Source of the DNA: Callorhinchus milii
Lineage: Eukaryota
Reading direction: 5' to 3'
NCBI RefSeq assembly: GCF_018977255.1
Contig: NW_024704742.1
Span: 82,028,001-82,092,000 of the forward strand
DNA length: 64,000 nucleotides
A program made the translations under genes and the position numbers. The notes under the pieces were generated by a model, which was not told the DNA's origin, did no database searches, and saw only the letters and a program-made list of their open reading frames with translations. Positions 1 through 64,000 of the stretch are shown one piece after another. The stretch's first letter is position 1. Each line of letters begins with the position of its first letter.

Positions 1-788
1 GAGCCTCATCGTGGCATTGAGACATCTTCACAAATTATAGTGTAAAGTGAATTGTCTATATATTTTGTGGGCAAAATGTAGCAGCTAATTGGGCACAGGA
101 TTGTCCCACAAACAGTCGTGGATTGAGTGATCACATTTTTTGAGGGGATTATTACCCCAGGAAAGTGATCTACCAATCAACTAACAACACCAACAACAAA
201 ATTACATTGGTATAGTGCCTTTCATGTCGGGAGGATGTCCAAGGTCCTGGACAGACAGAGTTTTGGACCCGAATTGAGGGGTGGGGGAAGGGGGAGGCCA
301 GGGGAGGAAGCAGGGAGATCGAAAGCACGATCGAAGAGGTGGGTCTTGAGGTGGGTCTTGAAGGTGGTGAAGGAGGGGGTGAAACAGAGGGACTGCGGGA
401 TGAAGTTCCAGAGGATGAGTGCAGAGTAGTTAGAGGCTCACCCGCCAATAGTGGGGCGAGCAAAAGGCGGGGGACGTGAAGCAGGCCGGAGCCCGCTGAG
501 CAGAGGGAGTAAGCAGGATGGTAGAGGGTTAGGAGGTCGGAGAGGTAGGGGGGAGCAAGACCGTGGAGAGCTTTGAAAGTGAGGACCAGGATTGTGAACT
601 GTATCCTCTGTGTGATGGGAAGCCAGTGGAGTTGGGCAAGGATGGTCACGTAGCCTGATGCTGGATAGGTAAACAGAGTAGTGTAGAGGAAGGAAACTTG
701 CCTAAGGTTTTGCCGCACCCAGGGGTTGAACCCAGGTTTTCCCACTTGCAAGGTGAGGAGTGATGTAACCAATATGCTACAGGACCCC
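1..788 (-). mobile_element. tRNA-derived SINE (long subtype) split by an L2 insertion
   Basis: 3' body at 1-185 and tRNA-like head at ~665-788 (gttgaacccagg...ctacaggacccc), with an L2 fragment between. Confidence 0.75.
186..640 (-). mobile_element. L2-clade LINE 3' fragment
   Basis: Translation LAQLHWLPITQRIQFTILVLTFKALHGLAPPYLSDLL is typical of the L2 ORF2 C-terminus; (TTG)n-type tail. Confidence 0.9.
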
Positions 789-1549
789 AATGAATGGGTA
801 AGCAACTGCAGAAGTGCATTTGTGCACAAATGCAATGTAAATCATGTTACAGAAGCATCAGTTCAGGGGGCAGTTTCAGGAATAGAATTGATGCATCGGA
901 TACAGTATGAATCATGTAGGAGATTAGCTAAGTGTGTAAAATCTCAAAAAGATTAAATTATCTTCAAACTTTTCAAAGTTATAAGATTGTAAGAGAGCTA
1001 TTCTTCAATAACATTAAAAATTGTAACCTGTATTTGGCACTGGTTAGCTCTCCTCCAGTAAATTGCATCTCTACCAGCAGCATTAAAAGGGCACTTATGC
1101 CTTTATTTCTATGAGAAAGTTAAGAATTCATGGTTAATATTTGAATTAGTCAGCAGCAGCAAGTTGTGTATAAAATATTGCAATTCCTGTAGACTGAGAA
1201 TTCTCCTTGACACAGACAAGTATTAGGTGTCCCTTCTGGGCACAATTATAATTTAGTGTATATATAAAAGAGAGACATGTTAAATTATTATGACTGGTAA
1301 AACCTTTGTATAGCACACTTTTCTGAAAACTACACCTCTCCAATTTTCTTTCACAGTGTCAAAACAGATACTTCTTTGACTTGGAAAAGGCAGCAGCTTA
1401 GTACGTTCATGGAACATAAATTCAGTGTCTAGAATAGCATTTCCAACCAATCAGTGCTGTGGTAAAACTAATATAAGCAGAAGTGGACAATACTGCAGGT
1501 GTAATGTGTGTGTGTCTGCGGGGTGGGGGTGTAACCTTTTAGGAGAACA

Positions 1550-1775
1550 GAGGTTTAGAGTTGAAAAGTGCAATTTCTGTATAAACACCAGAATTTTTTT
1601 TACCAGGGAGTAATTAATAGTTGGAACAGGTTGCCAGCAAGGGTGGTTGAGACCAGGACCCTGGGACTCATTTAAAAGCCAGCTTGATCCTGTGATGGTA
1701 GTTTGGTAAGGTGGGTCTTCTGGATAGATGAGATCAGATGGGCTAAAGGGCTTTATCTGAGCCTCTTGTGATGTT
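1550..1775 (+). mobile_element. CR1 LINE 3' fragment, degraded
   Basis: ttttttaccagggagtaattaatagttggaacaggttgccagcaagggtggttga resembles the CR1 ORF2 end (FF..RV...WN.LP..VV); gatgggctaaagggc 3' UTR motif. Confidence 0.7.
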
Positions 1776-3327
1776 CAGTGTGGTAATAAGTCCTGCACAC
1801 TCTGGCGATTTGTGCTTATATTGGGATTTCCATGTTTCAAGTTTTAAATCCCAAATGTAATTAGCCAAATGGGAGTTAGCCAGCTAGTAACCAGAAATAC
1901 TTTTCTTTCTTGCCAACTGATTTCCTGGAGTGGATGGCAGTTCTATATCACATACTCTATTGTTTATAGATCCAAAGGTATGCAGAAGATCTATCGGCAG
2001 ATGCTTTCAGAGCTTATTGAAAAATAATATTTGGCAATCTCTAATCATCAATAAACCTGCCGACCCAGGATAAACCTGTTATAAAATCACACCATTTAGT
2101 CCATAAATTTACTCACCATTTAGAGAATTAACTAAAGGTCCATGTAGACTGAGCAATCTAATTGGAGCACTTTAATTGAATACATTAGAGGGATGGATGG
2201 TAGAGAACTTTTAAAAAATTGCTGCAGAACAATTGTCTGGAACAACAAATAAAGTGATTGTACTCAACAACATTTAAAATGAAGACAAATTCATGAGTTC
2301 CTCTCAATTGAAATTCAGCAATATTCATATTTTTGCTCAAAGGAATTTGCATAGAAAGAATATTTTAACATGTCTCACACGTACTTTAAAGTCTCGCTTG
2401 AATCCTTCGGGCTCTTTTCTCCAATAAAGTGACCGGACGCAACTGTTAAAATCTATCTGCCATTTCTTTCAACAACAACTTGAATTTATGTTGCGCCCCT
2501 CATGCACTGATTTAAAAAACCTAACTTTTGGCATCTTCAAAATAGGATAACAATAAAGAATAGGAAGTGCGGGGGGTATTTTTTTCTCTTGTGACAAGGT
2601 GATAGGTGTGTGGAACAAGAATTACAGTACAGTGGAATTCAAGAGGAATTTGTCAAGCTCCAGTCAAGTAAAAAGGGATTCATGGCTGTTAGATCTCAAT
2701 ATTCAGGGAATCTTGTGGGAACATGAATGGATTGATTGTCTATTTCTGACTCAAATTGTTACTCGGTTACTAAAAGGAGTGGCTAGTTGGTAAGATTGTT
2801 ATCTGTCATTTCATATTTGACTCTGCAGGCTAGCCAAGGAGATTTGTGTCCCGTCGTGGACAGACTCGATTTGAACCCAGATCTTAGAGGGAAAAAGATG
2901 TTAACCCACTCTGTCATGTGGTGCACCTTAACCAACAGTTCTTAATGTGAGATCTTGTCTTCTAGTGCAAAGCACGATACAATTCACTCCCTTATGATTC
3001 TATAAACAAGGTTTACATATTCAGTTTCCATTGTGTGCTTTGTTCTGTGTCACCAATTCCTCCCTTTTCTATGATGGTAACCGGCTATTTTTATTCATAG
3101 TAACAAATAGATAATGCATAACTTCAGTGGAGGAACTAACACCATCATACATTCAATGGGACAAAGCTAAACTTTTCCAAGATTCTAAACATCAGCACAA
3201 AGTTCCTCTATAGTCTGGAATTGTTTTCTCCATCTGTTTTTCAGAGACATTTTTTCCATAATAATAATAATTGATATCTTCAAACTAGGATATCTTAATA
3301 TCTTCCTCTGTTTACTTATCGAACCCA

Positions 3328-3392
3328 GGGATTGAACCCAGGGTCTTCTCGCTTGCGAGGTGAGTGCTCTAACTAATACGCTACAGAACTCC
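3328..3392 (-). mobile_element. Isolated tRNA-like SINE head
   Basis: Reverse complement reads ggagttctgtagcgtattagttagagcactcacctcgcaagcgagaagaccctgggttcaatccc, the same head as the full-length copies. Confidence 0.75.
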
Positions 3393-3614
3393 ATAAGTAC
3401 TCCAGTAGTTACCATGACAGTGGCAATACTGAAGATTGCTGATTAACAAGTCTAATAGGGAGTTGGAAGCATAGGGAATTTGGTCTAGAGAATTATTTTG
3501 ACTTTGGTTTACACTGGCTTGTGTCCACCTAATTATTTCATTTTGATCACCCCACTTTAGGAAGGTGTCAGGTGCATAGCAGATGTACTTTAATGGAACC
3601 AGGGGTGAGTGGCT

Positions 3615-4005
3615 TTCCAATGAGAAGAGTCTGGAGGACCCAGGTCTATTTTCATTGGAACAGAGAAGGTTGATCAGACACCTGATGGAGTCCTTTAAAT
3701 TATGAGATTTTTCAGAGTAGACAGGGAGAAATTATTCCCCATGGTCAGTGAATCAGCGACTAGTGGGCATTGATTTAAGTTAGTTTGCAAGGGAGCAAAG
3801 GGGGAGATAAGAGGATTTGTTTTAACATAGTTATTAGGATGCAAAATATCTTGGGAGGCATGGTTCTCAAAACATATATTAGCTTTGAAGAGGGAATGAG
3901 ATAGATATCCAAAGACGAATAATTTGTATGAATATGGGAAAAAGGCAACTAACTGGGAGCCAGAGAAAACACAATGGTCTCCTGTGCCATAAATTACTAT
4001 GGTTA
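3615..4005 (+). mobile_element. CR1 LINE 3' fragment, degraded
   Basis: ttttcattggaacagagaaggttg (FSLEQRRL) and agagtagacagggagaaattattcccc (RVDREKLFP). Confidence 0.75.
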
Positions 4006-6454
4006 TAAGGATCCTCGTTTATGCCTCAGGATTCATTAACATTCACCTGGAGTATGTCACTGTACTGTACAGAGACTGGTCTCAGCCTTGAATTTGCACT
4101 TATAACCTAAATCACCGCTATGTGTCAGAAACAGTGAGAGTTAACTTTATAAAAGGGCATTTAAGGGGTTTCTTAGTATTCATTGGATGAGAAATATGAA
4201 GCATGTCCCTCGGACCATTTCAGAGACAAGCAGAGCTATGTTTGATATACTGAATTGATACGTTATACAAAGTGCAATTTCTATTCTGGCTATGAAGATT
4301 AATAGGATGCATGGAAATTCATTAAAAACACATTTCTTCGAAGATTAATAATAGTTCCCTGCAGCGGAATGATATTATGTGTATCAGTTCATTTAAAAAA
4401 TATTGTAGGTGTATTTAACAGAAAAATCACTTGGAGAGTCCCAGTATATTTTTGTTCGGCTGCATAATTATAGCTTTCTATAGTCTACTCAGCCATTTGA
4501 CTTATTCTTGTTCTTTTCGAAGACAAGATGATCTGGATATTTCTAATGGTATTCGGTGCATTTCACAGTTCTGTTTGTATTAATTTTCAAAGGGAAAGCT
4601 AGGATCTCCTGGGGGTTGACCAAAAACACAATCAAAGTCTATTTTGGAAGGATGAGATCAAATTGGCTGAAGGGTGTTCTTCATCTAAACTGTTTTTGTG
4701 AAACCAATTTGATGTTACCATTATCCATACAAATTATCTGTATAAAAAAACATAAAAATTCTTCCATCTATATTTAATTGAAACATCTCAAAGTGCTTTA
4801 CAATTACTTGTGATCAATTATAGTGATTGGATATTTGTGCGCAAACACGATAGCCTCTTTGACGTGCTTTTTGTTTGCATATATGGAAGTAGAAGATGAA
4901 GGCCGTTAATTTGGCCTTTCCCATATTTCTCATAACATACCTTTAAGGCAGAGTATATTTGTTTGCCATACAGGATTTCTATTCTGTGTGATCATTGATT
5001 TGGTCTTGTAACATTCACATATGTTTGCTATTACTCTACTAAAATTCACAAAACATATAATTGGATTTTTGTAAAGTTTTTTTGTTTTTAGGTGAAATTT
5101 CACCTGAAATGTATCTGGAGATAGATTGGGTCAGGATGAAAATGATACTGGACGCCAGAATTACTCTGTGTTCTTATGCTTTGCGTTAACCAATTTCATC
5201 CTATGGCTTGGACTTTTGATGATGCTGCAGCAGTTTTGATGAATGCATTCTGGTTCTCATAAATTAATGTTTTATGTTCTAACTGTGTTACCAATACACT
5301 TGATACAGCCTCACAAATGTGTCTGAATGTTTTTTTCCTCCTCCACCGTTCAAGCAATGAATTTGTTTATTGTTTTCAAAGCATAAATGTTTTCACACAC
5401 AAGTCCAGCAATTATACATTTCCTACTTGTTCAACAAGGACAAAACTTATAATTAAACTAATGTGCTGTTATCTTGACAAGATGCTAACAGTAACAGTAA
5501 CTGAGAGTCAGACCTGTGTGCTCAAATGCACAGTCAGTTAAATAACACACTGGATGAATAAACAATCTGGTCTATATTTTCCTCAGCTGATGGGCCATTT
5601 TAAGTAACACTAGCCAGGTTTATAAAGATATTGTCAATGCAGAAAGCAAGACTTTGATTTCATTGAGTTTGAGAAAACAGGTACATTACAACTGTTGGCA
5701 CCTTTACTCGACCTTTGGAAAAAGAAAGATTGTAATGGAATTATCAAAGGTGTTCATTCAGCTAAAGTCACAATTTTACAGGATAGCCATAGTTTGTGAT
5801 TGCTAATATTTTCTAAATAAGGTGTAACTTGATAACAAGAAGCTCACATGTAGTTGGTTATTACATTTGCCTGACTAGATGCACTTATTTAAGATCACAT
5901 ATTGCTAAATGTACATCTTATTATTCAAAATAATAAATCCAAGAGGTTGTGTTTTGTATTCCCCACCTAGCTTTAGTGTATTATTGCAGCTTCCAATGCC
6001 CTTTGCCGTCCAATTTCTTACACCTTTCCTATCCAGATACATAGATCTCATCCATACACAGAGAAGAGATTTAGAGGTAAAGGTTCCCTTTAGCCCATTT
6101 TATCTGATCCTAATAATCCTTGCAATTGATATTGTGCCTTATCACATCTTTGAGACGCCTCAAAGCGCTTCACAGAATATATTGTAAAGTGCTGTGATCC
6201 TAACCCTCTCATCTTTCAGTTGTATGCAAATTACTAAATAAATCCAGTGTGCTTGTCCCTACATTTTTTCCTGGTGACTTGCTCAATCTGTTGATTACCT
6301 TCTTGATTGCATGGTATTTTTCATTGGTATTTCTTTGTGAACTGTTTCCCTGAAGAGGACTCCATTTTGTGGGTGTGGTACAACCTATGTTAAAGCTGGT
6401 TATTCTTCATTATTGTTTATTGTCACTGCTTTCTACAACAGACTAAAACCTATA

Positions 6455-6740
6455 AGAATCCTTGCATTTGATGCAGTGATTTATCACAGCGTCAAGACAT
6501 CTGAAAGTGTAAATCACAGGATTTATGGTAAATTGTAGAGCTGTGTAATTTGTAGGTGAATAGAGCAGCCAATTTGCGCACAAATTGTCCCACAAAATGC
6601 CATGACTGCCTTTATCTCTGGGACTGTTGGCCAGGACAAGGGAAAAATTCCCTTCTCTTTTCGAAAACTGCCATGGGATTGCTAACATCCACCTGAACAG
6701 ACAGATGGGATCTCAGTTTAACATCTCATCCAAAGGATGA
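6455..6740 (-). mobile_element. Older DeuSINE-type SINE (3' part)
   Basis: Reverse complement carries the Deu-like core ctgttcaggtggatgttagcaatcccatggcagttttcgaaaagaga...gtcctggccaac and the shared tail. Confidence 0.8.
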
Positions 6741-8181
6741 ATGTGCAATAATTGCATGTGTTGTTTGCATTTATTTTTGTGGTTTGTGACGGCTTCTTTT
6801 ATTTCTTATTATGGTCCTGTAGAGGATCTTTATGAAAACGAAATGCTGAAACAATGCTCACGATAATGTCCTTTATTCACTGATACACTTGCAGAGGAAC
6901 ATTCTCTTCCAGATTTGCTTCCTGATAGCTCAGGCAGCAGAATAAATACTTAAGCAATTCAAAACCTATTATTGCACTTAGAACTGAGGAACAGCAATTT
7001 AATTTTCAAAAATACACAATTGATGTTCCTCTTTATTACAACTGTTTTAGTCCACTCTATCCAGATTTGATTTGAACTACAAGTAAATTAACTGTATTAT
7101 TTTCAGCATAACCCATTGTTATTTATAACCTTGGGATATAAGGAAGTACATTTTTCATTATTCATAATTCTCGTGGCATTTGTATTCATGCCAGGCTCTC
7201 CTTGAGTAATAGGATGGCACTTTTCTTCATATTCATGCCATCATTCTTCCTGTGCATTACAGTCGGAGGCTCCTTAGGGTGTACAACTGTTTAGTATTCA
7301 GCTGCAGTATTCATTTTGAGTATTAAATTAATATAGAAGTGGAAGTGTTCAGTAATGCAGTGAATGACTTTATTATTCCTGAAAGACAACTAAGTTTAAA
7401 AAAACAAATCTTCAAATAAATGCTTTATAGGGCATGGAAATTTTTTCACTCATGTATATAAAAAAAGATAAAAACAATGAATAGTAAATGGGCCCACTGG
7501 TGTCCTTATCCGAGATTAATGTTGATTTTCTTATATCTTATATGAATACTTGTGGGGAAGGTAAGATGTTGAGCCAGGATTTCTGGTGTGTTGTTTGTCT
7601 GCAGGAGAGTAAGATTTTAGCCTTGATATCTTGTGCCTCTTGACTGCTAAGTGCTTAAGAGCTCTGAAATGCTTCCCCTGTGAATGGTGCTATATAAATG
7701 CAAGTTGTTGTTGTTGATCCTTTCGTTGCTGACATGGATGTCATAGGGCTGCTAATCATTGTGGTTTGAAGTGTAAAACAAATGAAATGGAAAGTTCTCA
7801 AAATGATTTACTATTCAGTAGGTTGCATTTGCCAAAGAAAGCGAGGTTTCATAACCTGTATACTTCATAACAGATCTTAATAACACTTAGGCTGGACCTG
7901 TTGCTCCAGACTCTAGACCTGAAATTTTGTAATGCATACTTCCAAAATTTGAGACTCTGCTCTTATTCCCACAAATACAATGCAACCTTCGTATTTCTTT
8001 ATTTTATTGGTAGTTTTCTTTACTTATTGGTTTCACACATTCTCTATTTTAACCCTGAGACTGCTAACACACATGGCGCATACCAGGACTCTATGACTCT
8101 CTGTGGTTTCATCTCGCGTACTGCGGCAATGAGAGATAGTGATATTACAGGAACCAAGCCGGTGAGACATCAGGATGGCTT

Positions 8182-8515
8182 TAATAATAGTCCTTGCATT
8201 TGTTAATGCCTTTCACTTCAGGTGGATGCCTCAAACTACTTCACAGGATTTTCTGTACACTGTAATGATTGTGTATTTTGCTGGTGAACACGGCAGCAAT
8301 GTTCCACAACCAGCCACGAAGTGAATGTAAATTTTATTTGGGGGTTTGTTGGCAGGACAATAGGAGAAACTCCCTTTTTTTTTCGAGTAGTGACATGAGA
8401 TCTTTAACACCTACCTGAATATGCAGATGGGACCTCAGTTTAATGTTTCAGCTGAGGGATAGCATTTATAACCATGAAACAATCCACTGGCACTGCAGTT
8501 GTCAGCCTGCACTGT
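8182..8515 (-). mobile_element. Older DeuSINE-type SINE
   Basis: Deu-like core and ...tgcaagga tail on the minus strand. Confidence 0.7.
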
Positions 8516-8966
8516 GTGAGCTGGACGTGACATCCATAGAGGATCTCAGAAACACTGAGCTCCGAAGAACATTGAAAAATCTATGTATTTTATCAAACTG
8601 CTTAATTGGAAGCTCTTACATGCCAAAGATAATAATTGTATTGATTGTATTGTATTAATGCTACTTGTGATAACAAGTGATGCCATAACATAAGATCATG
8701 TATTATTTGGGGTTACCCTTCAATATTGTACAAATCAAACAATACAAAAATAACCAGGTGCCAAATACAAAGACATTTTTAAGTTACAAGTCAGTGTAAT
8801 ACAACATAATGCCTATTCAGGTCTCTGCTTCATGTTTTGTGTTAAGAAACAGTCACTTATTTTCTGTATAGAATTGTTTTGAAAGGGAACAGGAAATGAT
8901 GGTTAAATCCAGCAAGATTGTTTCGTTTTTTTATTTATCTCAGCTCCACATGCCTCATCCTTATCC

Positions 8967-9277
8967 TAATGGCATTTTGTGGGACATTGCTGTGCGCAAT
9001 TGGCTGCCGCGTTCGCCCACAAAATATACAGTCAATTCACTTTACAGTGTGTTCTGTGAAGCGCTTTGGGACGTCCTCCCGACGTGAAAAGCACTATATC
9101 AAATGCAAGGATTATTATTATTAATGGCATTTTGTGGGACATTGCTGTGCAGAAATTGGCTGCTGCATTCGCTCACAAAATATACAGTCACTGTAGTTTA
9201 CAGTATATCCTATGAAGCACTTTGGAATGTGCTCCCATGTAAAAGGTAATATATCAAGTGTAAGGATTATTATTATT
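8967..9277 (+). mobile_element. Two tandem SINE 3' halves (young copy followed by older copy)
   Basis: Both begin taatggcattttgtgggacattgctgtgc and end aaggattattatt. Confidence 0.85.
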
Positions 9278-9289
9278 GAGAAAATGTTA

Positions 9290-10570
9290 TCAGTGGAGTT
9301 TTACAAGGGTCTGTTTGGGACCTCTTTGTTCAATATTTTTATAAATGATTTGGAACTAGAAGTCGCAAGCAGAGTGGCTAAATTTGCAGATGACACCACG
9401 CTAATGAAGGTGGTAGATTGCGAAGCTAAACAAGATAGGTTACAGGAGGATTTGAACATACATAATAATAAAATAATAATAATAATAATCCTTGCATTTG
9501 ATATAGCGCTTTTCACGTCGGGAGGACGTCCCAAAGCACTTCACAGAATATACTGTAAAGTGAATTGACTGTATATTTGTGGGCAAACGCGGCAGCCAAT
9601 GGTGCACAGCAATGTCCCACAAACAGTCGTAGATTGAAAATGACCAATTTATTATTGTTTTGGGTTTTGGAGGGATTATTATTAGGCGTGTGGAGTAAGG
9701 AAACTTGCCCAAGGTTTCGTCCTGACCTGCCTGGAATTGAACTCAGGTCTCTCGCTTGTAAAGCGAATGCTCTAACCACTGAGCTACAGGACTCCACGAA
9801 TTGGGCAGATTGATGGCAGATGAAATTCAATGCAGAGAAATGTAAAGTACTTCACATGGGGACAAAAAATCCTGGAATGGACTATTATGTATGGAAAATG
9901 AAAAGCACCTGGGGGTCCTAATTGACAATAAATTGAAACTCTCCAAACAATGCTCTGCGGAGTGAGTAAAGCAAACCAGATGTTGGGATGTATCAAAAGA
10001 TCAATAGTAAGCAGAGATAGTGGGGTAATTCTGCCACTGTCTAAATCATTGGTGAGACCATACTTAGAGTACTATTGGAGAAATCAAGAAGATAGGGAGG
10101 AGGGAAACCAAAATAATTGAGGGAATGGAGGGACTGGACTATGAGGAGCGACTAAGTAAATTGGGCATGTTCGTGCTGGAAAAGAGAAGATTGAGAGGAG
10201 ACATAATTGCTGTCTTTAAGACTATAAAGGAGGTAGACAATATTGATCATGACAGGCTGTTTCAAATTGTCAAGAATAGTAAAACCAAAGGACACAGCCT
10301 GCGATTGAAGGGCGGTAAATTCAGAATGAATCTTTGCCAAAACTATTCCAGTGAGCGAATGGAGCCCGTGGAACAGGCTTCCTAGAGAGACGGTTGAAGC
10401 AGGAAATGTTGATTCTTTGAAACACAGATTAGATCGTTTTCTTTTAGGAAATCACATTATGGGATATAGTACATAGGTAGTTCAGAACATATGTGCATGC
10501 GACCCCCAGGAAGGTGGAAGGCGAATTAGATGAACCTTCGTCTTTTTTCGTCTACCGTTTCTTATGTTCT
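9290..10570 (+). mobile_element. CR1 LINE 3' portion interrupted by a young SINE
   Basis: RT motifs LFNIFINDLE...KFADDT before the SINE; WQMKFNAEKCKVLH and LEKRRLRGDII after it. Confidence 0.9.
9462..9795 (-). mobile_element. Young full-length tRNA-derived SINE (short subtype)
   Basis: Head ggagtcctgtagctcagtggttagagc...gagttcaattcc with A/B boxes; 3' end gtcctcccgacgtgaaaagcgctatatcaaatgcaagg(att)n. Confidence 0.95.
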
Positions 10571-11479
10571 TATTGAGTGTCTCAATCCATTTTCTCTCCA
10601 GAAGGCAGCTACATTGCTTGCTTCAGTTTGTCTTACCTTGGAGCGTATTCCCCTAATCTGTTACTCTTTGCATCAAATGATTCCCTTCTCACTCCAAACT
10701 TCCAGCTTCTGTTCCCTTGTGGTTGAAACCCTTTGCCATAATGAATCATTTACCTGGAATATTTGTGGAAAAATTGGATACAAGCCTAACTTAAGTTACA
10801 TTAACCCCCTCAAAAAAATACAAGTGCACAAGAAATAAATTGAAGAAGAATTAAATAAGAATTTAAGCACTTTGAGACATCCTCCTGATATGAAAGGTGC
10901 TATATAAAGATTACTGTAATTACCTTAAAAAAAAATTTTGTGAGAAATCACAGCCTTTGAATTCCTCCAGTCATTTTGTCCCTGAAGATAAGCATGAGAC
11001 ATTTCTGCTGTAGATAGACTCAAATGTAAGGAAAGAACTAGTAAATTTAGTTTGGTTGTGCTATACAGCCTGCAATGAAGAGAAGCAATGGACAAATACA
11101 CATGGAATGATGTATGGCACATGAGAGCCAAGAGTACTCTTTAGATTTAGTTGCATGAAATGCTTCCCAGCAGTGTTGCAAATGTTGGACTTTGTCCCAG
11201 GGTATGTTTAGTCTCACTTTATTCCAAAACTGCAGTCAGTTTCATCTTTGGAGACTTATAGACCTTTCTAAATCACCTGCCATCATCTTTATTGTATGAC
11301 AGATCCCACCTTATTCATTGCAGTGGGACTCCAGATCATCTCACTTGATAGTTATACAATCTGTATCTTTCAACAAGATAGTTAATCAATAGTGATTGTA
11401 TTTTAACAGACTGACAAAAGCAGAACAATTTCAAGATGAAGGAAACTCTGAGTAAACAACGAGAATTTTAGACATTTTG

Positions 11480-11895
11480 ATTTCAAGATTCTCACATTCA
11501 CCTACAAATCGCTTCATGTCCTGACACCTCCTTACCTCTCCAACCTGCTTACACCCCACTCCTCTACCCACTCTCTTGCTCAGCTGGCTCCTACCTTCTG
11601 CAAGTCCCTCGTCTCTCTCGCTTCACCATTGTTAGCTCTGCTTTCAACCACTGTGCCCAAAATTTGGGAAATCCCTGCATCATCCTTCCATCTCTTCCCT
11701 TCAGATTGAACCTGAAGACCTTCCTCTTCGTTTGTGCCTATGGACATCCACCTGACGTGAAAGGCGCTACACAAATATAATTTAATATTGTATCTCTCCT
11801 TTTCCCCCAGCTCGGCGTCAAACCCGGCCATTGTTAGACAGTTCGACGTATTACCCCTTGTGAAGGGCGTTATATAAATGGAAGTTTGATGGTGT
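11480..11895 (+). mobile_element. L2 LINE 3' fragments
   Basis: ttcaagattctcacattcacctacaaatcgcttcat (FKIL..TYKSLH) and L2-type tails. Confidence 0.75.
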
Positions 11896-12399
11896 TATAG
11901 AAATAAATCTGTGAAGAGAGATTGCGACTGATTTGGTTAAAATTAAGAGAAAATAATCAAATATATAATTTCTGTAAAATGTTAAAAATAAGGCTGTAGG
12001 ATTTTGTGACTCTCAAAACTGAATTTTAGATATTTTGCACACATTTGTTTCTTTTGCAACTGACACGTGTACCATTAATATTAATCTTTAATTGAACTTT
12101 AATGACACAAATATAAAAAGAGTGCACCAATTTGCATAATTTTGCTATCTTCCAGGCATACTCACAACATATGCAACATTTATGAGTTGCACCATTGAAC
12201 GATTATATATAGAAAATTCTCTTGAGTCGCTGGAGAACTGTAACAGATAAGTGCACTTACAGAACTATATTTCTCCTGTTTCAATGTTATGTTTTTTCAC
12301 ATTCTTTTGTGGTTATGCCAGGCTTCAAATAGTACAATTAAACAAGTACAGGAAGGAGGTTTAGAACTGTGCAAATTTTTTTTTACCGATTGGTCAGTC

Positions 12400-13100
12400 A
12401 AGTACATTTGCACCAATTTCGCCCTGTCCAACCCATCATTGGCAGACAGGCTTTCAGCCATTCTGCCCCATTCTCTGGCACTCCATCCCAGTGTCCCACT
12501 CTGACATTCTCCATCCGTTACTCACCTTGTTCAAGACGAGTCTTAAAATGTACCTTTTTGACCGGTCACCTTTTCCTTCTCTACCCTTTTCTTATGAATT
12601 AACCCCATCCCAGACCTTCACCTATGTCTATGTTACTTGATGTCTCTGATGCCATGTTCACTGGCTTCTCCAGCTCCACCATCCACAAGGTCAAGATTAC
12701 CCTGTATTCTGTATCTACTGCAGAGTGCTAGATAATTTTGATGCTGGTGACCATGACCCCCATTCGTTTCAAGCTCCATTGATTCCCTGTACTCAGCAGA
12801 TCAACTTTAAGATCTTCATTCACAAGATAGTGTCATTTCACTTACAGTATATTCTGTGAAGTGCTTTGAGACATCTTGAAGATGCGATAAAGCATTATAT
12901 CAAATGCAAGGATTATTATTATTGTTCATCCTTCACTTCAAATGCCATCATGGTTTTGCCCAACCTTATGTCTGTAATCTTCTGTGACCACGCCATCAAC
13001 TCTCGCCTGACTCATGCCCCCGCTCCACCCCTCCTTTGGCAGACACGCTTTCAGTCAATTTGCTTCTGCATTCTAGGATTCTCTTCCAAAGTCTCTCCAT
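12400..13100 (+). mobile_element. Degraded L2 fragments with an embedded SINE tail (12830-12925)
   Basis: ctccattgattccctgta...tttaagatcttc (LHW.P...FKI-like); SINE tail ending caaatgcaaggattattatt. Confidence 0.6.
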
Positions 13101-13794
13101 CTTCCCCATACTATACAATGTGTCATCAGTTAGACAGTCTATAATAATAATGTAGTCAACAGCAAGTCAACTTCCCCAAAAATACCTTCAACACATTTAT
13201 GTAACCATCTAAAACCCTGGAACATGTTTAGATTCCATTTCCCTTTTGAAAACCTTTATTATCTTTACTTAGATACAAATACAGTCACAAGATTTAAATA
13301 AGTAAATCTTGTGAAGCGCTTCGAGAAAATGTGTCAAGTTGCTTGAAACAACTCAATATTCCCTACTATCTGGATTTTCCTCTCCTTGTCCAATAATGAA
13401 AGACACAGTTAACCTACACTGGAAATTACACAATTAATCACAAGGAAGTTTATTGTAATGCCAGACTACACCAAATCCTAGAATCATAGAAATTTACGGC
13501 AAAAAAGAAGGCCATTCGGCTCATCGTGTTTTTGTAACCAATCCTGTATACACTGCTGCATACCGAGCATCAGCACAAAAGCCTATCCACTGTCTACTTA
13601 TATCATAGCTTATTGTGTCCTCAAAACAGTGACACATATGTTTGAGAACTTACTATTCCTTTAATGTTCGCAATAAAAGAATAGATTAAAAAATCAATCA
13701 ATTATTTAAAACATTCCAATTAATGTTGTAGGTTTGTCAATGTGTAGGAAATCTTTGGCTGCAATTTATCTTAATTACCTATAGGCATGCTCAT

Positions 13795-13935
13795 ATGCAC
13801 GATCACTCAGACAGACATACTCACATGGATACAAACAGACTTTCACACACAGATATACACGTAGACACACTCACAAACACACACACACACAGAAACACAG
13901 ATACACACATAGACGCACATACAGGCACACACAAA
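13795..13935. repeat. Degenerate (CA)n microsatellite
   Basis: acacacacacacacagaaacacagatacacacat pattern. Confidence 0.9.
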
Positions 13936-15147
13936 AGCACCACTAGTCTATTTTTCCATACACTGTACTTTATTGAACTATTTGAAGACAGTTTTGGAGT
14001 GGGACTAACAGCAATATTGATTTTCAAGCCAATAATTTTGAATAATTTACATCTGATATTCTTGAATGTAGAATATACAAGGCAGATGAACAAAACTATT
14101 ACATTTTTATTTATATGTTTAAACATGCATCAATGGGTTTCTGATCTCCATTTGCTTATTTCCTCTCTGCTGAAGCTAGTAATATGCTGAGATGGGTTTC
14201 ATTGGAGTATGTTGCGCATGCTTTAGTCATCCTGGAAAGTGAAACAATTGTGACTATCCAACTTACAAAGTTAGTTGTTTACTTGCTTATCTTGGTGTAA
14301 CTTTTGCAACTGAATCTTACCTTAGGCTCTTATAAAAGACCACAATTCCAGGTAATCTATCTGCCAGAGTGGAATTGCTTCAACTAGTGACTGGTTTATG
14401 TTGCATTAGGATTACCCCAAGTGTCAGAAAGAATTGAACTGAAGATATTTGTTGCAATAGATTAAGTGGAGGATCATAAACTCAGTGTCTCATCAGACAT
14501 TACCCTATCAGGTAGCAGGGTTTATAAAAGAGATTATAGCCAACTCCTTGTTAAATCAGATTCCAGTAGGTTTGGATATTGAGGATACACAGACTTGATG
14601 TGCCGATTTCAGCAATGATAAGACTGTGCAAGTTATCTGAAAATGAACCTGTGAAGAGAATAGCCACAATTAATGATCTGATTTCCATTAAGATATGTAG
14701 GGCTTATTGATGCTTGGCTAATACACTCTCTTTGCCTTTGTTCTCTGACGCGATGTATCTCTTCATTTCTTTAGACTTTCAATGACATTTTGAAGTTTAC
14801 TTTTTGACTGTACAACAATGGGTGAGAAATTTCTCTTGTTGATAACGTGCAATGATTTTGAGTACATCCACTTATAATGCGATCATCCTATGATAATGGT
14901 AAAATTCCATTCTATGTGCAAATCCTTAATGGTGCTCTACTTAGCAGCAAAAGGAATTTCACCTCCACTGTGTTTTTCTTGCAGGCAAACCTAAAGTTTG
15001 TTTTATCCACATTATTTTGATGATGTTAATATATAATTTCAGTACTTCTTGATGTGATTCCATTGTTAGAATTCCTGTCAACACTTGCAAACCATGCTCT
15101 GAGAGTTTGTCTCTTTGCAGCAGAATTTTCATGGGTATCAGTGACAC

Positions 15148-15392
15148 ATAATAATAATCCTTGCATTTGATATAGCATCTTATCACGTCTTCGAAACATC
15201 TCAAAGCACTTCGCAGAATATACTGTAAAGTGAATTGACTGTATATTTTGTGGATGAAATGGGTCAGCCAATTTTGCACAGCAGTGTCCCATTAACAGTC
15301 ATTGATTGAGTGACCAAATTATTATTATTTTTTTATTTGAAGGAATTATTACCCCGGAAAAGTAATCTGCCAACCGACTAACAATCAGGTTC
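15148..15392 (-). mobile_element. SINE (long subtype), head missing
   Basis: Tail and body present, including the long-subtype segment; directly abuts a younger SINE. Confidence 0.85.
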
Positions 15393-15396
15393 CTAT

Positions 15397-15716
15397 TAAT
15401 AATAATAATAATCCTTGCATTTGATATAGCGCTTTTCACGTCGGGAGGACGTCCTAAAGCACTTCACAAAACATACTGTAAAGTGAATTGACTGTATATA
15501 TTTGTGGGCGAACGCGGCAGCCAATTGCGCACAGCAATATCCCACAAACAGTCATAGATTGAAATGACCAATTTATTATTGTTTTTGGTTTTTTGGAGGG
15601 ATTATTATTAGGTGTGTGGAGTAAGGAAACTTGCCCAAGGTTTCGCCCTGCCTGGAATTGAACTCAGGTCTCTCACGTGCAAAACGCGTGCTCTAACCAC
15701 TGAGCTACAGGACTCC
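15397..15716 (-). mobile_element. Young full-length tRNA-derived SINE (short subtype)
   Basis: Near-identical to 9462-9795. Confidence 0.95.
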
Positions 15717-16139
15717 AAGCATATTTCCGCTTACCAGAAGAAGTCCCTATTTGCACAACTCTCGTTCCTTTTTAAGGAATCCTATTAAGAAATACTGCCA
15801 ATTAGAGCTGATAGTTCTTGACGCCGTTTCCACTCGATCCCTGAGGCTTGCCTTTCGAGAAGACTGGATTTAAATTTCAAATGCAACCAGAGAAAATGGT
15901 GAATGACTAAAATTCAGGATGTTTCTCAGGAGCTCAGCACAGCACGATGTAGCCATCTGGCACCAGAGCATCGTGTGAATCCTGTCATCAATCTGCTTCT
16001 GATAATGAGCAGTAGTTTTCCATCCGCATTTCGCCCACAACATACACAGTCTACAATATATTCTGTGAAGCACTTTGAGACGTCTCAACAATGTGATAAG
16101 GGGTTAAATCAAATGCAAAGATTATTATAAATATTAGAT

Positions 16140-16408
16140 TATATCCAGGTAACACCCTCATCCTTATTGAGGGGGTTACCGCCTCTGCTCGACTGGCACT
16201 GACCTTCTGCTTGTCCTTTGCACCCTCTGCTCTACCATTGGAGGTCTCGCTTTCAGCCCTATGCCCCAAAACTGTGGAACATTCTCCCTCCAATCTCTCC
16301 GCCTTGCCCCCTCACTCCCCTTTGTCAAGTCGTGCCTGAAAACCTTGCTTTTGGACTGTGCTACCCTGCGTGTAGGGTGCTATATGAGTGCAAGTTGTTG
16401 TTGTTGTT
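16140..16408 (+). mobile_element. L2 LINE 3' end
   Basis: YAPKLWNILP motif; tail tgcaagttgttgttgttg. Confidence 0.75.
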
Positions 16409-16695
16409 ACTTCCCCTGATGAACAATATATGGCGGTGGTAATCACCAGCTTACCTGGGTAGAATTCTTTGCTCACCCTCTTTATTACAGTGTAGATATT
16501 TCATTGCAGCATATAGGAAAGAGTAGAATCTAGGCAATACTTTTACATTTATATTACCCTTGGAAATGCAGGACATGATTGATTTTTTTTATATTGTAGA
16601 TGAATGGCAGAAATTTCCTTACCATAAAGCATATTATTTTCTTATTGAAGCATTCATTTTACGGAGCAAACCTACTGCAGGAGATATTTGGTCAA

Positions 16696-16981
16696 GGCAG
16701 GGCCTATTGTGCACTAATAATAACAACCTCATGTTGTTTATTAGCCTTCAGATGACGTAAAAGATCAATTGTTGCACTTAAATAGCATTTTAGTGGGTTT
16801 TTTTGGATTCTGTCCTTGCATGTTGGAAAATATAAAATGAAAGGCAGATTGCTTCGGAAAAGGATAGATTACAAACAAATACCTTAAAATGTTATTTAAG
16901 CGCAACAGTTGATCTTTTACATCATCTGAAGGCTTAAAAACAAAATGAGATTGTGATTATTGGTGTACAATTGGCCCTGCC
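16696..16981. mobile_element. Palindromic MITE-like element (~120-bp inverted arms)
   Basis: Left arm ggcagggcctattgtgcactaataataacaacctc...gccttcagatgacgtaaaagatcaattgttgcacttaaatagcattttag is the reverse complement, with scattered mismatches, of the right arm ending ...gtacaattggccctgcc; spacer about 40 bp. Confidence 0.8.
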
Positions 16982-17821
16982 ATGGAGTGTTTTTTTAAAA
17001 GATCAATTTAGGTTACTTTAATTCCTGGGCGGAACTTATTTTGCTAGCCATGACTGAGTTCAGCCACATTGTAAATTAAAGCTCTGATGGCCATAAAAAT
17101 TACACTGCAACTGGATTAAAGAAAGTGGGAATTTTTTTCACATTTCCACTTGAATACCCGAGACAACTTGACTTGAATACTACAGAGAATGTGTGGCGGA
17201 AACTCATGTATGATTGGAATTTTTTATCTAATGAAAATCTATTACTTGTGACTCAGATTAATGACTTTCATTTGTGAAAATGTTCATGCTAATTTAATGA
17301 AATTGAATATTTTTATTGATCCTGATCAAAATGTAACCCAAGTTATTGTGAGGCTTGACATTGGGAATAACAAGCTAATGTGGAAGGTTATTTGGTATTG
17401 TTTGAATGCTTTCTCCTGGGCATATGAACTGAACTTTTTGTTTTCAAATGTATTTGCGGTTAATTATATTGGATAGTGGTGTCCAAGGAGGCTGCATATC
17501 GTCAGTGAACTTATACCAAAAAAGTAGGATGGAATTAATTCACTGAATCCGATGCAGATACTGGGTGAATTTGCAAAATATGTTAACGCTCCAAATCGTT
17601 TATAAGTCACAAATGTGTGAGAAATTAGCTTTGTATTTTTCTTACTGACTGCGTTCTGTTGGAGCCTCAGGTGATTGGGCTGAGAGCTATGTAATTATCT
17701 CCCTTCTTTTAAAATCCTTTGTAAAATTGCTGGGATCTATATAGCTCCAAATTGTTCCTGAAGTTTCAGTGCGACAGAACGGACTTGCAGTTGTGACAAC
17801 AAATACTTGGGTCAAACATAT

Positions 17822-18130
17822 ATAATAATAATCCTTATATTTGATATAGCACTTTTCACGTCTTCTAGACGTCTCAAAGTGCTTCACAGAATATACTGTA
17901 AAGTGAATTGATTGTATATTTGTGGGAGAAACACGGCAGCCAATTGCACACAGCAGTTTCCCATAAATCATCATGTTTGAACTGACCAATTTATTATTGT
18001 TTTTTTCTTGAGGGATTATTGTCAGGCGTGTGGAGTAAGGAAACTTGCCCAAGGTTTCACCCTGCTGGGAATCGAACCCAGGTCTCTCGCTTGCGAAGGG
18101 AGTGCTCTAATCACTGAACTACAAGACTCC
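17822..18130 (-). mobile_element. Full-length tRNA-derived SINE (short subtype)
   Basis: Same head, body and tail as the other copies. Confidence 0.92.
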
Positions 18131-18156
18131 CCTGTCAGGACTGACATGTGAACAGT

Positions 18157-18835
18157 ACAACAACAAATTACACTTGTATAGAGTCCTTCACGTCGGAAAG
18201 ATGTTCCAGGGCGCTGGACAACCAAGGGTTTTGGCCTCGAGCTGAGAGTTGGGGGTCAGAAGGGGAGGAGGGCAGGGGAAGTGGGGGTGGGAGGGTGACT
18301 GAAGGCACGGTCAAAGAGGAAGGTCTTCAGACAGGACTTGAAGGAAGCAAGAGAGGGGTTGAGGCAATGGGACTGCGGAATAGAGTTCCTGAGTGTGGGG
18401 ACAGAGATGTTGAATGTCTAACCACCAATGGTGGGGCAGGAAGTGCGAGGGACCTGAAGCAGGCCAGTGTCTGCCGAGGCGGAGGGAGTGGACAGGCTGA
18501 TATGGGATTATGTGGTAGGAGAGGTAGGGGGGCAGCAAGACTGTGGAGGGCCTTGAAGGTAAAAAGGAAGGTTTTGTACTCGATTCTCTGAGGAATGGGG
18601 AGTCAGTGATGCTGGGCAAAAACGGCAGTGATAGGTCCCCGAAGCCTGGAGAGGACACGAGCTGCAAAGTTCTGAATAATCTGCAGCTTTGGGAGGGAAG
18701 AGTTGGGAAGTCCAGTGAGCATTGAAGTAGTCAAGACGGGACATAATGAAAGCATGGATTAGTGTCTCGGCAGACTGCAGTGAGAGCAGTGGAGGAGGCG
18801 GGCAATGTTGCGGAGGTGTTGAAAGGTAGAACGAG
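18157..18835 (-). mobile_element. L2 LINE 3' fragment
   Basis: AETLIHAFIMSRLDYFNA translation; (TTG)-type tail. Confidence 0.9.
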
Positions 18836-20754
18836 TGACAATCTATCATAATTTATAGTCACTTGGGCAAACACAGGAGCGAGGCAAGAGACTGTGGAAC
18901 TATGTCCCAATGGAGAGAAGAGGGAGTACAACATCTTCAAGATAGGAGGGAAAAAATTGGAAGAGAAACATGAACAAAGAAAATGAATGCTATTTGAGGC
19001 AGATTAGCTAATGCCTTGGAGGATTCACTAGTGGTCCGAAATCAAGTGTTTTCCTTTTTTTTGTAGGTTGTGTAATTTAGCATGGCAATTTCAACCCCCT
19101 TGCACTTGTTAGCATGAACATTGGATTTCAGTGACCTTCAAAAAGTTGAAGCTGAATTACCAATTTTTACAAATTAGCATGGGTGCTCACATCCACCCAT
19201 GCTGGCATGTCACATCTTTCCATCTGAAACCTACTCACAGAGGACAAAGCTGTAGAAAGGGCCATCTTTCCCTCCAGCTCATTATTCCATCCCCTAAAAG
19301 AGCCTGGCAAATGCATCCCTTAGGAATCCATGCCTCAAATGATACAAACTGAAATGTTTTAGTGCTGTGTTACCAAAATCAAACATGCATTGTAGGTGTT
19401 CACCTGCTGGGTAAGAGACAAGATGGCAATTTGCTACAACGATGTCATGTTGCAGTGAGCAGCAATTCACAAATGTACATTTGAAGGTTTTGTGGAATGG
19501 TTACCCGGTTGAGGTCTGGTACTGCTGATAACATCACTGTGTGGTTTCATCAGGGTGGCAGACATACATACCATAAAAAATTACTTCCATGTACGGTAGC
19601 AGACTGGAGCTTTGGACAACTGTCTTACAGTTTAACAGAAATGTCCTCACTCCTTTTTTTAGCCACTCCTTCAGTCAAATGCAGCTGTGTTTCAAGACAA
19701 TCATGCCAATGCGGTATATTTAATACCATAAACAAACATTAGTTAGTAGCACAGACTTTCACTTTGTACTGCCCAACATGAAATTATAGCCCCATGGATC
19801 TCTTAAATATACCTAATGCTGATTCACTCTCTATTTATATAAATCTGCCCAAAAGATTGTGTGCTCCAATCTTAAATATCGTGCTGTACTCCTTATCAGA
19901 TTTCCCATTTGTACTGCACTGCTGAGTGTTTCTAACAGCATATATCTACATTAGAATGGTTGCACTACTAAATTTAGTTGCTGCCAAGTTTAGTGTACAT
20001 TTAATTAGTTTTTTTTGCTGAGTTTCCAGGTTTATTACATTGAGCAGCATGATACTTTGTGGTGGATGGCTCGGGGTGGACATTTTACGCTGGTTAATAT
20101 CTTAATAAGACTTTATTGAATAATGTCGAAGACCTGCATGTGTCTCTTGTGCTGGATTACAGATCCTATCGTATTTATATTCAGGTTGAGTAAACAGTTT
20201 GTAACAATGACATTGTTTCGATGGGAACTTGCCATCTAAAGATGCTAATTTGATGATTTTGTGTTTGAGATGAAGGTGATTGCATGATGTGTGTAATTCA
20301 GTCCCATCAATATATGGCTGATGTGGCAACATCCACTGTTTAATGAATTACCATTACAAATCTATTATTATTAAATTAATGTACAGTATATTATACATGT
20401 ATTACTCCTGAGTTACTGTTCCCTTAATTATTGTTTATTATTAATCAGATGCTTGATGTCATTGTAAATAAAAGTACTTTTACCAATTTGCATGTGACAG
20501 TAGCCATAAGGATCCTTTATATACAAGTTGACTGCAACTCTGCTCTTCATTTGAGCTTCGGGTCATTGGCAGGCACAGGCGATTGTTATCAAACTGCCTT
20601 TGGGAGCCATTCAAAACAATAAATATTATTACAGGAAGAATGATATGAAGGGAGCTCCTTTGGAAATATATAGTTTCTGTTTTAGAGAAATTCACTTATG
20701 TGAGAGTCGGGTATCTCAGATAGCTGTGTGCTGATGGTGTCATCAGCTTGAACT

Positions 20755-21015
20755 CCACTGGGGGTCACTCAGCCTTTCGTGCTTCAGAGGTTGATAACAT
20801 CAGCTGTGAGCAGGGAGCGGTTATCTTACCATACATTAGCAGTATTGGTATTCAGTTATTTGGCAGTATAAATGGGATACTGCATCTATCCCTTTATTTT
20901 TTTTCGTTTTTCCACAAAATACACAGTCAATCTAATTTACAATATATTCTGTAAAGCACTTTGAGATGTCTCAACAATGTGACTAAGGCGCTATATCAAA
21001 TGCAAGGATTACATT
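20755..21015 (+). mobile_element. Ancient SINE fragment with a gggtcactcagcctttc...gaggttgataa core and the shared tail
   Basis: Core resembles the conserved GGTCGACTCAGCCTTTCATCCTTCCGAGGTCGATAA domain of old metazoan SINEs (recalled); followed by the common SINE tail. Confidence 0.5.
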
Positions 21016-21460
21016 TATTATTCTTTTGCTCTTTCTCTGATTCTCTTTCTTTCTCTCTCTCTCCTGATTTGTGATACTCCGCATGCTGTGGGGACATTAA
21101 TTATCCAATTAAGAACAATCATAGCCGTGTGTTGGAAGAACATGGCTTTCCCCTTCATATCCTGTATTATTATAACACCATGCAGTCATGGCTCTGCTGT
21201 GATTGTCACTGGTTACATGGTAACTAAAGCGAGGAGTGTCTGGAAAGTGAGGAGCATTTCTTCAATCAAAATGCTGCCTTGGGTCTTTTAGAAACATTTG
21301 CCTAACCAGTTTAGAATAAAAGGGTGTAGCAGGAATGCCTTGTGGCGTCTCTTAAAGTTGTTCTGCAGCACACTGAATACATACAGACATTTTCCAGCAA
21401 GACTCCTTAGCAATAAGGACCACAAAACTCTATTTGTGTTTTTCTTCCCTCAACACATAG

Positions 21461-21767
21461 ATAATAATGATTGTTGCATTTGATATAGTGCTTTTCACAT
21501 CTTCTAGATGTCTCAAAGTGCTTCACAGAATATACTGTAAAGTGAATTGACTGTATATTTGTGGGCGAAATGCAGCAGCCAATTGTGCACAGCAGTTTCC
21601 CACAAACAGTCGTGGATTGAAATGACCAATTTATTATTGGTTTTTTTTGAGAGTATTATCAGGCGTGTGGAGCAAGAAAACTTGCCCAAGGCTTCACCCT
21701 GCCGGGAATCGAACCCAGATCTCTCACTTGCGAGGCGAGTGCTCTAATCACTGAGCTGCAGGACTCC
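21461..21767 (-). mobile_element. Full-length tRNA-derived SINE (short subtype)
   Basis: Same family; the head ends ...ctgagctgcaggactcc on the plus strand. Confidence 0.92.
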
Positions 21768-22587
21768 ACGATCACAGACAAGTCATAATGCCCCATCTGT
21801 CATCCTACCTGCGATCACCTAACTCACATAAATCATAGTAAATTGTCACCTTGTTTCTTTCAAAAGCACACATCCCAGCTTCACAAACATTTTGGCTTGG
21901 GACATCTTAGCAGTATTAGCACAGGCCAACTCATTATTAAGAGTGGTGAAGAGCTTACTACATTGGCTTTGTATCAAGGAGGAAGCTGTAGGATTGCAGG
22001 ATTTATCCTGACTAGTTTGTGATCATTAAAAGATAATTGAGTTCAAGCCTTCTTTGACTTTAAGAGACTGAAGTCATTCTTCAAGAAAAAGCGCTGAACT
22101 ACACTTTACATATGAAGTATATCATCCTTCCTTTTTGAAGTTATAGATAATCAGCTTCCTCCTAGGATAATCATATATAAGGAGACTCATTAAAGCTTAT
22201 GATTTCTGTTCATTTATGAAGTGAGGTGCAGGATATGAAGGCAGCTGTCATTAATTTTGTGTTCTTTGCTGGCAAGACAAAAATTCAAAGGTTACGCCTC
22301 CAGAGAAAGCTTAAAAGTGTTAAAAAGAACTTACATGAAAAATAGTCTTATTGCGAAGTGAAAAATAGAGACCTGTTTGTTGTGTCCCTAGAGTGACTGC
22401 CTCCACTCTTATAATGTGATAGTTTCAGACTGAAACAAAGTTTAAAGATAGTTCTTCATAGCAGAAAAGGAGTATTTATGCATGGGGTGGAATATACATT
22501 GTTATCAGAATTACAGGATAGGATTTTCAGTAAACTCTAATCTGCGAAATGGAACCTTTTCCTTTCATTAAAAATCAGTGCGAGTCC

Positions 22588-23003
22588 ATCTGGCTCAGCA
22601 GTAGTACTCTCACCTCGGGTGAGTTAGAAGGTTGCAAATTCAAGCCCCATGTTGGGACATGAACTCACATAGTCTAAGCTGACGCTTTCAGGCAATGCTG
22701 GGGGTTTGGGGGAGGGGTTGTCAGAGGTGCCGTTCTTTGGATGAGATGTGAAACTGAGGTCCTGTCTGCCTGTTCAGGTGAATGTTAAGATTCCAAGGCA
22801 CTATTCGAAAAGAGAAGAAGTTTCTCACAGTGAGCTGGCCAACAGTCACCCAAATAAAATTGGTTGTTCACTTCATGGCTGTTTGTGGGACATTGGCTGT
22901 CACGTTCACCACAAATACACACCCACTGCATTTCACAATAAACTCCGTGAAGTACTTGGGATGCACTAAAAGGTGCTAGACCAAATGCAAGGACTATTAT
23001 TAT
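22588..23003 (+). mobile_element. Older full-length DeuSINE-type SINE
   Basis: tRNA-like head tggctcagcagtagtactctcacctc...; Deu core ctgtctgcctgttcaggtgaatgttaagattccaaggcactattcgaaaagag; shared tail. Confidence 0.85.
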
Positions 23004-23552
23004 TAGAATTAGTACTATTTTCTTGTAAGAAGGTCCTGGGTTCTTCATCACTGGATACATGTCTGACCTCATGTGGCCACCTTCAGCAGTTAACGTTAAT
23101 CTTATTTTTCTTTTATGCAGTGCAGAAAGGGGAGTATCATGTGATTCAACTACACAAGTCTGTTAAAGGCAGAGGTGACATTGTGATGCTTGGTTTCCTT
23201 GTTGCATTTATAGTTTGCATATGGTGTATGACTTATAACCTCATTCAAAGAATGACTACAGTATTTAAAATTTACCTTTTCAATGTTGGCACTGGAGAAA
23301 ATTAATATGCAGTGATTGTTCTGAGGAGAATGCAATGTTAGTCGGGTGACTTGATGGCCATTGTTCCATTTGCATTTGGATATTGTGTACGTTCAAGCAG
23401 AAAAAACTGAACTTTTGCTCAAATGAATTATTTGCCTATAAGCCTACCATTTGTGATGTTGATAACCCTGTAAAACAGCTTTGGGGGGATGGGGGGAAAT
23501 GCAGTAAAACGCTGATGTGTTAAATTATGTTGCAAGCATTAATCAGTTTTAC

Positions 23553-23706
23553 CTTCATGGGAGGTGGTTGCTGGCGGAATGTGACGGTTTGTCGAGCGTC
23601 CTGCTTCCTGCCCACGTGAAGGTGATGGGCAGCTGCTGCAAGAGACTCGGGGATGGGTGGTTCCCGAGTTTTTATCTGCCACTCTGCTTTTTGCTTCTCA
23701 AAGTAA
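23553..23706 (-). pseudogene. ZC4H2: ZC4H2-like exon 4 (154 nt, frame open)
   Basis: Acceptor ttttggtctttag|, donor AAG|gtaaaa; encodes [10 protein letters not shown]...[12 protein letters not shown]...[10 protein letters not shown], visible within ORF 23520..23846. Confidence 0.95.
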
Positions 23707-24017
23707 CTAAAGACCAAAACCAATGAAAATGTTATTTCCATCTTATAAGCCTCCGTTAGCATCCTAAAGGAGCATGGTAGAGTATTTTTATTACCCAATA
23801 TAAATTCCCTATTAGGGACTGATTCATGACTTTGGTTTCTGGCCATTTATGAAATATGTGAGAGAAAATTAGAATTACACTTACTTTTTTAGATTTGATT
23901 TTGAACTAAAGCACATTTAAGGTAAATTAAATTGACTTAACAATACTTTTGGCACCATATGTGTAACCTTACACAGATAATATTACACCCCATCATACTA
24001 CTCAATCAAATACTTAC

Positions 24018-24190
24018 TCAAGGGAAATTTTTTCTTCTTCCTCACACAAGTCAGGTAACCTTTGCAATCCCAGAGTCATCTATAGGGCCTCCACATGCTC
24101 TTTAAGTGGCTCGTATTCATCATGTAGGCATTTTGTAGATTGAAGCAATTTATTTAAATCATTTTCTGTCTAATTTATTCTATTTTCCAT
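24018..24190 (-). pseudogene. ZC4H2: ZC4H2-like exon 3 (173 nt), in-frame TAG at 24172-24170 and 24082-24080
   Basis: Acceptor ttttttgtag|ATG, donor GA|gtaagt; encodes ENDLNKLL...[17 protein letters not shown]. Confidence 0.93.
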
Positions 24191-24677
24191 CTACAAAAAA
24201 GGGGATAATCCTACTATCATTATTCCCATTAGCCCTTCATTAGACCATAGATCCATAGAAATTTACAGCACAGAAGACAGCCCTTCAGCCTACTGTTTCT
24301 GTTCCCATTTACTTGCCCCAGATTTTACCATTTTATATTCATTGAACTAAGAAAAGAAACATTAAAAAGTTGCTAGCAAGTTTGCAAGTCTCTTCTCGAG
24401 TCAAGGACAGAAGATTGTCAAGGACACTCTTCACCTATCTGGGGGGAACCTAGTGCTAAGCAGCCACCCATGAAAGGATCAACGGCTCGAGCCTCATTGT
24501 TTTATTTTTTTCTAAAAAAAATCAGAAATCAATTTAAAGCCTCAAATTGAGGCAAACAAATCATTGGTTATATAACCTTAATAAGATTAAACCATGAATA
24601 TACGTATTATTTAATTCATTATTCTTACTACATATCAGCAAATAAATAAGTGATAAGATTTTAGTGTTTGAACATAC

Positions 24678-24849
24678 CACATTGGTATCAACATGGATGA
24701 GTCAAAGTTCTGCCACAAGTGCCTTCTTTTCTTGCAGTAAAAGATCCATTTCATGTTTATAATTTTTTAGGTGCCTTTCTTCTGATACTAATACATCAAA
24801 TTCAGATTTCAAGCAGGTCTTTATATTTTCCATTTGCACTGTCTTAGAT
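24678..24849 (-). pseudogene. ZC4H2: ZC4H2-like exon 2 (172 nt), in-frame TGA at 24704-24702
   Basis: Acceptor aaattgcag|, donor GTG|gtatgt; encodes [17 protein letters not shown]; the stop sits at the Arg of EELRLIH (consistent with CGA>TGA). Confidence 0.93.
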
Positions 24850-25209
24850 CTGCAATTTCATAGAAGCACAAATATAATATATGAATTCTTAAAAAAAGCT
24901 TTCAGACATTTCTTTTTTTCCTGATGGCTGAATGTATCTGCTGCTCAATAAATTTTCTTCACTGATTGAGTGAGAAAATCAGGATTCCAGTATCATTCAA
25001 TAGGGTTTAAATCACCAAATAGGGGGAAAATATACAAAATACAGGCAATTGTGTGATTCAGCAACCCATTTGTTACTTTAAAGACAATGGATCTTTGTCA
25101 TTTCATTCCCATCACTTATTATTACTATTCAATCCACTCAACCAACAGTACCATAAATAAAGCTACTTATAAAATTAAGCAACCAATGTACAGCACATTC
25201 CATGCAGAG

Positions 25210-25545
25210 CGAAAGCCAGGTGCAGCGTAGATTTACTAGGTTAGTACCAAGGATGAAGGGGATGAGTTACGAGGATAGGCTGACCAATTTGGGCCTATAT
25301 TTTCTAGAATAGAGAAGAATTAGAGTGCATCTTATAGAAACCTATAAAATCATCAAAGGACATGATAGAGTAGATAGTGGGAGATTGTTTTCCCTGGTTG
25401 GAGAAACTAAAACCAGGGGTCACAACCTTAAAATCAGAGACAGCCCTTTCGCACTGAGTTGAGAAGAATGTCTTCACTCAAAGGGTGGTGAATGTATGGA
25501 ACTCACTACCCCAAAGGCTGTTGACGCTCAGTCCTTGAACATATT
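25210..25545 (+). mobile_element. CR1 LINE 3' fragment
   Basis: RVQRRFTRLVPRMKGMSYEDRL...YKIIKGHDRVDSGRLFSL translation. Confidence 0.88.
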
Positions 25546-25572
25546 CTTATGTTTTTATTGCAAAAGGGATTA

Positions 25573-25738
25573 ATTTTCAATCCACGACTGTTTGTGGGAC
25601 ACTGCTTTGCGCAATTGGCTGCTGTGTTTCGCCCACAAATCTATGGTCAATTTACTTTACAGTCTATTTTGTGAAGTGCTTTGAGACATCGAGAAGACGT
25701 GAAAAGCATTATATCAAATGCAAGGATTATTATTATTA
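25573..25738 (+). mobile_element. 5'-truncated SINE
   Basis: tccacgactgtttgtgggac...tgcaaggattattattatt. Confidence 0.88.
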
Positions 25739-25989
25739 AGAAAGAACATGGATTATGTGAAGACTTCTTCACATTTTGTGTTGTATTGCACATTAGGTCA
25801 CATAACAACATGGTGAAATAGGAAGGAGGTATAATGAGAACAGATGTCTTATGATTTTGACCCTGGTGTTTACTGGAAGCAAGTACTTGAAGAAATTTTC
25901 CGAGTGCAAAGAGTCAACTAGAGCAACCCTGCATCATGACCGAGATCAACCATATAATGAAAGCTACTTTCATGCATTTTGTGGAAATC

Positions 25990-26205
25990 TGGATCTCTCT
26001 CCCCCAAAAGGCTGTGGATGCTGGATTCATTCAAATTTTCAAGACTGAAGTGGATAGATTTTTGGTAGGTAAGTGAATCAAGGGATATGGGGCAAAGGCA
26101 GGTAATTGGAGTTGAGGTACAGATCGGCAATGGTCGAATAGAATGGTGGAACAGGCTCGATGGGCTGAATGGCTCTACTTCTGTTCTTATCTTCCTATGT
26201 TCCTA
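25990..26205 (+). mobile_element. CR1 3' end and 3' UTR
   Basis: ttcaagactgaagtggatagatttttg...gatgggctgaatggctctacttctgttcttatcttcctatgttccta. Confidence 0.8.
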
Positions 26206-26224
26206 CTTTGATGGGTGAGAGTTC

Positions 26225-26540
26225 ATTGATTGAGCAGTTGAGCCATACAATCTGGGAAAATCCCAAGTTTGATCCGGGCAAAGTTAGTGATCTTATCTGG
26301 GGTGGTATTTGGGGGGTGGGGGCTGGTGGTCGTTAAATTGGTCTCATTGCCTCTAGGGTAGGGAGGGGAAAAACAGCCACTTAAATTCACTCTGCAGCAA
26401 ACTCCTGCTTGATTCAAGCTGGTTTAGGTGAGGGCAATGTCAGGCTCTGCCATGGTAGCCATTGCAGTTCACTTTCAACACTCGTCAACAAACACTGTCA
26501 AAGGTCACCCAGAATGCTGGTCACCTGAGTGAGTGCAACT
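26225..26540 (+). mobile_element. Ancient tRNA-derived SINE-like element (related minus-strand pieces at ~32430-32525 and ~53640-53870)
   Basis: Head tgagccatacaatctgggaaaatcccaagtttgatcc and body ctagggtagggaggggaaaaacagcca; family name not assigned. Confidence 0.5.
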
Positions 26541-29029
26541 GACATCACAACTGAGATGCACACAATCCCAGCCTGGAATATGAGTGTCCTTTCCTCTACG
26601 TTTTTAGAGAGCAGAACAAGGCTGGCCATCCATATTAACCACCCACTGGGAGAGAGGTTTGTCAAAGCTGCAACAAAGATTTTCTAATGCAGCGGGAATG
26701 ACATTTGTTAGAGAACTTGCCTCCGGGGGTGTCCTGCAGCTCACCTGCTCCCAGTCTGTGCCCACTGTGTCCACATCCTGGGTATCCAAAGACTTCCCAC
26801 CCATGACAATCTATGTGCCTGACAGAAACTGATAAAAACATTATAGACAGTCACAGTATTCACAGACTTTATTGCATGGATTGTGAATGGCATTTGCACC
26901 CCAATGCACAGCACAATTACTATCTTTAGTAACAACAGGTAAAGGATATTAATACAATCCAACTACAGCTATTATTCCTGTTAATTGTTGGTGCAGAGTG
27001 TATAAAGTATACACGTGAATAAACAATTGAAAGGTAATAATACATAGTTATGCACTAACAAAGGACTTTCTAGTACAGCTCAAAAAGCCCTGTCCACATT
27101 TCAATGTCATACAACATCCTGATATGTTCAGAATTGTAAGTCATTGCAACATACCAATATACTTCACCTAGTGTTCAACCATAAAACATATGCAGTCTCT
27201 TCACTTTACAATATATATAATATGAAGCAGTTTTTGGACATCCGTGTGATGTGAAAGGACCTATACCAAGTGTAAGGATTATTATTGTACTCAAAGTTGT
27301 GAGAGGTGAAATGAGGAGGCAGGTTACAAATGCTGTTTTTAGTTTAGACAATGGACAGGTTGCACAGGTATAAAAGTCCAGTACCTTGGGTAAGGCATAA
27401 CTGCAGGGGTGGAAGGGTATCTGTCCATTCCAGCAATGCAGACAGTGTGCAGTGTAGTATGAAAATGTTCTGACATCTTTTGTTAGTCCACACGGGAAGG
27501 AAAGTTCAGCAGGAGGTAACTTCAGCAGACTTCTGCATCATAGTCTTTTTGAAACATTACTGAAGATAACCTTGTTGATTTATTTGGAATTCCTATAAGA
27601 GTTGTGCTATAAACTCCATCATATGCTCTGCTGGGCTAGGAAAAGGCATATCTCCAGCCACCTGCTGTTCTGCTGCTGTGGAGACTGTATGTGCTGTGCA
27701 GACTGGCCCGGCCCCAGCTCATATGGAAAGGTTGAGCTGCTGGATGCTGTAGGTGATGGCATGGGGTGTTGGAAAGAAAATAAGCTATTCCGACCACCAT
27801 TGGCCTCCCGAGAGCTTTTGTGCCCTTAGAGTTAGCCAAAGTCAAACAGCATCCTGAGAGAAAGGTGTAATTTACAACTTGTAGCTCAATGGTGATTTTG
27901 TTATAATAATAATTCCCAGTTCCCATAATAATACTAATGATCCTTTGATTTGGTGTAGCTTCCTTCAAATCAGGAGGACATCTCAAAGTGTGCTCAAAGT
28001 CCAGTGACTCCGTATTTTGTAGGTGAAACACCTAGTTTAGCTTGTCATTTCAAGGTCTCTTTTTCTTTGGCACTGTTGATGTTACATGCTAATTATAGGA
28101 TGAAGAGTGTTATATAGCTCAGTTTATTTGTTCTTCTTCTGGGTTGCTAGATCCCTGCAGGCAGTGCGTGTGTCAAAGGGTAAACTGCTAAGTTGTTGTG
28201 AGATGTGTCATTGAATAAGGGTTACCAGTGTCTGAGCAAGGATAAGATGGTCATGGTGTGTGGTGACCTCAAATAGACATTAACTCATGGAAATGTTGAA
28301 AACAGAACTAAAGCAGTCTGCATTTATAAAACGCCTTTTATGCAGGAGAGTGTCTCGGAGTGCTGTACAGTGGAAGGGTTGGATGCTTAGAAAGGGGGAG
28401 GTGACCAAAGGTGCAATCAAAGAGGTAAATCTTCAAGTGGGATTTAAAGATAGATAAAGAGAGGGCAAGATGAAAAGTTTGAGGCACAAAGTTCCAGAGG
28501 TTAGAATGTTAAAGAAACATGCATCCACCGTGAATTCTAGTGAAAACTTAATCTCAAAAGATGATACTGATCCTTGCATTTGGATTAATGCCTTTCATGG
28601 CAGGAAAGTGTCTCAAAGCGCTTTACAGAATATCCTGTAAAATGTAGTGACTGTGTATTTGTAGGCTGCACAGAGCAGTTGTGAATGTATGCTAGTTTAT
28701 CGCAGACAAAAGTGGCATAATTTAGAGAATTAAGTTACTCAGTTAAGCATATTTAATTAAGACTTTTAACAGCCTTATCGCATATTCCTTTGTACCTAAT
28801 CGAAACCCCTCATGCAACATCCCAAAAAGATGTAGTCGTCAAATATTTTACCTCATCCCTCTCTGTCCCGATGGAATTTGGGGTGACCAAAGGAATGATT
28901 TCTTTTAAACAAAATTTATGAGGGAGACAGAATGTGTAAAATTTGTAGGGCTGTGTAGCATGTTGTTGACATGCTTATAACAGCACAGTTTACATATTTT
29001 ACAATCAGCTTATGTATTTATGGTTATCA

Positions 29030-29460
29030 GATTCCGCACCATCTTTGGAGGAGAAAATAGCATTCTACTTCAATCAATTTCCATGCAATGATTTTCTCTG
29101 GCACTTTCAACAAATTCCACGGAACTCTTTTGTATCCAGATGGTATATTTTTGATCTTTCTCTTGTTTCCCAACCAACGTTTTGCAGAATATTGATGAAT
29201 TCCCTTGACACAATTGTAGGCATTTCAGTGGATTCATAGCAAATCAGGGTCCATGTCTTTTCATTGTTCATATGGTGTTGATGAAGTGGTTATACTTTCC
29301 AGGATATGTTCATTTGTATTTCTGTATTCAAGAAGAAATTGGAAGAGTTCATTTCATTGAAGTGCAGCCCTCACCCTCTGTTATTTCTCGCTTGCAAATT
29401 AGTATATTTGCTACTACCACTAAGTCACATCATTTGCACATGTCATGTAGCTCATTTGCA
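29030..29460 (-). mobile_element. Possible very old RTE-like LINE reverse-transcriptase remnant
   Basis: Frameshifted minus-strand pieces TCANDV (YADDV-like), GLHFN and LESITT (YLGSII-like) occur in the expected order. Confidence 0.3.
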
Positions 29461-29861
29461 TGGGTAAAAAGTGTTACATTTGTGTAATGCCAATTCACAT
29501 CTGGTTTGATGGATTAAATTTCTGTCGGCAGTGTGACAAAAATCACTGGAGCTGAAAATGGCTAGTGATCGCTTTAGCAATAACTGTATCAAGTCAACAC
29601 CACAAAAGTGGTTTGGGCTGCCTCAGTGCCTGCCAGTCAAAAAAATATCCCCAAGTACTATTTAATGGAATTGATGGTTAACTTGACTTGTCTTATCATA
29701 GATGGTTTATCCTCTTTATCTCATAATTAAGAGTGGTCTGGTGCGTAGCTTTTAGTAAAAACTTGGTGTCAAGCTCTGTTAAGCACCCTGAGACGCTGCC
29801 CCAAGTGAAGGGCCCTATATAAATGCTAATTGTTGTAAAAAAGGATTTGATATGTAAGCAT

Positions 29862-30266
29862 AGCTCCATTGCAAGCATTGTCTCCTTCAAGGTGTGGGTT
29901 CAGATCCCACACAGAATTTCGAACTCGAATATTCCTGGCTGACACTCCAGTGCAGAGCTGGGATGTATTATTCCTTTGGATGAGATGTAAAGCCCTGCCT
30001 GCCTATGCAGGTGAACATTAAATATCCCATGGGACTATTTGAAATGAGAAGATAGTTTTTCCTGGTGCCTTGGACAACAATCTTCCAAATAAAATTGGTC
30101 ATTCACTTCACAGATGTTTGTGGGATATTGCTGTGTGCAAATTGGCTGCCGCATTTGCCTATAAAATACACAATCACTCCACTTTACAGCAAATTCTGTG
30201 AAGCTCTTTGAGTTGAGACATCCTCCTGATGTAATAGTTGCTATACCAAATATAACAATTATTTTA
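29862..30266 (+). mobile_element. Older DeuSINE-type SINE
   Basis: Head with gggttcagatccc B box; Deu core caggtgaacattaaatatcccatgggactatttgaa; tail. Confidence 0.8.
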
Positions 30267-30494
30267 TATATAGAAATGTATACCCATGATAACCTCCACC
30301 AATGTTGACTGAATATAAGTGTTCATGTCACTCTGACATCAATGCTCTTGCTATCTCAGGATTTCTGGAATATCCTTTATAATGAGATAAGGAGGCTCAG
30401 ATACAAAACCTATTATCTGTCCCAATCCAAAATCACTGGATTCTAGGCATTCAGGTATAATAGATTAAACTTGCCCTTAATAGAACAACTCATC

Positions 30495-30800
30495 ATGTTG
30501 AAATATCTCAAAGTGCTTTGCTGAATTTTTCTGTCAAGTGCAGTACTGAATTCATGGGCAAATGCAGAAGATTGTTGCCTGGGACATAGGGAGAAATTGA
30601 TTTTTTTTAGTGTGTCAGTGCATTTTTGACATGCACTTGAACAGGCAGACAGGATCTTGGTTTTAATGTCTCATTTGAACAACAACACCTCCGCAAGCGC
30701 TGTAATAGTGTCAGTCCAGACTATGAGTCCAAAAGCCTGACTTGGGGCTTGAACCCCAATCTTCTAACTCCAAGGTGAGAGTGCTACCCACTGAACCAGG
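30495..30800 (-). mobile_element. Older DeuSINE-type SINE, degraded
   Basis: Head cttgaacccc...gagagtgctacccactgaacc on the plus strand; Deu core remnants. Confidence 0.7.
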
Positions 30801-31267
30801 AGGATATCTACGAGTTGTTTGATATGGCATTTTTTCTCTTCAATGGGAAAACCTTTATAGAGTCTTGAATTTGGCAAAATTCAAGCTATGTCCTGAGGTG
30901 CATCTGTAATAGCAGCAAGATGGGGGGAAAGTGATATCTCCGATGTCAACTTGCATTCCGTTAAACCTCACTCTAGACAATGTGGAGCATGAGAGAGATG
31001 AGCGACATTGTGGTGTCATTTCCCTTCCTACGGCATTATTAAAGCAAAGTAATGCCATAACTCTTGAGATCATTTCCTTCCTCATTTCCTTCAGGCTGTA
31101 ACCTATTTAGCCAAATTCTTTACATTTCTTATTAACACATGTTTCATTGATATGTTCTTGTCCCGCAGATTCCTGAGTAAAAATGACTAATCTCTGATGA
31201 TTTGCACGGTAAAAATCAATTTCTAACATGCCCAGATTTGCCTAGATACAACATTATTACATAATAC

Positions 31268-31589
31268 AGAGACCTGGGTTTGATTCCCAGCAGGGCAAAA
31301 TGTTGGGACAAGTTTCCCTACTCCACACACCTCTTTTCTTCTCTGTTCGCAGTAAATAGAAACCCGATTGTTAGTTGATTGGGGATCGCTTTTCTGGGGA
31401 TAATAAACCTTTTTAAAAAATTTAGTCACTCAATCCACGACTGTTTGTGGGACACTGCTGTGTGCAATTGGCTGCTGCGTTTTGCCCACAAATATACAGT
31501 CAATTTACTTTCAGTATATTCTGTGAAGCGCTTTGAGATATCTAGAAGACATGAAAAGCGCGATATCAATTGCAAGGATTATTATTATT
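31268..31589 (+). mobile_element. SINE (long subtype), partial head
   Basis: gagacctgggtttgattccc...ttgttagttgattggggatcgcttttctggg...aaggattattattatt. Confidence 0.88.
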
Positions 31590-33913
31590 AGTTCACAATA
31601 AAAATCCTGCAAAGGGCTTTGAGACATCTCAATGACATAATAAGGCTGTATTAAAAGCAAGGATTATTATCATAGTAGGCTTTCCAGGCCCCGACATTGC
31701 AAAATGACTTGTGTCTATTTTTTAATATCTCGACCTTGTTGACTGGTATAAAGCAATTCTGTTGGAATTTGCTTATGTTCACTGACTTGGTTTCACAAAA
31801 GACTTTCATGGTACTTCGGTACAACTCACCATCTTGTCTCACTTCCTCGTGAACAAATATTACACTGAGGTAGTGCCTTGTGTTTTGAACCACAATGTGT
31901 GCTGCTCTATTGTCAAACTAAGCTTCTAATTACCTCAGATCCTACCTCTCTAAATGCATCTATGACAACCTATCTCCCCCCCACCTCCCTTGCTTGGTGA
32001 TCAACCCCATCCCTGTACAGTGTTTCATGATGTCCTTTGTGAAGGATGTTATATAAATGAAAGTTGTTGTTGTTTTGGTCTTATTCCCAAAATAGTTTTT
32101 TATAAATAGTTTCACAAAAGACTTTCATTGTACTGCAGTGACAGCTCACCTTCTTGTTTCTTGTGTGAAACTCTTCCACTGCAAACTGAACCCATCTGTT
32201 CATCATGGAATATTAGCTTTTGCTATCCAAACCCAAGTTATAATAATAATTCTTGCATTTGATATAGCATCTTATCTTGTCATTGAGACGTCCCAAGGTG
32301 CTTCACAATATTTGCTGTGAAGTTTGGTGAATGTATAGAATGTGGCAGCCAACAGACATTGAAGACACAAAGTTAGTGACCAATTTTATTTGAGGCATTG
32401 TTAATACAACCTTTTGATTGAGTTAAAATCAGAAAACTCAGCACAGACCATGACTTGAACCTGTGTCCTCTCAGTGACTTAGTGCTACACTGGGCAGTGC
32501 CTTTTGACCACTGGTCCATTGAGGGATATGTATGTTAAGAGCTAGGCTTTTGCTGTCTTCCTTGTGAACAGATGATCGGAGAGAAGATAAGAAGCTGCAT
32601 GCAAAATAAATCTTTTTATAAATAGCTTTGGATTCTACATCTGTTTAAATACTGCCCTTCTCTGCAGGGATACCACTTAGTGCTGTTGCACTCTCAGCTT
32701 GAACATTGTGATCACGCAAGTTGATTGCAGACATCGCGTAAGAAACACTTTTTAATCTTATACAGCGTGAATAATACATTACAAAAGCACTAGGCAATCA
32801 TCACCATCTTGCATTTGAAGAAAATTTGTTAATGTATTCTTTACTAACAAATAAAGTACAACATAATTCTGTGTCTATTGTGTAGGGAGAATTTAATCAC
32901 TTTCTTTTGATCCCATATAGACATTTTTCTTTGGCAGTAGGAGTCTCTGGATTCAGAATTTACATCCTTATTTATGCTTATTACAAATTATGGATTATAC
33001 AGTGAAATACTGATTCATATCAAATGCATATCACTTCTGTCTTCTTAAAAAAAATCAGGAGTACAAACTGATCAGTTCATTAAGGGTTGAAAGTATTAAA
33101 ATCTATAGTCAATATTTAAAAGAGCTGCTTGCTGCTAAAACAAATATATTACACTGAGGCAATGCTGTGCAATGCAATGTTTTGAACTACAATAAGTGCT
33201 GCTCTATTGCAAAACCAAGCTTCCAACTGCCTCTCTGTACGCACCTATGACAACCTCTCTCCTTCCCCCTTCTTTTCTCGCTGTCCAAGTCCATCCCTGT
33301 TAAGCTTTCCGAGACGTCCTATGTGAAGGACACTATAGAAATGAAAGCTGTTGTTATTGCCATATTCCAGCTTTCTTCATGTGAGTTGTGACTTTCTTTT
33401 TTGTTCTTTCTGAGGTTGCAGCCCAAAATCAGACTCAGTATATGGGGAAAAATTCCACCTGGATCTATATTTACTGTATTAACTGAGCATTTTACAGCAT
33501 CCACGAAAAATATACAGTAACTACACTTAATATATCCTGTGAATCACTTTGAGATGTCTCGACAACATGTTAAGGCATTATGTCAAATACAAAGATTATT
33601 ATTATTATTATATCTGTATATCTGTAGTCAGGCCTGTTTATCCTTGTCTGCACCTCTATGACTGTATGACAGGCAGTGCCGTGAAAACGTAGAGCTAGAA
33701 CACGACAGCCATTTTGAAGCACTGCTGCTGATTTGACTATTGTGGGTTTGAGGCTTGTTTGAACTACGAAATGCTCTAGGACAGAATATTTAATGCTGGG
33801 TCTATTTCCATGTACTGTTAAAGAGCCTGTAATGCTATTTGTGACTGTGGAAGTGTTATTCATGACAGAGAAGATTATGCAATGGAAGCGTAATAAATAG
33901 GTGTCCTTTTCAC

Positions 33914-34013
33914 CAGTCAACTCACTTTACAGTATATTCTGTGAAGCGCTTTGGGACGTCCTCCCGACGTGAAAAGCGCTATATCAAATGCAAGGATTAT
34001 TATTATTATTATT
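33914..34013 (+). mobile_element. Young 5'-truncated SINE tail
   Basis: Near-consensus gggacgtcctcccgacgtgaaaagcgctatatcaaatgcaagg(att)n. Confidence 0.9.
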
Positions 34014-34682
34014 GTTAACACCTTTTATTATCGATGAATATTGACATTCTCTTTATTCGAAGTGTTCAGTGGACACGTTTCAATAATATGATCCATGGGA
34101 TTTTGCCCTGATTGGCAACTGGGAGTACGCCATAGAAATTTTTTTCTTAAGATCTTGCAGCCGAACCAAGAAGCTGTGCAAGTAACAAGCATTTATAACT
34201 ATAGAAAGCTTCTGCATGTGAAGCTGCAATTAAATTGGACATCTTGTTAATATAGATATATATTTTTTCCCTGTCCAATGGAACACATGCACAATTAGAT
34301 ATTGAGTATCTGCAGTGTAAGTCTAGGCTGGTTAAGAAATATTACAAATGCAAGGTCAAGCCTTCAAACAACTTTGCTGTCCGTGGCACCCCGATCAGTT
34401 AAATGGCATGTTTTTTGACTATTGTGTGCACAGGGAGAAGGTTAGCACTAGGAGATTACTTTTTGTTTAAACATTCCACTGAAAACTTTAGCTCACTAAA
34501 GCTATGGATGTTATGTAGTAAAAATGAAATGTGAGATAATCATATCAAAATTATAATGAAAATATTGTTGCAGTTCATAATGGTGCATTTAGAACATATA
34601 TACATAATGTTCTTGGAATTTTGAGCTAAGTGAATCTTAGTTGATTTGTGCTGCAGAAACATGTCTTTTTCAATGTTTATAA

Positions 34683-35011
34683 ATGCAGTCAGCCATATTT
34701 GCAACTACCTCTCATGGTGTCTCATGACAGCCTGATCCACAAAAAAAACAGAGAAAACCTATGTGGCCTTAATTGGAGAAGCTATAAAGAAGAGTGTGTG
34801 CAATAAATTGCTAGTGAATGGAATTTATCAGTACATTGAAACAAATTACCCACATATCCGGGAGGAACCTGGCATGCACAGAAATTGCATCTGCCAGTAG
34901 TTAAGTGTGGCCTCACGCTTTCACAGAACACCTAAGAAATACCAAAATAAATGGTGTCATGTTTGGATGTTCAATTCATTGTTCGCCTCCATTTCCTCAA
35001 AAGCACTTTAA
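34683..35011 (+). pseudogene. Degenerate forkhead-box (winged-helix) pseudogene, highly divergent, subfamily uncertain
   Basis: The frame from 34745 reads KTEKTYVALIGEAIKKSVCNKLLVNGIYQYIETNYPHIREEPGMHRNCICQ*LSVASRFHRTPKKYQNKWCHVWMFNS. It aligns without gaps through helices 1-3 to the Fox consensus KPPxSYIALIxxAI..S..KKLxLxxIYQYI...YPYFR.....WRNSIRHNLS...F....W. Stop TAG at 34898-34900; frameshift at the A-run 34741-34748; upstream TGA. Confidence 0.8.
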
Positions 35012-35300
35012 CAGATGTCTGACAAGAATTTATTTCTTGCATTTCTGAAGAAATTGCTGTAAGTATTGCTGAGGACAACTGTGATCTGTGTGCGTGTCAA
35101 CAGCGTTTCAGCAAGGAAAGAGAAGCTCTCCTTTCCATATGGACTCCGACAGCTTTTTATGTTTCTGAAAGGTTCCAGCACAAGCTAAGTCATTAAATGA
35201 AAGTGCTGAAGCAAACAGCATATGGGATTCGAATACATACAAAGCATGGAACAATTCTAAAGATTTTGATCGGAATCACAGGAGATTTGTATAGTTTTTA

Positions 35301-36256
35301 TGTGGTACGACCCTGAGGTAAGATAGTACAGAGGTAATGGATAAATCAAAGGGTTAATTTATTAATCAGCAAGATGGTTATTAAACAGTTACAAGTTTCA
35401 TGCTTATAACTGCAGTAGATAATTCAGGGCAGGTTGATCTCGACCTTATCTGGGACACCAACGCATCAATAATCCTTTGGCTAATTGTTTAGACATAAAC
35501 CCACATGGCCCACAGGATCCAGTATCTCACAGTGTCCAACTGTGTCTAACAATGTCCCACTGTGCCCAACCTCTTAACAGTTGTTTAATTTCTTTACACC
35601 CCAAAGTTCGGACACGTGATGACGAAATAAGAAGGTGCGGCCAGAGGTTCTTCCACCCAACCAAAGTTCACAGTTTGATTGTCCAATCATATTCCTGAAT
35701 TGATCCATCCAATCATCTTTCCACACATAGGAGGTCCCAAGGCTGTGAAGATTTTAATCTCTGGAATTTGGGAGTTCTTCTGGAAGCCTCTGATACCAAG
35801 TGTGGAATGTTCAATTTGATAGTTAATTGTCCTTCCTTGGCACCTTCACGTTGTAAAATCCTTTCAAGATCTCGTCCAAGCAGACTGCAAGTCACCAAGA
35901 GTTTCATTAATCAAGCCAATGTCAGGTTAACTCAAAGCCACACATTTCTGATCTTGTTGAATGTTGGCTTTTGGGGTCTTAGCTGATCGTAGAATCTTTC
36001 TTATCAACACAATCTACATTTCGTTCACTTGAGATGGATTGTTAGAGACACCATCTCCCAAACAAAGAATGGAATAACACCTATTCATCAAATCTTCATC
36101 AAGCATGTCACAGAGCCCCAAAACACAGATCTCACTCCATGTGGTTCGAATTCTCTCTCTCACATTCCTTAACATCCATCAAGATTGTTCCAGTTCTTTA
36201 ACATACAGTTTGGGGTGTCAAACAATAATTTTAACAATAATTTTAAACCTCTTACA
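35301..36256 (-). mobile_element. Probable solo LTR (ERV/LTR-retrotransposon type)
   Basis: On the minus strand it begins TGTAAGAGG and ends GGTCGTACCACA (TG...CA), with AATAAA about 60 nt from the 3' end and a TATA-like TTATAA upstream; non-coding; no clear target-site duplication. Confidence 0.6.
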
Positions 36257-36267
36257 GGTTGGAAAAC

Positions 36268-36510
36268 ATCAACAACAAATTACAATTGTGTAGCACCTTT
36301 CTTGTCAGAGGATGTCACCAAGTCAAAGTTGTGCACCTGAGCTGGGGGTTGGGATCAGGAGGGGTGGACAAGGGAGGGTGGGGGTAGGAGGGAGGGAGGG
36401 AGACCAAAAGCATGCATCGAAGATGGAGGTCTTGCAATAGGTCTTGAAGAAGCAAGGGAGGGGTTGAGGCAAAGCGACAATGGGATGGAGTTCCAAAGGG
36501 TGGGGACCAA
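36268..36510 (-). mobile_element. L2 LINE 3' end
   Basis: L2 tail and purine-rich 3' UTR on the plus strand. Confidence 0.75.
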
Positions 36511-39500
36511 GAGACTGAAGGTTTACTAAGGAGATCCTAGACCAGGTGTATCCAAGGTGGTCAATAGCGATTCTTGGAGCGTCAAGAAGTAGCCTGCCAA
36601 ACATCCACACCAGTCTAGGCAAGTCTGCGCCAAAGTTTCAGTAGCTACTGAGCCGTGATATCTGTGGCATATCCATCAATTAATAAAAATTCAATAAAGA
36701 TAAATGTATTTGTTGGCTGACCATAAAGGTTGGTGACTGTTCTAAACTATGCAAAAAGATTCACGGTTAAAAATTCTACCTCGGTCCAGTTTTACTCTAT
36801 TTTCTTGGCATTTAAAAGCATCCAGAAGATGACAAATTCCTTATTTTGGAGCCCTTTTTTTTGCATTTTTTTTTCTCCTCCTATATGCTATAGAAGTGGC
36901 CTGTTGGTTAGATGAAATGTTATTAAATACTTGTAATGCCCTAATATCTCCAACTCTTCTTTTCTGCAACAAAAACCTTTGCTGTGTAACTCTTCCAAAC
37001 TCAATCCACACAACGCACAAAAATATCAGCTGTATCAGGCCCCAGTAACTCAACAAAAGATGATTAATCTTGTTGTCTCCTGCTAATGACAGGTTGTAGA
37101 AAGCCATAGTTCTATTGGCTGCAATAACAACAACAACAACTTGCATTTATATTGCGCCCTTCATGTTGGGTAGCGTCCCAATAAGTAATCTCTTTACTTG
37201 CAGCAAAATCTTTTCTCAGAAATGCACACATGGAATATATCAATAGCAGTCAAAAGGCTCCTCATATCCCAGGCTGAGATTGCTTCCTGCTGTCCCCGCT
37301 TGTGGATGGGATGGTGCTATCAAGCTTACTACTCAACCAAAGTTAACAAAATAAGTTCACGCTTTTTTACTATATAATCGTTTTACTATCGGAATGTATC
37401 CCCTATTGAGTGAAGAAGGCTGATATTTGCATATGAATGGGGGTCATTGAATCTTCCATGAAATAAATTGTCTTAAACAGAAATAATTTGACACGCTTTG
37501 TCTTTTACAGCAATGTTTCAAAAGAACAATGTGTATTAAGCATGACATTGTTTTGATGAAGTTGTTACCTCTCTTAAAGTGCAGCATGTTGGAGCCATTT
37601 ACATGTGCCATTACTAAATAGATGTTTCTTAGACCTTATTCTGAGTTACTAAATACAATAATTGTTTTAACTGGCCTCAGTTTTCTATTTGAAGAACAGG
37701 ATGCACAAACCAAAAACGTGCATTTGATATTGAATTCATTAAATTGCTACTTTGAACAATTGGTATTTATAAGTTATTGAAATTAATAGATATAAAGTAT
37801 AATTACCAATTGCTGAAGCTTGTAGCATGTTTTACATGACACTTCCCAATCATAGGGATGATATTCAGTACCGAATAATTGTGATATTTTTATTTGCTGA
37901 CATTTAATCAAAGTAAACAGTAAGTCATCATAAATTCTCTACAACTGTGGATTTGTGATTATATTTTGGGACATGAGAATAAATGAATTGGATACTTCCT
38001 GGGTATTCTCATATCTTCTCATTGAACCCATAATAGTGATGCTGACATGGCCCTTCTTGAGGCACTGTATCATGGCAATCCTTTTACTTGCTTGCTGTCA
38101 AAATGGCAATTCTGTCCTGTGTTCAGTCAGGTTTAAAGCAGGTGGGTTTACTCAGAATAAAATAACATACAATTAAGTTGAATGACAACTACCAAAACAG
38201 ACCATTTGTGCCAAACGCAAAGGATTTGCAGTAATGAGAAAAAAAGCAGAGCGAGAAGCAAAGAAAAGGAAAACAGCAACAAACTAAACAAAGAGGTGCA
38301 GAGACGGATCCTGCATTTAACCCGTGTGTTTGACATGAGTTCTACACGTGGAGTTTATACATCACACAAGCTTCCAGCCCTCCTAATCCGATCCCCATGT
38401 ACATGACCCTCCAATGAAATACTTTTGATTCTTGCTCATCTTTTTTAGCTGCGAATGTTTCACCTCCAGTAAATGAAACCAAGGCAATGAAGATTATTGA
38501 CAGTAGAATGGCAACAGTGAGTGAATCCAACCGGATGACTGAGTCAGATTAATGATATTTCTCACTCAATGTGCTGTGCAAACTCCTGCTTATTTTTTTT
38601 TCTAAATTTCTCTTTGAAAACGGTTTCAAATAGAAATGTGCGATCATTTGTTTAAAAACCTTGGAGATTCATTGTATCAAGTAGCATGAAGACATCAAGA
38701 CTAAGAATAGAAACAAACGATTTTGATACATTTTGGTGCTTTTTTCTCAATGCTGAACATACATACAAAATATATTGAATCCCATTTACAATATCACCTT
38801 CACATTAGTGTTTCTATCGTGCATTTGATCTCTTTGCAAGCTCTCTGTTTTGAGGGTGTTTTTTGCATCACTGAAAGTGACTTGCTCAAAGAGCAAAGTG
38901 GAACGTAATTTAAAAAAATGAAGAATTTCTGTATATGCGGAATTATTTCTGTGATATTTAAAGTTGCTCTGAAGGTTGTTGGCCTATCCAATGGATCAAT
39001 GAGAGCTTTCCAGGGAATATGTGAGAGCAGAATCCAAATTGAAGCAAGCCCATGATATTTATAGAAGGATGAAGAGGACTGCTGTGAAATAACCTCTTTC
39101 AGTTCAATCCAGAGAGAGACTCCCAACAGAACGCACATTGTCTGATTTGCACTTTTGAGTCTTTTACTGATTTTGTGCCAACCACACGGGTTAAATGCAG
39201 GACTCATCTCTGCACCTCTTTATTTAGTTTATTGCTGTTTTTCTTTGATTTGCTTCTTGCTCTGCTTTTTTTCTCATTCCAACAAACCCTTTTCCACGTG
39301 TTTCTCTTCCCCATTTCTCTGTCATTATTCTCTTAAACATTTCTCTTCTCATCCCTCGACTTCACTGCTTGCTGTACTGACTGTGCAGTGTGTGCCAAAT
39401 CAGCCGCTGAGAATTTATAATTTATTTAGTTGGTTCCTGCTCTGCATGATCCAAGATGTATGAAAGAGAGAACGATTCTAGGGCAAACCAATGCCATTTC

Positions 39501-40944
39501 ATACAATCATAGAAATTAACAGGGCAGAATGAAACCATTCAGCCATTAAATCTGCACTGGCTCTCAGAATGATCTGTACTTCGTTGCTCCACCTTGCCTC
39601 CTCCTTTCCATCTTCAGATCAATCCTGAATACCTTCCTCTTCAACTGTGCCTATGGTTACCTCTCCCCTCGCCCCAGTTCGGCGTCAAGGTCCACCACTT
39701 TTAGGTGCTCCGAGATGCTATCCCGACTAAAGGACCTATATAAATACAAGTTGTTTTTGTTGATGCTGTACATTCAATCCCACTGCATTCAGTGCTACGC
39801 TATCCCCATATCCCATTATTTGGTCAATTGCTCAATGTTGAATTTGAGAAACTTATCAATGTATTTATTATATATTTAGCAATGGTTGTCACTATAAATA
39901 TTCAGAGAGTTTTGTATAGGGCTTTGTTTAGTGTTTAGTGTTTCTGTGGTGCTACAGCAGAGCTTTATCTATAGCACTTGCTTTGCTATTTCTGATTTGG
40001 ATTTGTGTGCGGAACACTTGCATTTTGGTAGATCTTGGTAATTACTGGTTAGTGTCTGGTAGTTTAGAATTGCAACATTTTGATCTAATTATAATCGTAG
40101 TTAGCTATTTGCAGTTTCTACACGTGCCATGACAAGACATTGAGGAAAGGCCATTGTATCAGACAAATGTCATTGCTTCACTTGAGTGTGATGACTAAAG
40201 TGACTTTTATCTCTTTTCCACATGGAATTCCATACAGAAGACAGAAGTAGTTTAACCTTTAAATCAAATCTGTTTGCTTTAGTATTATACAGTGCTTTAT
40301 ACAGCAGTAGGTTTTAAGAAATGTTTGATCACTTAGAATTTGTATTCCAAACATTTCAAATTCAATCAGTTATTTTAACAGGGAATTAGATATATCCTTG
40401 AAAAAGAGGACTATTTCATGTTATGTAGAGCAAGCAGGAGATTGCCATTAGGAAAATTGGTGATTCACTTCATAGCTGTTTGTGGGCTTTTGGTGTGGAT
40501 AAATTGGCTGCCGTTTTCACCTATGAAATACACAGGCACCACACTTTACCACAATTCCTATGAAATACTTTGGCACTGACCCAACATAAAAGATTGCTGT
40601 ATCAAATACTTGAGTTATTATTATTATTATTATTGTGGCATTATGTGGTGTATCTGGAGATAAACATCAGTGCAGATGTGATCAATTGAATGGGCTGTTT
40701 CTGTGTTGTGAAGTGCTATGATTTCATTTGTGGAAGTACTTGATTTTTGCTGAAACAGACGTAACTCATCAGGGACTACAGAAACGCATGGCAGAATCGG
40801 TTTCAACATCACACAACTTAATCAGTGATTCTTCTAAAGCTTTTATTGGCAATCTAGCATTGGCAGATCTACCAAAAAGTGAAGAAGGAAAATAATTAGA
40901 TAGAGCTGGTGAAGACATTAATTGCCATCAAAACACATAGTGAG

Positions 40945-41520
40945 CAAATTCTTCATAACCACAATGTCAATTCCTTTCATTATTTACACACCTCAATCAA
41001 ATCCTTATTTAAACTCCTCAAACTAAAGGAATATAGCCTATGTCTACCCAAACTCTCATCATAGCTAAGACCCTTCATCCCAGGGATTAATCAAGTGAAT
41101 CTGCTGGATGCCCTCCAAGCTTGGTACATCAATCCTAAAATTGGGTACCAAAAATGAACTGAATTATAAAGGATTATGAAAGGGTAAATAGCAATATAAC
41201 TTATTTTGACTGGTTAGTCAATCCATAATTTAGCAGATTTAAGTGTAAAATGGTGACAAGGAGGATGAAGGGAGGGCTGGAAAAGGAAATTTGCCCAGAG
41301 GATGGTTGGGATGTTCAGTTCTCAGCAATTGTTGAAGCAGAATCCTGACATTATTTTAAAAGGAAATTAGACAAGATGCTTGAAGAGAAAGAATATTAAA
41401 GGGATGTGGGGAGCTAGTGCAATGGAATTAAATGAGGTAGCTCACTCCTGTGGAGAATAAGACTCACTGACACAGACCTAATGGCCTGTATGGTCTGTTT
41501 CTGTGCTGCACAATTCCATA
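40945..41520. mobile_element. Two oppositely oriented CR1 3' fragments (minus ~40945-41160, plus ~41161-41520)
   Basis: The minus piece translates LIPGMKGLSYDESLG...DLIEV; the plus piece runs on to a CR1 3' UTR (ggtctgtttctgtgctg). Confidence 0.7.
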
Positions 41521-43287
41521 CCATTTGTGTTTGTTCCCTGATGGTTGGATGGTAATTTCTAAGGTTTCACGACAAAATGAATGCTCTTCTCCCAATCAAA
41601 GCGGGAAACTGTCCACATTTTTTGGATGTAACCAACAGCTGCAAACCTTCTGTAAGAAGTCGAAGTTCTAATTTATTATCTGTCTGGATGAACTTTTGTC
41701 AGCAGCATAATGCAAAGAGAGTTTATTAAACAAAGTGCTTCCCTGAATGACCTGTTTCTGTGCTGTACAATTCTACAATTTCATACCATTTGAAGTATTA
41801 ACAAACCTTTTTAATAATTTGTTAAAATTTGACCACCATCAAAACAATACCTTTGAATACTATCTTCGACTGAAAGAGAATTGTGGTTCAATGACTCTGA
41901 ATTTCTGATATAAACCTATATGTCTTCATTGTCTTATTTTATTGTTCACCCTGTAAGGGACAGCAATATCATGTAGTGTTGCGTATTTCTATTGGTAAAA
42001 TCTAATTTAAGCAGCATTTAACTGAAGCACTTTTAATTAACCAGGTAACATAGCCAGTGGCAGAGAAATGCAATATAATTGTCCTTTGTCTTGGCTGGTG
42101 TTAAAAATTCAGAATGATATTTTTTCTTCCTTGAGTCCTTCTGATAGCGACAATGCACATTAATCCTGGATTAGCTTATTCCTTCCGACAAATCACCCAA
42201 GATCTCAGATGAAAAGACTTATGTTGATTCCATAGAAATGAAATAAAGTAAGGTTTCATGTCAGAACATACTCTTCAATCAGACCAAATCTGTATCAGCG
42301 ATTAGCTCCAGACGAGCAGAAAGTTACAATTTCCATCAGCATTTCAAAAGGTTAGTTAAATGTTGCAAAAATAAAACAAGCTCAAGACGTGGAACTGACT
42401 ACTCAATGCTTCTGCAAGATTTCCATCAAATTCTGATAATTTAACTTTCTTTTGATCCTATTTCCTATATAGCTATTTTTAAAACAGAATTAAATCTCTC
42501 GAAAGGGGTCCAATGCCACAATTATAAGTTTTTACATTTTAATCTCTATGTTTTCCGAGTTACCAAGTGATAAAAGCAACCACTTGTTGACCAATTCCAG
42601 GTGCATCTGGAGGTATAAGGGTCTAAATAAGATTGCTAAGTTGGAAACATCCATTCTAACATCCATTTCCTCATTTATTGTTTTTTTATGTTTGGTCTGA
42701 AAGGAGCTTGACACACATAGGAGCATCGTGGTACTTTATAAAGTCTCCAGTTTTAGCAACTAAGAACTCACAAAAGATTAAATAATTAAATAAATACATG
42801 AACAAAAACAAGAGAGCTAATGTTTGAATTGAGACAGTTAGATAAGTATATGCTGGACCTTGCTGCTCCAGTGAAGGAGAAAGGGAAGACTTGGGAGGTA
42901 AAGAGTTCTAAAAACATGAGATCCTGAGAAACAGTGAAATGAGTTTTAATTTCAATATTGTAAGAGAAGGAAGAGGGTTGATGCATTTGAATTAATATGA
43001 AGCTTATTTTCATTAAGAAGATGCATCCATTATGAAACATATAATATTCTGATTCTGAATACTCTTCAGCCTATAAAATACACGGTTACTAAACTCAGAA
43101 GTGATTTGAGACATCCTCATGATGTTAAATGCATCTGTATCAAATGCAAGGGTTATTTTAGGATTATTACGCTTATTGCAGTTCAAGATCTTAAAAATGC
43201 TTTCAAACAAACAATTGGAATAATTTTTGCATCAAAACTTTCTGCAATTTACACAGTATACCTTTAGTGTTTTCTTGTACAGAATTT

Positions 43288-43384
43288 TAATAATAATAAT
43301 AATCCTTGCATTTGATATAGCGCTTTTCACGTCGGGAGGACGTCCCAAAGCGCTTCACAGAACACATTGTAAAGTGTATTGACA
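43288..43384 (-). mobile_element. Young 5'-truncated SINE tail
   Basis: (aat)n ccttgcatttgatatagcgcttttcacgtcgggaggacgtccc. Confidence 0.9.
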
Positions 43385-43464
43385 ACTGAGGCATCAATAT
43401 TCAACACAACAAAGTAACTCGGACCGATTCCAAAAATATAAGGTAAGATTGGGTTAAATAGTGT

Positions 43465-43837
43465 CAATCAGGTTCAGTTTGTTGCAGTCTCACCTCTGAC
43501 TCAGAATGTTATGGCTGCAGCCCCAGGTCAGAACTCGTAGGTGTCGGCCTTCAAATAAGATGTTAAACTGAGCTCCTGTGTGCTGCATGGGTGGAAGTTA
43601 AAGATCCAATGGCATGATTCGAAAAGAGAAGGGGTTTTCTCCTGGTGTCCTGGCAAACAATCCCCCAGATATAATTGATCATTCATTCGTGGTTGTTTGT
43701 GAAACATTCCTAGGTGCAAATTATCTGCTGCCTACAACATATACAGTCACTACACTTTACAGGACATCCAATGAAGCACTTGAAGATGTTTTGATGGTGT
43801 GATAAGGCACTATATCACATACAAGGATTATTATTAT
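43465..43837 (+). mobile_element. Older DeuSINE-type SINE
   Basis: Deu core gggtggaagttaaagatccaatggcatgattcgaaaagagaaggggttttctcctggtgtcctggc. Confidence 0.8.
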
Positions 43838-43933
43838 CAAATGACGACACCAAAATGCTCTGCTTCTATAATGCAGATATTTCCTAGGACATTATTTAGG
43901 ACCATGTGCATTATTTTAATCCAACAAAGTGCC

Positions 43934-44346
43934 CAGAAAGCTCGTTCAGTCATACTTGTAACATAGACTTTTCATTAAAACCTGAGGTAAAATTAAGTCA
44001 GTATTAGTTCCTGTGTACTAGTTCGTTTGGAGATATTTTAATACTTCAGGGAGTCATCCTCTGCGTGGAAATTAGCTTTGATTAATATTTTTTTTCTTCC
44101 AGTACATAAACAAAAGTGTAGTTTTGCTCCTCAGTGATTGAACCTAATGATTATTACTGTGATTAGTTTGCCATTTCAATGTTTAACGCATGGTAATTCA
44201 CTTTAGCATCAGTTTATGACTCTTTATGGTTGTTTTGAGGCAACATAAAGGACTCCAACTGGCACACAAGAACTAATACTGACTTAATTTTACTTCAGGT
44301 TTTAATGAAAAGTCTATACTACAAACTTGACTGGAAGGGCTATCTG
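43934..44346. mobile_element. MITE-like element with 90-bp terminal inverted repeats
   Basis: 43934-44023 and 44257-44346 are reverse complements, sharing core atagacttttcattaaaacctga(g/a)gtaaaattaagtcagtattagttc; 233-bp spacer. Confidence 0.85.
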
Positions 44347-44403
44347 TCCTTGTTTAAAGCTATGCCTAAACTGTATTTTTAAAGCTAACTTGTTATACTG
44401 AAA

Positions 44404-44702
44404 CATTGTTCACCAGTACATTTTATTTAATGGGAAGGTTCAGAATACATATCTTTCCTTCCCTTCCCCTCCCCTCTCAGCATTCTGAAGGGACCTTTCC
44501 CTCCATGACCCCTGATTCCAGGCAGAGTGAAACCTTGGGTAAATTTCCTTATCATTGTTCACCAGTACATTTTATTTAATGGGAAGGTTCAGAATACATA
44601 TCTTTCCTTCCCTTCCCCTCCCCTCTCAGCATTCTGAAGGGACCTTTCCCTCCATGACTCCCTGATTCCAGGCAGAGTGAAACCTTGGGTAAATTTCCTT
44701 AT
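44404..44702 (+). repeat. Near-perfect tandem duplication (149 + 150 bp)
   Basis: 44404-44552 and 44553-44702 are identical except one extra T (gacccctg vs gactccctg). Confidence 0.95.
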
Positions 44703-44922
44703 CCCACATGCCTCATAATAATCCCTCCAAAAAACGAAACAATAATAAATTGGTCATTTTCAATCCACGACTGTTTGTGGGACATTGCTGTGCGCAATTG
44801 GCTGCCGCGTTCGCCCACAACTATACAGTCAATTCACTTTACAGTGTGTTCTGTGAAGCGCTTTGGGACATCCTCCCGACGTGAAAAGCGCTATATCAAA
44901 TGCAAGGATTATTATTATTATT
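44665..44922 (+). mobile_element. Young SINE (short subtype), head-truncated
   Basis: Near-consensus body and tail. Confidence 0.92.
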
Positions 44923-46214
44923 GTTTTTGAAAGTGGTGGGTGATGTTGCCATTGATATCTTTTACTGTGTACAAAGAAATTGAGAGACTTTCCGATTCGC
45001 CACGTTTTTCACTTCATCAAAGATAAGGTCAACCAGAAACCATCTCTATTACCACACTGCTGATATGCTACCTTTTTACCTAAAATAGCATCTTACCTCT
45101 ATAGAATGAGCAGGGCAAGAGTTTACAGCAAATTAAGTTCTCCTTTTCAATCCCAAGCCCTATTTATGTGCTGGGTGGGTACCTTAACCTGTTTGCCACT
45201 CGTAGTGGCCATTTAGGTCTGAAAGATTGTTATAACACGTTGAGTAGTTATGCAAGTACTTGACCATGGTGGTTACTGTTAATATTGCAGAATATACCAA
45301 GCGTTATTGAGCCAGTTTGTACTTGCCAAAAACAAATATCCAGCCTCATAAATCTGACCGCTACCAATTACAGTTGTGTAAGTACATGTGCACTGTAGTT
45401 TTGACAAATGCTATCAATCACGATTAACTAAATAACTTCATGCCACAAAAATTGCATAATTCATTGATTTGCAAGAATTGATTTTACATCACTGTTGTCC
45501 ATTTTTTAACTATTTTCAGTTTTAATAATAGGAATATGTTCCATTGTCAAAAAGGCATAGAAGAGTATTATATAAGGGAGATGTAACATCAAGTCTTCTG
45601 ACATTTACAAGTGAAGAAGCAAATGATCCACTGCATTTAGAATCCCACTGTTCACTGAAGGGGAAAAAAATCATCAGAATTATGAAGAAGGTTGAAGACC
45701 ATACAAAACCTTCACAGTGAATGAGCTACTCAGTTAGAAATGCCACAGGACTCTTCCCATAGCATCAATGCAGAACTCTGGAAAGAAGTCCAAATCAGAC
45801 TCACCGAAAGGGAAAATACAACACAAAGCCAGACACAGTGTGCATCCCAAGTTCCCAACCTCTATTTAGTTTTATACCCTGATAGAATGGTAGTCTGCTC
45901 AGGACCACACATGACATATGGAAGAAATACCTTAAGATCAGATGTGGGTACAGTAATCCATCATCTGTATACCAGGGTAGTAAAATAACCAATACCATAT
46001 AGTGAGAGCGGGGTAAGAGCATAACATTGAGATTAAAGCACAGGACAACCCCACTATAATACAGTTGTTGAGATCCAGGAAATTCCAATCCAAGCTGAAT
46101 TTAGAGGACCTGAGCTTATTTTTGTTGAGCATGCATCACTGTATTGAAGAGAATTGTAAAATACAATACAATTTATATTTATATAGCACTTTCATTTTAG
46201 TAAGCGCTTGACTA

Positions 46215-46525
46215 TAACAACAACACACATTTATATAGAGCCCTTCATGCAGGGGACCCTATACTGGGTGGCACTCAAGCTGGGAGTCGAGCAAGAGAGG
46301 TGGAAAGGGGATTGATGATCGACAGCTCATTAAAAGAGGCATGTTTTGAGACTTGCCCCTTAAATAAAGGGAGGGAGGGAGCGAGTCGGAGGGATTCCAG
46401 GATTGACTTCCAGAGAGTGGGGGCAGAAAAGCTAACAAATTGGCCGCCGATCATAGGGTATATGGGGTGGGGGAGAGGAAGTAGACCAGCGCCTGCTGAG
46501 CTAAGGGAATGGGCGGGTTGGTGTG
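46215..46525 (-). mobile_element. L2 LINE 3' end
   Basis: (aac)n tail; ttccagagagtgggggcag (LWKS-like on the minus strand). Confidence 0.75.
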
Positions 46526-49500
46526 ATAATGGGGTTCATGTCCATTATAGCTCCACTGGTATCAGCAAAGGCAAAATAGGCTGACTTGCATCTTTCGGTG
46601 TTTTTGTTCTTCACTTGTTAAGATATTTTGAATATCAGAATTTGTATATATATTGATGGCTGGAAACAAAACAATAAGGATGAGAAGGGACAAACTTTGT
46701 AAGTGCCATGAACTGGTGACTAACTTGGAAAATATTCCATTTGTAAAAGTAGATTGAGGATTAATACAAAGGAAAAAAAACAATCAGATGAAATTCTTGC
46801 CTAGACCCATTGACTCCACAAAATAAATCTTATCTGGTTGGATAAGTGAATTTAAAGACCAGATTAGGAAGATGCTGTATGATGGTTGAATTTTATCCTT
46901 GCAGTTTAGCTAGCACTTTCAAGTCACGGTTTAGAAGGGAAAATGAAGAGGAGGTGCATTTCAGCTTTAACGCTTTGAGATTAAAGCAATCCTGTCACCT
47001 ATAGGGAGTGGAATGATCAATTTGCACTGAATGAATGATATCCAAAAGTGGACAGGGCCCTGTTTTGTTCTTCAATCCTACTGCATGGGTCATGAGATAG
47101 AACCGCATTACTTTATTTTGATGGAAAATGAATCTCCCTGAGAAAGTCATGTCAGGCGATGCATTCTGTTATACATTATTTATAGCGCAAACTGAAAACA
47201 TGCCAGATAGCAGAAGTAGGGCAAATGCTGTTTCTAAAATGTAATACAGTTGTAATGTTTAATTTAATATGTGAATAATTAAAAGCAGCCAAGTACTGAT
47301 AAAACCACCCACTATTTTGTATCATTCCCACAATCCTGGGAGTAAACTTTCCACTGGGATCAGAATTTTTTTAGCATTTCAGAACGTGGAGAACTTGATC
47401 ATATTTAATCTTAATTTTGAACAGTTTCCCTCAGGTTTTTCTAAGAACTATAGAAAACCAGCTTTGAAATTGAGACTCTGCACCCTCTAAAAAGCTAAGA
47501 AATAGTGAAAATCCATATCAAGTGTTTAATTTCTTCCTGCTCCCATAGAAGAAATCATGTCAATGGTAGCTGTAGCAAATGAGCTAGGATTCCTAATAGT
47601 GAGATCACGATAGTCAGATCACAGGTATTGAGATTGCACAGGCCTTCGCAGTATGTATTGTCTGCTATTTAGTATTTGTACTTCATAAATCCATGTATTC
47701 AATAGTGGCATTTAAAAAAATCCATTCTTGTGTTGTCCTGAAATCTACCAGTAGGACAGTTAGTTGAGAAATTTGTAAAGTGCATTTGTGTATTTCTTTG
47801 GATCTACTGTGCCATACAGTGAAAAGGCACTGTGCACACATTTTTCTACATGGTGAGCTTCCATCCTTGGCAAGTCAGGCAGTCGGAGAGGTTGGAGCAG
47901 TAATGGGTACTTTTCCACAGTTATGGAAATTACTTAGTTGCTTTAGAGCATCTACTATCAAGAGCTCCAAAGCTAAAATGAAAGGAAGACCTCTCTGCAA
48001 ATAATGTAGAGAAACAATTTCAATGTAATGTTCATGAAAAGTGATTTAGTAATGCATGTGAGTGTATCTCTCAACTCACTGCAGAGGGTAACATTTTTGA
48101 AGATGCTTAATATCTACAGCCAATTCGTCACCTACCTGTTTGACCAAAAAATCAAAATAGCTTGAAAAAGGGGGATTGAAAACTAAGTAAATAAAATAAG
48201 CAGATCTATCAAAAAAGAATGAATGGAGATTTGTAAAAAAAAGTTGTTTTTTCAAATTTCTTTTTGCTTAGGTGAAGATTTGATTTTTTTTCAGTCATAG
48301 AATTGTGTATGGTGATAAAGCACAGAAACAGGCCATTTGGCTGATCTAGACCATACTCCATATGAACCCCTATCATATTCCAGTTGTAAGAATGTGCTGC
48401 GGGGAAGGGTAATGTGTATGTATTGTGGAGAAGGATAATGTAAAGGCACCCTGTTTTGCATGTAACCTCGTCTGCTGCATCTCCATCATTGCAATATATT
48501 TTATCTGGCATTTTACTGCAGAAAGATGATTCCAAACTGTCAAAGATCAATGGATTCTTCTTATAAGATGGACAGTTTAATCTTTCAGCAGTCTTTTCAC
48601 AGACTTAATAAAGAGTGGTTAGGTGGCTTTGTGATGGTGGCAGGCCTTACCATCACAGGATATTTCAACTGTCACACTCCATATGTCTTGTCATACATTA
48701 TCTTTTTTAACATGCATGACGAGCTGGCTGGCTGGTCCAGTCTGCTTCTTATGGACTTTACATACTGATTCACTGACCTTCTTTACTCGTGACTGAAAGA
48801 CATTGTGGGGCCGTCTCCAAGCACCAAAAGTTTACACTGTAAACAATTTTATTTGTGTCTCAGAACAGTTTAAAAACATTTAATAAATATACAGCAAGCG
48901 CAGTTAGTTGCAAATCACGTAGTGTTCCCTGAGTGTATTAGGAACCTTCAAACAGTATGAATAATACACACTACCTACAGAGTATCTATTCAGTTAAATG
49001 GAATTAAGAGCTAATTGACATTGAAGGCTGCTACAATCTTTTTAACATTTTGCTTTCAGTGATTTAATATTTAATTGTTATTTCAGAGGTGATGTGAGAT
49101 GTTAGATATCATGAGTTACTTAATTTGCTTAAACTGGTTGCACTGCCATTATTTTCTCAATAGTAGTTTGAGAAACCCTCATGAGCATAAGGAAGAAGGA
49201 AAATTTGCTGTTTATATTGTAAGTTACATAGATCTTTTCAAGTCTAATGCTCTTAAAAGCTCTCAGACCCTATCCTCCGTGAAGGATGCTGTATACAGGC
49301 AAGTTGTTCTTGTTTTTCTTAACTTTTTAAGCCTGGAACAAACAAACAACAAACAATATACATCGGCAATTTGAATGTTTGCTTTCAAACATTTTGTTTT
49401 TCGGTCAGCTGAGTGTCATGAAACCCATCACTTTTAAGATTATCCATTGAGCAGAGAGTTAATGCAACAGACGGATTGCCTGAAGAACAATAATAATAAT

Positions 49501-50199
49501 ATTCTTAACTTATTATTAAATTAAGGTCTTAATAAGGTCAAGGATCTGAAGTTGTTGATAAAATAACTGCCAAAGACTGGGATCACCATGATTGCTGTGG
49601 GTAACTTGAGGCATTGGTGGCTGTACATTCAGATATTCATCTTCCATCTTTTGTGGGCATTTCACCTACAAAATACACAGTCAATGCACTTAACAGTATA
49701 TCCTTTGAAGCATTTATAGATGTCTCAATGATGTGACAAGCCGTCTATTTGAAATGCAAGAATTATTATAAGTAGTAGTATTGTTATTATTATTATTATT
49801 ATTTATCTTCAGTTACTGCTGCCACTATCGGAAACTGAATAGTTAACAGTGGAGGTTTTTATTATATAATGTTAATAATCCTTGCATTTGATATCTTCTC
49901 ACATGCAGGAATTTGAAAGGAAGCCTGGCTACTTCATTATGTGTGCTGACATGTGGTAGTGCCAATGGATGAGTGTGTAGTCGCTAGGGTAATATACTCC
50001 CAATGTAAAGTGAATGTGGAGCACTACTGGTTACCAAGAACCTACTGCATTTCAAGTCCCTGTCATTTTAAATTTGTGTGTGAGTGCCCTAATGTAATGT
50101 TGCCTTGTTATAAGCAATGTAAGAAATAAGATGCTATACTACAAATATCTAGGTCATAACACTGGTGAATGGCAGAGTGGGATCACTGTGAACATTTTT

Positions 50200-50790
50200 T
50201 AATAGAATCATTGAAATTTACAGTGCAGAAGGAGGCCATTTGGCTCATTGAATCTGCACAGGTTCATAGAGCAAAGTAATGATTCAATACCAATGCCCCG
50301 CCCTATCCCCATTCCTCTTCAAGCCTTTATTTTTCATATACCTGTCTGTATCTCTGTTGAAACCCACAATGGACTCTACTTCCAGCACCTTACTTGGCAG
50401 GACATTCCACATGCCAACAACTTTAAAAACATTTCTCCTAAGCTATCCTTTCAGTCTTCCTTTGACTATCTTTTATCGTTGTCTCCAAGTTGCTGACTCC
50501 CTTATACATTGAAATAGATTTTCTCATTTTACACTGTCAAAAACCTTCATTATGTGCACCTTCATCAGGTCCGCTTTCAAACTTTTCTGTTCTGATGAAA
50601 ACAATCCCAACTTCTCCAATCTCTCCTCATAACTCTAGCTCCTCATCCCTAGTATCATTCCTGTAAACCTCCTCTGGATCCCCCCAAAACACATCTTTCC
50701 TGAAGTGAGGTACCCAAAACTAGACACGGTACTCCAGTTGCAGCTTTACCAATGAGTTTTACAAACTTATCATTAATTTTGCTTTTGTGC
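50200..50790 (-). mobile_element. CR1 LINE 3' fragment
   Basis: Reverse complement has ctggagtaccgtgtctagttttgggtacctcacttcaggaaagatg (LEY.V.FW.PHFRKD) and a CR1 tail. Confidence 0.85.
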
Positions 50791-51376
50791 GTTTTGCTCC
50801 TATGTATTAAACCCACATACAAATGTGTATTTCGAAGTTCAGACAGTTGTAAATAGTTTGAACTTGACTCTTACACTGGGCAATGTTGCTTGTATTTTCT
50901 TGGTGAGACTATTCTCACTTCCTGCTGATTCCACACATTCACGTTATACTGCCATAATTTCTGGTGTGAGGTTAGTGACACCATAACTTCCCAGAGGTTA
51001 TGGTCTGAGTTTATGATCCAAGTTTATGAACTCAAATTCCTGTGTTATAATGAGGTCACCTTGTAGCGCAGTAGTATATTGAATACACCATGTTATGAAA
51101 AGTAGAAATGGTGGAAAATGATGGTGGTGTTGAGAAGCATTGAGCTACAGGATAAACCTCCAAAAACCTCTTGATCTTGATTCTCATGATTATGTTATTA
51201 ACTAAACCCCAAGAGTAAATTACAGACAACTTACTCACAATAAACCATCCATAATTGTATGTGTATGTAGAATATAATAATTATACAACAAGAGTTGGCA
51301 TTTTTCCAGTGAAATCTATGCAAATACCAGCTGAATTCAATGTGAGAACCGACCAAATAATGCATGAGTGAAAAGT

Positions 51377-51958
51377 ACAACAGCAAAATTACATTTACAG
51401 AGCACTTTTCACATCAGGAGGACATCTCAAGGTGCTGGACAGACAGTGGTCATGACCCGAGCATGGGGGAGGGGTGGGGTAGGGGTGAGGGAAGGCAGAG
51501 AGGTGGGAGGGCGACTGAAGGCACGATCAAAGAGGAGGGTCTTGAGACCGGCCTTGAAGGAGGCAAGGGAGGAAGCGAGGCGAAGAGATTGTGGGATGGA
51601 GTTTCAGAGTGTGGGGGCAGAGAGGCTGGAAGCCCGGCCACCGATGGTAGGGCAGGTCGGGTGGGAGACGTGGAGCAGACCGGAGCCCGCTGAACGGAGG
51701 GAGCTGGTAGGTTGATAGGGAGTCAGCTGGTCAGAGCGGTAGGAGAGGGCAAGGCCATAGATGGCCTTAAAAGTGAGGACGAGAATCTTGAATTCGATCC
51801 TCTGAGGGATGGGGAGTCAGTGGAGTCGGGCGAGGGTGGGAGTGATGGGGTCACGGAGTCTGGTCCACGAGAGTACACGAGCTGCAGAGTTTTGGATGAT
51901 CTGCAGCTTGTGAAGGGAAGAGTTGGAAAGGCCGATGAGGAGGGAATTTCCATAATCA
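51377..51958 (-). mobile_element. L2 LINE 3' fragment
   Basis: LIGLSNSSLHKLQIIQNSAARV...RIEFKILVLTFKAIYGLA translation. Confidence 0.9.
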
Positions 51959-52339
51959 AAGTATGCTATGACTTTGGGCCTGCCTGTTGAATAAATATAT
52001 ATGAGTCAAATTAAGACTGGTATTTTCAAGGCGAGCATGAAATATTAATGAAGCTGAGAAAGAGCTCCTTATGAAATGATGCCGGATTTCTCTGATTTAT
52101 TGCTGATTCATAGAAGATAGCTTTTAGAAAGGAAGGTATTGTCACTGCTCTCATTGGAAGGATTTTTATCAGTGTTACACCCTATTTATTTTTTATTTCC
52201 CTTCCCCTTTCTAATGATTAGAGATAAAGGTTTTCGCTGCAGTGGATATGTGGAAGAAACCCTCGCCAAAAAGTACTTGATGCTGGTTTGATTAGTTCCT
52301 TTGAAGAAGGACTGGACAAGTGAAAAGTACCTGTTTGTG

Positions 52340-53445
52340 AACTGACATATATGGTATGTGGAGATAGGAGCAGATTGAGATGAGCAAATACACTTTTTGA
52401 ATGGTGAATGGTTGTTTTTCAGACTAGAGGGAAGTTTACAGTGTTGTCCCCGAGGGTTCAGTATTAGGTCCACTACTCTTTTTGATATACATAAATGACT
52501 TGGACTTGGATATAAGGAGCAAAATTTTAAAGTTTGCAGATGGCACAAAACTTGGAACATGGTAAGCAGTGAAAATGATGGTTGCAGACTGCAGGAGGAT
52601 ACAGACAGACTGGTGAAATGGGCAGACACATGGCAGTTGAAGTTTAATGCAGCGAAGTCTAAGGTGATACATTTTGGGAGGAGAATGAGGAGAGGCAATA
52701 TAAACTAAATGGTTCAGTTTTAAAGGGGGTTCAGGAGCAGAGAGAACCAGGGTTTCACATACACAGGTCTTTTTAGGTGGCAGGACAGGTTGATAGAGCT
52801 GTTAAAAAGCATATCAGATCCTTGGCTTTATAAATAGAGGCAAATAGAGTACAAAAGCAAGGAAATGCCGCTTCATGTCACTAGTTAGGCCTCAGCTGGA
52901 AGTATTGTGTCCAATTCTGGGCACCACACTTTATAAAGGATATCAAGGCCTTCAAGAGGTTGCAGAGGATATTTACTAGAATAGTACCATGGAAGAAGAA
53001 CTTTAGTTATGTGGAGAGACTAGAGAAGCTGGGATTTTTCTCCTTTGAGCAGAGAAGGTTAAAAGGAGATTTACTAGAGGTATTCAAAATTATGAGCAGT
53101 TTTAATAAGTAGATAGTGAGAAATTGTTTCCACTGGCAGGTGGGTCGTTAACCAGGGAACATAGATGCAAGATAATTGGCAAAAGAACCAGAGGCGAGAA
53201 GAGGAGATTTTTTTACACAAAGAGTTGTTATGGTTTGGAACGCATTGCCTGAAAGGGTGATGGGAACAGATTCAATAATAACTTTCAAAAAGATATTGGA
53301 TAGATACTTGAAAGGGAAACATTTGCAACAATATAGGGAAAGAGCGGAGTAGTGGGACTGATTGGGTGACATTTACAAAGAGCTGACACAGGCACGATGG
53401 GCCAAATGGCCTCCTTCTGTGCTATAATATTCTATGATTCTAAGA
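52340..53445 (+). mobile_element. CR1 LINE 3' ~1.1 kb (RT C-terminus and tail)
   Basis: GSVLGPLLFLIYINDLDLDIRSKILKFADGTKLG; WADTWQLKFNAAK; tail ttctatgattcta. Confidence 0.93.
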
Positions 53446-54248
53446 TCTAATAAACTGTTGGAACAGGCTTGACGGGCTGAATGGCCTCCTCCTGTTCTTG
53501 TTTTCCTAAGTTTGTAATAGAACCTTTACCCAGGTGAAAGCATGGCTGGGTGGGAAAGCACAATAAGATAGGTTATGTATGGTTGAATGAGCCAAAAGTG
53601 CTTAATCAGCCAAATGTTCATTATTCATTCCATGTGTTATTTCTTGTTGACCCTCACTTATGTTCTCTTCTCCTCTCATGGGGATGAGTGACTGCTTTTA
53701 TTTTTGTTTTCTCCTCCATACAATTCCATGAACACCAGTTTGCCCTCCAGTTACTTCATTCAAGAGTCCATCATTCATGCATGAGCATCGACAGTGAGTA
53801 TCATTAAGATAAATGACTTGGGAGTGGAAAGAAAGCGTCTCAATCGCCTGAACCTGTCCTGTCACCCAATTTCTAAATGAGGTGTCAACCTGGCTCAGTT
53901 GGTGACATTTTTGTCTCTGAGGTAGAAGATTGTGGGTTCAAGCACTGCGTTGAAATTTTGAAATCACAGAGTTCAGGCTGACACTCCAATGCAGTGCTGG
54001 GGGTGTGTTCTTTAAAACTAGTAATTATGACTTGATTGAAAACATGCAATACTTAAAGGCATCAAATAAGTCTCCCACTAAACACTGCACTTTGCAGTAT
54101 ATTCTGTGCGACACTTTAGCATGTCCTCCCAATGTGAAAGTTGCTGTACTCCTCCTCCACAACCGAGTCACAGTGGATGGACTTGCTGGTTGTCTAGTGC
54201 CGGTTAGCTAGATTTACTCTGATGCTTTTTGTTGAGTTATCCCAATAA

Positions 54249-54595
54249 GGAGTCCTGTAGCGTATTGGTTAGAGCTCTCGCCTCGCAAGGAAGAGTACCC
54301 CGGTTCAATTCAGTGGCATGCGAACCTAAGACAAGGTTCCTTACTCTACATGTCTGTGTTTACCTAGCAGTAAGCAGTTGTTAGTCAATTGATGGATTGC
54401 TTTCCGGGGGTAATAATACCTTTTTAAAAAAAATTGTTCATTCAATCCATGACTGTTTGTTGGATACTGTTGTGCACGATTTGCTGCCGCGTTTAGCCCA
54501 CAAAATATAGACAAATCACTTTAAAGTATATTCTATGAAGTGCTTCAGGCATCTCAATGATGTGATAAAGCATTGTATAATGCAAGGATTATTAT
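54249..54595 (+). mobile_element. SINE (long subtype), full length, diverged
   Basis: Head ggagtcctgtagcgtattggttagagc; long central segment; tail. Confidence 0.88.
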
Positions 54596-55029
54596 AATAG
54601 CCAGCAAGTAAATCTAATTTTTGTTCAGCGAATGTTTATAGAAAATCCCATGCATCACATGTTGTAAAATGTGTGCATTTTGAAAGCTGTAGACACACTT
54701 AAATGGTTGCACAGTAATTCCTCCAGTTTTTTACTTCAGCGCCATTTCATTTACATTCATTAGCTTCGTAACCCATTTTGTCACACTTTCTCAGAAACAT
54801 TACTTTCCCCCAAAATACATGAAACTCTCAAGAGAAAAATGGTAACAATTGAAAATCGTTTTAGCAGCGGGTTGCAAAATGCTCTAAATGCTGTTGATGC
54901 TAATTTTCTTTTCAGTCTCCGCTGAGCATTTTGTTAATTTCTATCGTGTCTGAGGTTATGTTGCCTCCAGATATGTGGTTAAGAGAAGACACATCTTGGA
55001 ACAGGTAGCCACCTCTGAGACAACAGCTT

Positions 55030-55320
55030 GCATTGTCAGAGATGCTGTGCTTCAGGTGAAAAAAGTCCCCCTTTGCCTATTCAGTTGGATGTTAAAGATG
55101 CCACGGCACTACTTGAAAAGAGAAAGGAGTTTTTTTCTGGTGTCCTGGCCTACAGTCTTCCAGATAAAACTGATCATTCACTTCATGGCTGTTTATGGGA
55201 TATTGCTGTGTGCAAATTGACTGCTGATTTCACATACAAAATAAACAGTAAAATCCTGTGAAGCACATTTTACTCGATATGAAAGATGCTTTATCAAATG
55301 CATGTATTATTATCATTATC
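55030..55320 (+). mobile_element. Older DeuSINE-type SINE
   Basis: Deu core cagttggatgttaaagatgccacggcactacttgaaaagag. Confidence 0.8.
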
Positions 55321-55604
55321 ATTGTTATTATTATTATTTTTGACATCAGCATCATCAGTACATTTTGCTATGTTAATTTGATTCCAGTATTGATAAACAT
55401 GCCAAGTGGTTGGTCAGTGAATGCAGTATTGACAGCAACCTATTAATACTCATTGGAAGGGATATCCTGATGAAAGCCCAAGTATATCCACATTACAAAT
55501 TGTAAATGTTAAATCAGTTCACCTTTATTTGAACTAAAACTGATTATTAAAGTTAACATGGAACAACATGTAAATCTTTCTTTAATATACTGTAGTTAAT
55601 ATAC

Positions 55605-55840
55605 AGTGCCTTCGCCTTGCTTCCTCCCTCTCCTCCTTCAAGGCCAGTCTCAAGACCTTTCTCTTCAGCCATGCCTTCAGCTCCCCTCTCGACTCTCTAC
55701 CCCCTCCTCGCTCCCTCCCTTCTCTCCCCTCACCCTGACCATTACCCCCTGCTTGGGTCCCGACCCAACTGTCCAGCGCCTTGGGATGTCCTCCCGACGT
55801 GAAAGGTGCCCTATAAATGCAATCTTGTTGTTGTTGTTGT
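55605..55840 (+). mobile_element. L2 LINE 3' end
   Basis: gggatgtcctcccgacgtgaaaggtgccctataaatgcaatc(ttg)n. Confidence 0.88.
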
Positions 55841-56329
55841 CTTGACCCAGCATCCAATGCCCAAATGGGACATTCTTTTTCTTTTGTTTCTTTCTTGTTT
55901 CTTTACTAATTTCTCTCTCTTTCTCTCTTAATTTTCTTCTTGTTCCCTCGCTTTTGCTCCCTTTGTGGAGAAAGGCACACCAGGAAATAGTTGTCACAAT
56001 TCCTGTGGTGTTAGCAGGCCAGCAGCAAGCCCGATATCTTTTCCACCGTCTGACTTCCTCTGATGTCTGCAGTTCGGTCTCAGTGGTGCTTGGTGCTAAA
56101 GTCACAGGAAGCTCTAAATACTGACAGGCAGCAGCAACAGCTATCACCCTTTCGTGGCCAGTAAATGCTTCAGATCCAAAGTCAGAATTGCTGCCTTCCA
56201 CAAGAAACACAGCCAATAGCTTAACACCACCAATTGTGCCCTCATGAACATGACTTTGGTGATCGACCATGCAGATCTCAAAGATACACCTCTCTAATCC
56301 TTGGAAATTTTCTTCGAGTGCCCTCCTTA

Positions 56330-57210
56330 TGGCTTATGCCCTAGCCTGGTTTGAATCCTACTTCTCCCACTGTATCACTTTGTCACCACTAACAGCTTCT
56401 CCTCCAGCCTCTGCACCGTCACGTGTGGCATCCTTCAGGGCTCTGTCCTTGGCTCTCCTTTTCAATATCTATATGCTCCCCCTTGGTGAGATCATCCGCA
56501 GACATGGGGTCAACTTCCATATGTATACGGATGACACCCAACTCTATCTCAATGCATCCACCCTGAAAGAATGTCTGTCGGACATCAAGCTTTGAATGAG
56601 AGCTAACTCTCTGCAGTTGAATGTCAACAAGACCAAGGTCCTCCTGATTGGCTCCCATCAGTGCCTCAGTATCTCAGGTGCTGACAGCATCACCATCTAT
56701 GGATGCACTCTACATCCCACAGTGCCAATATGGAACCTCGACATCCTGTTTGACCTACAACTGTCCTTCAAACCCCACATCCGTGCCATGACCCACTCCA
56801 CCTTTCCCCACCTCACCCACCTGGCACACAAAGGATAAAGTTCAAGATCCTGGTCCTCACTTTCAAAGCCCTCCATGACCTTATTCCCCGCTTTGTCTGC
56901 GACCTCCTAAATCCCTACCAACTTGACCACTCCCCCCTTTCACCATTGGTGCACGGGCCACTCTGCCCCCACCCTCTGGAAAACTGCAGTCCCTCTGCCT
57001 CGCCCCTTTCCTTGCCTCCTTCAAGACCCATCTCAAGACCCTCCTCTTCGACCGTGCCTTCGGTCACTCTCCTTCATCCCCCCACCCCCTGCCCTTCACC
57101 CTCCCCGATCTCAAACCCGAGCTCGGGTCCAAAACATTGATTGTCCAGTGCCTTGGGACATTCTCCCGACATGAGAGGTGCTCATATGAACGTAATTTTC
57201 TTGTTGTTGT
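56330..57210 (+). mobile_element. Internally deleted L2 LINE (RT through 3' tail)
   Basis: LFNIYMLPLGEIIRRHGVNFHMYTDDTQLYL; NSLQLNVNKTKVLLIG; FKILVLTFKALH; (ttg) tail. Confidence 0.92.
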
Positions 57211-57211
57211 T

Positions 57212-57475
57212 AAGCCTGCAGCGTGGTCCGCCGGGCTGCACTCTGGCCGCCAGCAGCCCGGCAGGTGATTTTATGCCACTCGCAACCATTTTCAACTTCC
57301 ACTCCCACCCTCCCTGGTGAATATCCTCCCAGAGCAGCGGCGGGAGCTGGCGGTTGAGAGGATGCAGCGCGGAGAACCTTTACAGCAGTCTGTCAGGAAG
57401 GCAAACGCGGCTCTTATCAACCATGTCCTTAGCCAACAACTACTGACTGCTGTCGCTGCAGATAGTGACCCATGC
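57212..57475. promoter_or_regulatory. Small CpG/GC-rich unique patch, candidate promoter or first-exon remnant
   Basis: About 14 CpGs in ~260 bp against a CpG-depleted background; matches none of the repeats recognised here. Confidence 0.35.
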
Positions 57476-57477
57476 TT

Positions 57478-57758
57478 GGGAGAGAGATTGAGAGGGAGGG
57501 TGTGGGGGGGAGAGAGGGTGGGAGGGGAGAGAGGAGGGAGAGGGAGAGAGAGAGGAGAGAGTGTATGTGTGTGAGGTAAGAAAGGGGAGTGAGAGAGAGA
57601 CTGTGAGAGTGTGAGGGGCAGTGTGTGGAGAGATTGAGAGAGAGCGAGAAATTGTGAGGTGGGAGTGGGAGAGTAAGTGAGGGAGAGGGGGAAAGAAAGA
57701 AACAAAGAGGTGGGGGTGGGGGGAAAGAGAGGGTCATTGAGAGAGAGTTTGAGAGGGG
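57478..57758. repeat. GA-rich polypurine low-complexity tract
   Basis: gagagagattgagagggaggg... pattern. Confidence 0.9.
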
Positions 57759-57759
<1 letters not shown>

Positions 57760-57801
<42 letters not shown>

Positions 57802-58100
57802 TCCTTGCATTTGATATAGCGCTTTTCACATCTTCTAGATGTCTCAAAGCGCTTCACAGAATATGCTGTAAAGTGAATGGACTGTATAGTTGTGGGTGAA
57901 ACGCGGTAGCCAATTGCGTACAGCAATGTCCCACAAACAGTCGTGGATTGAAGTGACCAATTTATTATTGTTTGGGGTTTTGGAGGGATTATTATTAGGC
58001 GTGTGGAGTAAGGAAACTTGCCCAACGTTTCGCCCTCTGCCTGGAATTGAACTCAGATCCTTCGCTTGCAAAGCGAGTGCTCTAACCACTGAGCTACAGG
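57760..58100 (-). mobile_element. Young full-length SINE (short subtype) with long (TAA)n tail
   Basis: Near-consensus; about 13 TAA units. Confidence 0.95.
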
Positions 58101-58676
58101 TTAGACCACCCTTGCTGAAGATGTTGTCCATCTTCCTCTGTAACGCTGGTATCACATATCACGTGCCTCCTCTGTTGTCTTGGAGTCTGTGTTCTCCAGG
58201 CAGCTGCACTGCCTTATCAGTTAATTCATATTTCTTCATGGAGTTTGGGCCCATGTGTTACTCAGCCTTCATGAGCTATCTGCCTCCTGTGTGCATGTCA
58301 CGTGACGGTATCTGAATCTTGTGATCTGGCCATGTGCCACTACTAGAGTGCCATCTACTGTGCGGTGTGATTGCGGATGTCTTCCTCAGGAGCTTTCCAC
58401 CCTCATGTTTCCTTTGTGGTTCATGCATATTGAATTCAGAATATTTCATTCAAATGTCTCACACAGCTGTATTCGTTACAAAAAAAAACAAGCAACCTTT
58501 AAATGACCGGCACTTTCAACATCATTCGGACCTTCAAGTATATAAATCAGAGAGAGAGTGGGGGAGGGAGAAGGAGAAAGTCTATAAGTTTAATAACATT
58601 TATCACTTTAAAAAGTTCAACAAATGTATTTCTCCGCAATACATCATATGAATAATGTATGACTTTCTTGTCTATC

Positions 58677-59165
58677 AGCCTGGCTCAGTTGATAGAAATC
58701 TTGCCTCTGAGTCAAAAGGTTGTTAGTTCCAGCAAATGTCCAGACTTTCAGCTCACACGTTCCATTACTGATGCATCAATGCCGTGCTGGGAGAGGGCAG
58801 CATTGTCAGAGGTGCTATACTTCGGAGGACATATTAAGATCGGTTGAGATGGACATTTAAGATCCCACAGCGCTATTAGAAAGAGAAGTGAGTTTTTCCC
58901 AGTGTCCTGGCCAACTATCCCCCAGATAAAATTGGTCATTCACTTTGTGGCTGTTTGTGAGACTTTGCTATGGGTAAATTGGTTTCTGCATTTGTCTACA
59001 AATTACAACAACAACAAAATTGCATTTATAGAGCGCCCTTCACGTTCCAAGGACATCCCATGAAATCCCAAGGACAGTCAATACATCCCATGAAATGCTT
59101 TGAAATCTTTTGATGACATGATAATGTGCTGTATCAAAAGCAAGGATTATTATTATTATTATCAT
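58677..59165 (+). mobile_element. Older DeuSINE-type SINE with a short inverted L2 tail inserted (~59007-59065)
   Basis: Head gcctggctcagttg...gcctctgagtca; Deu core; tail. Confidence 0.8.
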
Positions 59166-60462
59166 CATGTCCTTTCTCAGTTTGTCCAGTTCGTCATCCA
59201 CTGTGTCCTATATGCCATCTTATAGCTTAATAACAGAAGAAATGTCCTCTCAGTTTGCGGTTATGAACTTAAGATCTAGGAAATCCTGTCCTATTGTGGC
59301 CACAGTGCTTGCAAACCAGTGTTGCCAGTGAAAGGAAAATATAAATAAACACTTGTGAAAAAAATAACATCTGGCTCAGCCTTTATTACAACACTGATCA
59401 TTGTTGAATTTGATAGACAATCTCTTTTCCACTTTACTTCTAAAACAAAATCAATGTATCACTTGGGTAACTGAAGCTTTGTACCTTTGTCAATTTTTCT
59501 TTGTCAATTTACAGCCATCAGTGTAACACTGAGGAAGTGTTTGCAGTGGAGTAAGTACTGTAAATTTGAGCAAAATTTGTATCAGCTAAGTGCCAAAACA
59601 CTTCACTGTAGCTTAGTTATAAATTGCAATTTGAAACGTGTTACTCCGTTTGAACAGCATGCTGAAGACATTATTTTACATGTTTAGAATATTGCAATGG
59701 AAAAGTAAGACTGTCAGTAAAAAAAATGTATTGGGTTCCTGTCACTGTACAATACATAGTATCAGTTACCAGTTACTTGGAAAGTAAATGTGTTGTACTG
59801 TCACATAACTTATTTCTCATTTCAGATCAATCAGTTTCTTACCGTCCTTTTTTATGCATAATAAATAATTCTTGCATTTGATATAGCGCTTTACCATATG
59901 GTCAAATGGTCTGAAAGTGCTTCACAGGATTTACTGTGGAATGTAGTGACTGTGTATTTGTTGTCAGACCTTGTAAAGGTTACTGTCTTCCCACAGATGC
60001 TGTTCCATTGCCTCCTATGTGGCTGCACACTGAGAATCCTTCCCTTCCACCCAAATAGGTCCTTCTGATGTGTGGTTCCTCTCGAATAGAACACACACTC
60101 TCTCCCTGGAGAGACACACCCTGTTCTATTTAATTCTGGAAAGTATCAGGCAAAGATTGGGGCGATCCAAGGCTCAGGAACCCAGCTAAAAAACTGCAAT
60201 GCCCTCTTCCCACTGCAGAAATCACTACTTTACTGATTTAGGTCGGACATTCGGGAAAGGAATTGCATGTTGATGAAAATAACTAAGAGAGTGTCAGTGA
60301 AGCTTAGTTCATTTAATCTGTTCATCACCAGAACGATTTACCGAACAAACTAAAGTCCATTGCAAGATTATTGCACTAAATAAAAAAATTCAAACCTCTT
60401 GTGTAACAGGGAACCTGGTGTGGATTTTCAAGACATGTGAAGAAAGGCTTTAAATTTTATGT

Positions 60463-60836
60463 GGAGTCCTTTAGCTCAGTGGTTAGAGCATTCGCCTTGC
60501 AAGCAAGAGACCTAGGTTTAATTCCTGGCAGGGCAAAATATTGCGTAAATTTCCTTACTCCACACTCCTCTGTTTACCGAGCAGTAAGTAGGAATCCAGT
60601 TGTTAGTCGATTTGTGGATAGCTTTTCTGAGGGTAGTAATTCTTTGTTAAAATGAAAATTGGTCATTTTAATCCACAACTGTGTGTGGGACACTGCTGTG
60701 TGTGATTGGCTGCTGCTTTTTGCCCACAAAATATACAGTCAATTAAATTTACAGTATATTCTGTGAAGCGCTTTGAGACGTCTAGAAGACATGCAAGGTG
60801 CTATATCAAATGCAAGGATTATTATTTATTATTATT
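60463..60836 (+). mobile_element. Full-length SINE (long subtype)
   Basis: ggagtcctttagctcagtggttagagcattcgccttgcaagc...ctctgtttaccgagcagtaag...tail. Confidence 0.93.
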
Positions 60837-62202
60837 TGAAACATCATATTTGCTCTGACTTTGAATTATTGATCCTTACTTTTACTATTAGAGTCACTTT
60901 GGAAACTAGTTTTTTTCACATAATATGGCTCTTGAGAACATCACAAAATCAACGGGAAATAAATCTTGATATTGATTTTGGTATCTCTCATTCAAAATAT
61001 TTGAAATAAAAAGCTAAAGGTTGAATCCTACATACTGGAGCACTGGTGTAGTGGTGGATCCAACAGTTACCTTGTTGCAGTTACAGTAGCAATACCGGCA
61101 CAGATATATAGGAGCGTGTGAAACCTACGAGGTAGTGGATGTGGATGATAAACCCAACTGAAGCTTTCAAACTCTGTTGCTACATTCTTACTCTTGCCAG
61201 CATCATTCCTCACTCTTAGACACCAGCAAGGAAGTACTTGCACTTTTATGGTGTCTTATTACGTTAAATACTGCATCTCAAAGTGCTTCACAAGTAATTA
61301 CTGTCAAGTATAGCAATTGTTTTTCTTTCTAAATGCAGCAGCCATTTGTGCCAGCAAGATCCTACAACCAGCAACAAACTCAGTGACCAGTTAATCTGGG
61401 GGCGTGTTGATAGAAGCTGCAAAATGCTTCGCTCTCTATTCAAATCATGCCATGGGAATTTCACCATTCATCTAAACAAGCAAAGTGGATCTCAGTTTAA
61501 CATTTTCTCTAAAACTTATAGCACATCACCCCAATTTTTAAGAAAATAACTCTGGCTTTGCTCTATTATGTCTCTGTAACTCCCAGCCTGATGATTGATC
61601 ATGACCACTCTACTCGCTCTTCTCAGGGTACTGCCCACTTCTCTGACCTCTGAATATCAAACTGACTTTAAAATATTAACATTAGAATCAATTCAAAGGA
61701 ATCAAAGACCTTCCCCCAAAAAAATATTTTTTAAAAAATCTGCAAAACATATTAAAGAGAGATCGAAAAGGAAGATTTTTTTCTAGGTCAGCCTGACACA
61801 TTCAGACACTATGCTTAAGAGTATTCAAACCAGAGTGAGTCTGGTCTTTCAAGTCCTGCTGATGAGACAGGCTGGCTGGTCCATCATCATCAGTGTCCTC
61901 GAGAAGTGCAGACCCGCCTGGCTCAGGAAGTTGATCACCGAGACCACCACAGAGGGTTGGCTGAATTTCGACATTCCATTGCCAAGCACTTCACCTTGGA
62001 GCCAGAGACACAATGCTAATTTGGACTCGCTCCCAGATATCCCTGGGCTGTATAAGTGACTGAGCCATTATTCCTCAGGTGCTGAAGCTGATATTTTGGC
62101 AGCAACAATTCCATGTGTAATGGATAATAGATGAACATTTCCATTTAAATATACAGAGTGCATTCACTGATTATCCGTAATGTTTCTGACCTCTGTGATC
62201 AT

Positions 62203-62570
62203 AATATTCCTTGCATTTGATATGGCGCCTTTTACGCCAGGCGGGCATCTCAAATCAATTCACTGGATTTACTGTAAAGCGGAGTGACTGTTTGTTTGTA
62301 GGCAATCACAGCAGCCAATTTTACACAAAGCAATATCGCATTATTAAGTGAATGACTTTTTTTATTTTGGTGGCGTTGTTGGCCAGGATTCCCTTCTCTT
62401 TTCGAATATCTTGAACAGGCAACCGGAACCTCGGTTTACATCTTATCCAAAGGATTGCACCTCCAACAATGCAGTACACCCCTAACTTAGATAATATAAA
62501 TTCCAAGTCAAAAAGTGGAGCATGAACCACAACCTTCTGATTCAGAGACGAGAGTGCAACCAGCTGAGAT
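62203..62570 (-). mobile_element. Older DeuSINE-type SINE
   Basis: Head ccacaaccttctgattcagagacgagagtgc on the plus strand; Deu remnants; tail. Confidence 0.78.
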
Positions 62571-63479
62571 ACATGCCAGTAGCTCATTCTGACACATGCC
62601 AGTAGCTCATGCTGGGAACTTTCCAAACCAGTGGGACCTGCCGACCAGCAGAGATGTGCTTGGCTTGCAAGATTAGTGAATGGTCAGAGAATTCCTCCCC
62701 ATCGCTCACTCACAATGTTGAAGTTTGTGCACTTTTTTTTATAATGCAAAGTGTAATTAAATCTTTGAACTGACAAACTCAGAATATTACTGACAACTGG
62801 ATGGATGATCAGTCTTGTATGTGAATTACACTGACACACAGTAACGATTCTTTCTCACTGTGACACCAAGGTGTCTTTCATTCTCCACATTTTTCCATCT
62901 GTTGTTATTTTGCCATTGAGGACAAGGAATTTAGGACATTGCCTTGCCATGGGAGTTCTTTAGTGCTGCATGACAATGTTTGTGTTGGTACATTAGTCGG
63001 TGGCCTTAGGGAGGCTATTCAAACTACCTAGACGTTTCAATAACAGGAAATGATTACCTTAAAAAGTACACAAGAGTCAGTAAAAGCTCTTCAATTCAAA
63101 AGACTTATGTTGAAATCATGAAGGTTGACCACAGGCAATCTCCCACAAGAGAGTAAGTCTGCTAAAGCTGTTGTTATGTTTTGCATGAATTTATAAATAT
63201 CAACACGTGGAGCTTGCATTTATATTGTGTCCTTCACATGGCTCAGTGTTTGGCAGAGCTTAACGGTGATGGAGCATGTCTCTGAGCCAGGGTTGTATTG
63301 TTTGTCAATCCACAACATAGTTTAACTTCAATAGATTCTTTATTTCAACCTTAACTTACACTCTCTTCAACACTCTGCCCAATCCCTTTCCAGAATCCTT
63401 TTATGCTTCCTGCTTACTTCTCATTGTCAATTAAGCCTTAAAGCAATACTCAAAAAGGGGAAGCAAGGAGATGACCGAG

Positions 63480-63740
63480 GGCATCATTCAGGTGTGATCT
63501 GAAGATGGGCAAGGAGGAGGCAAGGTGGAGTGATTGAGGCAGAGAGTTTGAGGCAGAGCATTCCAGAATTTCGAATCGTAGTGAAAGCTGTGAAAGATAG
63601 AATGGAGGGGACGAGATACGCAAGACACTGGAGCCAGCTGAGCAAAGAGGATTAGAGAGGAGTGGGTTATAAACAGGTCAGAGGTGTAGGGAGGTGCCAG
63701 GGCATGTAGTGATTTTTTCGTGGGTACGAGGGTCACTCAG
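63480..63740 (-). mobile_element. L2 LINE fragment
   Basis: KSLHALAPPYTSDL...FWNALP translation. Confidence 0.8.
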
Positions 63741-63786
63741 ATCATCAAGTGGAGTAATATTCACACCTTCTCTGATCAGAAAAAAA

Positions 63787-63902
63787 ATAAATAATAATAA
63801 TCCTTGCATTAGATATAGCGCTTTTCACGTTGGGAGGATGTCCCAAAGCGCTTCACAGAACACACTGTAAAGTGAATTGACTGTATATTTGTGGGCGAAA
63901 CA
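63787..63902 (-). mobile_element. Young 5'-truncated SINE tail
   Basis: Consensus tail on the minus strand. Confidence 0.9.
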
Positions 63903-64000
63903 AATATAGAATTATTGAAGAGTAGATTTCCTTCCAGCACACAATTATGAGACTGACAATGCTTTGAGAGACCAACAATAAGTGTGGTATAAAATATGTG

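Follow-up and report, generated by a model that had tools for sequence, protein, structure and literature searches.

The window analysed here, a stretch of 64,000 nucleotides from chromosome C1 of Callorhinchus milii, carries the remains of a forkhead (Fox) gene on its forward strand. The relic consists of the following features:

34650..35220, + strand: whole relic unit, homologous to sister copies (blastn, tblastx, column conservation in a MAFFT alignment)
34661..34735, + strand: N-terminal remnant, which starts with an ATG (34661-34663), reads MSFSMFIN... and is closed by a TGA (34733-34735)
34741..34748, + strand: run of eight A, with a frame slip relative to the upstream frame 34645-34806 (frame comparison)
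34745..34978, + strand: relic of the forkhead (winged-helix) domain (PF00250, 51.9 bits)
34898..34900, + strand: in-frame TAG in the recognition helix, NCICQ*LS (translation, sister copies, X1 contig)
35009..35011, + strand: TAA that closes the domain frame; the conserved C-terminal part carries on in another frame
35023..35196, + strand: C-terminal remnant QEFISCISEEIAVSIAEDN..., one frame off the domain (homology to sisters)

The forkhead frame extends from 34736 to 34900 (+), reads STKKTEKTYVALIGEAIKKSVCNKLLVNGIYQYIETNYPHIREEPGMHRNCICQ and is halted by the TAG; past this stop the same frame continues with LSVASRFHRTPKKYQNKWCHVWMF... as far as the TAA. The read-through translation of 34736-35011 (+), a sequence of 91 residues with X at the TAG (P0001), was compared with the Pfam Forkhead profile PF00250 and scored 51.9 bits (E 8.2e-14), the curated cut-off being 27. 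Residues 4-81 align to profile positions 2-81 of 88, and therefore the spacing of the helices is kept. A six-frame forkhead search that covered all 991 Mb of the assembly recovered the locus with an E-value of 1.2e-10 and one flagged TAG, so that it is not a chance match. At E<=1, a phmmer search of PDB chains with P0001 yielded 42 distinct sequences, of which all but a few are forkhead domains, with FOXG1 (7cby, E 3.4e-8) and FOXL2 (E 1.6e-6) at the top. The hidden forkhead domain is real, as the original prediction had claimed from the frame and its helix spacing, and the proposed HMM search, run on the read-through translation, bears this out.

The locus is a dead gene and encodes nothing now. 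The frame is interrupted by the TGA at 34733-34735, the TAG at 34898-34900, the TAA at 35009-35011 and two frame slips, and the term pseudogene had been well chosen. Positions 34024-35365 are also covered by a contig of a different public run (X1), which departs from the window at a single base, at 35089. Both the TAG and the A-run are present in this contig, and therefore neither is an assembly slip, with the proviso that the X1 run may derive from the same animal. In the window copy, the recognition helix reads MHRNCICQ*LS and departs from W..N.IRHNLS, the consensus across 30 Fox domains of the same genome; His indeed occupies the position of the near-invariant Trp of Fox proteins, as had been noted.

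It had been suggested that restoration of one C in the A-run gives KKPEK and joins the domain to the upstream frame. The first part is in agreement with the sister copies, which have HKEPEK and YEKPEM, and with the family consensus, which has CCA and reads AAGAAGCCAGAG at this run. The second part did not hold. The upstream frame 34645-34806 ends with ...SHDSLIHKK, and one additional base in the A-run does not join it to TEKTYVALI, whereas one A fewer (7 instead of 8) or two bases more does. The ATG at 34661 needs no such repair, as it shares the frame of the domain, yet the TGA closes that frame. The N-terminal remnant has counterparts in the sisters, MSFTIFADL (L032), ISFSVFTNL (L034) and ISFSAF*NL (L037), and homology begins within about 25 bp upstream of the consensus ATG. 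The C-terminal homologues FLCFTKEIAARAAEED (L035) and ITAEMVAEDA (L036) are in frame with their own domains, and the homologue in L034 is ISDENALSAAEDG. Window positions 34992-35092 match L035 (blastn) and 35019-35220 match L034 (tblastx). A Pfam scan of the C-terminal stretch and of the unit detected no family besides forkhead.

Between oriented copies, collinear blastn matches (65-75% identity) do not extend beyond about -100 to +360 around 34736. Column conservation in a 13-copy MAFFT alignment is above background only from about 34653 to about 35070, and homology to L034 spans 34635 to 35220 (DNA and tblastx). Family homology ends near 35095-35220. The end at 35300 that had been proposed matches instead the start of a high-copy repeat at about 35287, which is unrelated to the relic. 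SINE-like elements are found at 33914-34010 and from 35287, and the other pieces that are common to the copies are widespread SINEs at varying offsets. For the DNA of 34300-35286 no other copy exists in the genome at roughly 75% identity or more, and the sole other DNA match has 74%.

The surroundings are gene-poor. Only 2 of the 137 ORFs of at least 75 residues in the window have Pfam hits, both of them weak (zf-C4H2 at 23.5 kb and RVT_1 at 56.3 kb), and no further forkhead match is present among these 137 ORFs. The ZC4H2-like exons at 23446-25199 represent a partial duplicate of 1.78 kb, with 90.7% identity, of a complete gene at C15:14.03 Mb; the duplicate has kept its introns, contains three in-frame stops and is missing the zinc-finger exon. 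The use of these exons for a synteny analysis was discarded as uninformative, because they are a partial duplicate; no Fox relic is located within 60 kb of the C15 ZC4H2 gene. Three runs that are only guessed to be RNA were inspected: X5 yielded two contigs, 34911-35144 and 35193-35415, at a depth of about 3 and without joints, X8 touches the relic only at 34691-34771 (depth about 3.6), and X9 has no coverage before 35258; this coverage speaks neither for nor against transcription.

The relic belongs to a family. A search of the genome with P0001 at E<=1e-3 revealed 15 matches, namely the query itself, seven intact Fox genes and seven broken relics. Broken P0001 matches and weak, stop-bearing Pfam Forkhead matches were taken together as a set of 18 loci, 11 of which were detected by tblastn at E<1e-4. 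The motifs LIGEAI, KLLV, IETNYP, ICQQLS, CFHRIP and LYHFWM are common to these 11 loci and the window, and none of the six occurs in the 30 Fox domains of the same genome. Searches with other single relic proteins added one extra copy, L049. Of 19 loci, 13 scored better with a family HMM than with a canonical Fox HMM. Two of the eight loci outside the training set of the family HMM (L044 and L049) score as members, and the remaining six are ordinary Fox exons or other relics. An exact pattern back-translated from IETNYP was tried for copy counts and rejected, as it had 8 matches versus 9 in a reversed control. Counting the window, the family has at least 14 members in a genome search that scored the best candidates only. 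They are located at the following positions:

C1: 53.48, 59.83, 82.06 (the window) and 122.02 Mb
C2: 21.78, 24.37, 41.90, 62.14, 81.88 and 83.94 Mb
C4: 14.97, 15.40, 28.01 and 50.94 Mb

A determination of the copy number by tBLASTn had been recommended, and the genome searches uncovered these dispersed relics, which the original prediction had missed, and no intact relative within the family. Stops or frame slips are present in every copy read (L044 was not among these). All copies are broken, and no working member is detectable in this genome; an intact one in unassembled sequence is possible. All seven sister copies that were scanned reached 13.5-22.5 bits on Pfam Forkhead, under the cut-off of 27, and none is nearly as well preserved as the window copy, the least decayed of the family. 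C1, C2 and C4 comprise 346 of 991 Mb, or 35% of the genome. The chance that all 14 copies fall on these chromosomes according to length is 0.349^14, or about 4e-7, a post hoc value that ignores detection bias.

The consensus of the 13-copy alignment opens with an ATG and reads MSFTIFTNLATFASISHGACGGLSHKKPEKTYVDLIGEAIRKSVSKKLLVNEIYEYIETNYPHFREKPGNWKNCICQQLSKSSCFHRIP...KLYHFWM, then ...ISEEIAASAAEE. Its frame is open from the ATG through the domain, Trp is restored, and Gln is found at the position of the TAG. Because Gln is also present in this column in four sisters (L042, L033, L036 and L037), the TAG amounts to a single C-to-T change from CAG. Three sisters, L034, L037 and L047, and the consensus have kept the Trp, and therefore the change from Trp to His is private to the window copy. 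The replacement had been read as a sign of divergence well before or long after inactivation; the loss itself stands, and it characterizes this one copy and not the family. The column of the canonical Arg contains C, L, C, W, a stop, R, H, S and L across the copies. This spectrum is that expected from the decay of a CGN codon, so that the ancestor probably had Arg. The consensus helix reads NWKNCI(C/R)QQLS, and the ancestral helix was probably close to W.NCIRQQLS, which would already have been unusual (Gln-Gln for His-Asn), yet far less damaged than the helix of the window copy. With the family N-terminus MSF[ST]IF.[ND]L, the ancestral gene can be pictured as a small, single-exon gene of about 180 codons, which would have encoded a short N-terminus (MSF[ST]IF.NL), the forkhead domain and, at the C-terminal end, a short acidic tail.

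Relative to a leave-one-out consensus, the window copy is changed at 47 of 213 sites, with 15/71, 17/71 and 15/71 differences at codon positions 1, 2 and 3, respectively. This is a neutral substitution pattern, and equal divergence across codon positions was likewise observed for five other copies. An excess at third positions was found for L048 (p 0.0007), L033 (0.0014), L049 (0.0085) and L042 (0.010; one-sided Fisher tests), of which only L048 and L033 survive a Bonferroni correction over 13 copies, and the GC content of the consensus, 0.41 at third positions versus 0.34 and 0.31, could contribute to it. The excess is a hint that part of the family divergence may have arisen while members were functional. 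The relic is old.

Of 30 Fox loci in the same genome, intact or exon-level, the relic matches 17, and because the identity is only 28-38%, it did not arise recently from any of these. A HMMER search of 1.84 billion protein representatives resulted in 93 hits at E<=1e-3, the identity being 24-42%; only two fall below 1e-10, and both are multi-domain proteins with scores summed over domains. The designation as highly divergent was thus appropriate. A word-indexed protein search with P0001 gave 47 candidates among longer proteins, none of which scored, and the same type of search with the family alignment gave a single fungal Fox protein (E 4.9e-4). No close live relative was found in the protein libraries searched, the 1.84 billion representatives included. 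Literature searches on forkhead genes and pseudogenes of Callorhinchus and cartilaginous fishes turned up no account of the family.

In maximum likelihood trees the relics form a separate long branch. The free tree places the relic outside a FoxQ2 clade of 17 rows (support 100/100), which contains the C12 gene described below, the orthologues of that gene in shark and skate, and sequences from sauropsids and invertebrates. When the relic was forced into FoxQ2, the cost was 0.83 lnL (AU p 0.475), the cheapest of three placements, compared to 7.35 lnL with FoxG (p-AU 0.296) and 6.63 lnL with FoxA/B (p-AU 0.314). As even FoxA/B is not rejected, the AU test has no power for the Fox class. The original description of the relic as most like FoxQ2 agrees with the cheapest placement and with residues that fit FoxQ2I, whereas the free tree speaks against it. 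The seven best hits of the family HMM are all of the FoxG type (54-60 bits), and the FoxQ2-type sequences P0082 and P0020 reach 55-56 bits. The totals of class-specific HMMs are close to one another (272 for FoxQ2I, 257 for FoxG and 231 for FoxQ2III), and a broad mixed HMM scores highest, with 375; like the AU test, these HMMs have too little power to assign a class.

The assembly contains 71 forkhead matches, including about 30 canonical Fox genes in vertebrate-type clusters. According to a 2025 study, vertebrates ancestrally had FoxQ2I and FoxQ2III, FoxQ2III adjoins FoxP genes, and cartilaginous fishes retained FoxQ2III and lost FoxQ2I (PMC12828049). In bony vertebrates FOXQ2 sits between PIAS4 and ZBTB7A (PMC8494292). 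One FoxQ2-type gene of the Callorhinchus genome, at C12:4.23 Mb (L023), is an intact ORF of 310 codons. Over 83% of its length it matches a Callorhinchus milii UniRef entry at 100% identity, its shark and skate orthologues have 61-65% identity, and split exons of FoxP-like type are found at a distance of about 260 kb. This gene fits FoxQ2III.

A second locus is found on C21. A PIAS-type zf-MIZ exon at C21:4,005,124 and a SAP-domain exon at C21:4,018,444-4,018,956 lie on the same strand, and about 4 kb beyond the SAP exon, on the opposite strand (C21:4.0228 Mb), a Fox exon reads ...KPAQSYIALISMSIVSSKEKKLLVCDIYQWIRNTYPYFKNK, followed by GT. About 0.75 kb past this exon, after an AG, DKNGRNRIRHNFSLNKCF is followed by a frame slip and then by GRSDNGKGHFWAIHPANYEDF. 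This FoxQ2I-type gene has an intron after ...YPYFKNK, and its apparent lesions are a Trp-to-Gly and a Ser-to-Arg replacement and the frame slip. To judge from its sequence and neighbours, the locus looks like the FoxQ2I orthologue in conserved position, and it is apparently broken. ZBTB7A was not found, i.e. no BTB domain is encoded by ORFs of at least 70 residues within C21:4.012-4.042 Mb, and a PINIT family search of the genome detected only one exon, on C22. The C21 exon, EKKLLVCDIYQWIRNTYPYFKNK ... GKGHFWAIHP, is close to the family sequence KKLLV.EIYEYIETNYPHFREK ... LYHFWM; KKLLV and HFW, both present in this exon, are precisely what separates the relic family from other Fox classes. The C21 exon has 31-48% identity to the relics, with no DNA-level match, and therefore the C21 locus is not their recent parent.

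The window has none of these neighbours. The four PIAS-like zf-MIZ matches of the genome are located at C21:4.005 Mb, C1:137.28 Mb, C22:1.41 Mb and on C1178, and none is near the window (C1:82.06 Mb), the match at C1:137.28 Mb being the nearest. Proximity to FoxP is absent as well, as the nearest forkhead matches on C1, at 87.23 and 69.22 Mb, are about 5 and 13 Mb off. The window is not the ancestral syntenic FoxQ2 locus.

Taken together, it is likely that 34650-35220 is the non-functional relic of a lineage-specific Fox family that had at least 14 copies and has since died out. Before its extinction the family would have reached 14 or more sites on three large chromosomes, and the window copy would then have drifted neutrally and gathered its lesions, namely the N-terminal frame slips and the TGA, the loss of the Trp, the CAG-to-TAG stop and the frame slip before the tail. 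The base-contacting Arg would also have been lost, probably by CpG decay of its CGN codon. We infer that some family members were once functional. For the living animal, the locus is most likely irrelevant. As to the mode of spread, we lean towards retroposition rather than DNA duplication. Retroposition is favoured by the shortness of the unit and its start a little way before the ATG, by the dispersal and by the lack of an intron; the third-position excess in some copies speaks against it, as does the presence of all 14 copies on C1, C2 and C4, which is not predicted if insertion is random. Poly(A) tails or target-site duplications are unlikely to survive at 65-75% identity between copies.

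A more far-reaching reading is possible, and we put it forward with reserve: the 14 relics might be the fossils of a vertebrate Fox subfamily without a living member. Its proteins would have had about 180 amino acids encoded by a single exon, they would probably have been derived from FoxQ2I, with His and Asn of the recognition helix replaced by Gln-Gln, and the subfamily would have multiplied, and for a time been selected, in the chimaera or cartilaginous-fish lineage until the last copy died. If this is true, the relics are visible only because the genome decays unusually slowly, and together with the broken FoxQ2I-type gene on C21 they would show how cartilaginous fishes lost FoxQ2I.

Alternatively, the 14 copies could be retrocopies that were dead on arrival, made from the mRNA of one germline-expressed parent Fox gene that is now lost or unrecognisable, and none of them would ever have been functional. 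This explanation is unlikely, yet it deserves serious consideration. The copies are dispersed, their unit of about 0.5 kb begins within about 25 bp of the ATG, they are uninterrupted where the C21 FoxQ2I-type gene has its intron, and in six of them, including the window copy, divergence is equal at all codon positions. Most Fox genes have no introns in the domain, and the absence of the intron is telling only if the parent was of the FoxQ2I type. The third-position excess in four to five copies and the confinement to three chromosomes are at odds with dead retrocopies. Furthermore, no parent was found; the C21 exon lacks DNA-level similarity to the relics. Of the options that had been listed originally, an unnamed fast-evolving Fox lineage and a retrocopy stay alive.

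The third of these options, capture and multiplication of a forkhead domain by a mobile element, is distinctly improbable and gained no support. In its favour, the unit is short and occurs in several scattered copies, and the surroundings are rich in repeats, SINE-like elements among them. However, apart from the common SINEs, the copies have no collinear homology beyond the unit of about 0.5 kb within ±1.4 kb, no transposase, integrase or reverse transcriptase domain adjoins the unit (Pfam, window ORFs), the copy number is low, and the unit starts at the ATG and reads as one gene.

It is very improbable that the window contains a unitary pseudogene, i.e. a standard vertebrate Fox gene, such as FoxQ2, that died in place as the original copy at its syntenic position. 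The FoxQ2-like signature residues and the shortened wing would suit such an origin, and a FoxQ2I relic is expected somewhere, given the reported loss of FoxQ2I in cartilaginous fishes (PMC12828049). Yet the FoxQ2-type loci are elsewhere, which argues against it: the gene on C12 is intact and orthologous to shark and skate genes, and the FoxQ2I-type gene on C21, about 4 kb from the PIAS SAP exon, matches the order PIAS4-FOXQ2-ZBTB7A (PMC8494292). The window has no PIAS-like zf-MIZ match nearby, and its relic has thirteen sisters. Lastly, a live, very divergent gene or exon, the stop of which is read through, spliced out or edited, is extremely improbable, because, although a GT...AG pair (34896-34925) could in principle bracket the TAG and the two low-depth X5 contigs lie over 34911-35144 and 35193-35415, the residues past the TAG align to the forkhead profile and are therefore not intronic, an intron of 30 nt would be implausibly short for a vertebrate, the TGA closes the ATG frame and two more frame slips would have to be overcome, key residues for DNA contact are missing, the three codon positions have diverged equally, and no joint is present in any run examined.

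Fox genes are core developmental regulators, the vertebrate repertoire of which is regarded as well charted, and the genome of the host fish is slowly evolving. If a died-out Fox family is indeed the source of the relics, a subfamily that expanded and then vanished would add a lost branch to Fox history. It would also bear on a recently revived debate, namely which FoxQ2 paralogues were present in early vertebrates and by what route they disappeared (PMC12828049). In addition, the relic calls for caution in annotation: where a genome evolves slowly, even a very old pseudogene can still score above a domain cut-off and be taken for a divergent gene.

A comparison with known Fox classes shows likenesses in several directions. 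FoxQ2I-type domains have the hydrophobic KKLLV like the family, whereas most Fox classes have a Thr (..LTL), and HFW precedes the wing end in both. The wing has 12 residues in FoxQ2 and 13 in the family, compared to the usual 14, and LIG.AI is shared by the family and some invertebrate FoxQ2-type domains (P0003, P0020 and P0082). The EH-I-like core is FSIxxIL, which the family N-terminus resembles, with a difference at one defined position. An N-terminal EH-I-like motif has been reported for one FoxQ2 group (PMC4077281), and the F-S-I-x-x-x-L of the family bears some likeness to it. However, FoxQ2I-type and relic domains have only about 40-45% identity, the recognition helices differ (WRNSIRHNLS versus W.NCI(R)QQLS), and the relics lack the domain intron, lie on another chromosome without a PIAS neighbour and represent fourteen dispersed broken copies versus one gene.

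FoxG provides the best PDB match (FOXG1) and the best matches of the relic in its own genome (L004 and L002). The FoxG-type sequences P0019 and P0017, which are among the top hits of the family HMM, read IMTNYPYYREKKQGW, and PKKYQ-NK of the window resembles PRHYDDPGK of FoxG domains. In contrast, the family has neither the Thr of LTLNGIY nor the wing of 14 residues nor GNYWML. The FoxQ2III-type gene on C12 has YIEENFPYYR, which resembles YIETNYPHFR of the family, and the wings of both are shortened; unlike the relics it is intact and has GRCEDGKGNYW and RLNL, and the FoxQ2III class HMM is the lowest of the three on the relics. The signature residues lean to the FoxQ2I type. Descent from a FoxQ2I-type lineage is favoured as a leaning, to which we give about an even chance, with FoxG as the main alternative. 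Other fast-evolving Fox classes have likewise expanded or been lost in single lineages, an example being the foxQ2 expansions reported for Spiralia (PMC9539403); there too a Fox class multiplied and diverged fast in one lineage. In contrast to the spiralian genes described there (PMC9539403), every member of the family presented here is dead, and the expansion is seen only as relics in a vertebrate.

All 14 family relics, including the window copy, are located on C1, C2 and C4, three of the four largest contigs of the species' own genome assembly (G000), whereas C3 (99 Mb), C5 and the small chromosomes carry none of the 14.

L031-L037, L042, L044, L045 and L047-L049 (G000 contigs C1, C2 and C4): sister relics of the window copy

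Three candidate explanations can be put forward for this restriction, namely, an ancient tandem array that was dispersed by rearrangement, local spreading, and better survival of old DNA on these contigs.

The window also contains SINE-like repeats and a fragment of a second gene.

33914-34010, 33507-33610, 32240-32340 and 35287-35400: very abundant SINE-like repeats, also present at many loci
23446-25199, minus strand: partial ZC4H2 duplicate, three exons and introns retained

One SINE-like type, which terminates in a (TAT)n-like tail, has a spacing of 1-2 kb, with some elements close to several relic copies, and a second type starts at 35287 and has genome-wide copies that are 82-94% identical. 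The ZC4H2 duplicate is 90.7% identical across 1776 bp to the complete gene (C15:14,032,158-14,033,907), lacks the zinc-finger exon and contains three in-frame stops; it is an unprocessed fragment pseudogene.

Nearly identical FoxG1-type domains are encoded at L002 (C9:11.60 Mb) and L004 (C3:62.73 Mb), the best own-genome matches of the window relic, and a third FoxG-like gene, L021 (C673), has diverged further. Tetrapods have fewer FoxG copies than these three. Three public predicted proteins of other organisms (P0002, P0005 and P0010) contain three to eight tandem divergent forkhead domains per chain, in which the recognition helix is sometimes degenerate. Either these are genuine multi-forkhead proteins, or their gene models fuse tandem Fox arrays.

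Two FoxQ2-type genes were located together with their neighbors.

L057:715-1900 (C21:4,022,715-4,023,900), opposite strand, head-to-head with a PIAS gene: FoxQ2I-type gene
L056:6444-6956, about 4 kb from the FoxQ2I-type gene: SAP-domain exon of the PIAS gene
L023 (C12:4,230,528): intact, single-exon FoxQ2III-type gene of 310 codons
C12:4,492,291-4,496,028: FoxP-like split forkhead exons

The zf-MIZ exon of the PIAS gene is 17 kb from the FoxQ2I-type gene, and the same PIAS-adjacent position is described for FOXQ2 of bony vertebrates (PMC8494292). An intron of about 0.75 kb interrupts the forkhead domain after ...YPYFKNK. In view of Trp-to-Gly and Ser-to-Arg exchanges and a frame slip ahead of GRSDNGKGHFW, all in exon 2, the gene looks, from its sequence, like a fairly fresh pseudogene. 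It may be a remnant of the FoxQ2I loss in cartilaginous fishes that is stated in a 2025 paper (PMC12828049). The FoxP-like exons are about 260 kb away from the FoxQ2III-type gene, and the same FoxQ2III-FoxP linkage is reported in that paper for amphioxus, lamprey and skate (PMC12828049).
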